Positions 1 through 64,000 of a stretch of 64,000 nucleotides of DNA are shown here, one piece after another. Origin of the DNA: Candidatus Argoarchaeum ethanivorans (GTDB lineage: Archaea > Halobacteriota > Methanosarcinia > Methanosarcinales > EX4572-44); assembly GCA_905067555.1 (NCBI GenBank), contig CAJHIS010000001.1, forward strand, positions 8,611-72,610, in the 5' to 3' direction. Under the pieces are notes generated by a model. That model was not told the origin of the DNA. It ran no database searches and worked only from the letters and a program-made list of their open reading frames with translations. A program made the position numbers and the translations under genes. Position 1 is the stretch's first letter. Every line of letters begins with the position of its first letter.

Positions 1-105
1 GTAGCGAGGTGCAACCGAGCGAAACCGTTTATCCCGTGTTAAGTGAGTGCGATGGCACCGAGCCAACGAAGTTGGCGAGAGTCGCGGAGGAAAGGCACTC
101 AATAT

Positions 106-966
106 TTATTGCCTCATCCTTTGTTTTGTTCTTTCTATGTTTGACATTATTACCTTACGATATAAGGGATAGTTCTCAACAGTGTAGATTTTCAGAGCTT
201 CTTCATAGGCTCGGATTGCTTTAGTGAGCTTTCCCTCTTTATCTCGAACTTCAGCAAGAGCCGTGTAAGCATTTCCAAGATTATTCTGGGTTGTAGCATA
301 GTCAACAGGATATTTCTCAACAGTTCTGATTTTCAGAGCTTCTTCATAGGCTCGGATTGCTTTAGTGAGCTTTTCCTCTTTATCTCGAACTTCAGCAAGA
401 ATACTGTAAGCATTTCCAAGATTATTCTGGGTCATTGCATAGTCAACAGGATATTTCTCAACAGTTCTGATTTTCAGAGCGTCTTCATAGGTTTGGATTG
501 CTTTAGTGAGGTTTTCCTCTTTATATCGAACTTCAGCAAGAGTACTGTAAGCATTTCCAAGATTATTCTGGGTTGTGGCATAATTTACAGGATATTTCTC
601 AACAGTGTAGATTTTCAGAGCTTCTTCATAGGCTATGATTGCTTTAGTGAGGTTTTCCTCTTTATTGCTTAGCTCAGCTAATTTAGAGTGACAAATTCCT
701 TCATTATTTTTGAGATGTGCATAGTCCTCGGGGTCCTTTCTCTCAGAAATTATTTTTAACATCTCTGCATATATCTTTAATGCATCTCTAATCATATTTT
801 TCTTCAACAAACTATCTGCATTAGTTATAATGGTCATGCGTGTACTTTTTAATATCTTTTCCTTTCTGTATTCAAACAAATAATAGAGTACAAGCCCTGC
901 TATAATGGCTCCGATAGCTCCACCGAGTATTGCTACAAGCCATGGATTGCTTAAATCAAATGTCAT
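106..966 (-). CDS. membrane-anchored TPR-repeat protein
   Basis: 286-aa ORF. It has an N-terminal hydrophobic helix (WLVAILGGAIGAIIAGLVLYYLF) followed by four near-identical 47-aa units (YPV(D/N)YA.TQNNLGNAY..LAEVR.KE..LTKAI.AYEEALKI.TVE), typical of TPR-like helical repeats. Confidence 0.8.
   Translation of the reverse strand: MTFDLSNPWLVAILGGAIGAIIAGLVLYYLFEYRKEKILKSTRMTIITNADSLLKKNMIRDALKIYAEMLKIISERKDPEDYAHLKNNEGICHSKLAELSNKEENLTKAIIAYEEALKIYTVEKYPVNYATTQNNLGNAYSTLAEVRYKEENLTKAIQTYEDALKIRTVEKYPVDYAMTQNNLGNAYSILAEVRDKEEKLTKAIRAYEEALKIRTVEKYPVDYATTQNNLGNAYTALAEVRDKEGKLTKAIRAYEEALKIYTVENYPLYRKVIMSNIERTKQRMRQ
175..738. repeat. 141-bp tandem repeat, about 4 copies, inside the TPR gene
   Basis: The string ctcaacagt recurs at 175, 316, 457 and 598, an exact 141-nt period. 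The units are highly similar at the DNA level. Confidence 0.9.
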
Positions 967-1086
967 GCCTTTCCTCCACGATTTCGCCTAATATAGTTAT
1001 ATCCAACATCAATGTCGTGCATCTTACCAATTTGGAGTATATATAAACTTTATGTCGTACTCTGTCAGTCTTTCACCACCCAAGTG

Positions 1087-2175
1087 TCATCGTTTTATCA
1101 TTCCCATTTCGCCAAGTCGTGTTGGCAGGTAAGTATCTGTCACATAGTCGAGTCCTTTTCCTGCAAATGCTTGCTGTTCTGCTTTTTTTCCAAGTTCGAT
1201 TTGAAGGTTAATCTGGTTTTTCCAGTAGTCAGTATCAAAACGTGGATCTGTTAGTTCGTTGTGCAGCGCTTTCATATCCTGATCAGTAAGTTTGTCTGTA
1301 GATAAATCATAGTCAATAATATCGCTTGGCTGTACTCCAAGGAATTTTGCTTTTGGTGCTGCCATGAACTCACTCAAGTGTGCGGTTTTGATTGCCCCGT
1401 AAGCTACGCTTGCATAAATGCGGTAGCTCCACGGGTCCGCATCTGTGAATACTGCAACCGGGATGTTGAGTTCTTCGTTTAATCGTTTGATTAATCTGCG
1501 GGTGCTTCTGGCTGGCTGCCCTTTTAAATGGATAAGAAGTGCGTGGTATTTTTCGTCGAAGCCGTTCTCGATTAATCGATCCTGCATGCCCCCGGTCTCG
1601 ATTGCGATGATGATTTGTGCATCGTGCTCGAGAAATTCGATGTTTTCAACGTTGTATGGTATTTGGTATCCTGCCTCTCCAACATCTTCCTGGCAGTGAA
1701 TGATCCGCTCGCCCCGTTTCGTGGTTTCCCTGATTCGCAGTGGCCCAAAGATGGTAGCACCATTTTCTTCCGGACGCACATGAAAATCTTCTCGTTGGAG
1801 TCCGGTTATGATTTCAAGGTCTTCTATGAGCCGATCACTTTCCGGCTGCTCCTTAAATTTAGCTATATCCCAGTTCTCGGATATGTAGTAAATTTCTCTT
1901 AAGGTTGAGCTTTTATTGTTACTCAGGTGATCGTTGATGAGAAGGTCACAGATGTGTGTTGTTTTTAATAGCTGGTATGCACCTTTGGTGGTCTTTGCAC
2001 TTCTTATGCTCCTACCGCCGCCATAGACCCACACATCATTCTCGCTTATTTCGATGTTGTTCTTCGTACGTGTCGGAAGCTGTAGATGCGGTATGCTGCC
2101 CTCGTCTATTTGTTCATAGATTATCCGGATTAGCTGTTTTAAGCTTGCTATTGACTGGATGTTTGTAACAATCAT
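1087..2175 (-). CDS. top6A: DNA topoisomerase VI subunit A (Spo11-like)
   Basis: The length is about 362 aa and it lies immediately downstream of top6B. The track ORF starts at 2250, but the region between 2176 and 2250 is an inserted hairpin element. The ATG at 2175 (MIVTNIQ...) is preceded by AGGTGAT and its context is duplicated at the top6B stop. Confidence 0.9.
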
Positions 2176-2266
2176 TATGGCATCACCTCTGTACAACTTC
2201 GTTGTGCAGACACATTCAACTCTCGATTGCGGAGCAATCGAGTTGCACAAAATTGGGTAACTATCA

Positions 2267-4126
2267 TTAGGGCATCACCATGACTTTTGTACCTGTAACA
2301 AGTTCTTTGTCTATTCCCTCTACAATTACAGGAGGTAATTTTTCAATCGCCTCACTTGGTATCGTTAAATCGTAAAATATTGCTCGCCCCTCCTGTGGTT
2401 TCAGATTAATCCCCCACCGGTAGTTGTACTCACCATCAGTCGTTATGATTTCAGGCTGCGGGCTTGGATTGTATATGGGATATGTCAAGGATTCATACAG
2501 CATGAACTTTTGTTTTGTCTCGGTGTTGTTGCGGATTTGTATAATCACATGCTGCACTTTTTCGCGCTGTTCAACCTGTCTTTTGATATGCACATTTCCC
2601 ATTATTTTGGCAACAACAGGTGTTATATCAGGTACAGGAAGTTCAAGTATCTCTGATGTTTTTGCTGCAATGCGCGGCAGTAGTTTATGGATTATTACTT
2701 CCTTTTCCCGTCTCTTGGAGAGTGCCTTTTGTTTCCCTATGTAAGCTAACAGCTTTCTTGCAAGCTCTTTTAGTGCCAGTTCGGTTTCACTTACGATCTC
2801 TGGCACATCAGCAATTGCCTCCTTTGATTCCGAGGTGAAGGGTATGTGTGTTGATGCTACGTGTACCAGTATGATAATTGGCCCAACTGGTAGGCTTCCT
2901 CCAGGCTGGTCGATGGAATACTGTCTCCACTTGATGTTTTCAATGGCATGAGTGATAGCACAGGCTCCCTGTTGGTACAACAACGGCACCCTGTTTGCAA
3001 ACCGCAGTATGTTTGTACGTTGATCTTTTCTAAGGCTTCCTCCATAAGCAATGCCTGCCTCAACAACAAAAGGATGGCCGCTGTGCACTGAAGCTGTGCG
3101 CGTAGTAGTAGCGATAAAATCTATGGTGTGCTCCTTTTCAAGTCCTTTATAAATAAGTTGTTCACCGATCGGTGAAAGGCAATCAGTAGACGGCGCCATA
3201 ATCTTCACATTTTTAAAAGCATTGATGAGCTTTTTTGCCCCGTTCAGATCGATTAGATGCGGATCAGTGTCCGGATCAAGACCCGCTTTGCTGCAAATTT
3301 CTTCTGCAGTGTAGAGACCAATCTTGGAAAGGGAGTGCCGAAGGAAAGCTGCAAGACGCTTTCGCTCTGTGTATCGCAGCATTTTCAACAGTGTTCCAAG
3401 TTCGATGCCGTTTGGATGTGGCAGCACTTCTTTTGCTGGTGCCGGCAACCTGTCGGTAGCACGCTCAAACCGAATTTCGTTTCCATCAGGCTCTATGAAT
3501 GTGATGCGTGCATGTGGATTGATGATTGCAGTATCTTTCAGGTATTCGTATACTGATTGTCGCCGTCCTTTGACATAGCTTGCTTCCATTTCAAGTTCGA
3601 TGCGAATGCCCTGCAGCCGATCCCACTCGATTTCCTCGTCTTTGAGTATTTGCGGCTCATTGGTTTTTGTGTTGATAATAAGTTCAAAATAGTGTGCAGG
3701 ATAATTTTTTCCAATCTTGGAAATGATACGAACCGGCTTTCCGGACGTGAGTTGTGAATACAGTACTGCTGCCGATATGCCAATTCCCTGCTGCCCGCGA
3801 CTCTGTTTTATGGCATAAAAACGTGAGCCGTACAACAGTTTTGCAAAAACGTTTGGAATCTGTTCTCGTGTAATGCCAGGCCCGTTATCTTCAACGATTG
3901 TTGTTATTGTTTCTTTAGTTGTGTTTTCTACAAAAACTATAATATCAGGAAGTATGTCCGCCTCTTCACAAGCATCAAGTGCATTATCCACTGCCTCCTT
4001 CACAGTAGTTATCAGGCACCGTGGGGCAGAATCAAAACCAAGTATCTGTCTGTTCTTTTCAAAGAATTCTGCAATGCTGATAGATTGCTGCTTCTTTGCA
4101 AGTTGTTCTGCCACAGGTGTTTTCAT
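2267..4126 (-). CDS. top6B: DNA topoisomerase VI subunit B (GHKL ATPase)
   Basis: 619 aa. It has a Bergerat-fold N-terminus (EAVDNALDA..., DNGPGI, GQQGIG) and is adjacent to top6A. Confidence 0.92.
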
Positions 4127-4231
4127 CAGATATTATTAATATGGAATGGTATATGTTACTTTGGATTCAAGAGCATTCCAACCGATATGTTTTTGAGATA
4201 TTATTTATATGGTAAGGGTGGTGATTGAATA

Positions 4232-4759
4232 GTGAGACATAAAACCATATTAATATTGTTAATCCTCTTTTCATCAGTTTTTGCACTTGGTTGTGTAGAT
4301 AATGAAACTGAAGACGTACCTGACGTTAAGATGCCGATTGATACTGCTTCAATAGATGACCTGATCCCAACAAAAGATCTGCCGATTGGCATTACCTATC
4401 TTGGGGTGCACGAAGTAGTTATTGAGAATGCAACAGAGTCCATCGAAGCCGTGTATAAAAACAGTAACAAAGACGATTTTTATGTGCGTGTTGCTAAAAC
4501 AGACAGCAAAGATTCTGCAAAGAAGTTAATTGAAGATTACAAGTCACAGTACAATGGCTATCGATATAATCCATTTGAAGAAGTAATGCTGAGTAATCAC
4601 AGTGCCACGCAGATAAAGGATTATACAATTCAACAGGGTAAAAACGAGTTCACCTACCTGTACATCTGGAATAATGAGAATTATGTGTTTATTGTTTCAA
4701 GCAACATATTAAATGACAACTCTCTGACCTTTGAGATTGCTCAAGCAGTCGGCTACTAA
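4232..4759 (+). CDS. secreted or lipoprotein-like hypothetical protein
   Basis: 175 aa. It has a signal peptide followed by a Cys (LILFSSVFALGC). No recognisable catalytic motif. Confidence 0.55.
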   Translation: MRHKTILILLILFSSVFALGCVDNETEDVPDVKMPIDTASIDDLIPTKDLPIGITYLGVHEVVIENATESIEAVYKNSNKDDFYVRVAKTDSKDSAKKLIEDYKSQYNGYRYNPFEEVMLSNHSATQIKDYTIQQGKNEFTYLYIWNNENYVFIVSSNILNDNSLTFEIAQAVGY

Positions 4760-4796
4760 AAGATTGGTAATTGTATAGGATATAAAAGGAGATAAA

Positions 4797-6440
4797 CTAA
4801 GAGATATTGGTGAAAAGATCAATAAATTCAAATTTCTCTGCATCGAATAATCCTTTATCACTCAGTTTCAGTTTTGGTATAACAAGTAACGATAGAAAAG
4901 ACAGCATCATAAACGGTGCACGAAGTGTTGAACCAAAAGATTTGGCGATCTTATCCATTTCAGTATATTTTTCTGCAACTGTCAGGTAGTCTTCATTGGA
5001 CATAATTCCTGCAATTGGCAGAGGCAGAATCATCTCTGTGTTTTCAGATACTGCGCTGATGCCACCTTTGTTTTCAATAATCAGGTTAACAGCTCTACAC
5101 ATATCCGTATCATTAACTCCAATAACAACGATGTTATGAGAATCATGAGAAACACTTGAGGCAATAGCTCCTCGTTTTAGCCCGAAATTTTTAACAAAAG
5201 CTGTTGCCACTTTTGCTTCATTATAACGATTGATTGATGCCATTTTTAATAGATCTCTTTTTACATCAGACACAACACATCCATCCATTACCAGTGGCTG
5301 TGTAACTATTTTATTGGTAATTAATTGGCCATCGATTACTTCAATTACATTTATTTTGCCATTTTTATATGCAACTACAAAATCTCTCTCTACTTTTTCC
5401 TTAACGTTAAAATTATTTACTATTTTTGATGATTTTTTTGGTATCAAAGTTCTGCCTTTTTCTGCAACCAGTTTCCCGTTGATGTATGTTTTTAGTACAT
5501 TGAAGTCATCCAGATTGTCTACCTCAATAAAATCAGCAGCATCCCCAACCTGTAATAATCCAACATCTAACTGGTAATGTAAAACAGGATTCACACATGC
5601 AACACGAAGAATTTTCATCAGATCAATACCATGACCAAGACCTCTTTTCACCAGTTCATTGATGTGTCCTTTTAATAGATCGTCCGGATGTTTATCATCA
5701 CTACAGAACATGCAGCGGTCGTGATGAGTTCCCACAAGGGAAATCAACTCTTCAAAGTTCCTTCCAAGAGACCCTTCTCTGATCTGGATATTCATGCCAA
5801 GCTCAAGTCTCTCCAAAGCCTCCCCTATTGTGGAGCACTCGTGATCAGTGGATATTCCTGCATCCACATACTTTTTTAGCTCTTTGCCGCCAAGCATTGG
5901 AGCATGCCCATCGATTAATTTTGAATATTTTTTGGCGATATTAATCTTATTGATGACTTCGGGATCGTCATTAACAACACCGGGGAAATTCATAACCTCC
6001 CCTAAATATTTTATCTGCTTTAGCTTTAACAATTCCTCTATTTCACCAGAGCCAAGATATGCTCCGCTGGTCTCAAAAGGTGTTGCAGGCACACAGGAAG
6101 GTGCTCCAAAGTAAAATTTGAAAGGAATGCTCAGAGCGTCTTCTATCATATATTTTACTCCTTTTATTCCAAGCACATTGGCTATCTCGTGTGGGTCAGA
6201 AACTGCTGCAACCGTTCCATGAATTACAGCCGCCCGTGCAAACTCCGAAGGAGTTAACATCGAGCTTTCAATATGAATATGCGCATCAACGAGTCCAGGG
6301 ATAATGTAGGTGTCACACCCGTCATCTGTTTTTAGGATATCCACTATTCTGCCGTTTGAAATTGTCAATGTTCCCTGATAAATCCTTGAATGCAGGACAT
6401 CAACAATGTTACCTGAGACTGTTTTTACATCTTTTTTCAT
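4797..6440 (-). CDS. ade: adenine deaminase
   Basis: 547 aa. It carries the amidohydrolase metal motif GLVDAHIHIESSM and the overall length and architecture of Ade. It ends with TAG. Confidence 0.88.
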   Translation of the reverse strand: MKKDVKTVSGNIVDVLHSRIYQGTLTISNGRIVDILKTDDGCDTYIIPGLVDAHIHIESSMLTPSEFARAAVIHGTVAAVSDPHEIANVLGIKGVKYMIEDALSIPFKFYFGAPSCVPATPFETSGAYLGSGEIEELLKLKQIKYLGEVMNFPGVVNDDPEVINKINIAKKYSKLIDGHAPMLGGKELKKYVDAGISTDHECSTIGEALERLELGMNIQIREGSLGRNFEELISLVGTHHDRCMFCSDDKHPDDLLKGHINELVKRGLGHGIDLMKILRVACVNPVLHYQLDVGLLQVGDAADFIEVDNLDDFNVLKTYINGKLVAEKGRTLIPKKSSKIVNNFNVKEKVERDFVVAYKNGKINVIEVIDGQLITNKIVTQPLVMDGCVVSDVKRDLLKMASINRYNEAKVATAFVKNFGLKRGAIASSVSHDSHNIVVIGVNDTDMCRAVNLIIENKGGISAVSENTEMILPLPIAGIMSNEDYLTVAEKYTEMDKIAKSFGSTLRAPFMMLSFLSLLVIPKLKLSDKGLFDAEKFEFIDLFTNIS

Positions 6441-6498
6441 CTTTGTTCCAAGTTCCTTTTGTAACCACGAGACTCGTTATTTCTGCAAAGCAAAAGCT

Positions 6499-7743
6499 TT
6501 ACTTTTTACTGGTATCCACCAGTCCCGATACAAGAAGTGCTGAACCGACTGCCCCGATAAACTGGGAGTATTTTGGTATGTGTACTTCCACATGCAGCAG
6601 GTCTTCAAGCGCTTTCGGAAGCCCTGCTATCAGTGATGAACCGCCAACCATAATCACCGGCTCTTTGACTTCCACCTCTTGTAGTTGTTGTTCAAAGACC
6701 TGTTCTGCTACACTGTAGCACGCTGCTGCAGCAACATCCTCTGGTTTTGCTCCTGTTGATAGTGAGTTTACAAGCGATTGTATTCCAAAAACAATACAGT
6801 AACTGTTCATTTCAATGTTTTTGGAATTTCCCTTGAGTGCAAGGTCTCCAAGTTTGGTGATTTCCACACCAAGCCTTCTTGCAGTTATTTCAAGAAATCT
6901 TCCTGATGCACCTGCACAGATGCCGCCGAGAGTGAACATCCCTGGTATGCCATCGTGGACTGAGATTGCTTTGTTATCCATCCCACCGATGTCGATCACA
7001 GTAGCGTCTCCTTTTTGTTTGTCTGCAAGGAATACTGCACCTTTGCTGTTAACAGTAACCTCTTCCTGCACGAGATCAGCACTAAACTTATCTCCTATAA
7101 GAAACCGTCCATAGCCGGTGGTACCGAGTGCATCCAGTTCACTTTGTTTGATTCCCGCACTTTCCAGTGCAATGTTAAATGCTTCATCTGCACTGTCCAA
7201 CACTTTTGTTGTTGGAACCCAACCGGTGCCTATAACCTCGTTGTCTTTCATAATCACGCATTTGGTGGTGGTTGAGCCTGAATCGATTCCTGCTGTAAGA
7301 CCTGTTTGCCGCTCTCGTGCAAGCAGGCTTTTTCTGCGTGCCATGGTGGTAAGAGCCTCCATCCTTGTAAGCAGTGTACCGGACGTGGTGCGTTCCGTGA
7401 ATGAATAACTGATCACAGGCAGACTTGTTTTTTCATATATGTACCTGCGCACTTCACTTCTGGCAAGCGCTGCTTCAGCACATCTGAAACAGGTAGCAAC
7501 GAACACAGCGTCCACATCGGTTTTTCCATCAACGATTGATTTTGCTCTTGCCATCAGTAGCTTGAGGTCAGGGCTTGCAACTTCCAAGCCAAAATCCTTT
7601 TCAATTCTTGCAATATCATCATAGTCGACATCAGCAAATACCATTTCTGCATTCACCTGCTTGGCTGCAGCCTCGATTTCAGGTTGAATTCCGCTGTATT
7701 CTGTTCCACAGGATAACTGTGCGATTTTAACATTTTTACTCAT
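6499..7743 (-). CDS. BadF/BadG/BcrA/BcrD-type ATPase fusion, methanogenesis marker 15-like
   Basis: 414 aa. The C-terminal half has acetate/sugar-kinase-fold ATPase motifs ([19 protein letters not shown]). The N-terminal extension and the neighbouring small genes fit the mmp5/mmp6/mmp15 cluster as I recall it. Confidence 0.6.
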
Positions 7744-8188
7744 GTTTCAGCACCTCCGATGATTGGAGGAACTCAGCAATTTTGTATACAAAGTCTCTTG
7801 CGTCATCATCATTCGTTGGATAGGATAATTCAAGCATTGGTATTTTTTTTGCACGGATAAGGAAGTTTACAAGCTCATTGGTGCGTGCACATCCCATACA
7901 CCCGAAAGTTGCTTCCGGATCGCTGACAACGACTGCCGCATCTGCTTTTTCAAGTAGTGGCCCTATCAGTGCCATTCTGCCACGCACACCGGATGGAACC
8001 TCTACTGCTGCATATTTTAAACCTATTTTAGGGTCCTCCGGAGTGATGTTGAGCGGCGGCGAGTCGAGCCCTACACTGGTAACTTTTTTTCTAATCTCCT
8101 GTGGAATGGTAAGCGGCTCGTGACCGAATCGATCTACTAAATCAGCCAGAACGAGGCTGTTGGTTGGATATATCAATATTTTTGACAT
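7736..8188 (-). CDS. methanogenesis marker 5-like protein
   Basis: 150 aa with a [11 protein letters not shown] motif. It overlaps the downstream ATPase gene by 8 nt. The assignment is from memory of the family. Confidence 0.5.
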
Positions 8189-8207
8189 GTTCTATTACTC
8201 CTGATAT

Positions 8208-8678
8208 TCATAAGCTGTGAAGACAATCTGCGATGATTTTTTTAAACACATCGACATCAAGTTTTGCTGGTTTTTCGTGTGTTGTTGGTTTTACTCCCAT
8301 ATCATACTCTAACAAGGCGCGTGACATTAATGGGAGTGTTGCTGCTTCCGCCTCTATCTGGTGGAAACCCGGCCGCGCACCACCGCCGCTTGTAGCTCTA
8401 CACCTCCGCAGATCCCCTATGGGAAATCCACGTTCTTTAATAAAAATGCCATACGGATCAAGAATTCGGATATCTCTTATCAAACTGTTCACGTCTTCCT
8501 TTTTTCCGGATACCTCTGCTCCAAAACACGTTTCTTTGACAATCACATCTTTTCGCAGTGCGTATATTTTATATAACAAGTCTCCTGGCATCATGTGTCT
8601 TGAGGAGAGAATGATAAGTTTTGTTATCACATCTTTTTTACTTACATCAGCATCTTCCATTGTATTTCCTCCCAGCAT
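8208..8678 (-). CDS. methanogenesis marker 6-like protein
   Basis: 156 aa, same strand and cluster as the two genes above. The assignment rests on context and size only. Confidence 0.4.
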   Translation of the reverse strand: MLGGNTMEDADVSKKDVITKLIILSSRHMMPGDLLYKIYALRKDVIVKETCFGAEVSGKKEDVNSLIRDIRILDPYGIFIKERGFPIGDLRRCRATSGGGARPGFHQIEAEAATLPLMSRALLEYDMGVKPTTHEKPAKLDVDVFKKIIADCLHSL

Positions 8679-8749
8679 ATATCAAGTTACATAGTTTTTT
8701 GTTTGATATATATAGCTAACGATACCGACTTCCAGACGAATACCAGCTT

Positions 8750-9802
8750 TTATCTTCCTACGATGTGGACTGCTGTGGTTTTAAAAGATGCATAGATATG
8801 TTCATCGATGTTTAACTCAAGCTCTTCTGCTGATTGTTTTGTTGTGAATGCAACAAGCTCGTTATCAAGCTCCATTCTTACTATTGCCCCAAGGTGTATG
8901 ATTTTTTTTATTTTTGTTTCCAGATTGTTTCTTGCACTTGTTTCTTGCAACTCTTTTGATATGATTATATCTTCTGGTCGTATGAATGCATGAACTTTGC
9001 TGCCGATTTCAAGGTCGGATATGGCAAATATTTCACTGCTGCCGATATCTACTATTGTAAGCCCGTCTATTTTTTTGGATATGTGTCCTTCAAGCACATT
9101 CTCTGTTCCAACGAAGTCTGCGATCATTCTATTTTTTGGCGTGTTGAATATTTCATGTGTTGTGCCTGTTTGAACGATCTCCCCACCCATCATGATTCCT
9201 ATCCTGTCTGCCATAATCATTGCTTCGGTTTGATCATGTGTTACATGAATTATCGTGATGTCTGATTCGTTGTGGATTTTTTTGAGTTCGTCCTGCAGTC
9301 CTGCCTTTGTTCTTGCATCAAGGGCGCTCAACGGCTCATCTAAAAGTAATATGTGTGGGTTTAACATGAGGGCTCTTCCTATTGCCGTCTTTTGTTTTTC
9401 TCCACCAGAGAGGGTGGTTGGGTATCGATCTTTAAGGTACGTTATCCCAAGTAAATCCATCATTGCCTGTGATTCCTTGTTGATTTTATCTTTTGGTATT
9501 TTTTTAATTTTTAGTCCATACTCGATGTTCCCTTCCACTGTAAAATGTGGAAATAGTCCATAGTCCTGGTACACAAATCCAACTTCCCGATCTTCAGGTG
9601 TCATAGTTGTAACATTGTCCCCGTGTATCCATATTTCACCGGCATCCGGTATGTAAAATCCTGCTATAAGTTCAAGAAGAAGTGTTTTTCCTGCGGCAGT
9701 CGGACCTAAAATTACAAAGTATTCTCCCTTTTCAATAGTTAAGTTTATGTCCTTTAAATTAAATTCTTTCCATTTTCGCTGGAGATTTTTAATTGTTATC
9801 AT
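8750..9802 (-). CDS. ABC transporter ATP-binding protein, molybdate/tungstate type with C-terminal TOBE-like domain
   Basis: Walker A GPTAAGKT, signature LSGGEKQK and Walker B LLLDEP are present. The start is set at MITIKNL (9802), which overlaps the permease stop as ATGA. The longer track ORF (to 10006) runs through the permease gene. Confidence 0.85.
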   Translation of the reverse strand: MITIKNLQRKWKEFNLKDINLTIEKGEYFVILGPTAAGKTLLLELIAGFYIPDAGEIWIHGDNVTTMTPEDREVGFVYQDYGLFPHFTVEGNIEYGLKIKKIPKDKINKESQAMMDLLGITYLKDRYPTTLSGGEKQKTAIGRALMLNPHILLLDEPLSALDARTKAGLQDELKKIHNESDITIIHVTHDQTEAMIMADRIGIMMGGEIVQTGTTHEIFNTPKNRMIADFVGTENVLEGHISKKIDGLTIVDIGSSEIFAISDLEIGSKVHAFIRPEDIIISKELQETSARNNLETKIKKIIHLGAIVRMELDNELVAFTTKQSAEELELNIDEHIYASFKTTAVHIVGR

Positions 9803-10695
9803 CGTCTTTCTCCATGTTTGGATGCTCGCAGGATGATAAAGATTACAAGGCAGATTGAAACAAGAAGTATGGATGCAGGTCTTGAGCTTGTTAAACCGTA
9901 CATTGTGAATAGATCGTATATCAGAACAGGAGCAGACTTTGGGAAGTATGCAATGATAAGAACCGCTGAGAATTCGCTTACTCCACGAGCCCAGCACAGT
10001 ATGCATCCATTGAATATGGACGGCGATGCAAGAGGAAACGTTATCCTTCTAAACGTTGTCCATTGGGATGCTCCGAGTGAGCGTGACACGTTTTCCAGTC
10101 TCGGATCAACGGTTTTAAAACCCTCTCTTGCTGTATCAACAAGATATGGAAGGCTCATAAACAGCATGGCGGCAACAATCCCCGGAAATGCATCCACGAA
10201 GACGACCCCAATCTTACCAAAAGGTGCACCGATAATCCCAGATCGCATAAAAACCCCATAGAGTGCAATTCCAGCAACCACATGTGGGATCATAATCGGG
10301 ATGTCTATAATGCCTTCGATAACACTCTTGAATGCAAAATCCTTTCGTGCGAGGATGTATGCCAAAGGAACTCCGAAGATGAATGCGATTAATGCAGAGA
10401 CTGATGCAGCAGAAATACTTATCCATATTGCAGTTAGAATCGTAGAATCCTTTGCTGCACTAATCAAAGCCGATATATCGCCGCTCTGTCGATAAAACAT
10501 ATCTCCAAGTGTAACAAAGACAAAAGCAACGAGAAGGAATCCTGAAAAGAAGAAAAGAAGAAGAAACCTATCTTTTTTTAGTTTTTTCATCACATTTTTA
10601 ATTGTCTTAAGATACATCCCGAATCGTTCATTATGTGCCATACGATATAACGATTTGCCAGACAGAACCATTTTCAGGTATTCGTGCAAGACCAC
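9799..10695 (-). CDS. ABC transporter permease (ModB/WtpB-like)
   Basis: A multi-pass hydrophobic protein that is translationally coupled to the ATPase. The true start may be an internal Met (for example MYLKTIKN...). Confidence 0.8.
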   Translation of the reverse strand: MVLHEYLKMVLSGKSLYRMAHNERFGMYLKTIKNVMKKLKKDRFLLLFFFSGFLLVAFVFVTLGDMFYRQSGDISALISAAKDSTILTAIWISISAASVSALIAFIFGVPLAYILARKDFAFKSVIEGIIDIPIMIPHVVAGIALYGVFMRSGIIGAPFGKIGVVFVDAFPGIVAAMLFMSLPYLVDTAREGFKTVDPRLENVSRSLGASQWTTFRRITFPLASPSIFNGCILCWARGVSEFSAVLIIAYFPKSAPVLIYDLFTMYGLTSSRPASILLVSICLVIFIILRASKHGERR

Positions 10696-10985
10696 GAGAT
10701 TCCACGAGATTTGAACTGTTACTTACTCTGTAAGTAACTCTTGATTACGCAGTAATATTATTGTGCTGGTCGCGTGCTGGTCGCGTGTTCCCATTCTACA
10801 AGTTGACGGCTTCGATTTTACGCACAACAATATTATATACCAGCGATGCATGTCATTCCAACTGTGAACTGCTAAAAGGTTTACGCAACCACAAGAAATT
10901 CAGATAATGATGGAGGTAGTAACCCACGATAAAAGAATGGAACGACAGGAAGGAATCATTTGAAGTACTGGATGGCAAGGAACTT

Positions 10986-11627
10986 GTGGGAGAGTTCCTG
11001 TCAACTGTTATAAAAAAAGCCAAGGAGGTGGCTGCTGGCAGTGGAATCTGCGTGGTTCAGAATTTCGAGCCGTTCCCGCTTTATTCTATCATGGCAGACC
11101 TCGGCTTTGAGCACAGTACTGAGAAGACATCTGATACTGAATACCGGGCGTACTTTTACCGGGCAGAAACAAGAGAAGCTGATGCCAGTACAAACGTTCC
11201 ACTACACCCAGCAGCTCTTCTCAATCTCGGCAAAATCGACAAAACGCTTGGCAAGATAACGTCACAGTTTTGGCAGCTTGTCTGGAATAGAGAAGAGCCT
11301 GCAATAGACCAGAAGACTAAATACCTGCTCTCGCTTGCAAATGCTGTTGGTTCAGGTCGCATTCGTCAGGCAACACGAGAACTGGTGAAAGCATACTTTG
11401 AAGGCGTTACTGTTTCCGAACTGGACGAACTCTTCTCTCTTTTTGTCTGGAACCAGGGGGTCGGTAACTTTGCGTCAGAGATCGGACCATCAACACTCTT
11501 TGCTGCTTATCAGTTAATCAAGAGGCTTGAGAACGAAGGAAAGTCAAGGGGCGAGGTGCTGGCGGAACTCGTCAGTAAGTATGGTGAAAAGAATCCGGAT
11601 GTAAGCGTGCTCGAAAAGAAACAATAA
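10986..11627 (+). CDS. carboxymuconolactone decarboxylase (AhpD-like) family protein with N-terminal DUF2249-like region
   Basis: The C-terminal half resembles the CMD/AhpD fold (KTKYLLSLANAVGSGRIRQATRE). The track start is a GTG. The frame is open upstream to 10923 without an ATG, so the 5' end is uncertain. Confidence 0.5.
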   Translation: MGEFLSTVIKKAKEVAAGSGICVVQNFEPFPLYSIMADLGFEHSTEKTSDTEYRAYFYRAETREADASTNVPLHPAALLNLGKIDKTLGKITSQFWQLVWNREEPAIDQKTKYLLSLANAVGSGRIRQATRELVKAYFEGVTVSELDELFSLFVWNQGVGNFASEIGPSTLFAAYQLIKRLENEGKSRGEVLAELVSKYGEKNPDVSVLEKKQ

Positions 11628-11659
11628 TAATAAACACACACAATAGGAGATAAAAGATT

Positions 11660-13057
11660 ATGAAGAGATTTTTTATATTATTGGTTCTGTTGTTACTGAC
11701 CCCCTCCATCCTGATGGGATCAGTAGCAGCATCAACTTGTATTGACTGCCACAGCACAGTCACCCCGGAGATTGTCGAAGATTTCAAGAGCGGTGCGATG
11801 GGCAACGACGTCGATTGCTCAACCTGTCACGGAACAGCCCACAGTTCGATTGCTACCGTTGACAAGGCGAAGATGCCGACACACGATACGTGCGGTGCGT
11901 GCCATGCTACGCAGGACGCGCAGTACATGGACGGAAAGCACAGCCTCGCATGGACTGCGATGTTTGCGATGCCAACAACCGCGGATCAGCCAAAAGAACT
12001 GATGGAGGGTCAGAAGGGCTGCGGAGGCTGCCACAAGATTGGAGCGAAGGACGAGACTGGCTGGGATGAGTACCACTACGGTGTTAATGGCTGTGACAGT
12101 TGCCATACGAGGCACAGCTTTTCAGTAGCCGAGGCAAGAAGACCAGAAGCATGCATGACCTGTCATCAGGGCTTCGACCATGCCCAGTGGGAAATGTATT
12201 CAACCTCAAAGCACGGTTCGATCTACCTGACAGAGGGTGATGACTGGAACTGGGGCGCGCCGATCTCTGATGCGAAAGCGAGTTACACCGCCCCCACATG
12301 CCAGATGTGCCACATGAATAACGGAGACCACAATGTTATCACTAGTTGGGGATTTCTTGGTGTCAGAGTCGAGGAGCCTGATAAGGAGTGGGCTGACGAT
12401 CGGGAAACGGTTCTAAAGTCGTACGGTGTCCTCGATGCTGACGGAAACCCAACAGCAAGATTTGATCTTATAGGTCCTGCAAAGCTTGCAAGGACAACGA
12501 TTGCCGAGTGGAACGCACCCCGTGAGGAGATGATTGCAGTGTGTGGCGACTGCCACTCAGAGAAGTTCGCAAGAATCTCACTCGAGGAAGGCGACCAGAT
12601 GCTTCGGGAAGCTGACAGGGTCTACGCGGAGTCAGTCGAGATTGTTGCAGCACTGCATCGCGACGGCATACTCCCAGAGCCAGAATATATCGACGAACTC
12701 CCGTCTTATCCATATCCTGATGTTCTCAGGTTCTACGATCAGTCACACACGATCGAAGAGGATCTCTGGGTTATGTGGATGAAGTACCGAATGCGCTGTT
12801 TCCAGAGCGCGTTTCATGCAAACGCGGATCAGGAACAGTGGTACGGCTGGGGACCGCTTAAGGAGACCGCGGTTGCGATCAAGTCAGAAGACAGGAGTCT
12901 TCGGGCTGAAGCAGAGCTTGCAGAGGCTGTAGTTGCTGAAGGGATGACTGGAACTGCAGAGACCAAAGCAAATACAGCAGAGAGTCCAGGGTTCGGGGCA
13001 GTCTTCTCGTTCACATCGATTCTTGCTCTATTCGTTCTGTTGAGGAGAAGAGGGTAA
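11660..13057 (+). CDS. octaheme c-type cytochrome, hydroxylamine oxidoreductase (HAO)-like, with PGF-CTERM anchor
   Basis: It has a signal peptide and eight CxxCH motifs (CIDCH, CSTCH, CGACH, CGGCH, CDSCH, CMTCH, CQMCH, CGDCH). HAO-like strings CDSCHTRHSF and CMTCHQGFDH...SKHG are present. The C-terminus SPGFGAVFSFTSILALFVLLRRRG is an archaeosortase PGF-CTERM signal. Confidence 0.85.
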   Translation: MKRFFILLVLLLLTPSILMGSVAASTCIDCHSTVTPEIVEDFKSGAMGNDVDCSTCHGTAHSSIATVDKAKMPTHDTCGACHATQDAQYMDGKHSLAWTAMFAMPTTADQPKELMEGQKGCGGCHKIGAKDETGWDEYHYGVNGCDSCHTRHSFSVAEARRPEACMTCHQGFDHAQWEMYSTSKHGSIYLTEGDDWNWGAPISDAKASYTAPTCQMCHMNNGDHNVITSWGFLGVRVEEPDKEWADDRETVLKSYGVLDADGNPTARFDLIGPAKLARTTIAEWNAPREEMIAVCGDCHSEKFARISLEEGDQMLREADRVYAESVEIVAALHRDGILPEPEYIDELPSYPYPDVLRFYDQSHTIEEDLWVMWMKYRMRCFQSAFHANADQEQWYGWGPLKETAVAIKSEDRSLRAEAELAEAVVAEGMTGTAETKANTAESPGFGAVFSFTSILALFVLLRRRG

Positions 13058-13092
13058 ATATTACTTTTTTATTTTTTATTTAGAGGTATAAA

Positions 13093-13476
13093 ATGACAAC
13101 AAAAAAAGAACTTGAAGCAAACTTTAAAGGCGAAACAACAGAAGTCGGGCTCTATCTTGCAATGTCAAAGCAGGCTGAGCGCGAGGGACACCACACTGCA
13201 GCAATGTATTTCAGGCAGGTTGCAATGGATGAAGCATGGCATGCAGCAGAGATCGCTGAACTTCTCGGTATGATCAAAGACACAAGGTCGAACCTTGAGA
13301 TGATGTTAAAAGGCGAGACCATGGCTGAAACCGAGAAGGCAAATGCTGCAAAGAAAGCGGAAGCAGAGAACATGATCGATGCTGCACGCTTCTTTGAACG
13401 AGCATCAAAGGACGAGGCACGGCACAAAGCCGGTTTAAAAGGAGTTCTCATGCGATTTGAAGCACATGGGTGGTAA
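13093..13476 (+). CDS. rubrerythrin/ferritin-like diiron protein (no rubredoxin domain)
   Basis: 127 aa with a paired E...ExxH pattern (EVGLY...EREGHH, DEAWH, ETMAE, DEARH). Confidence 0.75.
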   Translation: MTTKKELEANFKGETTEVGLYLAMSKQAEREGHHTAAMYFRQVAMDEAWHAAEIAELLGMIKDTRSNLEMMLKGETMAETEKANAAKKAEAENMIDAARFFERASKDEARHKAGLKGVLMRFEAHGW

Positions 13477-13557
13477 CCAGGTAATAAAAATGGAAGCAAT
13501 AATTAAACAGACAAAACGTGTAGTAATACCAGAAGAAAGAAAGCAGAGGCGATAGAA

Positions 13558-14229
13558 ATGGCTAATGAAAAGAAGACAGACCTTCCGGAGAAAGGGGCAA
13601 TCTTACAGAGAGACCGGGAGACTTATGCGATAGCACCAGCTATACCAGCAGGTGTGGTCCCTCCCGATGTTTTAAGGAAGATTGCAGATGTCGCAGAGAA
13701 ATATGGTGCAGCCGCGATAAAGATCACGGGTGCACAGCGGATGGCAATCGTTGGACTTAAGGAAGAAGATATCGATTCTGCCTGGAACGATCTTGGGATG
13801 GACATGGGCGCAGCAATCGGATTATGCGTGCGAAGTGTGAAAACCTGTCCAGGGACGGCATTTTGTAAGCGCGGTGTTTCAGACAGCCTTGGTCTCGGCA
13901 TGGCTCTTAATGATGCGTATCACGGCATGAGTCTTCCTGCCAAGTTCAAGATTGGCGTGTCAGGATGTGCAAACTGCTGCGGTGAGTCATGGGTGAGAGA
14001 CATTGGCTTCTTTGGCTTCAGGAACGGATTTAAAGTAGTAGTCGGAGGAAACGCTGGCAGGAAGCCGAGAATCGCAAAGGAACTAACTTATGTTGAGTCA
14101 ATCGAGGATGCGATGAAAGTAACGCAGAGCGTGATTGATTACTACAAAGCAAACGCAAAGCAGAGGGAGCGGATCGGCGAATTCACTGACAGGATCGGGT
14201 TTGGGGAGTTTACGAAAAAAGTGCTCTGA
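13558..14229 (+). CDS. small siroheme-[4Fe-4S] sulfite/nitrite reductase family protein (low-molecular-weight aSiR-like)
   Basis: 223 aa with the Cys cluster CPGTAFC...GCANCCGE characteristic of the NiR/SiR siroheme-binding domain. Confidence 0.75.
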   Translation: MANEKKTDLPEKGAILQRDRETYAIAPAIPAGVVPPDVLRKIADVAEKYGAAAIKITGAQRMAIVGLKEEDIDSAWNDLGMDMGAAIGLCVRSVKTCPGTAFCKRGVSDSLGLGMALNDAYHGMSLPAKFKIGVSGCANCCGESWVRDIGFFGFRNGFKVVVGGNAGRKPRIAKELTYVESIEDAMKVTQSVIDYYKANAKQRERIGEFTDRIGFGEFTKKVL

Positions 14230-14359
14230 TAAAGGAGAAGGATGAAGGTCTTGATAAACCTCATGAGTCAAGAGTATACACTTCATTTCGGGAAAGAAGA
14301 TCAAGTAGATAATAGCTTAATTATGTGCTAAAGAGGCGATAAAAACGAATACTTGGAAA

Positions 14360-15280
14360 TTGAGTTGGACTTATGATAAAGCAAACTATCAACCAGGTAG
14401 TAATGGCATTATACGTTTCAATTTGGAAAATACTGGAGAGAATTATTTGTACATCTCAAAGTTGAGATTGCAATTCGATTGGCAGAAAAACAAATGCTAT
14501 TCAAAAGATTGTGCAATTCGAATTGAACCTAATTTTAGCAGCCATATTTTAGAGTTGCCCTTCATTATTCCAACAGATATAACGGGTATTTCTATTTATA
14601 GAATTGGTTATCATTTATGGGAATATGATTATTTGACTGAAAAATGGAATGATTTTAATGAACAATGGAGTAAGTGGGAATACTATGTCAAAGTCATACT
14701 TAGGCCTTATTATCGTGCTTTTGTTAGTAAAGGTCTTATACCGAAAGAACACCTAATTAATGATCCAATAATTGAAATAATAAAAGAATGGGGCTTTATT
14801 ACCAAAACCGTTGAAGAACCAGTAAATCCTGAAGATTTGGCTCCGATTATTAAAAAAGAAATTGGTAATTCAGAATGTCTAATTTTAATTGCCACTCCTC
14901 GCTTTAAAGATGCTTTAACTGGGTTATTTAAGATTTTTGATTGGGGGCATGGTGAAACTGGTATCGCTTTTGGAATGGATAAACCCCTGCTCATACTGAA
15001 AGATGAAAGAGTGGATTTAGGTGGGTTACCCTCGGCATTAAATTATCAAAATAATTTAATTAGTTTTGATATACTTAACATCCAAGACATAAGACAAAAG
15101 TTAGGTGGTACAATTCCTTCACTTAGAGGTTGGATAGAATCAATTAAACGACAGAAAGATCAAATAGCAGTAACAAAACAACGAGAAGAGTTTCGGGATA
15201 CAATAGAAAAAATAGCACTTGGAGTAGGAGGAGGATTACTACTTGGTGGAATTGCAGGATATTTGATTGGAAGGAAGTAA
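14360..15280 (+). CDS. membrane-anchored protein with TIR/NDT-like Rossmannoid domain
   Basis: 306 aa. The central region (YRAFVSKG...SECLILIATPRF...HGETGIAFGMDKPLLIL) fits the TIR-like/nucleoside-deoxyribosyltransferase-like pattern. It has a C-terminal TM helix and a TTG start in the track. It lies at the left edge of the AT-rich island. Confidence 0.5.
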   Translation: MSWTYDKANYQPGSNGIIRFNLENTGENYLYISKLRLQFDWQKNKCYSKDCAIRIEPNFSSHILELPFIIPTDITGISIYRIGYHLWEYDYLTEKWNDFNEQWSKWEYYVKVILRPYYRAFVSKGLIPKEHLINDPIIEIIKEWGFITKTVEEPVNPEDLAPIIKKEIGNSECLILIATPRFKDALTGLFKIFDWGHGETGIAFGMDKPLLILKDERVDLGGLPSALNYQNNLISFDILNIQDIRQKLGGTIPSLRGWIESIKRQKDQIAVTKQREEFRDTIEKIALGVGGGLLLGGIAGYLIGRK

Positions 15281-15392
15281 AGACCAACACCGATGATGCG
15301 CCGTTTTTCAAAACGGTGTGGATGGATCGGGGCTTTATAAGAGGCATGAGTTTATGTATGAGGAAAATAAAAACAAAAGAAGGTGAAAAAAT

Positions 15393-16061
15393 ATGAAAAA
15401 GAAAACCATAGTAGGCTTAATAGCTATGGTGGGAATTGCATCAGTTGTGATATTTGCGGGATGCATTGAGGTGGATTCATCAGTATTTACTCCTACACCA
15501 ACTCCACATGTAGTATCACCAGCATCATCTTTCGAAATTGAATATCCTATAACAGCATATTTTGTGATAAGAGGAGGGCATTTTCAAATAACATTTTATG
15601 AGGATGGTTCAGCACTTTCAAAAGAGAAACACGGAGAATTTGACATGGCATGGAGGATAAAGGAAAAGACAACTTCAAGATACAGACTTAAAATAGGAAC
15701 TGCTGATTCTGATCCTGATGTAATAATTCTCTCTAACCATGATGCAATACTTGACCTCGGAGATGATAATATTCGTGGCTATTGGAAAAAGGGAGAATCG
15801 ACAGCTTTCGAAATTGAATATCCTGTAACAGTGTATTTTAAGATACCTGCACCAATTCAAATAACATTATATGAAGATGGATCATCACTTTGTAAATCTG
15901 CTGATGATAAAGCATATTACGATGAATGGGTGATAGAGATAGACACAATTTCAAAAATTAAATATAGACTTCGTGGTGATGATGACTGCTTTGTGCTTTT
16001 CTCTAACCATGATGCAGTACTTGACCCCGGATCAGGTAATATTCTTGGCTATTGGAGATAA
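15393..16061 (+). CDS. lipoprotein-like protein with internal two-domain duplication
   Basis: Signal peptide plus Cys (VIFAGC). Two units of about 95 aa both start FEIEYP(I/V)T.YF and end SNHDA(I/V)LD(L/P)G..NI.GYW. Confidence 0.6.
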   Translation: MKKKTIVGLIAMVGIASVVIFAGCIEVDSSVFTPTPTPHVVSPASSFEIEYPITAYFVIRGGHFQITFYEDGSALSKEKHGEFDMAWRIKEKTTSRYRLKIGTADSDPDVIILSNHDAILDLGDDNIRGYWKKGESTAFEIEYPVTVYFKIPAPIQITLYEDGSSLCKSADDKAYYDEWVIEIDTISKIKYRLRGDDDCFVLFSNHDAVLDPGSGNILGYWR

Positions 16062-16378
16062 CAAATCAAAATTACAGAGAAAAGGAGGAGAAAAATAAAA
16101 AAGAGATTCGGGCAAAGGATTAGAGAGAAGATTAGAGGCCGATTTGGATTTGAAATAGATGAAATAAAATTCAAGGGCATAATGACAGAATTAAAACTTA
16201 AACCAAAAAGAAGACAAAAACAATAAATTTAGGGATGCCCCGCATTTTAGAGCTTGTCCCGTTAGCACTGTGGCGGGAAAAACGGATGCACCCGAATTAT
16301 TCGGGTGTGGAGTGGTTGAGGCTTAGAGGGATATTAATGCATGGATAAAAAAATAAGAAGAAAAGGAGGCGATATTGT

Positions 16379-16447
16379 ATGAGAAGCGGTTGGTTAGCCT
16401 TTGAAATCATACTACTTGTAGTTAGCGGGCTACTGTATATCTTATAG
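16379..16447 (+). CDS. possible 22-aa hydrophobic micro-protein
   Basis: ATG preceded by AAAGGAGG. It encodes MRSGWLAFEIILLVVSGLLYIL and sits directly upstream of the next TM protein gene. It is too short to validate. Confidence 0.25.
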   Translation: MRSGWLAFEIILLVVSGLLYIL

Positions 16448-16457
16448 GGGATTAAAA

Positions 16458-17111
16458 ATGCCATATAGTGACATGGTTAAAGCAATAATCATTTTTGTCG
16501 CAGGAATCATAGCAAGCGTTTTTGCACGAATTCTTTATGATTTGTGGAACCGCCCTAAAGTAAGATTTATAGATGATATAGATTCTGCAGGGCGGTGTTA
16601 TAGCATTTTTGTTGAAAATAAAGGAAGATCCGCGGCTATAAACTGTGAGGCAATGTTAACCCTACTAAATATAAATTTAGACGATATCATAGATGTAGAA
16701 GGCGCAACAGTGACTACCAACTCTCCTAGGAAAATAAAAGACATGAATTTATCTTGGGCTCGTAAGGATAATGAAGGTTGCTTAATTGCGATTACGATTT
16801 ATCCTGGTGCATGTCAACTACTTAACTTCTACGAAATAGAAAAGCCCGATTTACAAATCAAAATAGCATCAGAAAAAGGTTTGGATTCGCCAAGAGTGGT
16901 ATTAAAAAGCCACAAAGAGTATAAAGGGGAAATTAAAATATTTGCAGAAAATTTAAAACATAATCATAAAGAACACAAAAAAAAGTTTATTATCTCGAAA
17001 GCCACTGATGACGATGTGAAATTAAAATTTATTGACAATGAGAATGCGTTGAAAAGGCTATGGAAAGAGAGCGTTAAAAAAGTCCAGAAGGTGTACAGAA
17101 AGAAAAGGTAA
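16458..17111 (+). CDS. hypothetical N-terminally anchored protein
   Basis: 217 aa with an N-terminal TM helix and a Lys-rich C-terminus. No recognisable motif. Confidence 0.5.
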   Translation: MPYSDMVKAIIIFVAGIIASVFARILYDLWNRPKVRFIDDIDSAGRCYSIFVENKGRSAAINCEAMLTLLNINLDDIIDVEGATVTTNSPRKIKDMNLSWARKDNEGCLIAITIYPGACQLLNFYEIEKPDLQIKIASEKGLDSPRVVLKSHKEYKGEIKIFAENLKHNHKEHKKKFIISKATDDDVKLKFIDNENALKRLWKESVKKVQKVYRKKR

Positions 17112-17124
17112 GTCCAACCACCAG

Positions 17125-18886
17125 GGAGTCCCTGCACTTTAGAGCCTGTCCCATAATTAACATCGTTCCGATACTTTTATCACTCTTCCAGCCATATTAT
17201 GTAATATGGCGTTCATTAGAAGGCTCCACAATCAAAATTGGTTATTTCCCCCAAATATTTTGGATTTAATCGATGAAGACCATGTTTGTAGACTTGTTGA
17301 TGAAGTCATTGAAGGTATAGACTTTAACGAGATTGAGAAACGATATGATGGCCCTGGCAGTCCGGCGTATCATCCAAAGGTTATGATGAAGCTTCTTATT
17401 CAGGGTACTATCGATGGGATTCGGTCTTCTCGTAGGATTTCCAAGGCAACAAAGGAAAATGTTGTCTATATGTACCTTTCAGACCGATTAAATCCAGATT
17501 TTCGTACGATCTGTAGGTTTAGGAAGGATAATTTAGATGTTATTAAACTTGTTTTTGCCGAGATCATAAAGTTAGCTAGGGGAATGGACATGGTAAAACT
17601 TGGTCATTTGAGCATTGATGGTACGAAAATCAAAGCTTCAGCCTCGAATTTTAGTGTACTGTCAAAAGAAGAGCTTGACGAGATAAACGAGGCTATTGAC
17701 ACGGAACTTCAGAGAGGAATCGCTGTTGACGAGATGGAGGATGATATATATGGAAATGTTAATCCTGACACGCTTCCAAAGAGTTTTAAAGACGTTAAAG
17801 TGGAGATAAGAAAGAAAAAAACGAAGAAGATCGTAGATCAATACAGAAAAGGTGACCAAAAAGAGAGGAATAGAATCGAAAAACAACTTGATAAGGTTTA
17901 GAATGAATTTGTAACGTCAGAAAAAGATTTTTTGAGTTTTACCGATCCGGAAAGCAGATTCATGCCGAACAAGAAGCATTTCACCGAATTCTCGTACAAT
18001 CCACAGATAACGGTTGATGCTGAGCATGGAATAATCATTGCAGAGGATGTAGTCCAAAATGTCAGGGATGTAGATCAGTTAAAGCCTCAAATCGAACAGA
18101 TAGAGGAAGTTTTTGGTGAACTACCGGAAGACATGGTTGTAACTGCCGACAATGGTTACCATTCCTCAAAAAACATTGATTTTTTGAAACAACGCAATCC
18201 GGATGGATATATTCCCCACGAAAAACTTGCATCCAGGATGAAGAAGAAAGAAACGAAATCAAAGAGATTCAGCAAAGAAAATTTTGAATATAATACCAAA
18301 AAAGACGAATTCACCTGTCCAAATGGAGAAACCGTAAAATTCAGCTACGAATACTTCGATAAACACAAAGGGAAACAGGTAAGGGTTTATCGAGGAGTTG
18401 GGTGTGGCAGATGCCAGGATAAAAAGCTCTGCACAAAGAGCAATCATAAACCAAAGCTTATCAAATGTTACGGCAATGAGACTAACCTGCGGGAAATGGC
18501 TGAAAAAATGGAGTCAGCAGAAGGACAGGAGGTTTACCGTGTAAGATCGAAGACAGTAGAGAGCGTATTTGGGCATATCAAGCAAAACATCGGACTACGA
18601 GAGTTTTTAACGAGAGGTTTAGAAAACGTGAGAGCAGAATTCACCCTAACATGCATAGCACACAACATGAAGAGAATACTGAAAATAAAAAGCCAAATCA
18701 AGGATATTGAAGCGAATACTGTTGAAAATAGACGTCATAATCACACTTCATTCAAGAAACTATGCGAAAAACTAAGAAAACATGGTATAATCTCTTGTGT
18801 TCCATAAGCGAAAGTTTAAGACATAATCCAACTATTCAACACCATTGAACCCGGTTGTGGGACGGGCTCTGCAGAGCGGGGCATCC
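17125..18886 (+). mobile_element. IS1182-like (IS5 superfamily) insertion sequence, about 1.76 kb
   Basis: Imperfect terminal inverted repeats of about 32 bp: GGAGTCCCTGCACTTTAGAGCCTGTCCCATAA at 17125 versus the reverse complement of 18855-18886, GGATGCCCCGCTCTGCAGAGCCCGTCCCACAA (24/32 match). They enclose a transposase reading frame. Confidence 0.8.
17206..18807 (+). pseudogene. IS1182-family DDE transposase interrupted by a single in-frame TAG (17899-17901)
   Basis: The two track ORFs (17206-17901 and 17932-18807) are in the same frame with no other stop between them. The N-terminal part (YHPKVMMKLLIQG...ICRFRKDN) and the C-terminal part (DNGY..., ESVFGHIKQN...) are typical of IS1182/IS5 transposases. 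Confidence 0.75.
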
Positions 18887-19267
18887 TTGGTGTTGCATGA
18901 TATTTAAAGCTATTATTTTATAAAATACCCAATTGAAGTGCGGAAAGTGGGTGACATATTGTAATTCGTTGATATCAATATTCTATATAATATTGGTTTT
19001 ACTTGTATAACTCGATTTTCGGTGAAACGTAAATCACAGCCCAAAAGGTGTCACGCAAGTATGACACGTTCCACCCTTTCCAAACGTCTATTCTTCAATC
19101 GCGTCGTTATCATTGGTAATTCTACATGTGTTCTGTGACGATAAAAGGACCGGCTATTTCAATTCACCGAAAGTCAGGGTATAACACTTTCATTGGGAGT
19201 AGTTTTATGTAGAGATAGTCGGATATAATTAATAGTTAGGAGGAAAACACAAAAAGGGAGCAGAGCT

Positions 19268-19732
19268 ATGGCTGATATCATAAGCATAATGAGCGCTATT
19301 GTTGGTATTATCTCTCTTAGTATTGCAATTACCCAAACTATCAGACTATCTCATCTGCAAAAGCTTCGAGTCGGCAATCTTCGTGAGGCTCTTCAGAATT
19401 GTCGTCTTACTATGATCGAATCAGACCGTCTTTTGAATAATCGCGAAGAATATGATCTCGAAAACAAAGGAGCACTCATCAAGGTCCAAGCGATTCACTC
19501 GAATTCATGCGGGTTAATACGAGCAATCTTCCATGAATTGTCCCAAGTGGATACGCCTTATAATGAGCAGAAGCTCGAAGATTATATCTCACTGGATTTG
19601 ATAACAAGCAAGTGGCTTTGGAAGCAAGCGGCGTTATTCATTCCAACACAAGAACGCACGTTTGAGATTCCAGAACTCCCTGATGATACGCCGGACTATA
19701 TGGCCAAAGCTGGTAGAAGCAAAAAGGACTAG
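19268..19732 (+). CDS. hypothetical protein with N-terminal TM helix
   Basis: 154 aa, no motif recognised, ends with TAG. Confidence 0.45.
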   Translation: MADIISIMSAIVGIISLSIAITQTIRLSHLQKLRVGNLREALQNCRLTMIESDRLLNNREEYDLENKGALIKVQAIHSNSCGLIRAIFHELSQVDTPYNEQKLEDYISLDLITSKWLWKQAALFIPTQERTFEIPELPDDTPDYMAKAGRSKKD

Positions 19733-19824
19733 GGGGCTTGTGACCGTATCTTATGTGGCCGGTCATCTGGCCGATGTCAACGAGCGAATACAAATTTCTC
19801 CATGAATAATACTGAGGTGCACAC

Positions 19825-20259
19825 ATGAACGTAACCATTCGAGAAATCCGTTCTGAGGATTATGAAGCATCGATTAGGTTTTGGGAAAGCATTGACGAAA
19901 TTGAACTTGACGATTCAGAGGGAAAACAGGATTTTGAGTTCTTCCTGCGAAGAAACAAAGGTATGAGCTTCTTGGCTCTTGACAAAGAAGAAGTTATTGG
20001 AGCATGTTTGGCTAGTCACAACGGTAGACGCGGTTTCTTGGATCATTTGGCAATTGCCCCAAGCCATCGCAGAAAAGGACTGGGCAAGATGTTGGTTGAA
20101 AAATGCTTGAAAGTACTTCAAGCTGAAGGCATAAAGAGAAACTATGTCTTCTTGTTCAAGGAAAATGCTGAAGGTCGAGCATTTTGGGAGCATATCGGGT
20201 GGTCACAATGTGATGAATATGTTATGATGTCCATTCAACTCGATAGGAATACAAGATGA
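19825..20259 (+). CDS. GNAT family N-acetyltransferase
   Basis: 144 aa with the acetyl-CoA binding motif (LAIAPSHRRKGLGKMLVE). Confidence 0.8.
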   Translation: MNVTIREIRSEDYEASIRFWESIDEIELDDSEGKQDFEFFLRRNKGMSFLALDKEEVIGACLASHNGRRGFLDHLAIAPSHRRKGLGKMLVEKCLKVLQAEGIKRNYVFLFKENAEGRAFWEHIGWSQCDEYVMMSIQLDRNTR

Positions 20260-20410
20260 AAGGAATGCCGAGTAACCACGCACAGTTCTTTCAGTTCCCA
20301 GTCACCGACCCCGTTTTCGAAAAACGGGGCATCAAGTAGGATGCTTTGTGGGTGTTACCTCTTGGGAAACATTGGGATCAGGTGCCTTGAGCAACAGATT
20401 TAATTTTTCT

Positions 20411-21886
20411 CTACATATTATTTAAATTTTTGCATATTTCATTCTTAACAGAATCAAAACTGAAATTATACAACTTTTCAGAATCAGATTTACTAATGGC
20501 TATTCCTTTGTGTACGAAATCATTCCTTTTTTTCTTGTAACGGTTTAAAAATTCATATTTTTTGTTATCAATTTTTCCTAAAAAACTTAAAAATTCAATT
20601 TTAGTCGCGATTGACCAATTATCATATTTGTCAGCCTTTTTATTTTGTCCATACATCTCATTTTTTTCAGAGATAACTTCGGCAAATAATCGTGGTATTA
20701 AATTCTCTACAATGAACCAACTAAAAAGAAATGATTGAGAAAATTCTAAACTTTTTAAATGTGTATAACTGTCAAGTAAGAAAAGTACTAAATCGTTCAA
20801 TTTTTTATCACTATATATAATTTCGGCAGTTTTTATAATTTCATTCATTTTATCAAGAGGAATCACAGTCTTTCTATATCCTTTAAAATTCATTGGTTTA
20901 AATCTTTGATTAGCTGAATTCCAACTGCATCCGCCTATTGAATCACCCAAAACTGGAATGTTTTGTTTTATTTTAGAACTGATAAGTCCAGATTCTCGCA
21001 CTGATAACGATTCAATTCCTAAGATAAGAGAAATTCCGAAAATAGTGTTTATTATTTTAATCGCACTCTCTTCATCTTCTATTTGAATCACTACAAATCC
21101 ATATTTATCATAAAAACCCTTTCGGCCATCAAATGTGAATTCAAATTCATATTTTGGATATTCAACAATATTCGGGCCATACAACTTTTCTTTAAAACTA
21201 ATCTCAATATCGTTTCCTATAAAAACGCCTGGATAATAATAGGCACCAATTACACCCACTAATGATCTATCATGTGTTATTGATTGAGAACTTGGCTTTT
21301 GAATCACGGTTTCATTTCGAATCAAAGCTCTCCGCTTTGCATATTGAAATGATTCAATCATCTTTTGTTCGAAATAACCTAATTCTGCAACATTTCCTTT
21401 GAAATTAGCAACCCAACCATTATTAAAAAATGCGCTACCATATCTCAATCCATTTCTAAAATTTGTTAAAGGATAATTTCTCATAATATCTAAGAAATTT
21501 GAGAAATGCAGAACAAAATAATCTGAATATTTATTCATTTGATTCTCATCATGGTACCAACGAAAATCGTCCTCTTGATTGGTGATTTCTTTTTCCCATC
21601 TCGGTTCGTCCATAATTTTTATTACTTCTTCCTCAAGTTCAAAACCTTTAAAAGGACCATTAATTTTAATTTCTTTATCTGGTCTATCAGAATCATGTAG
21701 AAAAACTAAAAGCTGACACTCATGGGGTTCTGAAACCCAGAAAATTTCAATTTGGCATGGAGCTGAATAGTTACTGTAATCCAAAATTTGTTTTTGTTCT
21801 AATTCATTCAGTTTTTCATATTCTTTCCTAAAAGTATCAATAAGATTCTGACCCCATTTTTCGAGTTCTTGTACTTTTTTATGCAT
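20411..21886 (-). CDS. HEPN-domain protein (Abi-like), large unknown N-terminal domain
   Basis: 491 aa and very AT-rich. The C-terminal helical region ends with KKRNDFVHKG, an Rx4H HEPN RNase motif. Confidence 0.55.
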   Translation of the reverse strand: MHKKVQELEKWGQNLIDTFRKEYEKLNELEQKQILDYSNYSAPCQIEIFWVSEPHECQLLVFLHDSDRPDKEIKINGPFKGFELEEEVIKIMDEPRWEKEITNQEDDFRWYHDENQMNKYSDYFVLHFSNFLDIMRNYPLTNFRNGLRYGSAFFNNGWVANFKGNVAELGYFEQKMIESFQYAKRRALIRNETVIQKPSSQSITHDRSLVGVIGAYYYPGVFIGNDIEISFKEKLYGPNIVEYPKYEFEFTFDGRKGFYDKYGFVVIQIEDEESAIKIINTIFGISLILGIESLSVRESGLISSKIKQNIPVLGDSIGGCSWNSANQRFKPMNFKGYRKTVIPLDKMNEIIKTAEIIYSDKKLNDLVLFLLDSYTHLKSLEFSQSFLFSWFIVENLIPRLFAEVISEKNEMYGQNKKADKYDNWSIATKIEFLSFLGKIDNKKYEFLNRYKKKRNDFVHKGIAISKSDSEKLYNFSFDSVKNEICKNLNNM

Positions 21887-21893
21887 TAACCCC

Positions 21894-22979
21894 CTATGTA
21901 AGCCCCAGCCGTTTCTCTATATTAACCCTCGATCTTTCTTCCTTCTGACGAAGCGTTCGCTCTATCGAATCATGCCCCTTTTCATCAACTTCCGCACTCT
22001 CTATCAATTCTTTATCAATAAGTTTCTGATACAACTGCCTGCCTTTTTCTGTGCGTGTAATGACTGTTGACCATCCCTTGGGTGAGCCTTCGCTGCCAAC
22101 TGAAATGTCTGCATAGACCGAAGTAAAATCAGGGCATACACTGCATCCAGCCCTGGTATATTTATCCAGCTCTTCATGAGTGATGATCTTCTTTTTACCA
22201 TCTTTAAAGGAGATAATCATCCCCTCTTTCTTAACATCGAAGCCTGCAACACCTGCTTTATCTATGTCTATACTCTGGAGTATCTGGTCATCGAACTGTC
22301 CTTTACAGAATAGCCCTACTGCAAAGGTGATGATATTATGTGGTATTAGCATATTACGTCTGTTGTATATTGCCTGCGTTTTGCGTAGCGCATATATCTG
22401 GCAGGGAGTGCCTACAATTGCAAGTCTTTCATAACCTTTATCTTTCAATTTTTTGAGGTCTGTGAGTGGCGAGTAGATTGAAGATACTGTGTAACGTGAA
22501 CCTGCAGCACTCAGAAGATCTTCTTCTGTTGCTGCTACTACCGGCACCGGGGCACAGTTTTCATTGTATTGAGAGACTACTACTCCATCCACAAGATTAT
22601 TATCAAGTAGATATTTGAATATTGTTGTTACTACTCCACCATCCTGGCACACATCTTTTATCGGCTGGTAGGTGGTGCGTGCTGCTTTTGGTTTACCATC
22701 GTACTTCGCTCTTTCAAGCTCCTTTTTCTGCCAGAAGTAGGATGGTTCTATGCGTGGGCAGGACATTACACAAATATTGCAATCATTGCATGCAAGGCCA
22801 CTTCTTGATTCGATCTCACTCCTCTTTTGCGTATCCTGCACTGGCTTGTTATCTACGATAGAAATATATTGCAGGGGGCATACTGCTGCACAGTTCCCAC
22901 ATGAAACACATATATCAGCATCAATAACTTCTTTTAATAATTGGTCATAACCATTCATCATTCTACTAAAAAAGTACAC
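21894..22979 (-). CDS. coenzyme F420 hydrogenase/dehydrogenase beta-subunit family protein with N-terminal 2x[4Fe-4S]
   Basis: Two ferredoxin Cys motifs (CVSCGNCAAVCP, CNDCNICVMSCP) followed by an FrhB/FdhB-like body. Confidence 0.7.
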   Translation of the reverse strand: MYFFSRMMNGYDQLLKEVIDADICVSCGNCAAVCPLQYISIVDNKPVQDTQKRSEIESRSGLACNDCNICVMSCPRIEPSYFWQKKELERAKYDGKPKAARTTYQPIKDVCQDGGVVTTIFKYLLDNNLVDGVVVSQYNENCAPVPVVAATEEDLLSAAGSRYTVSSIYSPLTDLKKLKDKGYERLAIVGTPCQIYALRKTQAIYNRRNMLIPHNIITFAVGLFCKGQFDDQILQSIDIDKAGVAGFDVKKEGMIISFKDGKKKIITHEELDKYTRAGCSVCPDFTSVYADISVGSEGSPKGWSTVITRTEKGRQLYQKLIDKELIESAEVDEKGHDSIERTLRQKEERSRVNIEKRLGLT

Positions 22980-23262
22980 TCTTCTTAAACTAAGCGGTTT
23001 TTTATAACAAATAGTTAAAATAATAAAATAGTTCGCATCTTTGCAACTATACGAATTTTGGACTGAGCGAAAGGAAGGTGTTGAGTGGAAGTGGTTTATA
23101 GGGTAATCTCACTACCTTAAGCAGATACCCTACCTCTACGTAATTCGTTACGAGCTTCTTTTCGTGGTTTGAGCTCGAGTAACTGGTACGGTTTATGCAG
23201 TCGTTTGACGGCACGCGAAACACTCTCGTCCGAGTTTATCCCCAATACACCTGTTCGCGATA

Positions 23263-24963
23263 TCACACCGTTTCATTTGCTCGTTGTGCTTCTGTCTCCT
23301 TTTCCAGTGTTCCACCAATTCTTTCAGTTAACAGAGCTTCCATTTCCTCAATTTTGCTGTTTTCAATTTTGTTAATAATAATTCCCGGTTTTGGCAGTTT
23401 TTTGCCATTTTCAAGTTCCATCAATGCTTCTTCATATAATACAGTATGAATATTGCCTGTAAAACCCAATTGTTTCCATGCAGTTTCCATGAGACCCGGC
23501 ATAACCGGCTCAAATAATATGACAAGAGCTTTTGCGATCTGTAGAGAATCCTTCAGCACTTCCGCACATTTATTTTTGTCTGTTTTTATCAGTTTCCAGG
23601 GTTCTCTTGACTGGAAGTACGTGTTGCCAAAATCAGCAAGTAGCATAGCATGATCTGCTGCCTGCTTGAATTCATAGTTATTAATACTTGCTGTATTTGC
23701 ATCAATCGCTCTCTTTATTTCGTTCATCGTTTCAGAACTTACTTTTGCATCCGGAACTCCCTCAAAACTTTTATAAGCAAATGATAATGTACGGTACAGG
23801 AAGTTTCCAAACGAGCCTGCCAATTCACTGTTAGTTTTCTGTTGAAACATTTCCCATGAAAAATTAAGATCCTTGGTGTGTGAGGTGTAACTTGCAAGAT
23901 AATATCGCAGGATGTCCGGATGGAAGCCATGACTAAAATAGTCCTCATCAACCCATAACACATAGCCACGACTCTTTGAGAATTTTCGGTCTTCAATCTT
24001 CACCATTCCGGATGCGACAATCGAAGACGGGAGTGTGTAACCTGCACCTTTCAGCATTGCAGGCCAGAAGATACAGTGATGGTATACAATATCAAGCCCG
24101 ATGAAATGAATAATGCGAGAATCAGAGCACCACACGTCTTCCCAGTTTTTACCCTCTCTTTTTGCCCATTCCTCGGTAAACGAGATATATCCAATCGGAG
24201 CATCCACCCATACGTACACGACAAGATCTTCGTGATCTGGAAAAGCTACACCCCATTCCATATTCCTTGTGATACACCAATCCCTGAGTTCATTGTTCAC
24301 CCATTTAATAGCGTAGTTGCGTGCATTAGTAGTGCCCCCGAGCTTTGGTAAATAGTCAAGCAGGAAGTCTTTGAAAGAGGAGAGCTTAAAGAAGAAGTGC
24401 TCCTGACTGCGGTATTCCGCTTTAGTTCCACAAATCTTGCACACAGCATTTTTTATCTCACCGGGCTCAAGGTGTTTACCACAGCCCTGGTCGCATTCAT
24501 CACCACGAGCATGAGAGCCGCAATAGGGGCATATACCTTCAACATATCTATCCGGAAGAAAACGGCTGCATTTTGGACAGTAGGCAAGGTCAATCTTCAT
24601 TGAATACACGTAGCCGGCTTTGATAAGAGCGTTTACTATTGAAAGAGTTCTGTTGTGGTTTGATTGCGAGTCTGTGCTTCCAAAGTAGTCAAATTCAACG
24701 TCCATCTTTTTGAATATTTCATCAAAGTGCGCGTGGTATTTTTTCGCAAGTTCTTCCGGAGTTGTGCCCTGCTCTTCAGCATTCACCACGACAGGCGTGC
24801 CATGCGCATCAGAACCACACACGAACACCACCTCTTGACCCTGTTTGCGCAGGGATCGCACAAAGATGTCAGCAGGTACATAAGTGCGGAGATGTCCGAT
24901 ATGGCACTTGCCATTAGCATAGGGCAGACCACAGGTTACAAGTATTGGCCGTAACAAAGTCAT
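23263..24963 (-). CDS. metG: methionine--tRNA ligase
   Basis: HIGH motif ([11 protein letters not shown]), zinc knuckles (CPKC...CPYC) and KMSKS variant (KFSKSRG). 566 aa. Confidence 0.93.
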
Positions 24964-25292
24964 AAATATCGTCTGTCAATACTTGATCCTGTATTTTATC
25001 TTTTGCATCGGAAAATGATACAGTTCCCCGGTAGATCATTATTTGTAAGTTACCTTATGAGAAGCCGTCAAATTAGCAAAGTCAATATATAACCGGATAA
25101 TCACCAGGCAGAAGCTAACAGCATGAGTTCTGATCGCTGCATAACACCTGTAGACTACTTGCAGACGTGTCTCTTGGAAGTAGATGCGAGCTTGTTCGCC
25201 ATCTCGCTTAGTGGCGAGTTATCTAAAATCAGCTTGATTATCTCGATTTCGCGTCAAGATTATCAGGATAAGGATTACTAAAGCGGTGAACA

Positions 25293-27422
25293 CTAAAATA
25301 GGTGCAGTTTCTTGATGTTTTCAACGCTCCGTATTTCTTCATCCGGGTTGGATGGTGTTGGTGTTTGAACATTTTTATGCTTTAGATTGAAATCTGCGAT
25401 AATCACTTCTTCTCGACCTTCCTTAACCTCGCACAATTTATATGTCAGGTCTCCCGTGTCTTTGCATCCACCATCCACCAATGAGCTGAAATAGTTGTTG
25501 TTCAACTGCCCGAAGATCGATGTCCCGCCGTAGAGCCCTGTATTTGCAATCAGGATATAAGATGGGGTTCTTTCAACATGACTGTGTGCCTCGTTCTGAA
25601 ATCGTTCGTTTGCAGGGTTGAAGGCTGGGCAGAAGATCATATCAATATCGGTTCCTCTGAAGTAGTGGGCTAAATCGTCAAAGTCCCTGCAGATCAGTAT
25701 TATGAACTTGCCAAACTGGGTCTCGTATCTGTATACTGTGTCTCCAGGTATCATTCTTTCTTCTAGTTTCATTACTCCATCTTCAAAAGTCGATGGTCTG
25801 ATCTTTTGCTGGTGTGGTATATCACGATCAGATTCCATTATCAGCGGGCAGATATTCTTCTTGTCTTTATAGAAACTTCCACCGATAATAATCATGTCAG
25901 GATATTTGCTCTTGATCTCACTTATCCACTCTTCGCAGAGGCAGAGTTCAGGTAAGCAGACGATGTTTGCACCATCGTTCCTGGCTATCTCAAGTACTGA
26001 AAATATTTTTGTTTTTACCTCGTCTTTCTTTTTAATGATGAATGGGAATGATTTTGTAAGTTCAAAAGAGATTTGGGCTACGGCAATCCTGACAATCTCT
26101 TGTTTTGTCTTTGAGATATGCACGGTCTGAATTTTAGGGATGTAGGTGTTTTCCTGCACGTACCCAAGAACTCTGACGATTGCTGCGCCCCGTTCTCCAG
26201 GTTCCATATCTGTTAGATTCTTGAGCTGTTCACATGCGTCTACTTTTTTATTAGTTGGAAGATATTCACACCAACCTCTTGCAAAACCTGCCGTGTCGTC
26301 CAGCGCTGTCATTAGCGCCAATATGTCGTTTATGGGCAGCAGTTCCTTTGCAGATCTGGCAGTTTCGCGTCCAAGTTTTTCAAGCGGCGTTCCTTGCGTC
26401 TTCCTGCATACCGCTCTTGCCTTCTCAGGAATCTCAGGTATTATCTCTTTGATCTGTTCATCGATTATCGGCAGCCCTCGATGTAAAACTTGTGCTGCAC
26501 CGGGCGTCCCTTCTGCCGCGTCACCGATCAGGTCTGCGGCGCGGTCACAGTATTGTCGGTAGGTGTTGAGATGATGCTGTATGGTATCCAGATTTGCTTC
26601 TTGCACTTTGTGAGCTTCTGTTAGTGCGTTTGCGAGATTTTCTACTGCTTTAACGAGTGTTTCTTTGTTTTTTGATCCTTCTGATGCATTTTTTGCTTCT
26701 GTTAAGTATTCTTGGACTTCTTTTTCTGTTTTCTGTTTCTCGAATGTTATTGCGTAGAATGATCTGTAGAATGGGAGGCAGAATTTGGATGGGTTGGAAT
26801 ATCCTATCGCTTCTTTTGATGATTCTTCGAAGAATGAAATGGCATTTTTCATCTCTTCCCTGAACTCCTCTTCACTCTGTGCCTTGGTTGCCTTGAATAC
26901 GGACGCTTTGCCAAGAGAATGATTTGAACTCAGCCGCACCCAAACATCTTTGTCTCGTGTTAGTTTAATCAGGTCTTTCCACGCTGTGTCTCTGTCGGGA
27001 ACGTGTTGGAAGACAGAACCGAGTGCTTCTGCTGCTATCCTTCGCACATCATCGTCTTTGCTATGTGTTAGTTGGTGCAGGTCTTTCCATGCTGCCTTTT
27101 TATCTGGAACATGTTGAAATACAGAACCAAGTGCATCTGCTGCCCTCCACCGCACATACCCATTTTCGTCTTGTATTAGTTGAATCAGATCTTTCCATAC
27201 TTCTTTTTTATCTGGAACGTGTTGGAAGGCAGAACCAAGTGCATCTGCTGCCCTCCACCGCACACCACGGTTTTTGTCCTGTGTTAGTTTGTGCAGGTCT
27301 TCCCATGCTTTTTCTCTGTCAGGTAAATCTGCAAAATCACTGCGTAGCTGCTCCACCGCCAATCGGCGTTCCTCAATCTCAAAGCTTACGGTTTTCCTGT
27401 GAATCTCAGCCTGATCGACCAT
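25293..27422 (-). CDS. HEAT-repeat / carbon-nitrogen hydrolase (nitrilase superfamily) fusion protein
   Basis: The N-terminus has 4 PBS-lyase-type HEAT repeats of 36 aa (VRWRAADALGS.FQHVPDKK..WKDL). The C-terminal about 270 aa has the E-K-C pattern (CLPELCL ... QQKIRPS ... ILICRDF). Confidence 0.7.
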   Translation of the reverse strand: MVDQAEIHRKTVSFEIEERRLAVEQLRSDFADLPDREKAWEDLHKLTQDKNRGVRWRAADALGSAFQHVPDKKEVWKDLIQLIQDENGYVRWRAADALGSVFQHVPDKKAAWKDLHQLTHSKDDDVRRIAAEALGSVFQHVPDRDTAWKDLIKLTRDKDVWVRLSSNHSLGKASVFKATKAQSEEEFREEMKNAISFFEESSKEAIGYSNPSKFCLPFYRSFYAITFEKQKTEKEVQEYLTEAKNASEGSKNKETLVKAVENLANALTEAHKVQEANLDTIQHHLNTYRQYCDRAADLIGDAAEGTPGAAQVLHRGLPIIDEQIKEIIPEIPEKARAVCRKTQGTPLEKLGRETARSAKELLPINDILALMTALDDTAGFARGWCEYLPTNKKVDACEQLKNLTDMEPGERGAAIVRVLGYVQENTYIPKIQTVHISKTKQEIVRIAVAQISFELTKSFPFIIKKKDEVKTKIFSVLEIARNDGANIVCLPELCLCEEWISEIKSKYPDMIIIGGSFYKDKKNICPLIMESDRDIPHQQKIRPSTFEDGVMKLEERMIPGDTVYRYETQFGKFIILICRDFDDLAHYFRGTDIDMIFCPAFNPANERFQNEAHSHVERTPSYILIANTGLYGGTSIFGQLNNNYFSSLVDGGCKDTGDLTYKLCEVKEGREEVIIADFNLKHKNVQTPTPSNPDEEIRSVENIKKLHLF

Positions 27423-27715
27423 TTCTTACACCTGACCGCCTTTATGCACTCGCCACCAAAAATCATCGTTCATCAATATAATTGATGTTAAAACCTCGGT
27501 TGAATAAATCATTTGCGTTTCGACTGGAATCTTAACCTGCGTGGTGTTCGGGCACACCGTCGATTGACTTGGTTGTGCTTATGTGAAAAAGCTCAACACA
27601 TAATTTACATAAAAAAACCTCAATAGAACAGAAAGACCTGTCAAATCAGAAACGCAAAAATTTCCGAACATGCTCAATAAGTTGTGGTCGTTTTGTGCAA
27701 TCGTGAGATAACTTC

Positions 27716-27852
27716 TCTCACCGCAGAGATCGCGGAGAACTAAAGAGCACTTCCTCTTTTGCGTCCTTTGTGTGCTCCGCGGTTAAATTCCCTGGCTTTG
27801 ATCCATGCCGTTTTGTGCCAGTATGTTGACCACATAGTATTCTGGCAAGTAC
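27716..27852 (+). repeat. about 140-bp intergenic element, copy 1
   Basis: It aligns over about 140 nt (roughly three quarters identical by eye) with 34499-34636. Shared strings include CACCGC, CGCGGTTAAATTCCCTG, TTTGATCCAT and ATGTTGACCACA.AGTATTCTGGCA.GTAC. Confidence 0.8.
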
Positions 27853-28033
27853 GAATTTCCGAGGTAATTTGATGACATCTCCACGACACCACCTGCTACA
27901 GATTAAATTTATATATTGAAAAGTGGTTAGATGGCTACCTCATGCTAAATCCCGGCAGCCATCAGTTTGAAAAATTAAAGATCAATAAACCGTTAGGTAC
28001 AGTGCAAAAGCACAAACAGGAGCGCAGTTTCAA

Positions 28034-29359
28034 ATGACTGATTACGCAGTCTTCTGGGGTTGTACCATCCAGGCACGTTTTCCATTCATGGAAAAATCAA
28101 CCACACTTGTTTTAGACCGAATAGGTGTTAGCCTCCATGAAATTGATGGCGTCACCTGCTGTCCCACAAAATTAATCAAGCTTGCAGACGAATTTACCTG
28201 GTACGTTACAGCAGCAAGAAACCTCTCTCTGGTAGAAAATATGGGCATGGATCTTGTAACACCGTGCAATGGATGTTACAGCACCTTAAAATCAGCGGCA
28301 TCAGAACTTAATATGAATGCTCAATTAAGAGATGAGGTAAATGAGATACTTGCAGAAGTGGGACTTGAATATAAAGGAACGATACACGTCAAACATCTCG
28401 TTGAAGTGTTGTATGACGATATAGGAATTGACAAAATCAAAAAATACGTAGTAAAACCGCTTGATGGCATGAACATTGCAGTTCACTACGGATGCCACAT
28501 GATCCGTCCGAGTTCTGCCATACATTTCGATAATCCGAATCATCCTACAAAGTTCGACCTGATAGTCGAAGCACTATCTGCCAATAGTATAGACTATTCA
28601 ACAAAGATGCTCTGCTGTGGAAACGACCTGAATAATACAGACGACTCATCGAATGCGATCGTTCTTGCTCGCCAGAAGATTCTTGAAGTTCAGGAGATGG
28701 CAGATGCCATGACAATGACATGCCCTGCCTGTTTTAGCCAGTTTGATTCCAAGCAATATCTCCTTGAAAAAAGCGGTGAGCGGTTACACATGCCGATACT
28801 ATGCCTTACAGAACTTATAGGGCTCGCTTTCGGATTTGAACCCTCTGAACTGGGTATGAACCTACACAGGGTCGAAACAGAATCATTCATCGAAAAATGG
28901 CATGAATGCTCAGAAAATCTCGAAAGTGCAAGGCAATATTTCGATCTGGCAGATCTGAGACGCTGTTATGAATGTGCTGCATGTGTTGACGACTGCCCGG
29001 TTACAAAACCAATTCCACAGTTTGAACCAAACCAGATCATCGGTAAGATTATACGCGGCAGATTAAATGAGGTTGTGGAATCACACGAGATCTGGTACTG
29101 CACAAACTGCTACACGTGCTACGAACTTTGCCCGCAGAAGTTTGGCATGATCAAGGTCTTTGACCGTCTAAAAAGTCTTGCGGGCGAGCGCGGTATAGCA
29201 CCGGATGGGTTCAAGGGCAGCCTCAAGATGTTCCTGGATACCGGGAAGTTGGGTGAGCCGACAACAGTACGCAAGAGATTGAAACTGTCTAAACCCCCAC
29301 AAAGTGGTGCTGATGAGCTAAAGAAATTGATTGACACAATCAAATCAAGAGGTAAATAA
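28034..29359 (+). CDS. heterodisulfide reductase-like protein: two CCG domains (HdrB-like) fused to a C-terminal 2x[4Fe-4S] (HdrC-like) domain
   Basis: CCG-type Cys motifs (CCPTK, CNGC; LCCGN, CPAC), then CYECAACVDDCP and CTNCYTCYELCP. Confidence 0.75.
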   Translation: MTDYAVFWGCTIQARFPFMEKSTTLVLDRIGVSLHEIDGVTCCPTKLIKLADEFTWYVTAARNLSLVENMGMDLVTPCNGCYSTLKSAASELNMNAQLRDEVNEILAEVGLEYKGTIHVKHLVEVLYDDIGIDKIKKYVVKPLDGMNIAVHYGCHMIRPSSAIHFDNPNHPTKFDLIVEALSANSIDYSTKMLCCGNDLNNTDDSSNAIVLARQKILEVQEMADAMTMTCPACFSQFDSKQYLLEKSGERLHMPILCLTELIGLAFGFEPSELGMNLHRVETESFIEKWHECSENLESARQYFDLADLRRCYECAACVDDCPVTKPIPQFEPNQIIGKIIRGRLNEVVESHEIWYCTNCYTCYELCPQKFGMIKVFDRLKSLAGERGIAPDGFKGSLKMFLDTGKLGEPTTVRKRLKLSKPPQSGADELKKLIDTIKSRGK

Positions 29360-29370
29360 ATAAAATAACG

Positions 29371-29494
29371 AATCAAGGGGTAAATAAGTAAGATGAAAGA
29401 TCATTGTTATCTGCACAACTTCGTTGTGCAGAAAGTAATTCTTGATTGCAAAGTAATCAAGGTATAGGTAAGTAAGATGAAAGATAATTGTTAT
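29371..29494. repeat. hairpin insertion (29411-29454) flanked by 40-bp direct duplication of the hdr-like/gltS junction
   Basis: The direct repeats at 29371-29410 and 29455-29494 are offset by exactly 84 nt, and each contains GTAAGATGAAAGAT.ATTGTTAT. The insert carries CTGCACAACTTCGTTGTGCAG and CTTGATTGCAAAGTAATCAAG. Confidence 0.85.
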
Positions 29495-30604
29495 ATTCCG
29501 TCCGGGTGTTCCATATCCGGCATGATTAATGAGTCAGGAAAAAGGTTTGATGGAAATAGTGTCATCAGATCGATCGCTCTTATGCACGATCGTGGAAATG
29601 GTCTTGGAGGCGGTTTTGCTGCTTATGGGATATATCCAAGACATGCTGAACAGTTTGCTTTTCACATGATGTTTGACCATATAGAAGCAAAGGAAGCATG
29701 TGAAGAATATTTTAAGGATAGATTTGACATTGTACTCGACGAAGAGATGCCAACCTGTTCTGGCGGAGCATTTGAGGAAGAGACTTCAGGAAGATATGGG
29801 GAATACGGGGGACATCCAATCACAAATCCTCCAATCCTGTGGCGGTATTTTATGGATGTACCGAAAAGCAAAACAAGTTTTGTTTCAGAGAATGAATATA
29901 TTGTCAAGAACGTTATGGAGGTTAACTCCAGAATAGACGGTGCTTTTGTTGCATCATCCGGCAAGAACATGGGGGCATTTAAAGGCGTGGGATACCCTGA
30001 AGATATTGGAGTATTCTATAAACTGGATGAGTACAAGGCATACATCTGGACTGCACACGGCAGGTTTCCGACAAACACACCTGGGTGGTGGGGAGGAGCG
30101 CATCCATTCTGCCTTCTTGATTGGTCAATTGTTCATAACGGGGAGATATCATCCTATGGAATCAACAAACGATACCTTGAACCTCACGGCTATAAGTTAG
30201 AACTTCGGACCGATACCGAGGTCATAGCATACCTGTTCGACCTGCTTGTTCGAAAGCATAAAATACCAATGGAGATGGCTATAAAAGCACTCGCACCCCC
30301 CTTCTGGAAAGACATTGACAGAATGCCAGAGCGTGAGCAGAGAATCGCAACTGCTATCAGGCAAGTCTATGGCGGGGCACTCCTGAATGGTCCGTTTAGT
30401 GTCATTCTTGGACATAGTCGCGGTATGATTGGGTTCAATGATCGCATCAAACTGAGACCAATGACCTGTGCAAGAGCTGATGATATGCTGTACATGGCAT
30501 CAGAGGAAGCAGCCATCAGAGAGATTGCACCTGAACTGGGTGAGGTCTGGAGTCCAAAAGCTGGAACAGCAGTGATTGGCAAATTAAGTGAAGAGGTGAT
30601 ATAA
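29477..30604 (+). CDS. archaeal glutamate synthase, glutamine amidotransferase (class II) subunit
   Basis: 375 aa with an Ntn-type amidotransferase N-terminus (...CSISGMINE), followed by the FMN and GXGXG subunit genes. Confidence 0.85.
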   Translation: MKDNCYIPSGCSISGMINESGKRFDGNSVIRSIALMHDRGNGLGGGFAAYGIYPRHAEQFAFHMMFDHIEAKEACEEYFKDRFDIVLDEEMPTCSGGAFEEETSGRYGEYGGHPITNPPILWRYFMDVPKSKTSFVSENEYIVKNVMEVNSRIDGAFVASSGKNMGAFKGVGYPEDIGVFYKLDEYKAYIWTAHGRFPTNTPGWWGGAHPFCLLDWSIVHNGEISSYGINKRYLEPHGYKLELRTDTEVIAYLFDLLVRKHKIPMEMAIKALAPPFWKDIDRMPEREQRIATAIRQVYGGALLNGPFSVILGHSRGMIGFNDRIKLRPMTCARADDMLYMASEEAAIREIAPELGEVWSPKAGTAVIGKLSEEVI

Positions 30605-30782
30605 ATGAGTTCTGAGATTTCACCAGACTCGATTGCTTCGCAGCTTGATTACTTCGTAATCAAGAGTTCTTTTCTGCACTCGATTGCTTCGCAGTCAAGA
30701 GCTATTTTCACACACAGCGTGTGTGGTTCTGCACAACGAAGTTGTGCAGGTGATATAAAATGATTTCTGAGATTCCACCAGA
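30594..30782. repeat. composite hairpin insertion (30628-30747) flanked by 34/35-bp direct duplication of the gltS subunit junction
   Basis: AGGTGATATAAATGAGTTCTGAGATTTCACCAGA (30594) versus AGGTGATATAAAATGATTTCTGAGATTCCACCAGA (30748). The insert contains CTTGATTACTTCGTAATCAAG, CACACACAGCGTGTGTG and CTGCACAACGAAGTTGTGCAG. Confidence 0.85.
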
Positions 30783-32271
30783 GTTCATCGTAAAGATTGA
30801 CTACGAGCAATGCAAGCGATGCAAGCGATGTGTCATGAACTGTAGTTTCGGATGCATGCAATTCAAGGACAGGGTAATACCTGATCACAAAAAATGTGTG
30901 GCATGTCAACGGTGCGTTACATTCTGTCCTGAATCTGCGATAACGATTACTAAGAATGAATTATCCTACAAGGAGAATGCAAATTGGACGCCAGAAATTC
31001 GGCAGAACATTTTAAAGCAGGCAGAAACCGGTGGCATGATCCTTTCAGGGATGGGAAACCCCAGAGCTTACCAGATACTCTGGGATCACCTGTTAATCGA
31101 TGCATGTCAGGTCACCAACCCATCCATCGACCCGCTCCGTGAACCAATGGAACTGAGGACTTTTATTGGTAGAAAGCCTGAACGTCTGGAGTTTTCAGCG
31201 GATGAAAATGGCGAGATAGAACTTGCAACTGAACTTGGACCCCAGATCAAACTGGATATTCCGGTCGTGTTTGCAGCAATGTCCTATGGTGCGATCAGTT
31301 TGAACGCTCACAAAGCACTTGTGATGGCTGCCAAACAGTCAGGTACGCTTATGAACACAGGCGAGGGAGGACTTCACAAAGACCTGTACTCTTATGCAGA
31401 CAATATCATCGTTCAGGTAGCATCAGGAAGGTTTGGCGTGCACAGTGAGTACCTGAATACGTGCGTAATGGTCGAAATCAAGATCGGACAGGGTGCAAAA
31501 CCAGGTATAGGTGGGCATCTGCCAGGTGAGAAGGTAGGAGAAGAAATATCAAAAACAAGGATGATTCCAGTCGGGACAGATGCTATCTCACCAGCACCGC
31601 ATCATGATATTTATTCAATCGAAGACCTTTCCCAGTTAATCTACGCAATCAAAGAAACTACTGATTACACAAAGCCGGTTTCTGTCAAGATTTCAGCAGT
31701 GCACAATGTTGCTGCGATTGCAAGTGGAATTGTGCGTGCTGGTGCGGATATTGTCACGATAGACGGATTCCGCGGCGGTACCGGGGCTGCACCCATGGTA
31801 ATCAGGGATAACGTGGGAATTCCAATCGAAGTTGCATTGGCAGCGGTTGACCAGAGGCTTCGCGATGAAGGCATCAGAAACAACGCTTCAATTCTCTGTG
31901 CAGGGGGGATTCGAACAAGCGCTGATATGGCGAAGGCAATTGCTCTTGGTGCAGATGCGGTTGTTATCGGGACTGCCGCTCTTGTAGCAATGGGTTGTCG
32001 TGTCTGCCAGAAGTGCTACACAGGAAACTGTGCGTGGGGAATTGCTACCCAGAAGCCAGAGCTTGTCAGGAGGCTGGACCCACTGGTTGCTTCAGAGCGG
32101 CTTTCGAATCTCTTGAGGGCATGGGACCTTGAACTAAAGGAGATTCTCGGCTCTCTCGGCGTGAACTCCATTGAATCACTGCGCGGCAGCCGTGAACGAC
32201 TTCGTGGCATAGGACTGGATGAAATGACACTTAAGATCCTTGGAGTCAAACCAGCTGGGGTTGGACAATGA
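30760..32271 (+). CDS. archaeal glutamate synthase, FMN/[Fe-S] catalytic subunit with N-terminal 2x[4Fe-4S]
   Basis: 503 aa. It has CKRCKRCVMNC and CVACQRCVTFCP, then a GltS FMN-domain body (GEGG, KIGQGAKPGIGGHLPG, GGTGAAP). Confidence 0.9.
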   Translation: MISEIPPEFIVKIDYEQCKRCKRCVMNCSFGCMQFKDRVIPDHKKCVACQRCVTFCPESAITITKNELSYKENANWTPEIRQNILKQAETGGMILSGMGNPRAYQILWDHLLIDACQVTNPSIDPLREPMELRTFIGRKPERLEFSADENGEIELATELGPQIKLDIPVVFAAMSYGAISLNAHKALVMAAKQSGTLMNTGEGGLHKDLYSYADNIIVQVASGRFGVHSEYLNTCVMVEIKIGQGAKPGIGGHLPGEKVGEEISKTRMIPVGTDAISPAPHHDIYSIEDLSQLIYAIKETTDYTKPVSVKISAVHNVAAIASGIVRAGADIVTIDGFRGGTGAAPMVIRDNVGIPIEVALAAVDQRLRDEGIRNNASILCAGGIRTSADMAKAIALGADAVVIGTAALVAMGCRVCQKCYTGNCAWGIATQKPELVRRLDPLVASERLSNLLRAWDLELKEILGSLGVNSIESLRGSRERLRGIGLDEMTLKILGVKPAGVGQ

Positions 32272-33002
32272 AGATTGACTGCAGTGGCATGTACTATCGA
32301 AAACTGAACAAGATAATTCGTGATGCAGCAGAAGCTGGTGAGAGCGAGTTCATACTCGATCATGTAAATGGTCAGCGATATATTGGCAGCGGAATCAATA
32401 AGAAAATTAAGATTACCATCAATGGTGTGCCAGGAAACGATCTTGCGATGTTTATGAATGGCCCTTCAATCACCGTTAATGCCAATGCCCAGGATGGAAT
32501 TGCAAATACCATGAATGCAGGCGAAATCATCGTGCATGGAGATGCTGGTGATGTTATAGGATATGGTATGCGCGGCGGAAAGATATATATCAAAGGAAAT
32601 GTTGGATACAGAACCGGTATTCACATGAAAGAATACAAGAAAAAGGTGCCTGTGATCATAGCAGGTGGTGTTGCTTGTGATTTCTGTGCTGAATACATGG
32701 CTGGTGGAATTCTGGTTTTACTTGGTCTTGAGAAAGGGGGAGATATGCCAATTACTGGCGACTATCTTGGAACAGGCATGCACGGCGGTGTAGTCTATAT
32801 TCGCGGTGGGGTAGATGAGAACATGCTCGGTAAAGAAGTGAGTGTGCTTGAACTGGATGAGAAAGATCTGAAGATTCTAAAGAAGCACCTGGCTGAGTTC
32901 TGCGAGCACTTTGGGTTTGATTTGGAGGAGGTTATGAGCAAGCCTTTTGTTAAACTTCTTCCGGTATCGAGCAGACCTTATGGGAATCTGTATGCATATT
33001 AG
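32268..33002 (+). CDS. archaeal glutamate synthase, GXGXG-motif subunit
   Basis: 244 aa with repeated beta-helix GXGXG strings (HGDAGDVIGYGMRGGKIYIKGNVGYRTG). It overlaps the previous gene by 4 nt and ends with TAG. Confidence 0.88.
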   Translation: MKIDCSGMYYRKLNKIIRDAAEAGESEFILDHVNGQRYIGSGINKKIKITINGVPGNDLAMFMNGPSITVNANAQDGIANTMNAGEIIVHGDAGDVIGYGMRGGKIYIKGNVGYRTGIHMKEYKKKVPVIIAGGVACDFCAEYMAGGILVLLGLEKGGDMPITGDYLGTGMHGGVVYIRGGVDENMLGKEVSVLELDEKDLKILKKHLAEFCEHFGFDLEEVMSKPFVKLLPVSSRPYGNLYAY

Positions 33003-33074
33003 TTTGACCGTAACAGTTATACACAAAGATACGGTAAAAGGATAGTGACTACTTAATAACTAACAGGTGATAAC

Positions 33075-34400
33075 ATGACGACGACAAAAGATGATGTAAT
33101 GTCTGCAGTCGAGGAAAGAAATGTAAAGTTCATCAGACTGTGGTTCACAGATATTATGGGCGTACTCAAAAGTTTTGCAATCACGAAAGAGGAACTCGAA
33201 GGTGCGCTCGAGAATGGAATGGGTTTTGACGGCTCATCGATTGCTGGCTACCAGGACATCGAGGAGAGCGATATGGTTGCAATGCCGGACACCTCAACCT
33301 TCCAGGTGCTCCCATGGAGACCACAGGAGGATGCAACCGCGAGAATGTTTGTGAATGTACTGACCCCGGACAGGAAACCGTACGAAGGCGATCCAAGATA
33401 CGTCCTCAAGAGAAATCTTGAGCGGGCAAAGAAGATGGGGCTTTCGATGTTTACTGGACCCGAGCTTGAGTACTTCTACTTCAGAAGCTCAGAATCACCG
33501 GAAGTCCTTGATAAGGGCGGGTACTTTGATCTAACACCGCTTGACCTTGCCACCGATTACCGTAGAGAGACCGTGTTTGCGCTTGAGAAGATGGGAGTCC
33601 GTGTAGAATATAGCCATCACGAGGTTGCACCGAGCCAGCACGAGATTGATCTCAGATATACCGATGCTCTTGCCATGGCAGACAATGTGATGACGTATCG
33701 GCTTGTCGTAAAGGAGATCGCCCAGAAATTCGGCGTCTATGCAACATTTATGCCAAAACCAATCTTCGGAGAGAACGGGTCAGGCATGCACATCCACCAG
33801 TCGCTTTTTGCAGGTGATCACAACGCATTCTTTGACGCAGATGATGAGTACACGCTCTCTGATCTTGCAAAGGGTTATATCGCAGGACTGCTCCGCCATT
33901 CAAGAGAGATCTGTTCGGTCTTTGCCCAGAGCGTAAACTCATACAAGCGGCTCGTGCCTGGATTTGAGGCGCCTGTGTACATCGCATGGGCACGGCGGAA
34001 TAGATCAGCGCTCATAAGGGTTCCGATGTACCAGCCAGGAAAGGAACTTGCGACGCGGATGGAATACCGTGCAGCGGATCCGATCTGCAATCCATATCTC
34101 ACATTCTCTGTGATGCTTGCGGCAGGACTCGAAGGTGTCGAAAATGGATACGAACTGCCAGACCCACTGGAACGGAACATCTACACGATGACAGGATCTG
34201 AGAGAGAGAGTCTGGGTGTCGAAACGCTTCCGCAAAACCTTGGCGATGCAATCGCTGAAACCGAGAAGAGTGATCTTGTGCGACGGGCTCTTGGAGACCA
34301 CACCTTCGAGCGGTTCATCTCGCTTAAGAAACAGGAATGGGATGATTACCGGATACAGGTTACGCCTTACGAGATTACGAAGTTTCTGCCGATGATGTAA
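33075..34400 (+). CDS. glnA: glutamine synthetase type I
   Basis: 441 aa with classic GS strings (FTDIMG, GFDGSSI, NGSGMHIHQS, PGFEAP). AGGTGAT is upstream of the ATG. Confidence 0.95.
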   Translation: MTTTKDDVMSAVEERNVKFIRLWFTDIMGVLKSFAITKEELEGALENGMGFDGSSIAGYQDIEESDMVAMPDTSTFQVLPWRPQEDATARMFVNVLTPDRKPYEGDPRYVLKRNLERAKKMGLSMFTGPELEYFYFRSSESPEVLDKGGYFDLTPLDLATDYRRETVFALEKMGVRVEYSHHEVAPSQHEIDLRYTDALAMADNVMTYRLVVKEIAQKFGVYATFMPKPIFGENGSGMHIHQSLFAGDHNAFFDADDEYTLSDLAKGYIAGLLRHSREICSVFAQSVNSYKRLVPGFEAPVYIAWARRNRSALIRVPMYQPGKELATRMEYRAADPICNPYLTFSVMLAAGLEGVENGYELPDPLERNIYTMTGSERESLGVETLPQNLGDAIAETEKSDLVRRALGDHTFERFISLKKQEWDDYRIQVTPYEITKFLPMM

Positions 34401-34498
34401 GTTAAAATCGTAGAGATATGGCCAGTTACCGGGACGTGAACTCTTCGGTGTGGAAGCCTGGGTGTGTGCACGAGCGCTATCTAAAAATCCGAATGTTT

Positions 34499-34636
34499 TA
34501 TCACCGCGGGGAAGTGCAGAGAACTGGAAAGGCACCTCCTCTTTTTCCTCCTGATTGGCTTCGCGGTTAAATTCCCTGTTTTGATCCATACCTTTCGGTG
34601 TCAAGGATGTTGACCACACAGTATTCTGGCAGGTAC
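34499..34636 (+). repeat. about 140-bp intergenic element, copy 2
   Basis: Paralogue of 27716-27852 in the same orientation, located between glnA and the mptD-like gene. Confidence 0.8.
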
Positions 34637-34703
34637 CTTAAATGTGCTCTCTTGTAAAATTTAAGGAAGATGAATAATCCAGTGAATATGGAAATGCATT
34701 ATT

Positions 34704-35063
34704 ATGGAACATAGAATTATATCGTCAGGTGAACAGGCAGTATTTGAAGCAGGGATTAAGCTTGGAGCATTGTACCATCAATTCACAGGTGCCCCAATCA
34801 GTCCCGCAAGTGTTGATTCTATGGAAAAAGCCATAGAAGAAAGTATTGCTCTTCAACCTTATGTGATAAATATAACTGTGAAAATAGATCGCGACGTTAT
34901 AAACGCACGTTTAAATGAATTCGGGTACTGTGAAATCGAGGGAAGCATGCTGGATGTAACTCTCATAACGCGTGTTGGACGCAGCACAGCGACAGTGAGA
35001 TTGTCTTATGACAGCAAACTTGGGTATCCTTTAATGAAGATATTGCAAATAGAGGAAAACTGA
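34704..35063 (+). CDS. archaeal dihydroneopterin aldolase (MptD)-like protein
   Basis: 119 aa. The FEAGIKLGALYHQF string is as I recall for the MptD family, and mptA is nearby. Confidence 0.5.
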   Translation: MEHRIISSGEQAVFEAGIKLGALYHQFTGAPISPASVDSMEKAIEESIALQPYVINITVKIDRDVINARLNEFGYCEIEGSMLDVTLITRVGRSTATVRLSYDSKLGYPLMKILQIEEN

Positions 35064-35120
35064 TACAGTTCAACCTCGTGTGGAAATCCGCATAAAACCA
35101 CGAGATTTGAATTGTTACTT

Positions 35121-35810
35121 TTAATCCCGCAGAGTTGTAAACGGATCTGGAAAACCAGCCTCATCAAAGGCACGCTTGCGACGCATACAGGATTCACAGA
35201 CCCCACAGGGCAGAGCTTTTTCATTGTAGCACGACCATGACCACTGGAAAGGTGCATCGATACTCATGCCGAGCTTCACGATCCCGACTTTACTTAATGA
35301 TTGCAGTGGTGCGTACACGATAGGATGATTCAATGTGCCGTATTCAAGTGCCTTATTAAACAGCTCAACAAATCTTGTTGAATTATCAGGAAATGTAAAA
35401 GCTTCCTCAGAGTCAAAACCAGTGATTATTGTTCCATAGCCATAGTTTTCTGCAAAGGACGCAGCAATAGATAAAAATACCATATTTCGAGCAGGCACCC
35501 ACACCGCTTCGGCTGTTTTAAAAATAATAGAACTATTATCAAGTTCATCTGCACTGTTGATTGTTGGAACATCCATGTTAGTAGCAGTAAGCGCACTGTC
35601 AAACTCTGCGAGCCATGGCAGTTTAATGACCTGTTGAGAAACACCATAATGTGCTGCTATTTTTGCCGAATATTTAAGTTCATGCCTGCAAGCCCTTTGC
35701 CCATAATCGAAAGTAAGGCACAAAAGCTCATCAAACTCATCAAAAGCTTTTTTAAAAGCAACCACTGAGTCCATTCCGGAGGATAATAATACCACTGCGT
35801 TGTTTGTCAT
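35121..35810 (-). CDS. queC: 7-cyano-7-deazaguanine synthase
   Basis: PP-loop LLSSGMDS and a C-terminal Zn Cys cluster (CYNEKALPCGVCESCMRR). The start is set at MTNNAVVLL, while the track ORF extends 20 codons further. Confidence 0.88.
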   Translation of the reverse strand: MTNNAVVLLSSGMDSVVAFKKAFDEFDELLCLTFDYGQRACRHELKYSAKIAAHYGVSQQVIKLPWLAEFDSALTATNMDVPTINSADELDNSSIIFKTAEAVWVPARNMVFLSIAASFAENYGYGTIITGFDSEEAFTFPDNSTRFVELFNKALEYGTLNHPIVYAPLQSLSKVGIVKLGMSIDAPFQWSWSCYNEKALPCGVCESCMRRKRAFDEAGFPDPFTTLRD

Positions 35811-35885
35811 AATACTAATAGAGGTGTCATAGAAAAGTTTATACTTTACGATGCATCTACCAATAAGCAAAATTTGAGGTTATGT

Positions 35886-36362
35886 ATGGACATGTTTTCT
35901 CATATCAAAGACGACCACGTACAGATGGTTGATATAAGTGGAAAGAACGACTCAATAAGAATTGCTTCTGCAAGAGGGGATATTAAACTTCGCCCCCGAA
36001 CAATTGATGCAATAAGAAATCAGCAGGTAACAAAAGGGAATGTGCTTGCAACAGCACGAATTGCAGCCATTTTAGCAGTAAAAAAAACACCGGAACTAAT
36101 ACCCATGTGTCATCAAGTTTCCATCGACGCCATTGATATAAGTTTTGATGTGTCAAGCACAACCATAACTGTTGAGGTTATTGTAAAATCAGATGGTAAA
36201 ACAGGTGTTGAAATGGATGCTTTGACGGGTGTTTCTGCTGCTCTCTTAACGATCTGGGATATGGTAAAATCAGCAGAGAAAGACGAAACCGGCAACTATC
36301 CACTAACAATGATTCAAGAGATTAAAGTGATAAGTAAAACAAAAGAAGAAAAATCAGTTTAG
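35886..36362 (+). CDS. moaC: cyclic pyranopterin monophosphate synthase accessory protein
   Basis: MoaC strings (MVDISGK, ELIPMCH, GVEMDALT). The ATG at 35886 is preceded by GAGGT. The track uses an upstream TTG. Confidence 0.88.
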   Translation: MDMFSHIKDDHVQMVDISGKNDSIRIASARGDIKLRPRTIDAIRNQQVTKGNVLATARIAAILAVKKTPELIPMCHQVSIDAIDISFDVSSTTITVEVIVKSDGKTGVEMDALTGVSAALLTIWDMVKSAEKDETGNYPLTMIQEIKVISKTKEEKSV

Positions 36363-36374
36363 GTAGTTATAGTT

Positions 36375-37334
36375 TCAGCCCTCATTCCAAAGCTCGTCTC
36401 GCAGTTCTTTTATGGTAGCTGTTCGCTCTGCAAAAGCATTGTGTCTATGAATACTTTCTTCGTTGATCTGTTTGATCGTTATAATGGTATCGTCTGGTAG
36501 TTGTTTGAATTCTTTCACTATTTTTTGAGCCATGGTACGCACACAATCTTCTACGAATTTTGGATTGCGGTGTGCCTGTTCAACAAGGGCAGCTTCATCC
36601 CTCCTTTTCAAGAATTCATATACCGTTGCGCTCATCGAATCTTCTATGATGTGTATGATCTTGTCAAGTGGCACATTAACCCCATCGTGCACTTCTATTG
36701 TTATCGTGCCGCGACCGCGCTGGTTGTGTGTTGCCATTGGAATCTTTTCCAAGATTCTTTCTATTATTTCTTTTGAGATTCCAAGTTTTTCCAGTTCGTT
36801 GATTGCTTTATCCCGCATGATCTCCTGGGCACAGGGACATGCGGTGATGCCAAGAACTTCTGCTCCAATCAGTTTTCGAACAATCGTTTTTTCGCCCCTG
36901 ATTGCTGTAGCTTCTGCAATCATGTCAACAATCTCATGGCATGTCACCTGATCGTGAGGAGTTTTTCTTTTTATCGCATACTCACTTTTCATTCGAACCT
37001 CTGCCCGATTCGCATATTCGTGTTGATCCAGTAATTTTCTTGCTACTGCTCCACAAAGTTCTTCCACTTCATACACCGGGCTTTCAACAGCTTCTTCTAT
37101 CACACCATCCACTGCCTCGAAGTTTCGTGAAAGATTCGCACCCTTTCGATCCAGTGGTAAATCAACAAAAATATCAAAGGTAGAAATGAGTATAATTGGG
37201 CGACTATTCTTTCGAGTTATCTCTACGAGTTTTTTAACATTTGTGACGCCTACTCGTGTTAGGTTTACAGGAATCTCTGGTTTATTGGCTTGTACATCTG
37301 GTAAAGACACAACAGGCAACTCCTCCGGGTTCAA
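36375..37334 (-). CDS. mptA: GTP cyclohydrolase MptA (FolE2/type IB family)
   Basis: 319 aa. It has the LPDVQ N-terminal motif and a family-typical body (CPCAQE, HNQRG). The only in-frame start upstream of LPDVQ appears to be a TTG. Confidence 0.8.
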
Positions 37335-37576
37335 CCTCTTTTACGTATGATAACTGTTTCGGTTCTAAATCTAAAATTTTTAACGTATAGGAAAGTATAT
37401 AACGCATTTGCTTATTTTGCACTTGATTGCTGCGTAATCAAGAGTTCATTGTTATTTTCTGCAAAGCGTAAGCTTTGCAGTGCTTGTACATCTGGTAAAG
37501 ACACAACAGGCAACTCCTCCGGGTTCAACCTCTTTTACGTATGATAACTGTTTCGGTTCTAAATCTAAAGTTTTTA
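37288..37576. repeat. hairpin insertion (37383-37481) flanked by about 95-bp near-identical direct duplication
   Basis: 37288-37382 and 37482-37576 are offset by 194 nt and differ at about 1-2 positions. The insert carries CTTGATTGCTGCGTAATCAAG and CTGCAAAGCGTAAGCTTTGCAG. The duplicated block contains the mptA 5' end plus upstream DNA. Confidence 0.9.
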
Positions 37577-37581
37577 CGATT

Positions 37582-38358
37582 ATGATGCAGTCAATAAATA
37601 TATATTGCAGGGAGCATAAGTTGAGACCCATGCAACAGATAGATTTGCCAGGACTTAATTCCAAAAGTGCAATAGATGCCGGACTCGAGTACATAAAAAA
37701 TCTTTCTCCTGATAATGTTAAAAGTGTATCTCGTATCATCCAGGCACTTTCTCTTGGAAACGTAGACCCTTCCCTGCCATCTGCTCATGTGAGCTGGCTG
37801 ATTAAAGAGAAAAAAGATGACCACTGGGAAACGGATAGTGTTTTGCTGGATACGGCACGCGCTGTTTCGGCTCTCGCATCGTATGGGATTATATTTCCTG
37901 ATGTGAGCAGGTGGCTATTAAAGCAGCAGTTGGGTGATGGTTCATGGAATAACAATCTTACAGAGACTGCTTATGTGTTAATTGCACTTGGAGATGTAAA
38001 GGAGAGAAACACCAGTGGATGCAGATGGCTGGTAGGAAATCCAGAGCTTACATCCACCGGCACGACTGCTCTTGCCATTACTGCACTATGCAAACACGGC
38101 TTTAATGAAGGGGATTTTATTGATCGTAACGTGGTACTGCTCAGAGAGGGGCAACTTGCTGATTGTAGCTGGAAAAGCCTTGCTATATCCAACATGGTTG
38201 TTCAGGCACTATTTGCTGCTGGTGAAGAAAAGGCAGCAATTCGTGCAGTTCCCTGGATATTATCCCGGCAGCGCGAGGATGGCAGCTGGAAGAATAAAAG
38301 CGATAATACTGCTCTAACGCTCATCACTTTAAAGATGATTACAGCATGGAAAAAGTAA
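37582..38358 (+). CDS. prenyltransferase / squalene-cyclase-repeat (alpha-alpha toroid) protein
   Basis: Repeated Q..DGSW-type motifs (QQLGDGSWNN, RQREDGSWKN, LADCSWKS). The start is moved to the ATG at 37582 because 37480-37576 is the duplicated antisense mptA 5' region. Confidence 0.65.
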   Translation: MMQSINIYCREHKLRPMQQIDLPGLNSKSAIDAGLEYIKNLSPDNVKSVSRIIQALSLGNVDPSLPSAHVSWLIKEKKDDHWETDSVLLDTARAVSALASYGIIFPDVSRWLLKQQLGDGSWNNNLTETAYVLIALGDVKERNTSGCRWLVGNPELTSTGTTALAITALCKHGFNEGDFIDRNVVLLREGQLADCSWKSLAISNMVVQALFAAGEEKAAIRAVPWILSRQREDGSWKNKSDNTALTLITLKMITAWKK

Positions 38359-38420
38359 TAATACATGTGGTTATAGTGAAGCTGTGGAAGGCATTGTTCC
38401 TCGATAAATAAGTGATATTT

Positions 38421-39920
38421 ATGAAAGTGACGAAATCTTTATGTCCTGAATGCCATAAAGTTATAAAAGCGGAAATTTTTGAAGATTCCGAAGGGAAAAT
38501 AAAAATTAGAAAAACCTGTGATGTTCATGGAGTATTTGAAGACATCTACTGGTCTGATGCAGAGCTATACAAAAAATTTGAAAAGTACTGGTACGATGGC
38601 AGCGGGATCAGTGAGCCAAACACATCACTAAATAACAACTGCCCATATAATTGCGGTATATGTAAAGATCATAAAACAACAACAATTCTTGCTAATATTG
38701 ATGTGACCAACCGATGTAATCAGCACTGTCCTATATGTTTTGCAAATGCTGCAAGCGCTGGATACGTTTACGAGCCCACGATTGAGCAAATAAAAGATAT
38801 GCTGACTGGTCTTCGAAACCAGAAGCCAGTTCCATGTCCGGCAGTTCAATTTGCAGGTGGGGAGCCAACAGTGCGAGAGAATATCGTTGAAATCGTGCAG
38901 GCTGCAAGTGATATTGGTTTTCCACAGATACAAATAGCAACCAACGGCATTAAACTTGCTAAAAGCGTGGAATTGTGTAAAAAACTTCGTGCTGCAGGTC
39001 TCAAAACAATATACCTTCAGTTTGATGGTCTGACTGAAAAACCTTATATAATAGCTCGCGGGTACAATGCACTCCCGCTAAAACTAAAGGCAATAGAGAA
39101 CTGCAGAGCAGCCGGGCTTGTCAGTATCGCTCTTGTGCCTACTGTTGTAAAAGGCGTGAATGATGATCAGCTTGGGGATATCATACGATTTGCTGCAAAG
39201 AACAACGATGTGGTAAAAGGTATTAACTTCCAGCCAGTCTCCTTTGCCGGGCGTATCGATAAAACCGAGCGTGAACGAATGCGAATTACCATACCTGATG
39301 TGTTGCACCTTGTAGAAGAGCAAACAGGAGGCGAGATTGCAGCATCTGATTTTTATCCAGTGCCGTTCATCTTACCTATTTCCCATTTTGTTGCATCTGA
39401 AAAGAATGAACCTTATGCCGAATTCTCAGTACATCCACACTGTGGCGCTGGTACTTATGTATATATTGAAAATGGAAAAATGATACCAATTACTCGCTTC
39501 ATTGATGTTGAGGGGTTGCTTGAATTCGTAAATGAACTTGCCATTGGAATAGAACGCAAAAAATATACAAAATCTTTCGGGAAGCTAACTGCTATTGGAA
39601 AACTCATAAAAGGCATCTCAAGGTTCGTTGATCCGGACCTTGCACCAAGTCAGGTCAATGTAAGAAAACTTTTCATTGACGTTCTTAAAGATGGGACTAA
39701 TGAAGCTACAAAAGAATTCCATCGCAACACTCTCTTCCTCGGAATCATGCACTTTCAGGACATGTACAACATAGATCTTGAACGAATACAGCGATGTGGC
39801 ATCCACTATGCGACACCAGATGGTCGAATAATACCATTCTGTACCTACAACACCCTGCACCGTGAAGAGGTGGAAAGAAAATTTGCACAGCCACTAAAAA
39901 CACCGGTAAAACATAAATAA
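38421..39920 (+). CDS. radical SAM protein with N-terminal zinc-ribbon, MJ0619/Tes (tetraether synthase)-like architecture
   Basis: CPEC...C..H ribbon, CNQHCPICF radical SAM cluster motif, about 500 aa. The specific family assignment is from memory of the architecture only. Confidence 0.6.
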   Translation: MKVTKSLCPECHKVIKAEIFEDSEGKIKIRKTCDVHGVFEDIYWSDAELYKKFEKYWYDGSGISEPNTSLNNNCPYNCGICKDHKTTTILANIDVTNRCNQHCPICFANAASAGYVYEPTIEQIKDMLTGLRNQKPVPCPAVQFAGGEPTVRENIVEIVQAASDIGFPQIQIATNGIKLAKSVELCKKLRAAGLKTIYLQFDGLTEKPYIIARGYNALPLKLKAIENCRAAGLVSIALVPTVVKGVNDDQLGDIIRFAAKNNDVVKGINFQPVSFAGRIDKTERERMRITIPDVLHLVEEQTGGEIAASDFYPVPFILPISHFVASEKNEPYAEFSVHPHCGAGTYVYIENGKMIPITRFIDVEGLLEFVNELAIGIERKKYTKSFGKLTAIGKLIKGISRFVDPDLAPSQVNVRKLFIDVLKDGTNEATKEFHRNTLFLGIMHFQDMYNIDLERIQRCGIHYATPDGRIIPFCTYNTLHREEVERKFAQPLKTPVKHK

Positions 39921-39939
39921 AATCAATGAGCAGCGGCTT

Positions 39940-40713
39940 TTATTTTATTATTTGTATGATATCTTCAGTGTTAATATCAAAGTAATCTCTTGCACTTGCC
40001 CTGTTGAGTGAGATTTCCAAGAAGCCGTGACTCCCGATCAACAGGAGCGGCTCGTCAGAGTTAACATTTGCGTAGGTATGCACAAAGGGTAATGGTTGAC
40101 CCTCTAAAAATAAAGTTTCGCCATATTTTACAAATTTAAAAACTATCTCTTCTGGTATGTTTGTTATGAGATTGCCAAAACTGTCTATAAATATTATTTC
40201 TCCTGCAAGGATGTTGTTCTTAATCGAAGGTGCTTTTGTTGGAAGCTCGATGAAGTCTGTGACGGGCTTACCCATTTCATGTATGTTTTCTCCGAGTGAT
40301 AACCTCGCTCCAGCTGGTGCAAAGATGTCTCTTCCATGAAAGGTAGGAGAAGCTTTTTCAGTGGATCCGGGGAAGATTTCAAACACTTCAAAACTGCCAA
40401 TAGTTTTTGCTGCTGGTATCAGTAGACCATTATCAGGACCTACCAGATACTGTGTTTTTTCACCGGTTGCTCGTATGGCAAGACTTCTTCGCTCTGACCC
40501 AACACCAGGATCTACCACTGCAATATGTACTGTATTATCTGGAAAAAATGGTGCTGTGAAGGATAAAGCTGCTGCACCCCATTTTATGTTCTGCGGTGGA
40601 ATACCGTGAGTGATATCAACGATATTTGTTTGTGGTGCTATCGTGAGTATGACTGCTTTCATTGCTGCTGGATAAAAGTCTCTAAAATCAGTTAACAAAG
40701 TTATTATTGGCAT
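39940..40713 (-). CDS. SAM hydrolase / SAM-dependent halogenase family (DUF62) protein
   Basis: 257 aa. The N-terminus IITLLTDF...Y plus VVDPGVG and HGRD strings are typical of the DUF62 family. Confidence 0.75.
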   Translation of the reverse strand: MPIITLLTDFRDFYPAAMKAVILTIAPQTNIVDITHGIPPQNIKWGAAALSFTAPFFPDNTVHIAVVDPGVGSERRSLAIRATGEKTQYLVGPDNGLLIPAAKTIGSFEVFEIFPGSTEKASPTFHGRDIFAPAGARLSLGENIHEMGKPVTDFIELPTKAPSIKNNILAGEIIFIDSFGNLITNIPEEIVFKFVKYGETLFLEGQPLPFVHTYANVNSDEPLLLIGSHGFLEISLNRASARDYFDINTEDIIQIIK

Positions 40714-41036
40714 TGGGATATTTTAATTACTTTTTATTCTACTCGATACTGGTAAGTTAGCCTCAACCCATCACACCCTATTGGAATTGGGTGCATCCTT
40801 GGTTAGGAAAACTAACGCCCTCGGCAGGGACATATTTCATATCTCATTGATGCCTATAAACTTATCCCCTCCTTGGGATTGTCACGTCTTCTGGTGTTGA
40901 CACTGTTTTGAAGTTATTGTTGATTTGAGTCTTGTGGACGCCGCTCAGTGTTTGAATATGAGAGAGATCTCAATGTTCCAGCCACAACACCACGCGATGT
41001 AATCGCTTTTGATATCCGATAGGTTTATATAATGAA

Positions 41037-41753
41037 ATGATAAAACAATGTATAACATATTTAGGAATTCATAATTTTATGTTAGATGTGCAGCAGGATC
41101 CTACTGAAATTCTTGTCAACATGGCAAAAAATGATGAAATAGATCCATGGCATATTGATATCGTAGAAGTTACTGATCGATTTTTAAAAAGAATTGAACA
41201 GCTTGAACTGCTGGATCTTAGGATATCCGGCAGAACACTTTTTTATGCTTCAGTGCTTTTGAAAATGAAGTCAAACACCTTAATTGAGCCAGACCTGCCA
41301 GAAGATGAAGATGATGATTTCTTCGATGGAGCAGAGTTCGCTGATGCAGCAGACTTCCCAGTTCCAACACCTCCAATGCGCCATAAATCAGTAAGGCCTG
41401 CCACACTGGATGAACTGATAGCAGAACTTAAAAAAGCTGAGGTGGTGGAGAAACGCAGACAGGGACGTGTACCTGACAAAAAAACAAATATAAAAAAAAT
41501 AGATACCGATGAGGTAATCGGTATAGCTCATGAAGAAAGTATTGAAAAAAAAGTAGCCCAGATCTACAAAAAACTGGACGAACTGTTCAAGACCGGGGGC
41601 AATGTCAACTTCAACGAGCTTTTATTACAAAGCGATGATGATAAAATAATGACTTTTATCGCATTGTTATTTCTTGCAGGAGAGAGAAAAATATGGCTTG
41701 AACAGCCAGAACTATTTGGAGAGCTTTGGATTTATAAGTGTGCAAAGGTGTAA
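41037..41753 (+). CDS. scpA: segregation and condensation protein A (kleisin)
   Basis: The N-terminal IDPWHIDIVEVTDRFLKRI and C-terminal winged-helix-like part are present, and it is followed by scpB. The true start may be the internal MLDVQQ (41079). Confidence 0.75.
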   Translation: MIKQCITYLGIHNFMLDVQQDPTEILVNMAKNDEIDPWHIDIVEVTDRFLKRIEQLELLDLRISGRTLFYASVLLKMKSNTLIEPDLPEDEDDDFFDGAEFADAADFPVPTPPMRHKSVRPATLDELIAELKKAEVVEKRRQGRVPDKKTNIKKIDTDEVIGIAHEESIEKKVAQIYKKLDELFKTGGNVNFNELLLQSDDDKIMTFIALLFLAGERKIWLEQPELFGELWIYKCAKV

Positions 41754-41799
41754 AGAACTGCAAACTATGTTTACAGAAAACAATCAGGTACAGGATATA

Positions 41800-41862
41800 G
41801 ACAAATAGGTACATGGTATAGATAAATAGGTACATGGTATAGATAAATAGGTACATGGTGTA
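41800..41862. repeat. 21-bp tandem repeat x3 (GA(T/C)AAATAGGTACATGGT(A/G)TA)
   Basis: Units at 41800, 41821 and 41842, in the intergenic region between scpA and scpB. Confidence 0.9.
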
Positions 41863-41967
41863 ACGAAATGCAGGATGAGAAGTTGGTTGAAGCCATCACA
41901 CGATATTTTCTGCACAACGAAGTTGTGCAGGTGCAACGAAATGCAGGATGAGAAACTGGTTGAAGCC
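41857..41967. repeat. hairpin insertion (41895-41929) flanked by 38-bp direct duplication of the scpB start region
   Basis: GGTGTAACGAAATGCAGGATGAGAAGTTGGTTGAAGCC (41857) versus GGTGCAACGAAATGCAGGATGAGAAACTGGTTGAAGCC (41930). The insert ends with CTGCACAACGAAGTTGTGCAG. Confidence 0.88.
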
Positions 41968-43044
41968 GCCCTTTTCGTGGCTGGAAAACCTGTTAGCGAT
42001 GTAGCACTTAAAAAAATTGTAGGTAGTCTTGCAAGAGCTAGAAGGGCAGTAGAAAATCTCATCTTCGAGTATCAACAGCGTGATACAGCTCTCGAAATCG
42101 TGGAGCTTGACAAAAAATATGTAATGCAGCTAAAACCAGAATATTCAAAGCATGTTAAAACCGTATCGCCAAAGGAGATATCATCGCCGGCACTAAGAAC
42201 ACTCGCCATGATCGCCTACCATCAGCCTGTAACACAATCAAAACTTGTACAAATCAGGGGAAACGCCATTTATGACCATTTATCTGAACTAAAACAAAAA
42301 AATCTTATCACACCAAAACGTCATGGCAGAACATTTATATTAACCACAGGTGAAGCTTTTGCAGATTACTTTAACCTTAAAATCAATAATCAACAAGAGA
42401 TCAGGGAGAAAATTATCGAGCTTGCAAAGGAGCAAAATGTTGGACTGGATCGGTGGCTTCGCAAAAAACCATCCATTATAACAACTCCCATGTATGAAAG
42501 TCTCCTCACGTACTGTGGTATTAAACAATTCCAGGTTTCAGACAAACTCTACGTAAGTCCAGAGTGTATAGCAGAACTGGGTGATGCAACGGTAGTAGTA
42601 ATCAGCAGGGGATATGCTGAGCGCATAAGAGAACATTTTACAGGCGAGATAATAGAGGTCAGCGCTTCAACATTCAAAGATTTGATCGAATCAATGAAAA
42701 AACTAAAAAATTTTGCGAAAGAAAAAACAATAAACAAAAAAATAACTGAGATAACTGAGATGAAGGAACAATACATTGATAAGACAATAAGTCTCACGAC
42801 TGCTGTTTCACCCTCTACGAATATGGCGGTGGAGATTGCAAAAGAGCTTCGTCTCCCAATCTCGGCAAAAGGCAAAAAATTGGCCCCGGACTACAGCATC
42901 ACAACAGATGAAATTGATACTACAACTGGCGCTTTAATACAGATACCAACGCATCAGAAAAACATCGATGTAGTCGGGAGAATCAATGAGAGATACCGAA
43001 GCATCATCGACCAGATAAAACAAATCGAAGAAAGCTCGGGGTAA
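41941..43044 (+). CDS. scpB: segregation and condensation protein B-like
   Basis: MQDEKLVEAALFVAGKPVS is a canonical ScpB N-terminus. The start is set at the second (gene-proximal) copy of the duplicated ATG. The long C-terminal extension is unassigned. Confidence 0.75.
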   Translation: MQDEKLVEAALFVAGKPVSDVALKKIVGSLARARRAVENLIFEYQQRDTALEIVELDKKYVMQLKPEYSKHVKTVSPKEISSPALRTLAMIAYHQPVTQSKLVQIRGNAIYDHLSELKQKNLITPKRHGRTFILTTGEAFADYFNLKINNQQEIREKIIELAKEQNVGLDRWLRKKPSIITTPMYESLLTYCGIKQFQVSDKLYVSPECIAELGDATVVVISRGYAERIREHFTGEIIEVSASTFKDLIESMKKLKNFAKEKTINKKITEITEMKEQYIDKTISLTTAVSPSTNMAVEIAKELRLPISAKGKKLAPDYSITTDEIDTTTGALIQIPTHQKNIDVVGRINERYRSIIDQIKQIEESSG

Positions 43045-43081
43045 ACAATTATAATATCTTACCGATCATAGATCACAAAAT

Positions 43082-43936
43082 ATGTGCCAGATCGCCAGAG
43101 TTCCAGAAAAGAATAATCTAACTGAAGAAGAAACGATTGAAATACTGTCAAAACTTCTTGTTCAAAGTGTAAGGAAGCTGAGCTTTCCAAAAACTGCAAT
43201 TGCATTCTCTGGAGGTGTTGACAGCAGCCTCATTGCTTATCTGCTTGATAAAGTGTGTACTGTCGAACTCTTCACTACAAGCATAAAATCTTCACACGAC
43301 AGAGCAGCAGCCCCAAATGCAGCAGCAGCACTCCGGATGAGCGATCGACTGCACACATATCATCTCAGTGAAAGTGAGCTTGAACGGACGCTGCCAGAAC
43401 TGCTATCAGTCATCAAGTCTACCAATTTCTTTGATGTGAGTATCGCTTTTCCGTTATATATTGCAGCAAGGGAAGCCCATTATAAAGGCTACGAGGTGAT
43501 GTGTAGTGGCCAGGGTGCTGATGAGCTTTTTGCCGGATATAAACGCTACGAATCAATGGGTAGTGTAGAGCTTGAAAGAAATTTGATGAAGGACTTTTAT
43601 CAAATGTCGCATGTGAGTCTCGATAGAGACTATAAATCTTCAATGGCAAATACGGTTGAACTTAGACTGCCCTTTATTGATCGCGAGCTTACGGACTTTG
43701 TTTGCAAAATACCAGTTGAATTAAAGATAAAAAACAACATTCGAAAGTATATCCTCAGAAAGACTGCACAATCACTCGGACTACCGGAAGAGCTTGTATG
43801 GGCTCATAAAAAAGCAGCACAATACAGCAGCGGTGTGTATAAGGCACTGGTTAGAATTGCAAGAAAGAATGGATATAAAAAAGGAGAGGTTCAACAATAT
43901 TTAAACAGTCTCGAATCAGGAGTTGCAACTACTTAG
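43082..43936 (+). CDS. asparagine synthase-like PP-loop ATP pyrophosphatase (no GATase domain)
   Basis: SGGVDSS PP-loop and GQGADELFAGYKRY. Confidence 0.7.
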   Translation: MCQIARVPEKNNLTEEETIEILSKLLVQSVRKLSFPKTAIAFSGGVDSSLIAYLLDKVCTVELFTTSIKSSHDRAAAPNAAAALRMSDRLHTYHLSESELERTLPELLSVIKSTNFFDVSIAFPLYIAAREAHYKGYEVMCSGQGADELFAGYKRYESMGSVELERNLMKDFYQMSHVSLDRDYKSSMANTVELRLPFIDRELTDFVCKIPVELKIKNNIRKYILRKTAQSLGLPEELVWAHKKAAQYSSGVYKALVRIARKNGYKKGEVQQYLNSLESGVATT

Positions 43937-43989
43937 AAAATGTTCATTTTTCGCATTTTTCTCCAATTTTTGTCATGCTTTCTTTTTAC

Positions 43990-44619
43990 TCATTTTGTTG
44001 CCCTGATCACAACAAATGATCCTTCGCCGCAGCCTTCCCTCACTTGCTCAATATCTTTTATCTCAGCCAGATTATGGAAAATTGTTTGAGTAAAATTGAA
44101 ACTCTTGAAACCTGCCTTTTTCAGGTTAAAGACAACTTCATTTACTGTATAAAAAGTAGCTATCCTGTAAAACACACTCTCTTTTTTATGTTGCTGATAT
44201 AATATCCCAACAGGGCTTTTTCGATCGACAAATCCAATTATCAGAAGCCCACCGGGTTTTAGCACCCGATATGCTTCCTCAAAAGCTGCTTCTATGTCGT
44301 CTACAAAGCAGATAGTAGTTACCATTAATGCAAAGTCAAACTGCGAATCATCAAAAGGAAGATGTTCAGCTACAGCATCGATGATCCCAATGCCCCCCTT
44401 TCGAGCAATCTCACTCATCTTTCTTGATGGATCAACTCCAATTTTAATGCCTAACGGTATTGCAAATCTACCGCTTCCTACACCAATCTCAATGCCATTA
44501 TTACTTTTTGGCAATTGCCCCCTCATTGCCAGAAGCTCAGATTCAAAAACAAATTCGTTTTTTTCAAACCAATCTTCGTATTTGGACACATGTTCGTCAA
44601 AAGGCTTGGTTTTTGCCAC
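43990..44619 (-). CDS. class I SAM-dependent methyltransferase
   Basis: Motif I EIGVGSGRF plus LKPGGLLII. Confidence 0.8.
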   Translation of the reverse strand: MAKTKPFDEHVSKYEDWFEKNEFVFESELLAMRGQLPKSNNGIEIGVGSGRFAIPLGIKIGVDPSRKMSEIARKGGIGIIDAVAEHLPFDDSQFDFALMVTTICFVDDIEAAFEEAYRVLKPGGLLIIGFVDRKSPVGILYQQHKKESVFYRIATFYTVNEVVFNLKKAGFKSFNFTQTIFHNLAEIKDIEQVREGCGEGSFVVIRATK

Positions 44620-44636
44620 GGTCTATTCTCCAAAAA

Positions 44637-45893
44637 TCAGCAAGATTTCAATCTTATTTCGCGCGGGTCTGCAATCTCTCCTTTTATTGCGCTTGCAGCA
44701 GCAGTTTCCGGTGATGCGAGGTAGATCAGTCCGCCTTTCCCCATGCGTCCTTTGAAGTTGCGATTGGCTGTTGAGAGGCATACTTCCCCATCCCCTAGCA
44801 CACCCAGATGAGCGCCAAGACACGGCCCGCACCCGGGTGGTGCAATCATTGCCCCTGCTCTTACGAGTGCCTGGATATACCCCTTCCCCATAGCATCAAG
44901 AAGTGTCTGTCTTGAAGCCGGTATTACAATTGTGCGGACACAAAACTTATTGTTTTTCGTGATTTTTGCTGCTGTTTCAATGTCTTCCAACCTGCCGTTG
45001 GTGCATGTCCCGATGAACACCTGGTCAACAGGTGTACCAACCACCTCACTTACCGGGCAGACATTATCCACCTGGTGAGGACATGCAACCAGTGGCTCAA
45101 GATCTGAAACATCCATGTTATATTCGCTAATGTAGTCAGCATTCCTGTCAGCATGTACCGGGGTGTAGTTTTCCACTGCACACTTTTTTATGAATTTAAA
45201 GGTTTTCTTGTCAGGAGTTATGACGCTGTTTTTTGCCCCCATCTCAATAGCCATATTGCAGAGTGTCATTCTGCCATCCATATTGAGGTGTTCTATTGCT
45301 TCACCATAGTATTCGATTGCCTGATAGGTCGCACCGTCAGATCCTATTCTTCCAACTACCATGAGTGCCAGATCCTTAGCCGATGTTCCTGCTGGCAGTT
45401 TGCCATCGATTACGACTTTGATTGTTTTTGGAACTCTAAGCCATATTCTGCCAGTCGCAAAGATCTCTGCCATATCAGTTGCACCAACACCTGTTGCAAA
45501 CGCACCGAATGCACCGTAAGTGCAGGTGTGAGAATCCGCTCCAATGATAAGTTTCCCTGGAAGTGCAAACCCGCGTTCCGGTAGAACCTGATGACATACT
45601 CCTTCACCAACATCATAATAGTTCACGATACCCTGCTCTTTAATCCAGCTTCTAATATCATGCTGGAGGTTTGCTGCCGTCTCATTATTGGCGGGAGCGA
45701 GATGATCAAAAGGGATGATAATTTTCTCCGGGTCAAAAACCTTTGAAACATTCATTTCTTTTAATGCCTTTACAGCAAGCACGCTGGTTCCATCGTGTGC
45801 CATGGCAAAATCAACTCCTGCCTCAATAAAATCATCAGCAGATGCTTTTTCACCTGCTGCTCCGGATAGTATCTTCTCACTCACAGTTGGCAT
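44637..45893 (-). CDS. aconitase-family dehydratase large subunit (3-isopropylmalate / homoaconitate)
   Basis: 418 aa with GADSHT and Fe-S ligands ([15 protein letters not shown]). LeuC and HacA cannot be separated by eye. Confidence 0.85.
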
Positions 45894-45922
45894 GGTTTAA
45901 AACCTGAAGAATTTGATTTGTA

Positions 45923-45995
45923 TAGCCCGGACAGGATTCGAACCTGTGTCGCAAGGTCCAGGGCCTTGCATGATTGACCCCTACACTACCGGGCT
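45923..45995 (-). tRNA. tRNA-Gln (anticodon CUG)
   Basis: 73-nt cloverleaf: acceptor AGCCCGG/CCGGGCU with A1:U72, T-arm ACAGG-UUCGAAU-CCUGU, and anticodon arm CAAGG-CCCUGGA-CCUUG. No encoded CCA. Confidence 0.85.
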
Positions 45996-46122
45996 CCAAC
46001 AGACATTATCACATCCTTCCTATTAATTAAACTATTCGCATCTACGAGAACAGATCAATATACAAAGCAAAACCTTCTAAAGGGAAGTGGACTAAAAAGA
46101 AATACCATTAAAGAAGGTAAAG

Positions 46123-47265
46123 ATGAATGAAATTCCAGCCGACATAGATATAGATAAAATCGCAGAGTTGTTTCATACAACAAAACAGCGAGTAAGAGGC
46201 TTACTGAACAGGAGAACTCTACACAAAACACCAGATGGAAATTTAATCTTAGACAAAAGCATATCAGGTGTTGGAAGTGGAACCAATGTATTTTTAAAAA
46301 ACTATGAAGTAGTGCGTGGTTTTCCAAAAATCCAGAGGGCAATGATGTTACAATCTGCACTGGCTGCACACTTTAGCTGCAAGAGCGTTGCAGTGGAAGA
46401 AAAAATGAATGGCTACAACACAAGAGTAGCGTTTATTGACAATAAAATAATCGCACTCACAAGAGGAGGTCACACTTGCCCCTACACCACAGAAAAAGCA
46501 CAGACCTTGATACCTGAAAAAATATTTACTGATCACCCTGGAATTGTGTTGTGCGGTGAAATGGCAGGACCTGATAGTCCTTATGTTCCAAAAAACATCT
46601 ACAACGTTAAATCCCTCGAATTTTTTCTCTTTGACATAAGAGAGAAAAACACAGGAATACCGCTATCAGTGGCAGCCAAATACAATATTGCAGAGCAATA
46701 CAATATAACCTGCACGAAACTCTTTGGAATATATCCTATAGCTGAAGCATACAATAAAATCACCAGAATAATAAAAAATCTTGGAGCATGCGGGCGAGAA
46801 GGCGTAGTCATAAAAGACCCAGCGATGAAGCAACCACCACTTAAATACACCAGTTCACAGAGCAACTGCTCAGATCTACAACATGCCTTCACATACTACC
46901 ATGATTACGCAAAAAGTTTCTTCTACTCGCGAATTGCAAGAGAAGCTTTCCAGTCAGTGGAATGGAATGAAACTCCGGAAGAGATACAACATCGATGTAT
47001 TCAACTTGGGGGAAGCATCCTCCAGCCGATGATTGCAACGATCAAAAAAATACAGGGGGAAGAGAAAATTAGCGAAAATGTACAAATACTGGTAAAGAGC
47101 CTCCAGACCGCTGAGAAATTCAAGGAACATCTTCGCATACTTGGCATAGATGCCATATTCCACAAACCGGAAAAGATCAATAACGAATACCTGGTAAAAA
47201 TACAAAAAATCAACCAGCGAACCAACGACAAAACCGAATCCATTCTTACTGGAGATACCTGGTAA
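46123..47265 (+). CDS. ATP-dependent RNA ligase, archaeal Rnl3 type
   Basis: Nucleotidyltransferase motif I VEEKMNGYN. The upstream RGFPKIQR string is as in Pab1020/MthRnl-type ligases (recalled). Confidence 0.75.
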   Translation: MNEIPADIDIDKIAELFHTTKQRVRGLLNRRTLHKTPDGNLILDKSISGVGSGTNVFLKNYEVVRGFPKIQRAMMLQSALAAHFSCKSVAVEEKMNGYNTRVAFIDNKIIALTRGGHTCPYTTEKAQTLIPEKIFTDHPGIVLCGEMAGPDSPYVPKNIYNVKSLEFFLFDIREKNTGIPLSVAAKYNIAEQYNITCTKLFGIYPIAEAYNKITRIIKNLGACGREGVVIKDPAMKQPPLKYTSSQSNCSDLQHAFTYYHDYAKSFFYSRIAREAFQSVEWNETPEEIQHRCIQLGGSILQPMIATIKKIQGEEKISENVQILVKSLQTAEKFKEHLRILGIDAIFHKPEKINNEYLVKIQKINQRTNDKTESILTGDTW

Positions 47266-47314
47266 CCGATATTTTTATATACTAACCGTGCTACAGTGAC
47301 ACACTATATCACTG

Positions 47315-48121
47315 TTGGAGTTAAGTATGTCAGAAATTGGAAAAAATATTAGACTTGAGAGAATAATGGATCGAGAGAGCAGAAATATGGTAATCATCCC
47401 GATGGACCACGGTATTTCCATAGGTCCTGTTGCTGGTATTGTGAACCTGCCAGAGGCTGTTAACAAGGCAGCAGAAGGCGGCGCCAATGCTGTTCTCATG
47501 CAGAAAGGAATGGCAAAACATGGACATCGTGGGTATGGGCAGGACATAGGACTTATTATCCACATGAGTGCCTCAACAAGTCGTGCACCAGATCCTAATG
47601 ACAAAGTACAGGTGTGCACTGTCGAAGAAGCAATAAAACTCGGAGCAGATGCTGTTAGCGTTCATATTAACATTGGCTCTGAAACAGAATCCAAACAGCT
47701 TCGGAAACTCGGGATGGTCGCAGAAAGCTGTGATGCATGGGGAATGCCTTTAATTGCCATGATGTACCCTCGCGGGAAAAACGTCACAAACCAGAACGAT
47801 TCCGAACTCGTAGCACATGTTGCACGCGCCGGGGCAGAGCTTGGGGCAGACATTATCAAAACAAACTACACAGGCGACCCTGACAGCTTTAAAGACGTTG
47901 TTGCAGGATGCCCGGTTCCAGTGGTAATGGCTGGAGGACCAAAGGCAAACACTGACAGAGAGTTTCTTGAAATGGTGGCAGGTGCAATGAAAGGTGGTGC
48001 ACGCGGTGTCGCCATCGGGAGAAACGTGTTCCAGCATAAAAACCCAGCCGCAATGACCCGTGCTCTTACAAAAATAGTTCACAAAAGCACCACGGTAGAC
48101 AAAGCAATGGAGGAACTTTAA
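47315..48121 (+). CDS. class I aldolase family, ADH synthase (AroA')-like
   Basis: 268 aa DhnA/FbaB-type aldolase ([14 protein letters not shown]), directly followed by dehydroquinate synthase II. Confidence 0.75.
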
Positions 48122-48293
48122 GTGAAATACATCTGGATAAATTCAAACCCGTATCGCTTTGCGATGCGGAGATGCAAAGCAATGGAGGAACTTCATTGTG
48201 AAACACCTTTGGATAAATTCAAACCCGTATCGCTTTGCGATGCGGAAATACAAAGCAATGGAGGAACTTCATTGTGAAACACCTTTGGATAAA
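48100..48293. repeat. three copies of the aroA'/aroB' junction (about 42 bp) separated by two identical 33-bp hairpin inserts
   Basis: Junction copies at 48100-48141, 48175-48217 and 48251-48293. The inserts at 48142-48174 and 48218-48250 carry CCGTATCGC-TTT-GCGATGCGG. Confidence 0.9.
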
Positions 48294-49401
48294 AGCAGAC
48301 AGTAATGTCTGGGACAACGACAAAGAAAGGATCACAACCGCTCTTGAATCGGGATTTGACTTCACTCTTGTGAGCGAGGACGATATTGGAAAAGTACAAG
48401 CACTCGGCAACATCAAAATAGCAGCCCACACCACGAGCGAATACAGCAACGCCGATGTCCTTGTAATCGGGAAAAACAGCGAAGGAGACGGAACTATTCC
48501 ACTCAGCGAAAGCTCAGAGGATATAAAAACCGCAGAAAAACTTACAAAAAGCGGAAAAACAGTCGCAGGATACGTAGTAATACACAACAAGGAATATGAA
48601 GCGTTCGCATCCAAAATAGCACAACACTGTAAGTACCTGATCGTCATGGGAACCGACTGGAAAGTCATACCACTTGAAAATCTTATAGCAGATCTCCAGT
48701 CACTGGATGTTGAAATAATCGCAGGCATAACCGATGCAGCAGAAACAAAACTCGCGCTTGAAACACTGGAACACGGCTCAGACGGCGTACTTGTTGACAC
48801 TGATGACGCAAGCGAGATAAAAAGAATAGCAGACGCACGCGAAAAAAGCGAAATGAAACCAGTGGAACTTACAGCAGCAACCATCACAAAAGTAAAACCG
48901 GTAAGCATGGGAGACCGTGTCTGCATAGACACATGCAGCCTGATGAAACTCGGCGAAGGCATGCTCATCGGAAGCCAGTCCAACGGCCTGTTCCTCGTGC
49001 ACGCAGAAAGTGAAGAGAGCCCTTATGTTGCAGCACGACCGTTTCGGGTGAACGCTGGAGCAGTACACGCCTACATAAAAATCGGAGAAAAAACCAGATA
49101 CCTCTCGGAAATGGAAGCAGGAGATGACGTACTGATCGTAAACAAGGACGGCAAACAGAAAAAAGCAGTTGTGGGACGAGTCAAAATCGAAAAACGACCA
49201 CTGATGTTAATCGAAGCAACAGTAAGCAACACCACAATCAAAACCCTCCTGCAAAACGCAGAAACCATCAAACTCGTGAAACCAGATGGCACACCATTAT
49301 CAGTAGCAGACATCAAAGAAGGAGATGAAGTACTGGCACACTTTGAAGACACTGCACGACACTTTGGGATGCAGATAGAAGAGACTATTATAGAGAAATA
49401 G
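48274..49401 (+). CDS. 3-dehydroquinate synthase II (archaeal AroB')
   Basis: About 375 aa. The start is proposed at GTG 48274 (VKHLWIKAD...) because in junction copy 1 the same GTG directly follows the aroA' TAA. The track ATG at 48235 lies inside the inserted hairpin. Confidence 0.75.
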
Positions 49402-49595
49402 GAGCTTGTTAGCTTTCGGAATATTGGGGGAAAATAAGAAATCCTCCAGACTTAATCTTCGATAATGTGAAGTCAGAGGATTTATATGCGAAGTGAGTTT
49501 GGATATAACGCCAATTTGAGTTGATATACGAACTTGAGTTTGGATAGATCTGAGTTGAGTAGAATGGCGGTTTGGACATTCATGAGGCGAATAAC

Positions 49596-50423
49596 ATGAG
49601 TAAGACAGAACATAAATTATATATCGGCAATGCTAAGCAAGAACTGCTTAATATAACGAATAATAGCATTCAATTAATTGTCACATCTCCACCTTATTGG
49701 AATGCACGAAATTATGAACATTCACAACAAATTGGCTTTAACGATACTTATGAAGAATATCTTAAGGCACTGGGACAGATATTTGAAGAGTGCGTAAGAG
49801 TACTTTTACCTGACGGAAAAATTGCATTGAATATCGGAAACATTTATAACAAAGATAATATCGAAAAAAGAACATATACGGTGAATCTAGTACTAGATTT
49901 ATGGAAAATTTTAAGTGAGTTTAAAGTGTTGAGATATATGGGTACGATTTTCTGGAAAAAAACCACTTCACGTAATGGAGCAGTTCTATTTGGAAGTTAT
50001 CCATATCCATCTAATTTTATGATTTCTACAGCATTGGAACCTATTCATGTCTTCAGGAAGATAGGTAAAAGAAAAATCCCCAAAGAGGTAAAAGAAAAAT
50101 CACGTATTTCAAAGGCAGAATTCAGAGAACTTAGAGAGCCAATTTGGTACTTAAATGGAACTAGTAAAAAGGCGCATCCAGCAGTATTCCCTAATGAGTT
50201 GCCTCATAGGCTGATTAAAATGTATTCTTTTTATGGTGATATTGTGTTGGATCCCTTTTGTGGCATCGGAACTGCAAATGTGGAGGCTCTTAGATTAGGT
50301 AGAGATTCTATAGGAATAGATGTAAGAGAAGATTATGTTGAAACAACAGTATCAAATTTAAAGAGAATAAAGGAACCTGCAGCCATATCGATATTTAATC
50401 ACGGAGAGGATATTTATGAGTAA
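49596..50423 (+). CDS. DNA methyltransferase, beta-class N4-cytosine/N6-adenine (SPPY motif)
   Basis: Motif IV VTSPPYW lies upstream of motif I LDPFCGIGT, which is the beta permutation. The ATG at 49596 is preferred over the track TTG at 49572. Confidence 0.85.
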   Translation: MSKTEHKLYIGNAKQELLNITNNSIQLIVTSPPYWNARNYEHSQQIGFNDTYEEYLKALGQIFEECVRVLLPDGKIALNIGNIYNKDNIEKRTYTVNLVLDLWKILSEFKVLRYMGTIFWKKTTSRNGAVLFGSYPYPSNFMISTALEPIHVFRKIGKRKIPKEVKEKSRISKAEFRELREPIWYLNGTSKKAHPAVFPNELPHRLIKMYSFYGDIVLDPFCGIGTANVEALRLGRDSIGIDVREDYVETTVSNLKRIKEPAAISIFNHGEDIYE

Positions 50424-51003
50424 CGATGAAATACCTAAAATAAAAACCATGGTAAGGCGATATAAATCTTCACTCCCAAAATTAACTATATTTATATTGG
50501 GTCCCGGTGAACATAACATCGATCCATATGCAAAGAAATGTTATAGCAAACGGTGTCAGATTAAAAATGAACTCGCACGCGACCATGATACCTTTTTTCT
50601 CGAAGAGATATATAACGAAGCAAGAAATGATGGAGTAGATGTTACCAATACACTTGACTTTGAAGATATTCTAATAAAAAAAGAGGCCGATACCGTCATT
50701 ATGATTTTTGTTCTAAATGCTACGGGACTTGAAGCAGAGCTAGTAGCATTTTCACGATGTCCAGAATTAGCAGAAAAAATGTGGGTATTTTACGATAGCA
50801 CTTACTACGAATTTGGTAATAAAAATTTTTGGCATGTTAATAGTGCTTTAGACTCAATAGAGGGACGTAATGGTAGAATTAAACCATTTACGGAAAGTGA
50901 GATTGATTCATGTTCATTATTAACAAGAGTTAAGAACATGATAGAGCAAAAGAGGAGGGCTCTTTCTATATTACCATACAAGAAGTATCAGGGGGTTGAG
51001 TAA
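50416..51003 (+). CDS. nucleoside 2-deoxyribosyltransferase-like (NDT/TIR-assemblage) protein
   Basis: 195 aa. IFILGPG (compare iYlAGP) and ADTVIMIFVLNATGLEAELVAF (compare aD.vva.......G...ElG.A) are present. It overlaps the MTase stop by 8 nt. Confidence 0.5.
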   Translation: MSNDEIPKIKTMVRRYKSSLPKLTIFILGPGEHNIDPYAKKCYSKRCQIKNELARDHDTFFLEEIYNEARNDGVDVTNTLDFEDILIKKEADTVIMIFVLNATGLEAELVAFSRCPELAEKMWVFYDSTYYEFGNKNFWHVNSALDSIEGRNGRIKPFTESEIDSCSLLTRVKNMIEQKRRALSILPYKKYQGVE

Positions 51004-53766
51004 ATGGTAGCTACAAGCAGTATAAAAAACATTTGGAAACTTCTGGAAAGATTTAAGGATGAATCAACCCTATTGATGAATGAGGATAATTTAGTAGTTC
51101 TTATTTATATTACCAAGCATGAGGGAATTGGGGTAGATGATTTAATAAAAAAATTAGATAAGCACATCATCCATGTAAAAGATAACGTAGTATTTTTGAA
51201 ATCTAACAGATTCATTATAGGAAAAAATAGTTTGATCTATGCTACCGAGAAGGGGGAAGAGATGGTTGACATAATTGAATATTCACAATATAAAATTGAC
51301 GATGTTCCAAAAGATATAATTTTGGGATATACTTTAGAAAAACCACCGTTAGGCATTGGTTCTACATCTTTTACCTTTAAAGCAGAAAGAAAGAAGATAA
51401 AAAATAAGGTCATAAAAATATTCAAACCTGGAATATTTGACCACATAGATTTTGACAAGAAAATAGAGGCATTACAACCGCTATCAAATCTCACCAATTT
51501 AGTTTTACCTGATGATTACGGGGATTTTGAATGGAATGATAGGGAATTTAGATATATTGTGATGAAATATATTAAAGGAAGAACTTTGAATGAGTTTCTT
51601 AATGAGAAAGTAGATATAGACTTAAGAAAGTTTATAGATAATTTTTTAAAAGAAGTAGGAAAAACGTTAGAAAAAGTAGAGAAATCAGGTTTAAATCATG
51701 GTGACCTTCACTCAAATAACATTTTAGTAGTTGAAGACGAGTTAGAAAAAGGCAAGAAGATATGCCACTTTCACATAATAGATTTCATGGGCATCAAATC
51801 AAACGAGGAATTCCGTGAATTTGAGCTTTCAGATTTTGAATATTTCAAACAACATCTCCTAAAAATAGTAAAAGTATATGCTTCTACTCCATCGGGAAAA
51901 CCTGATTTGAAAAAGTTGGGGGATAGATTTTACTACATAGTACAAAATCTGCAAAACGGAGAATATCATTCATTTAAGGATTTATTTGACGCACTTTCTG
52001 CGAAACTCCCTCCTCCTTCAAAATTAGGTAATATAAAGGAGCCACCGTTTAGTTTTATCAGATTTGAACAATACGACATTAATGATCCTCTGTGGCTTAG
52101 AAGGTTTGAAGTTGAGAATGCTTTGTATGCACCTATCAAACGATTTGACAATGTAATATGCTCAGGTCCAAGAGGATGTGGTAAGACTATTTACTTGAGG
52201 TCTTTAACTTTCGTTCCAAGATTAGTAAAATCAATCCAGAATGGGCCAGATAAATATCCTGAGGTGAAAGATAAGGTTGCATTTTTTGATAACATCTTCG
52301 GCATTTATTTTGCTTGCAGACAGGGAGAGTTTAAGTATTTCTCTGAAAAATACTTTAGATTTACACCTAAAACACAACTACTTATCAAACACATAATTGC
52401 GCTAAGAATCATTAAGAGGACGCTAAATTTAATAAACGATGGTTACACGGAGAGGGTACTATCGAGCGAGCCAAAAATAGAGTCAATCTTGAAATTTTTG
52501 ACTCAATATCTAAAGAGGGATCTTATGATGACTCCTGAAGCAAAAGAAAGACCATTTGAACAGTTGGATGGCATATTAAGCATTGAAGAAAACTATTGTG
52601 AAAGTATATTAGGTGAAGATGAGAATTATCCAGATATTAGCAAGATGTTAAATGAGCATTTATTAATTGATTTTTTCAGTGGTTTAAAAAATTCTGTTTC
52701 TGAGCTATCTAACATAAAATTTTATGTTATTTTTGATGATGTAAGCGATCCTCAGGTTCCTTTTGAATGCCAAAAAATTATCAATTCGTTTATGTCATGC
52801 CTTAACGAAATATATTGCTGTAAATTTTCAACAGAAAAATTTGCCTACACCTATGAAGATATGTCTGGTAAAACTTTGCAACCTACCAATGATTATACAT
52901 ATATGGACCTATCCTTCATGGGAGCGCCTGGGGATAGATACACTGATAAAATCTACAAACAATATTTAGGGAAGATAATTAATAAGCGCCTTGAAATAGC
53001 TAATCATAAACAGAATATCAATGGACTTTTAGGAAATTCGCCAGATTCTGCACAGAAATTGATAACTTTGCTCTCTGAATGCGCCAAGGGAAATCGAGAT
53101 GTATATAATAAAATTAAATTTGCTGGATGGGACTTGGTTATTCAGTTGTCTTCGAGGAGCGTGAGAGATGCTATTGCTATATGTGATTCAATCTTTAGAG
53201 AATGCGAAACTAAAAAAAATCTATCTGATGAAATAAAAGAAGGAAAAACAAAAATGCCAATAGAGATTCAGGATAGAGCCATTAGAAAACATTCTCTAGA
53301 AGAGTACAGGAGCTTACTGAATATTACATATCATGGTAGAGAAATCTTTAATATCGTTAGAAATTTTGGCGAAATATCTCGCAAGTATTTGGAGAAAGAG
53401 ATAACTAACGAGGAAGGCAGGAAATACGAAATGATTACAATAGAAAGGATCGATGCTAAAGAAATATCAGAAGATGCAAAAAAAATATTTAGAACATTAA
53501 TCCGTTATTCTGTTTTTTTAGATAGAGGTCTTTGTTTTTCCAGAGAGGAAATAGGATTGGTTCAAAAAATTACACTGCATAAAAAGTTTACACCGGCCCT
53601 GATGACAACTTACCGTGAAAGAGAGCATCTTCGATTATCAAAGGATAGATTAGAAAAATTCATTTTACATCCCGATGAATTTAGGCAGGAACTTATAACA
53701 GGGAAAAAAATAGATAAGCATCAATTAGAAATCTTTGATTTTTTAGAAGGTGATAGAAATGAGTAG
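51004..53766 (+). CDS. wHTH + atypical (RIO/Bud32-like) protein kinase + P-loop NTPase fusion protein
   Basis: 920 aa. Kinase motifs are GIGSTSFTF, VIKIFK, HGDLHSNNILV and IIDFMG. Walker A is GPRGCGKT and Walker B is FYVIFDDVSD. The ATG directly abuts the previous TAA. Confidence 0.65.
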   Translation: MVATSSIKNIWKLLERFKDESTLLMNEDNLVVLIYITKHEGIGVDDLIKKLDKHIIHVKDNVVFLKSNRFIIGKNSLIYATEKGEEMVDIIEYSQYKIDDVPKDIILGYTLEKPPLGIGSTSFTFKAERKKIKNKVIKIFKPGIFDHIDFDKKIEALQPLSNLTNLVLPDDYGDFEWNDREFRYIVMKYIKGRTLNEFLNEKVDIDLRKFIDNFLKEVGKTLEKVEKSGLNHGDLHSNNILVVEDELEKGKKICHFHIIDFMGIKSNEEFREFELSDFEYFKQHLLKIVKVYASTPSGKPDLKKLGDRFYYIVQNLQNGEYHSFKDLFDALSAKLPPPSKLGNIKEPPFSFIRFEQYDINDPLWLRRFEVENALYAPIKRFDNVICSGPRGCGKTIYLRSLTFVPRLVKSIQNGPDKYPEVKDKVAFFDNIFGIYFACRQGEFKYFSEKYFRFTPKTQLLIKHIIALRIIKRTLNLINDGYTERVLSSEPKIESILKFLTQYLKRDLMMTPEAKERPFEQLDGILSIEENYCESILGEDENYPDISKMLNEHLLIDFFSGLKNSVSELSNIKFYVIFDDVSDPQVPFECQKIINSFMSCLNEIYCCKFSTEKFAYTYEDMSGKTLQPTNDYTYMDLSFMGAPGDRYTDKIYKQYLGKIINKRLEIANHKQNINGLLGNSPDSAQKLITLLSECAKGNRDVYNKIKFAGWDLVIQLSSRSVRDAIAICDSIFRECETKKNLSDEIKEGKTKMPIEIQDRAIRKHSLEEYRSLLNITYHGREIFNIVRNFGEISRKYLEKEITNEEGRKYEMITIERIDAKEISEDAKKIFRTLIRYSVFLDRGLCFSREEIGLVQKITLHKKFTPALMTTYREREHLRLSKDRLEKFILHPDEFRQELITGKKIDKHQLEIFDFLEGDRNE

Positions 53767-54817
53767 TATAGACGAATTCAAACTAGAGTTTATAAAAGAA
53801 AGAAGTGACTCGCTTTATATTTGTGCAGCCGGATTCGAAGATAGATCTCGTGCTATCGTTGAAAGATTGAAAGACAGAAGGGAGAACTTTTTTAAATATT
53901 CTCTTATTCTTGAATATTCTGACACTAAGCATAAAGAATACAATAAACCCAATTTAGAATTTATCCAATCCACTTTACCCCAGATATCATGCCGTTTACT
54001 AGAAAACGCAATAGTTGATATAGACCATATTTATCAAATCAAGGCTAACATAATAGAAGCATTTAAAAGAATACCAATAGAAGATATTGGAACAGTTTTC
54101 ATAGATATATCGGGAATGGCCAATTCCCTGATATTACTAAGTGTACATCAAGCCAAAAAAAGGTTTTTGGGCAAGGAGATAGTAATATTATATGCGGAAG
54201 CGGACATTTACTACCCCTCTATAGAAAAAAGAGCCGAAATTAAAAGACTAATGAAAAGCGATGAGGAAGAGGATATATTAAAATTAGGTGATGAATTGGG
54301 CGCTTCTGGTACAAGAGAGGTGATAATTTTACCGGGTTTTAAAGGATATTTCACTGAGAATAAACCAATATGTCTCATATTCCTTGTTGGATATGAACCT
54401 TCAAGAGCTGCAGGGTTATTAGACACTTACCGTCCAAACATGGTAGTAGTGTGCTATGGAGGTTCTCCTCATGAAAAATTTGAATGGAGAAGAGATTTTT
54501 CAAAAGAACTGCATGTAGACTTGTTTAATAAATTTAATCATGTGGAGAGGGGTATCTCTACGTTTTATATATCCGAGATAGTTACTGAGTTGGATAAAAT
54601 ATACAAAAGCATTGAGAATAGTGGACACGAATTATATGAGTATTATAATGTAGCTATAACGCCTCAATGCAGTAAATTACAAACTATTGCGGCTTACTTA
54701 TTTTCCCAGATACATCCAGACGTGCAAATTGTCTTTTGCTTTCCAGGTAAATTTAATCCAGAAAGATATTCCAAAGGCGTAGGGAAAATATGGGTTTACA
54801 AATTACAAAATGTTTGA
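53759..54817 (+). CDS. tandem Rossmann-like protein, Csa3/CARF-like motifs in both halves
   Basis: Half 1 has LYICAAGFEDRSRAIVERL ... FIDISGMANSLILLSV. Half 2 has CLIFLVGYEPSRAAGLL ... VAITPQCSKLQTIAAYL. The ATG at 53759 is preceded by GGTGAT and overlaps the upstream TAG. The track uses GTG 53750. Confidence 0.45.
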   Translation: MSSIDEFKLEFIKERSDSLYICAAGFEDRSRAIVERLKDRRENFFKYSLILEYSDTKHKEYNKPNLEFIQSTLPQISCRLLENAIVDIDHIYQIKANIIEAFKRIPIEDIGTVFIDISGMANSLILLSVHQAKKRFLGKEIVILYAEADIYYPSIEKRAEIKRLMKSDEEEDILKLGDELGASGTREVIILPGFKGYFTENKPICLIFLVGYEPSRAAGLLDTYRPNMVVVCYGGSPHEKFEWRRDFSKELHVDLFNKFNHVERGISTFYISEIVTELDKIYKSIENSGHELYEYYNVAITPQCSKLQTIAAYLFSQIHPDVQIVFCFPGKFNPERYSKGVGKIWVYKLQNV

Positions 54818-54860
54818 CAAAACTGCCACTTCGCCTAACACAGCATATACAGTGCGGGCT

Positions 54861-54920
54861 TCATGCGTGTTCGGTTAAGAGACAAATCGTGATAAACCAG
54901 GGGAACACAATAAACTATTG
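54861..54920 (+). repeat. 60-bp direct repeat, copy A
   Basis: TCATGCGTGTTCGGTTAAGAGACAAATCGTGATAA...GGGGAACACAATAAACT recurs at 56586-56645. Confidence 0.85.
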
Positions 54921-55178
54921 GGCGAAATTGAGATTGGGTTCCATCCATGACTGGTTGTGATTTTGATGTGCATCAGGATTTGCCAGAGCCTTCAAGTCGT
55001 CAAAAACGTGAGCAATAAATCACCAAAACTTCTTAACCGAACACCAATGGTGCGGGCTTCGCCCCTGCCCTCCGGAACATTGCCCCTTTCGGTCGCAACG
55101 TCGTATGTGCTGGAAACGTTATCTGATATTCGCCTTGGTAGATAACATCTTTAAGAGCAATACCGGGAGGTGTTTGAA

Positions 55179-55337
55179 ATGGCAATACGAACCTTTACCG
55201 CGGTTCTCCACAAGGAAGAAGATCTATACGTAGCAGAATGCCCTGAAGTTGGGATGGTTAGCCAGGGATACACTATCGAGGAAGCCATCGCCAATCTGAA
55301 AGAAGCGACAGAACTCTATCCGGTTTTGATGCCATAG
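55179..55337 (+). CDS. small HicB/UPF0150-like antitoxin
   Basis: 52 aa: MAIRTFTAVLHKEEDLYVAECPEVGMVSQGYTIEEAIANLKEATELY.... It is below the ORF-track length cut-off. Confidence 0.6.
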   Translation: MAIRTFTAVLHKEEDLYVAECPEVGMVSQGYTIEEAIANLKEATELYPVLMP

Positions 55338-55340
55338 TGT

Positions 55341-55560
55341 ATGCCTAAGTTGCGCAGGATATCAGGAAAAGAAGCCGTGCGTGCACTGACGCTTGGGCTT
55401 ATAGAGAGTGCGGCAACGCGGCAGCCACGTGGTGCTCAAGAAGCAAACGTCAGATGGCGCTCGGATGCGTGGTTCTTCTACGTGAGCTGGCGATAGGCAC
55501 GTTAAGGGGCATTCTACGGTAAGTCAGGATAACACCCCTGACGAGTTTAGGGAGAACCTC
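55341..55560 (+). pseudogene. decayed hicA toxin gene
   Basis: MPKLRRISGKEAVRAL is in one frame, QRGSHVVLKKQTSDG in a second, and VVLLRELAIGTLRGILR*VRITPDEFRENL in a third with an internal TAA. That makes at least two frameshifts plus a nonsense codon. Confidence 0.7.
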
Positions 55561-55665
55561 TATCGAACGACTGCCAAACGTCAGATAACACGGCACCCGC
55601 GGCTAACGCCCAAATGCTGACGCGTGTAAAAGATTTTAATGTGATGTGGTGGTTGAGGTTGCTGT

Positions 55666-55926
55666 ATGGATAAGGCTCGTATACTTGAAGAGTTGAAAAG
55701 GAACTCAAAGAAGATTCGTTTTAAGAGGCTATGCACGGTCGCTGAGGTTTTTGGGTTTAGATTTAAAGGCGGAAGGGGCAGCCATCGTATTTATGTGCGA
55801 GATGGAATAGATGAAATGTTAAATTTTCAAAATGTAAGTGGTAAGGTAAAACCTTATCAAGTAAAACAACTTATAAAGATTATTGAAAAGTATAACCTCT
55901 TAAAGGAAGATGAAAGAGATGTATAA
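55666..55926 (+). CDS. hicA: HicA-family mRNA interferase toxin
   Basis: 86 aa with a GGRGSHRIY motif, overlapping the downstream antitoxin gene. Confidence 0.8.
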   Translation: MDKARILEELKRNSKKIRFKRLCTVAEVFGFRFKGGRGSHRIYVRDGIDEMLNFQNVSGKVKPYQVKQLIKIIEKYNLLKEDERDV

Positions 55927-56179
55927 GTACGCAATAGAGATATTCCACAGCGAAGAAGACGAGGGGTCTATCGCGGTGGTACCGGAATTACCGGGATGCA
56001 CAGCGTTCGGAGAAAACGAAGAAAAGGCATTGGAAGAGATAAAAATAGCTATGGAACTGTGGATAGAGACTGCGAAAAAAGAGGGAAGAAATATACCACA
56101 ACCTCATGGAAAAGAGATTCTAAAGCTAATCTATGAGAATGCCTTTCGCACCACACACCCTGGTGGGGCTGGCGCATAA
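55910..56179 (+). CDS. hicB: HicB-family antitoxin
   Basis: 89 aa with EDEGSIAVVPELPGCTAFGENEEKALEEIKIAMELWIE. Confidence 0.8.
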   Translation: MKEMYKYAIEIFHSEEDEGSIAVVPELPGCTAFGENEEKALEEIKIAMELWIETAKKEGRNIPQPHGKEILKLIYENAFRTTHPGGAGA

Positions 56180-56585
56180 CAGAGCGTATCTGGCTTCGGC
56201 TATCACCTTCACCAAAATTGGCCTTACTGGCAACTTTGTATACTTGCAGAACGTTATATGCAATCGTGGACAAAATATTAATAACTATGAGTATATTAAA
56301 AAAGGAATTGACATCAAGATGCCGCTATTTGATGTGAAGGAGGTTGTACCCATAAATTCCGGCGTGTGTTCGATGGATAAGATGCTAACCGATGTTGATT
56401 ACGTGAGTTTTTTGGTCGAAATTTTGTTAAAGTTCGGTTAGAAACAGCCCGGAATTTTGTTCAGAAGTTGAAGAACCATCTTGAAAGGTGGACAGATGGA
56501 GAGAAATGAACGGAGTTCGGAACTCTCGCCCGCCTTAGAAAATATGGCTTCTCTGATAACTCGCGTTGAACAATCTGATAAATCA

Positions 56586-56645
56586 TCATGCGTGTTTGGT
56601 TAAGAGACAAATCATGATAAGTTAGGGGAACACAATAAACTGTTA
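56586..56645 (+). repeat. 60-bp direct repeat, copy B
   Basis: Paralogue of 54861-54920, 45 nt from the 3' end of tRNA-Glu. Confidence 0.85.
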
Positions 56646-56689
56646 GATACGCAATATCTGGAATTATGGAAATGCAAAAATATTTTAAG

Positions 56690-56762
56690 TGCTCCGATCG
56701 GGATTTGAACCCGAGTCCTCGGCTCGAAAGGCCGAAATGATTGGCCGCTACACTATCGGAGC
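56690..56762 (-). tRNA. tRNA-Glu (anticodon UUC)
   Basis: Acceptor GCUCCGA/UCGGAGC, anticodon arm UCGGC-CUUUCGA-GCCGA and T-loop UUCAAAU. Confidence 0.9.
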
Positions 56763-56779
56763 GCTGAAGCATTTTCCAG

Positions 56780-56852
56780 TAGTCCCGGGCGGATTCGAAC
56801 CGCCGTCGCCGGCTCCAAAGGCCGGCAGGATTGACCACTACCCTACAGGACT
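56780..56852 (-). tRNA. tRNA-Gln (anticodon UUG)
   Basis: Acceptor AGUCCUG/CGGGACU with A1:U72, anticodon arm CCGGC-CUUUGGA-GCCGG and T-loop UUCGAAU. Confidence 0.9.
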
Positions 56853-56924
56853 GCTTTTTTTTACATCAATACACCATCATACATATTCTTTGTGGCAAAA
56901 AGTGTAAACAAGTGTAACATCTTT

Positions 56925-57824
56925 TTAAAACAATGGTTTATCGGTTTGTGGCAGAATCTGTTGTTCTCGCGCAAGCTGGAATAGTGTTTCGACCGCCGCT
57001 TTACCATCTACTCCTATGTCGATAGTGTAATCATTAACGTACATGCCGATATGGGCTTGTATCACATCGTCTGCCATTTCCTGTGCATACTGTTTTACAT
57101 ATTGCATTGCTGCACCAGGGTTTTTATTTGCATACTTGATGCTCTCACAAAGAGCTGTGTCGATAGTATCTATGGCTTTTTTGCCAATACTTCGCTTTGC
57201 AGCAACACAACCGAGGGGAATTAACTTCCCAGTCTCATCTTCCCACCATTCTCCAAGATCCACCACTTTCTTTAGCCTATAGTGTGGATAGGTAAAGCGG
57301 CTTTCATGAATGATCGCTCCCGCATCAACAATTCCATCTGCTACCGCAGGCATTATTTTGTCAAATGGCATGATAACTATGTTTTTTATTTTTGGCTCAA
57401 ACAATTGCAGCAACAGGTATGCAGTGGTAAATTTTCCTGGCACAGCAATTGTTTTTCCAGTAAGCTCTGCCTGTTTGAAACTCTCTTGTGCAACAATAAT
57501 TGGCCCACACCCTCTTCCAAGTGCACTTCCACTTCGCAGAAGAGAGTATTCATCAAGCAGGAATCCAAGTGCATGGTAGGAAAGCTTGCTTACATCATAG
57601 CATCCTGAAAATGCCTGCTGGTTCAATGTCTCAATATCATGCAGGTGCGGGTTAAATCTGATGTTATAGGTATCAACAGGTAGATTTGTTTCTGCTTGCG
57701 TTGTATGTGGGTGTTGGTTAAATCTGATGTTACAGGTATCGACAAGGTTGTGGGCTAAAGCATGAAATATAAAGGTATCATTAGGGCACGTTGAATAGCC
57801 AAGTGAATAATATTTGTTTACCAT
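56925..57824 (-). CDS. MqnA/MqnD family (futalosine-pathway) protein
   Basis: LGYSTCPNDTFIFHAL N-terminus, DVSKLSYHA and GSALGRGCGPI. It contains a 22-aa in-frame duplication/insert. Confidence 0.7.
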   Translation of the reverse strand: MVNKYYSLGYSTCPNDTFIFHALAHNLVDTCNIRFNQHPHTTQAETNLPVDTYNIRFNPHLHDIETLNQQAFSGCYDVSKLSYHALGFLLDEYSLLRSGSALGRGCGPIIVAQESFKQAELTGKTIAVPGKFTTAYLLLQLFEPKIKNIVIMPFDKIMPAVADGIVDAGAIIHESRFTYPHYRLKKVVDLGEWWEDETGKLIPLGCVAAKRSIGKKAIDTIDTALCESIKYANKNPGAAMQYVKQYAQEMADDVIQAHIGMYVNDYTIDIGVDGKAAVETLFQLAREQQILPQTDKPLF

Positions 57825-57842
57825 TTCAAATCCATGCAGTAA

Positions 57843-58655
57843 TCAGTCTATCAGTTCTTTTACAATCGGCACGAGTTCATCTAACCGATTGATGGTTTTA
57901 TCTACACTCTCAAGAAGCCTTGCTGGACGCATATTATACTGCTGCAAAGTTAGTATCGCCATGTCTGAAGCCTCAAAGGCAAGTAAATCATTTATAGCAT
58001 CTCCTACCATAATTACCGGATTATATTTCTTTTTAAGTCGATTGACTATCTCCCTTTTACGAAGAGGAGTGGATAAACCAAAGGATTTCTCTTGCGTAAT
58101 TCCAATACAGTCAGCCAAGTGCTCAATATCCAGTTGTCGATCGCCAGAAGCTATGTACACATCAACTCCAAGCTGGTGCAAGGCTGCGATAATCTTTTTT
58201 ACATGAGGAAATAAACTCCCCCTGCTGCTTAAAGCGTATGGGATGTTCTGGGCTTCCATATCTACCATGATGCCAATTCCAACATAATAACGATTATTGT
58301 AACCGGACAATACCTCATCCAGTACCTCTTGGAGGTCTCTTACTGTTGCCCTACTATCCTTTTTAACAGCTTTGATAACCGCCTCTTTTGTTATAGGCTG
58401 CGATGTGCAGGTAATACCAATATCAATGTTATAGGTGTCAAGAAAATCACGGATTGGAATTGAAGATGGGAGTTGTTGTATATCTTCAACATCTTCCATG
58501 TGGATTACTGCGATTACACATTCCTTTTTTTTACTAGCCATTGCAACAGTAGACACATCACACAGCATCAAATTTTTATTTATGTCCTTGGCAATTCGAT
58601 ACATAGAAAGCAGAGTGCCAGCACTATCAAACACCACAGCAGCATGTTTAGACAT
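57843..58655 (-). CDS. HAD-superfamily hydrolase (soluble P-type-ATPase-like)
   Basis: VVFDSAGTL (motif I), IASGD and MVGDAINDL (motif IV). The start is set at MSKHAAVV, while the track ORF extends to 58709. Confidence 0.7.
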   Translation of the reverse strand: MSKHAAVVFDSAGTLLSMYRIAKDINKNLMLCDVSTVAMASKKKECVIAVIHMEDVEDIQQLPSSIPIRDFLDTYNIDIGITCTSQPITKEAVIKAVKKDSRATVRDLQEVLDEVLSGYNNRYYVGIGIMVDMEAQNIPYALSSRGSLFPHVKKIIAALHQLGVDVYIASGDRQLDIEHLADCIGITQEKSFGLSTPLRKREIVNRLKKKYNPVIMVGDAINDLLAFEASDMAILTLQQYNMRPARLLESVDKTINRLDELVPIVKELID

Positions 58656-58792
58656 ACAAAACATAGTAACCCATTCTGATAATATATGTGTTTCCACCAA
58701 TAGCATCATGCCAGGCTTGTGAAATCATAGACAATTTAGTCATTTTGGAGTCGCAGAACTACATACTCCGTATGCAGAGATTAACCTAACAA

Positions 58793-58870
58793 CTGCACAA
58801 CTTCGTTGTGCAAAAATACCGGTAACCTTTAATTCTTGATTGCGAAGCAATCAAGTGTGCCAGCAATCAA
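58793..58870. repeat. dual-hairpin intergenic element (no flanking duplication detected)
   Basis: CTGCACAACTTCGTTGTGCA (58793-58812) and CTTGATTGCGAAGCAATCAAG (58835-58855), plus a partial GCAATCAAG. Confidence 0.8.
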
Positions 58871-58960
58871 GTTTCAGGTCAATCATCATCGCTCAGGTTT
58901 AAGTAAAACTTTTCGGAAGTAATATAAATAAGTGGAAACAACAACATTCTGGTACTACGT

Positions 58961-60154
58961 ATGAAGATCATTCGCGATCCGGTACATGGACACATCCAGC
59001 TTGATGCTCTTGCCGTTCAAATCATCGATACACCATACTTCCAGAGGCTGAGGCGGATACGGCAGCTTGGATTGTCGTATCTTGTATACCCTGGTGCAAA
59101 TCATACAAGATTCGAACATAGTCTTGGAAGTTACTATCTCGCGTGCAAGCTCACACACCTTATAGAGGATCCACAGATAAAAAAAGAAATACAGCTAGCA
59201 GCCTTGCTTCATGATATTGGACATGGGCCGCTATCCCACACCACTGAAGAACTAATTCACAGGTACACCAGAAAAACTCATATTGATGTGGAAGATATTG
59301 TTGAACATACGGTTATTGCAAGCATACTTGAAGCATACGAAATCTCGCCAAAACAGATAGTAAAACATATAAAAGGCCAGACTTATGAAAGCCAGATACT
59401 TACAAGCGAAATTGATGTTGACCGCATGGATTACCTGATCAGGGATTCTCACTATACAGGTGTTGCTTATGGGCTCATTGACCATCTGAGACTCCTTCAC
59501 GAAATACATTTTCATGGAAACAAACTTGCGGTGGAAATGGGCGGGTTGCGGGCGGTAGAGGCTTTACTTATATCACGCTTCTTTATGCATCCAACAGTAT
59601 ATTATCATCATGTAAGTCGTATAGCAGAAAGCATGTGCCAGAAAGCCATTGAACACCTGCTGGATAAACAAAAACTGCAACCCTTCGAGCTACGTTCAAT
59701 GGATGATACAACTCTTATCACAACCCTGCAACAATCAGATAAATACACAAAAGAAATAGCAAATCGGTTGAATAACAGAAACCTCTTCAAACGGGCCATA
59801 TACACAGGATTTGACAATCTTCCTGCAAACATTTTGACATACATTGGACATTCCAAACGACTTGAACATGAAATAGCAGAAACAGCAAATATCAATCCGG
59901 ACTATGTAATTGTTGACATACCACCACAGCCAGAGATATGCGAGAGTAAAGCACAGATTATAATCAATGACACCACATTACCGCTGGATCAAGCATCGCC
60001 AATAGTGGCTTCTCTTGAAAAATCACAGCACGATAACTGGAGGCTTGGAATATATACGCTGCCGGAGTATAGGAATCGTATAGCGACTGCTTCACGAGAG
60101 ATACTCCAGATAAAAAGAGAAACAAAGCAGTATCGGTTGGATAACATGCCGTGA
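58961..60154 (+). CDS. HD-domain dNTP triphosphohydrolase-like (SAMHD1/dGTPase family) protein
   Basis: HTRFEHSLG, LLHDIGHGPLSH and DVDRMDYLIRDSHYTGV. Confidence 0.85.
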   Translation: MKIIRDPVHGHIQLDALAVQIIDTPYFQRLRRIRQLGLSYLVYPGANHTRFEHSLGSYYLACKLTHLIEDPQIKKEIQLAALLHDIGHGPLSHTTEELIHRYTRKTHIDVEDIVEHTVIASILEAYEISPKQIVKHIKGQTYESQILTSEIDVDRMDYLIRDSHYTGVAYGLIDHLRLLHEIHFHGNKLAVEMGGLRAVEALLISRFFMHPTVYYHHVSRIAESMCQKAIEHLLDKQKLQPFELRSMDDTTLITTLQQSDKYTKEIANRLNNRNLFKRAIYTGFDNLPANILTYIGHSKRLEHEIAETANINPDYVIVDIPPQPEICESKAQIIINDTTLPLDQASPIVASLEKSQHDNWRLGIYTLPEYRNRIATASREILQIKRETKQYRLDNMP

Positions 60155-60225
60155 AATAAACACACATTTATAGTTTAATACCTACTCTATAATCTTAAAA
60201 GATATGAAAAACAATTTAAAATCGT

Positions 60226-60690
60226 ATGAATGATTTGATTTACGCCGTTGTGCAACCTTTCAAAATAAAAGGTGAACGCAGCATTAAGACAAAAGAATTC
60301 ATCCTCAGCCTTGTACTGGATTTAAAATGGTTTAAACCGGATGAAGCAAAAACTGTGCTCTCAACTGCTGTAAACAACGGACTGCTGCAACAAGAAGGAG
60401 ATTTTGTAACAGTAAACTTTGATCTTACACAGGTAAACCCCCCATTCGATTTCAAGCCAACCACTGATATAATAAATACAGCAGAAGAAAGCTTGTTTGA
60501 AAAAATAATTGAGCGGATCATCGTTAACACTGGAGAGGATAAACGGAAGGTCATAGCAGCTATCAACCAGAACCAGAAAAAATTATCTAGATTGGTTGAT
60601 ATAAATGTAAGCGCTTTGATAATAGCTATGGAAAATGATGTTGATGTGTCAGACCTGATTAACGCTGCCTATCACGAGCTTGAAATATAA
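60226..60690 (+). CDS. conserved archaeal hypothetical protein
   Basis: 154-aa ORF with plausible coding composition. No motif recognised. Confidence 0.5.
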   Translation: MNDLIYAVVQPFKIKGERSIKTKEFILSLVLDLKWFKPDEAKTVLSTAVNNGLLQQEGDFVTVNFDLTQVNPPFDFKPTTDIINTAEESLFEKIIERIIVNTGEDKRKVIAAINQNQKKLSRLVDINVSALIIAMENDVDVSDLINAAYHELEI

Positions 60691-60718
60691 TATTGGTATT
60701 TGTTTAGCTCCTTTTTGT

Positions 60719-60842
60719 AACCACGAGATTACACAGATTTTCACGAGAAAAAATGAACATGCAAGATATAAAATGCAAATCTAAATAATATCGTATGCCT
60801 AAGTATCATCTTCTTGTATTAGTCTCGTGGAATCTCGTGGTT
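60719..60842. mobile_element. 124-bp MITE-like element with AACCACGAGAT-type terminal inverted repeats
   Basis: The left end is AACCACGAGATT...TTCACGAGA. The right end TCTCGTGGAATCTCGTGGTT is the reverse complement of AACCACGAGATTCCACGAGA. Solo copies of the end motif occur at 6463, 10690 and 35097. Confidence 0.65.
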
Positions 60843-60932
60843 TTTTCCGCCTCAGCTCGAAACATATACTTTACCAAAAATAATGATGGGTTTTTATATG
60901 ATGTGGAAAATAAGATTAAACGAACGATTAAG

Positions 60933-63900
60933 GTGAAGCACTTGACTACCGAACGCAGCTATCTGTTATTAATAACGTTATTTTTCATATCTGTGATGTG
61001 TACCTGCCAGGTCGCTTCTGCTGATGATAGAATAAGTTTTGAATTTCCACTTGAAACTGGAGATAGTATATATTTTGAAGATGGTTACTACAAGGTAACA
61101 CTTGTCGGTACTGAATGGCAGTTTGGTTGGGCACTGCTTAATATTAGCTGTGATAGTTGTTTATACGAGCCGCGAGAGGTCTATGGTCGTAAAAACGAGA
61201 CAATCCATTATCCGAGTGCTGATAACCCAGTGATATCTATAACTAATACAAGAGACGTTAGTAGAGATAGTGCCAGAGTAACCATATCATTTCCAGAACG
61301 CTGGAGTTATAAGCTCGTCACTGGAGAAGAGGTGGATAAAGTAGAGGTGAATAAAGTGGAAATACGCGGTGACGTGTATGATAACCTTACTAACCATAAA
61401 CCCAATGCCACTGGCAAAGGTATAGCAAGTTGGAATTCATACAACTTCGCCGGTTTTTTCTATGATTTTGATACTGATTTTTGGAGCGAGACGTTGACGG
61501 TTGAAAGTGCATCTGGTCGCAGCATCGATGAAAATGATTTGGTGTATGAATCTAATCCAATCAATATCAACTTTGAACATGATGACTGGGGCAAGTACGA
61601 TCTTATTGGTTTTATGGCTGAGGAATACTTTGCTGCTTATAATAACACAATTCCAGTAACCAGTAAAGATCTACTCTCAAAAGGGTACCTTTCTAAAGTG
61701 TTAATCGATGAAGACGATAAGCATACTATCACCATTGGAAGCACTCTACCTCTTAAGGAAGGGTATGCACTAAAAGCCATTGACATCAGTGTAAATGATA
61801 CACTGGTGCGCTTTGTACTACTAAAAGATGGTGAAGAAGTCTCTGGGAGCGATGAAATTGTCGATAAAGGTAAAAACTACGTATACGAGAAAAAGATTGG
61901 GAATGTCAGTGATGTTCCAATAATAATTGTGTATGTTGAAACTGTTTTCCATGGCAGGGAGACCGATGCAGCCTTCATTCACGGAGTATTCCAGATTTCA
62001 GAGAATCCCATAGAAATCGAAACTGGTGATACCTACGGCATCATGGAAGTGAAAGAACGAAGTGGCAAAATCATAATGAAAAACCGAGAATCAATATCTT
62101 TGGATGCTGGTGACATGATTGATGTGATGGGAGAGGTTCGTTTTAAGGTAGCAGATTCTGATGAGTTGAGATTTTATCCGTTTATAGACTGCTCAGGGTA
62201 TTGTGAGATCAGAGGAATGTTGACAAACGGTACAGAAACACAAACATGGGATTCGTATTCTTTTGCAGGGCTTTATTACGATTTGGATCAGGATATTAAA
62301 ACTGAAAAATTGGAGATTTCAGGAATTTCTGGCAGAACGATAGAAAAAGGAAATCTGACGTATCAGACTCATAGTACTCATAAATATTTCAATGTTTATA
62401 AATATAAAGGACTTTTAGTGAATGGAGAAGCTAATTATTCAGTTATTGGCTGGAAAGGAGAGCAGTATGCAGCCATCAACGAAAAGGCAAATAAGATTGC
62501 CAGGATAGTTGTTGAGCAGGATAATACGCCAAGTGATAAAAAAACCCTGACGATTGGCGAGACATGGGATATTGGAGATGGCTGGAGTTTGACGGCTCAG
62601 GGGATCGATGCCAGAGCAACTCCGAGACAGGCATGGCTTGTCCTAAGCAAGGATGGCGTAAAGCTTGAAGATGAAGTTGTAGCTGATGGAGATGTGGTTA
62701 CCTACCAAGAGGATCTCAGTGGTGAAAGTGATGTTCCTCTCTTTGTAACTTATGTAGACAGCGTGTTTGTAGGTGCAACCAGTGATATGGTGCAGTTAAG
62801 ATACACATGGGCAATCTCCCCAGACGTAACGATTATAAAAAGCGGGGATGAATTCGGTAAACTGGAAGTTGTCAATGCCACACAGAAGAAACTTATTCTA
62901 AATAACAACTACAATTTTTCCCTTGATCCAGAAAGTACTAAACACATAATTGGCAAGATCAATTTTAAAATTGCAGACTCTTCTTCCCTCAGGTTTTATC
63001 CATTTATAGCTATAAACAGCTTTCCTCCTTCTCCTCTCCCCGCCGCATGGTCAGGTATAGCCAGGTGGAATCTCTATGAGAATTATACCTTTGCCCTGAT
63101 AGACATTGATGCAAAATCATCCCCGCGTCAGGCGTGGCTTCAGTTATCAAAAGATGACTATGTAATAGAGGATATTGTTGTGAGACCAGGAGATATCTAC
63201 AGGTATAACGGGACACATTGCGAGATATTCAGCGCTAAAATGGAGGCTATTTTCAAAGGAACCGCCACCGATCTGGTGAGGCTGACAGATGTCTGCCAGT
63301 ACTCGGAGACAAATGGAAGTCTTCTCATAAACAATAATACTTACTTATTCATACACGGTTCTCCTGATAGACAGGACTGGGAGATATATGAAAACTATAA
63401 TTTTTCCCTTCTGGATATTGATGCAGGGGCTACACCGAGGCAGGCGTGGCTGCAGCTCTCAAAGAACAATGTAACAGTTATGGATAGAGTGGTTGTATCG
63501 GGCGATTGCTTCTCGTACGGACCCAACACAACTATTTTCAGTGCATGTGTAGGCGATATTTTTTGGGGCATGAACAGTGTGGGCAGCAAGCTGGTTACAC
63601 TTGAGGGCGTCTATCAGTATTCAGAGATAGATAAAAGTGTTCTGATAAACAATGCAACCTATCTATTCATGCCAGAGGAAGCTGCGCCACTTGAAACAGC
63701 AGAGCTTGAAGAAAATTATAATCTCTCTTTGATGGACATCGATGCAAGGGCTACACCCAGGGAGGCGTGGCTACAGATTTCCAATGGCACTCACAGGAGC
63801 AATGCAATAGTTCATGATGGTGAGAGATACACTGATGGCGCTTTAGAGATTGTTATCGGTTCTGTGTTCCATGGAGGGAAATCGACAAACATGGTACTGT

Positions 63901-64000
63901 TAAGCAGCGTAAGACAGCACTCTACGAATGACACCCTGATCTTAAACCAGTCCATGCTACTCGCTGATCAGTATCCGAATGGAGAGATATGGGCGCTGCA
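60933..64000 (+). CDS. S-layer / cell-surface protein with Methanosarcina-type duplication domains (partial, continues beyond the window)
   Basis: It is absent from the ORF track because no stop is reached. The frame is open from GTG 60933 to 64000 wherever I spot-checked it. It has a signal peptide (LLLITLFFISVMCTCQVASA). The W.SYNFAGF(F/Y)YD.D... and EGYALKAIDI... blocks occur twice. From about 63050 there are about 320-nt modules of ENY.F.L.DIDA..TPRQAWLQLSK. Confidence 0.75.
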   Translation, partial: MKHLTTERSYLLLITLFFISVMCTCQVASADDRISFEFPLETGDSIYFEDGYYKVTLVGTEWQFGWALLNISCDSCLYEPREVYGRKNETIHYPSADNPVISITNTRDVSRDSARVTISFPERWSYKLVTGEEVDKVEVNKVEIRGDVYDNLTNHKPNATGKGIASWNSYNFAGFFYDFDTDFWSETLTVESASGRSIDENDLVYESNPININFEHDDWGKYDLIGFMAEEYFAAYNNTIPVTSKDLLSKGYLSKVLIDEDDKHTITIGSTLPLKEGYALKAIDISVNDTLVRFVLLKDGEEVSGSDEIVDKGKNYVYEKKIGNVSDVPIIIVYVETVFHGRETDAAFIHGVFQISENPIEIETGDTYGIMEVKERSGKIIMKNRESISLDAGDMIDVMGEVRFKVADSDELRFYPFIDCSGYCEIRGMLTNGTETQTWDSYSFAGLYYDLDQDIKTEKLEISGISGRTIEKGNLTYQTHSTHKYFNVYKYKGLLVNGEANYSVIGWKGEQYAAINEKANKIARIVVEQDNTPSDKKTLTIGETWDIGDGWSLTAQGIDARATPRQAWLVLSKDGVKLEDEVVADGDVVTYQEDLSGESDVPLFVTYVDSVFVGATSDMVQLRYTWAISPDVTIIKSGDEFGKLEVVNATQKKLILNNNYNFSLDPESTKHIIGKINFKIADSSSLRFYPFIAINSFPPSPLPAAWSGIARWNLYENYTFALIDIDAKSSPRQAWLQLSKDDYVIEDIVVRPGDIYRYNGTHCEIFSAKMEAIFKGTATDLVRLTDVCQYSETNGSLLINNNTYLFIHGSPDRQDWEIYENYNFSLLDIDAGATPRQAWLQLSKNNVTVMDRVVVSGDCFSYGPNTTIFSACVGDIFWGMNSVGSKLVTLEGVYQYSEIDKSVLINNATYLFMPEEAAPLETAELEENYNLSLMDIDARATPREAWLQISNGTHRSNAIVHDGERYTDGALEIVIGSVFHGGKSTNMVLLSSVRQHSTNDTLILNQSMLLADQYPNGEIWAL

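Follow-up and report, generated by a model that had tools for sequence, protein, structure and literature searches.

A tandem-CARF protein coupled to a kinase-ATPase in a four-gene, most likely antiviral or antiplasmid cassette of Candidatus Argoarchaeum ethanivorans

Introduction

SAVED domains, known from CBASS and type III effectors, and Can1 each place two CARF-like domains in a single chain. Csa3 (Sso1445; PDB 2wte, 6w11) is a CARF-wHTH regulator that binds cA4. The CARF pocket is defined by positions after strands 1 and 4 of the domain, and the CARF signature reads [DN]x[ST]xxx[RK] (PMC4012209); the same study describes a family of Zn-ribbon / kinase / AAA+ (with Arg in the P-loop) / CARF / wHTH fusions, for which kinase-mediated signalling was proposed. 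Related combinations of enzymes are known from other systems: Pgl/BREX type 2 comprises the PglX methylase, the PglW kinase with its ORC-Cdc6-like module, and the BrxC ORC/Cdc6 ATPase (PMC12839542), and the NDT-like effector of retron Ec86 depletes NAD+ (PMC13276650).

Here we analyse a gene of Candidatus Argoarchaeum ethanivorans that lies in a window of 64,000 nucleotides, by which we mean the whole stretch of DNA under study. An earlier note had read its product as a stand-alone protein made of two Csa3/CARF-like Rossmann halves, and on this point the PADLOC match, the internal homology and the fold all agree. The gene is the last of a four-gene cassette:

49572..50423, + strand: DNA methyltransferase, N6/N4 family, 283 aa (Pfam, PADLOC)
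50416..51003, + strand: NDT-like (nucleoside 2-deoxyribosyltransferase-like) enzyme, 195 aa (PADLOC NDT_II-A, NCBIfam)
51004..53766, + strand: partner protein, 920 aa, with putative wHTH, Ser-Thr kinase and AAA+ (Pfam, PADLOC and PDB matches)
53759..54817, + strand: tandem-CARF ('CARF6') gene, 352 aa from ATG (PADLOC and AF2 model)

Results

The gene and its family

The list of open reading frames gives a frame of 355 aa at 53750-54817 (+), with a GTG start. The ATG at 53759 (MSSIDEF...) agrees with the N-termini of homologues, and there is an 8-nt overlap with the end of the 920-aa ORF upstream, whose TAG stop lies at 53764-53766; for these two reasons, we take 53759-54817 as the likely true gene. 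The whole protein (residues 13-354) matches the PADLOC model PDLC01917 'CARF6--CARF_CARF_CARF' with E=1.3e-27, and it is a new member of the computationally known CARF6 family. The 'CARF6' names of PADLOC go back to the classification of CARF proteins by Makarova et al., NAR 2020; our literature search found no experimental study of the family.

The AlphaFold model (pLDDT 91.6, pTM 0.92) consists of two Rossmann-like halves. In Foldseek searches with the full model and with the N-half, probabilities near 1 are obtained for Csm6, Crn1 (Sso2081), Csa3, Cam1, Can2, Card1, Cad1 and Cdn1, and so for both of the proteins, Csa3 and Crn1, with which the earlier note had proposed to compare a model. 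The N-half alone matches Sis0455, Cam1, Csa3, Sso2081, Cdn1, Can2 and Card1 with probabilities of 0.96-1.0 and TM of 0.4-0.59. The structural E-values, between 1e-4 and 1e-2, are modest, and scattered among the CARF matches are generic Rossmann folds (pantothenate synthetase, USP, Dot1L, glycosyltransferases). Profile searches likewise lead to CARF, through CARF6 over the full length and through Csa3_N and HFX_2341_N in relatives. Specifically, Pfam Csa3_N matches the N-half of relatives P0201 (9.9e-6) and P0277 (3.1e-5); HFX_2341_N covers residues ~205-330, in the C-half, of 9 out of 42 relatives (best 2.9e-7, two of them above the gathering score); and CARF_Card1 weakly matches the C-half of relative P0067 (0.0016).

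Two diverged halves

The halves and their conserved motifs are placed as follows:

53807..54334, + strand: N-terminal CARF-like half, residues 20-195 (AF2 secondary structure, Foldseek, Csa3_N in relatives)
53825..53845, + strand: motif AAGFEDR, after strand 1 of the N-half (conservation, AF2)
54104..54124, + strand: motif DISGMAN, after strand 4 of the N-half (conservation, AF2)
54191..54217, + strand: motif YAEADIYYP, after strand 5 of the N-half (conservation in relatives)
54359..54805, + strand: C-terminal CARF-like half, residues 204-352 (HFX_2341_N/CARF_Card1 in relatives; homology to the N-half)
54386..54406, + strand: motif VGYEPSR, after strand 1 of the C-half (hhalign register with GFEDR)
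54659..54682, + strand: motif TPQCSKLQ, after strand 4 of the C-half (conservation)

In the AlphaFold model, strands and helices alternate in the N-half, which has six strands; a conserved insert of two helices lies between strands 5 and 6. The earlier note had held that both halves repeat the same motif pair, and the four motifs that it quoted are all present, at residues 26, 119, 212 and 302 in the 355-aa numbering. Using a family alignment of 182 sequences (Neff 7.4), hhalign aligns the N-half with the C-half in register over 126 columns, with both motif pairs superimposed and E=1.6e-5 (3.8e-6 with -M 50). The controls were reversed profiles, 40 profiles with shuffled columns, and the NDT and MTase profiles, which are of Rossmann type but unrelated; none of them gives E below 0.036 or a score above 19. 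The claimed repetition is borne out. When shallow alignments (Neff ~3) are used, the similarity between the halves is not significant (E=0.17-0.23). The halves have diverged to ~12% identity and carry different conserved motifs. The protein is two homologous, diverged CARF domains in one chain.

Residue conservation was counted over 129 diverse relatives of 18-55% identity. In AAGFEDR, the invariant residues are G28 and E30, with F29 and R32 kept in at least 90% of relatives; in DISGMAN, D119 is invariant and S121 reaches at least 90%; and in TPQCSKLQ, K309 is invariant, with S308 and Q311 in at least 90%. Motifs occupy equivalent places in both halves of the AlphaFold model, after the first strand (GFEDR, GYEPSR) and after the fourth (DISGMAN, TPQCSKLQ), and conservation is concentrated in these loops, which form the classical CARF ligand site. 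DISGMAN agrees with [DN]x[ST] in the CARF signature of PMC4012209, and K309 is the conserved basic residue expected after CARF strand 4. The full [DN]x[ST]xxx[RK] signature is present in neither half: the basic residue is missing from the N-half, and D/N-x-S/T from the C-half. The motif YAEADIYYP, in which P156 is invariant and Y148, A151 and Y154 are found in at least 90% of relatives, is specific to the family; the general definition of CARF contains nothing equivalent.

We also observe that the invariant acidic residues E30 and D119 are unusual for a phosphate-rich ligand; they could point to catalysis or metal binding.

The partner kinase-ATPase and the other neighbours

Read from the sequence, the N-terminal ~100 aa of the 920-aa partner look like a wHTH. 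They are followed by a Hanks-type Ser/Thr kinase (residues ~105-340; K138, HGDLHSNN and DFMG conserved), which has PknA matches in the PDB, and by an ORC/Cdc6-like AAA+ module (residues 374-681) with Walker A GPRGCGKT and Walker B FYVIFDD. The Walker A sequence has an Arg inside the P-loop. Pfam matches are to Pkinase and to ORC-CDC6-like (3e-28), and the motifs are conserved in 28 orthologues. The partner lies directly upstream of CARF6 in 27 of 28 near-clade loci, the contig of the 28th ending inside the gene, and it has this same position in 11 distant loci (9 intact, 2 split). It matches the fused PADLOC model 'CARF6--CARF_STK_AAA' (1.4e-14), and together the partner and the tandem CARF match this model in colinear order. 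In relatives, the tandem CARF is fused to HisKA+HATPase_c, to Metallophos, or to a thymidylate-kinase-like domain. The earlier view that no effector is attached is misleading: the gene is translationally coupled to a kinase-AAA+, and there are relatives in which the tandem CARF forms one chain with the kinase-ATPase or with a different output domain.

The methyltransferase (Pfam N6_N4_Mtase 3.7e-42; PADLOC MTase_II 5e-62) has its motif IV (TSPPYWN) before its motif I (DPFCGIGT). The NDT-like enzyme had already been proposed as an operon neighbour, which its matches to PADLOC NDT_II-A (2.5e-7) and to the NCBIfam retron St85 effector (2.6e-7) confirm; G104 and E108 are conserved in its NATGLEAEL segment. 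Catalytic motifs are intact in the methylase, in the NDT-like enzyme and in both the kinase and the ATPase of the partner, and by this measure the cassette enzymes look active.

Conservation and setting of the cassette

The order methylase, NDT-like enzyme, kinase-ATPase, CARF6 is kept in all 20 near-clade loci with enough upstream DNA, and across 29 related loci the four cassette genes are the only ones conserved; a cyclase is conserved in none of the 29. Distant relatives keep the methylase, the kinase-ATPase and CARF6, and the NDT-like gene is absent from them; in some of these triads, a thymidylate-kinase-like gene or ThyX stands in its place. The NDT-like gene is the variable fourth component of the cassette. 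Hosts are found among both archaea and bacteria (Ca. Argoarchaeum, Promethearchaeota, Patescibacteria, WOR-3, Ignavibacteriae).

The cassette lies in a low-GC island (GC 0.33, versus ~0.42 in the flanks) adjoining tRNA genes and HicAB. Related cassettes have a defence setting as well, adjoining Mrr, GmrSD, AbiE, DUF1156/DUF499, HEPN-NTase, NACHT and integrase genes. The cassette is self-contained and horizontally mobile, and from its context it most likely acts against viruses or plasmids. It looks like a CRISPR-independent anti-virus system, one that has been computationally catalogued as 'CARF6'.

The earlier note had reported neither Cas10 nor CD-NTase in the window, and we find none among its 10 largest other ORFs, of which nine are housekeeping genes and one is without a Pfam match. 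TRF detects no CRISPR-like array in the window, the flanks of the distant loci inspected contain no cas genes, and the cassette holds no recognisable signal synthase. Because no cyclase travels with the cassette, the ligand is probably not a cyclic oligoadenylate.

Discussion

We assign a probability of roughly 0.6 to the reading in which the tandem CARF is a covalent pseudo-dimer that serves as the small-molecule-sensing subunit of its kinase-AAA+ partner, in a four-gene cassette most likely directed against viruses or plasmids. Under such a scheme, the methylase would mark host DNA as self, and the kinase-ATPase would be the switch, with phosphorylation as its output. The tandem CARF would bind an asymmetric nucleotide-like ligand and gate either the kinase-ATPase switch or the accessory enzyme. 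The analogy to the effector of retron Ec86, which depletes NAD+, suggests that the NDT-like enzyme may be an exchangeable nucleotide-directed effector or modulator.

It is important to weigh this sensing role against other uses of the same fold. The two halves might form a degenerate CARF scaffold, devoid of any small-molecule ligand, that serves the kinase-ATPase as an adaptor, oligomerisation partner or phosphorylation substrate. The incomplete signature in each half, the missing signal synthase and the tight coupling to the kinase gene are all compatible with this idea, and the conserved S121, Y148, Y154, T271 and S308 could be phospho-acceptors. Yet the most strongly conserved residues lie precisely in the canonical ligand loops and do not gather in one patch of the surface, and fusions to a histidine kinase, a metallophosphoesterase and a Tmk-like domain are the behaviour of a sensor input, not of a dedicated kinase adaptor; we therefore consider a scaffold unlikely, albeit worth keeping in mind. 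Somewhat less plausible still is an enzyme, for example a metal-dependent or ring-nuclease-like phosphodiesterase or phosphatase acting in the turnover of a nucleotide signal, on nucleic-acid ends, or on phosphoproteins made by the kinase. Invariant E30, D119 and K309, along with S121 and S308 (at least 90%), resemble a catalytic constellation; some CARF domains are catalytic, with ring nucleases among the Foldseek matches; and pairs of a kinase with a phosphatase are a repeated feature of defence systems, among them Pgl/BREX type 2 (PMC12839542). Nevertheless, Pfam, NCBIfam and PDB sequence searches give no match to a phosphatase or nuclease family, conservation of C25, in a CxxxxxxR-like stretch, does not extend to the wider family, and the output-domain fusions favour an input role.

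Nor does a signal supplied from elsewhere account well for the locus. The protein could be a receptor or ring nuclease for cOA made by a type III CRISPR or CBASS cyclase elsewhere in the genome, the cassette then being an ancillary module in trans; indeed, CARF proteins in general are strongly linked to CRISPR-Cas genomes (PMC4012209), and the fold matches cOA-binding CARFs, including the ring nucleases Sso2081 and Sis0455 and cA4-bound forms of Csa3, Can2 and Csm6. We regard this as very improbable, given a window without an array and without Cas10 or CD-NTase among the ORFs searched, conservation that ends with the four cassette genes across 29 loci, distant flanks free of cas genes where inspected, hosts as different as Patescibacteria, and halves whose ~12% identity and differing motifs make a poor match for a symmetric cA4 or cA6. 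In favour of a sponge, which would sequester a nucleotide used in immune signalling, one can cite that the protein is a nucleotide-binding fold that stands alone and carries no enzymatic domain, but the gene belongs to a fixed cellular operon, together with those of a kinase-ATPase and a methylase, and no tandem-CARF relative is found in IMG/VR contigs, GenBank phages or BFVD structures. All sponges known to us are virus-encoded, and we give this role next to no credence. Of the three roles once suggested for the protein, then, context favours the receptor and disfavours the sponge and the ring nuclease.

Comparison with known systems

With the CARF6 family, the protein shares its stand-alone form, its length of ~350 aa and the lack of a CRISPR link; this is membership, and nothing separates the window protein from the family. 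What its clade adds is the NDT-like gene, as well as a methylase that is small and has its motifs in the other order. The motif pair of Csa3 (MGFNE and DLTMGMR) resembles that of the N-half, Csa3_N matches the N-half of relatives, and the Foldseek probability is 0.99-1.0, although in direct hhalign comparisons neither half aligns significantly with the single sequence of Csa3 (E=0.02-0.03). Csa3 differs in being a CRISPR-associated homodimer of one CARF plus wHTH.

The concept common to SAVED, Can1 and our protein is a covalent CARF pseudo-dimer able to read an asymmetric ligand. Here, by contrast, there is neither a CD-NTase/Cas10 partner nor an effector domain in the same chain, and the Pfam matches and the 50 best Foldseek matches include neither SAVED nor Can1. 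As for the retron Ec86/St85 effectors, their NDT domain is matched by the 195-aa neighbour at ~2.5e-7, but this N-terminal domain alone is in common, the cassette being without reverse transcriptase or msDNA.

Pgl/BREX type 2 follows a common logic, namely a methylase, a Ser/Thr kinase, an ORC/Cdc6-type ATPase and a wHTH. The Pfam scan of the four cassette proteins finds no PglZ, DUF499 (BrxC-type ATPase) or PglX-type methylase, and the cassette differs in being much smaller, in its intact AAA+ Walker motifs, and in having a CARF component. We know of no BREX type that has one.

The Zn-ribbon/kinase/AAA+/CARF/wHTH fusions (Makarova et al. 2014, PMC4012209) contain the same kinase, AAA+ (P-loop GPRGCGKT) and CARF in the same order. 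The N-terminus of our partner protein, however, looks like a wHTH, with no Zn-ribbon family among its Pfam matches, and the CARF component is here a separate, translationally coupled gene, duplicated in tandem.

The tandem-CARF gene and its cassette

The tandem-CARF gene is a new member of the computationally catalogued CARF6 family, whose PADLOC name we take to derive from the 2020 CARF classification paper, and for which our literature search found no experimental study. Its main interest lies in the conserved cassette to which it belongs, in which a DNA methylase, an NDT-like enzyme (NDT, nucleoside 2-deoxyribosyltransferase), a kinase-ATPase and the tandem CARF follow one another.

The ORF listing places the gene at 53750-54817 (+), with a GTG start and 355 aa; we use this numbering for residues. 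An ATG at 53759, beginning MSSIDEF, agrees with the N-termini of homologues, and the TAG stop of the upstream 920-aa ORF (53764-53766) gives an 8-nt overlap. Since this ATG both fits the homologues and overlaps the upstream stop, 53759-54817 (352 aa) is probably the true gene. The four motifs quoted in the earlier note are all present in this ORF, at residues 26, 119, 212 and 302. The closest database protein, at 99% identity, is likewise from Candidatus Argoarchaeum ethanivorans.

Features of the window (cassette 49572-54817; its four genes lie on one strand, tightly packed)
20411-21886 (-): 491-aa ORF with no Pfam match at E <= 1e-5, in a second low-GC stretch at 20-22 kb (GC 0.33)
48099-48293: 76-nt unit repeated 2.6 times at 92% identity, covering the end of ORF 47315-48121 and the start of ORF 48235-49401
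48235-49401: archaeal dehydroquinate-synthase-like gene
49572-50423: DNA methylase, N6_N4_Mtase 3.7e-42; TSPPYWN (motif IV) precedes DPFCGIGT
50416-51003: NDT-like protein, 195 aa; PADLOC NDT_II-A 2.5e-7, NCBIfam retron St85 effector 2.6e-7
ending at 53766: kinase-ATPase, 920 aa; Hanks-type kinase and ORC-CDC6-like AAA+ (Pfam 3e-28; PknA matches in PDB)
53759-54817 (+): tandem CARF, last gene of the cassette
55180-55560: HicB-like remnant, just downstream of the cassette
55666-56179: frameshifted HicA-like remnant, followed by an apparently intact HicA/HicB-like pair
56689-56852: tRNA-Glu/tRNA-Gln

The two profile matches of the 195-aa protein bear out the earlier note's placing of the gene in an operon with an NDT-assemblage enzyme. 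The cassette falls within a low-GC island (49572-56600, GC 0.33 versus approximately 0.42 on either side) bordered by the dehydroquinate-synthase-like gene and the two tRNA genes, a position consistent with horizontal acquisition. In line with the earlier note, which saw no Cas10 or CD-NTase in the window, neither was found among its ten largest other ORFs; nine of these have housekeeping functions (Topo VI-B, MetRS and GlnA among them), and the tenth has no Pfam match. The window contains no CRISPR array that we could find, and an Rfam scan of it returned no RNA besides tRNAs.

Fold and membership in the CARF superfamily

For CARF membership we followed the superfamily definition of PMC4012209, and looked for a six-stranded Rossmann-like core, a significant match to an established CARF profile, and a clustering of conserved residues where strand 1 ends and directly behind strand 4. 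The definition also names a beta-hairpin made by strands 5 and 6, the [DN]x[ST]xxx[RK] signature or else a conserved basic residue behind strand 4, and a composite pocket for a nucleotide-derived ligand, lying on the (pseudo-)twofold axis of two CARF units. In the AlphaFold2 model (42-sequence alignment; pLDDT 91.6, pTM 0.92) strands and helices alternate in both halves, with six strands apiece. Foldseek comparison of the full model with the PDB returns TtCsm6, Sso2081 (Crn1), Sis0455, Csa3, Cam1, Can2 and Cad1 at probabilities near 1, with modest E-values of 1e-4 to 1e-3 and with generic two-Rossmann enzymes interleaved. Modelled alone, the N-half (pLDDT 83.9) matches Sis0455, Cam1, Csa3, Sso2081, Cdn1, Can2 and Card1 at probabilities of 0.96-1.0 and TM-scores of 0.4-0.59, HUP-class folds being among its matches. 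The strand at residues 188-193 (window 54311-54328) is confident in the full-length model and disordered, at pLDDT 35-57, in the model of the N-half alone; judging by these models, it probably packs against the C-half. This loss and the pTM of the full model are indirect hints that the two units may share a pocket.

The significant profile match is supplied by the PADLOC CARF6 model 'CARF6--CARF_CARF_CARF', which aligns with residues 13-354 over positions 12-304 of 308 (E=1.3e-27). Assignment to the CARF6 clade itself follows from this full-length match to a tandem-CARF model together with a neighbouring gene that matches 'CARF6--CARF_STK_AAA' at 1.4e-14. Neither Pfam nor NCBIfam has a match for the window protein, and nothing meaningful came from searching PDB sequences with the full-length protein or with a profile of either half. 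Its relatives do match known CARF models: HFX_2341_N matches the C-half in 9 of 42 relatives and exceeds the gathering score in two (best 31.4 bits versus 30), CARF_Card1 appears as a weak match, and Csa3_N matches the N-half of two relatives, P0201 (9.9e-6) and P0277 (3.1e-5), just below the gathering score. Because Csa3_N and HFX_2341_N match one and the same N-half region of P0277, the two Pfam models may well be related to each other. Alignment of each half with a single Csa3 sequence brings the GF(N/E)E motifs into register but is not significant (hhalign E=0.02-0.03). Given the CARF and Csa3_N profile matches and the structural matches, the resemblance to Csa3 that the earlier note saw in the first motif pair is right.

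An internal duplication with divided signature residues

With shallow alignments the two halves have no significant similarity (hhalign E=0.17-0.23). Only a deep alignment exposed the duplication. Among 1.84 billion representative proteins searched, 1558 clusters (50% identity) matched at E <= 1e-3 and 878 at E <= 1e-10, nearly all of them proteins of approximately 350 aa matched over their full length. When profiles of the halves built from 182 family sequences (Neff 7.4) are compared, 126 columns align at E=1.6e-5 (3.8e-6 with -M 50), whereas the controls (reversed profiles, 40 column-shuffled profiles, and profiles of the unrelated Rossmann-type NDT and methylase) give E >= 0.036. The alignment sets AAGFE-DR on LVGYEPSR and IDISGMAN on VAITPQCSK, so that the same motif pair recurs in both halves, as the earlier note had observed, although identity between the halves is only about 12%. 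On the strength of this profile comparison we take the duplication and its in-register motif pairs to be real. Together with the PADLOC and Foldseek matches, this internal homology supports the description of the protein as two CARF-like Rossmann halves that would form a pseudo-dimer.

Conservation was computed over 129 relatives with 18-55% identity to the window protein. Invariant residues are G28, E30, D119, P156 and K309; a further five, F29, R32, S121, S308 and Q311, occur in 90% or more of the relatives. With the exception of P156, all of these lie in the loops that follow strand 1 or strand 4, where CARF proteins are expected to concentrate their conservation. The halves are not equivalent: the N-half contains D119-I-S121 and no conserved basic residue, and the C-half contains the invariant K309, within G/C-S-K, and no D/N-x-S/T. 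The signature [DN]x[ST]xxx[RK] is thus divided between the halves, with D-I-S in one and the lysine in the other; some CARF families have no basic residue (PMC4012209). The halves also differ in the model, since strands 326-332 and 347-351 of the C-half are connected by a 14-residue loop, whereas strands 143-149 and 188-193 of the N-half are separated by two helices. The strand 5-6 hairpin expected of a CARF domain thus appears to be interrupted in the N-half, by a conserved two-helix insert beginning YxEAxxYxP.

Two other readings of the motifs were rejected: a PTP-like CX6R reading of 'CAAGFEDR', because the wider family does not conserve C25, and a reading of the E and DxS motifs as those of a Toprim or receiver domain, because no such structures occur among the Foldseek matches.

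Conservation and variation of the cassette

The near clade comprises 28 loci from genomes and metagenomes, at 43-78% identity. The order methylase, NDT, kinase-ATPase, CARF6 is found in all 20 loci with sufficient upstream DNA, the remaining 8 being truncated by contig ends. Clustering all ORFs of these 28 loci and the window revealed no fifth conserved gene; the other clusters contain short ORFs only, and those inspected as examples overlap genes of the cassette. Among the hosts are Promethearchaeota, Patescibacteria, WOR-3 and Ignavibacteriae.

The catalytic motifs of the cassette are intact. At least 90% of orthologues retain K138, HGDxHxxN and DFxG in the kinase, Walker B and a Walker A of the form GxRGxGKT (with an arginine inside the P-loop) in the AAA+ domain, and G104 and E108 in the NDT. 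The P-loop of the window protein, GPRGCGKT, is of the type described by Makarova et al. in a family of kinase, AAA+ and CARF fusion proteins, for whose CARF domain they suggest a role in kinase-mediated signal transduction (PMC4012209). The PADLOC model 'CARF6--CARF_STK_AAA' (1187 positions) matches the two window proteins colinearly, the 920-aa protein on positions 337-762 and the tandem CARF on 934-1185; fused versions therefore exist. In other family members the fusion partner of the tandem CARF is HisKA with HATPase_c, a calcineurin-like phosphoesterase, or a Tmk-like domain. Fusion to such varied outputs is, to judge from the domain arrangements, the behaviour of an input module.

More distant members (21-30% identity; L029, L031, L035 and L040) have the methylase, kinase-ATPase and CARF6 genes without the NDT-like gene. 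Across cassettes the methylases fall into two circularly permuted classes: motif IV (TSPPYWN) lies ahead of motif I in the clade of the window (49572-50423), and motif I lies ahead of motif IV (TSPPYMN) in distant relatives, e.g. L029 4399-5553 and L031 4288-5505. Other distant loci carry a different accessory gene:

L032 8025-9056: thymidylate-kinase-like gene
L033 8159-9046: thymidylate-kinase-like gene
L034 378-2222: thymidylate-kinase-like gene fused to the tandem CARF
L036 8133-9056: ThyX
L038 7148-7843 (-): ThyX
L039 521-1456: ThyX

The ThyX of L036 shares 62% identity with that of L039. On L036, a Bradyrhizobium plasmid, kinase and ATPase have separate genes. Wherever an accessory gene is present, its product belongs to the (deoxy)nucleotide enzymes, being NDT-like, Tmk-like or ThyX.

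Distant loci are flanked by defence-island genes (Mrr/ResIII, GmrSD, AbiE, DUF1156/DUF499, HEPN-NTase, NACHT, integrases). At another locus (L030 4107-8008) a Transposase_mut insertion splits the kinase-ATPase gene into a kinase ORF and an AAA+ ORF, and this cassette is probably inactivated. A 19-kb plasmid of Spirosoma rhododendri (L037) encodes a 322-aa tandem-CARF relative at 1471-2439, adjoining genes on the other strand for a response regulator and a PAS histidine kinase; the part of the plasmid record covered contains neither methylase nor kinase-ATPase.

A possible mechanism and ligand

The textbook role of CARF domains, in type III CRISPR immunity, is that of receptors for cyclic oligoadenylates. 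For the tandem CARF we consider such a ligand unlikely, because no cyclase travels with the cassette (none is conserved at the related loci), its hosts are very diverse, and the two halves are strongly asymmetric. Since distant relatives that keep the other three genes have no NDT-like gene, the NDT-like protein is not an obligatory signal maker, and we rejected it as the general source of the ligand. A viral origin or a role as a sponge was rejected as well: neither the viral contigs of IMG/VR nor the phages in GenBank nor the structures in BFVD yielded a relative.

The observations from which a mechanism may be built are the predicted tandem-CARF fold, the conservation of its ligand loops, the coupling and fusion to the kinase-ATPase, the intact catalytic motifs, and the mobile, defence-island setting. 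In the scheme that we propose, the methylase would mark self DNA, and the protein combining a putative wHTH, kinase and AAA+ would act as an ATP-driven switch whose output is phosphorylation. The tandem CARF would bind an asymmetric nucleotide-like ligand and gate either this switch or the enzyme encoded by the accessory gene. The NDT-like protein may be an exchangeable nucleotide-directed effector or modulator, by comparison with the NDT-like effector of retron Ec86, which depletes NAD+ (PMC13276650).

The pattern of accessory genes hints at a link with thymidylate/dNMP metabolism. On it rests a bolder reading, to which we give a low probability (roughly 0.2): a cyclase-independent sensor, whose asymmetric pocket would read a metabolite appearing during infection and switch the kinase/AAA+ protein of a methylation-linked defence. 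Because the accessory genes all encode (deoxy)nucleotide enzymes, that metabolite would perhaps be a pyrimidine deoxynucleotide, or a modified form of one, and not a second messenger dedicated to signalling.

CARF6 places the CARF fold outside CRISPR, duplicated in one chain, with a Ser/Thr kinase-AAA+ protein and a DNA methylase as its partners, in a compact, cyclase-free cassette that moves between archaea and bacteria. If the cyclase-independent reading is true, CARF signalling would gain both a new ligand class and a new output, protein phosphorylation. Ligand and output would bear on what non-CRISPR CARFs sense, on how kinase-based defences are triggered, and on how methylation-based self-marking is wired to signalling; and the characterisation of one member would allow thousands of 'hypothetical proteins' to be annotated.

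Comparison with known systems

The protein is distinct from SAVED sensors, which go with a CD-NTase or Cas10 partner: there is no Pfam SAVED match at E up to 1, nor any SAVED protein in the top 50 Foldseek matches, nor a cyclase gene conserved with the cassette. It shares a similar fold with the CARF ring nucleases of the Crn1 type, but these type III CRISPR-associated enzymes are homodimers of a single CARF of approximately 180 aa and cleave cA4, whereas the window protein has a tandem architecture and lacks a CRISPR context. The core of BREX type 2 (Pgl) consists of the PglZ phosphatase, the BrxC/PglY ATPase and the PglX methylase (PMC12839542). A Pfam scan of the four cassette proteins finds no PglZ, DUF499 or PglX; although the cassette is not a member of BREX type 2, its logic resembles that of PglW, PglX and BrxC in that system (PMC12839542).
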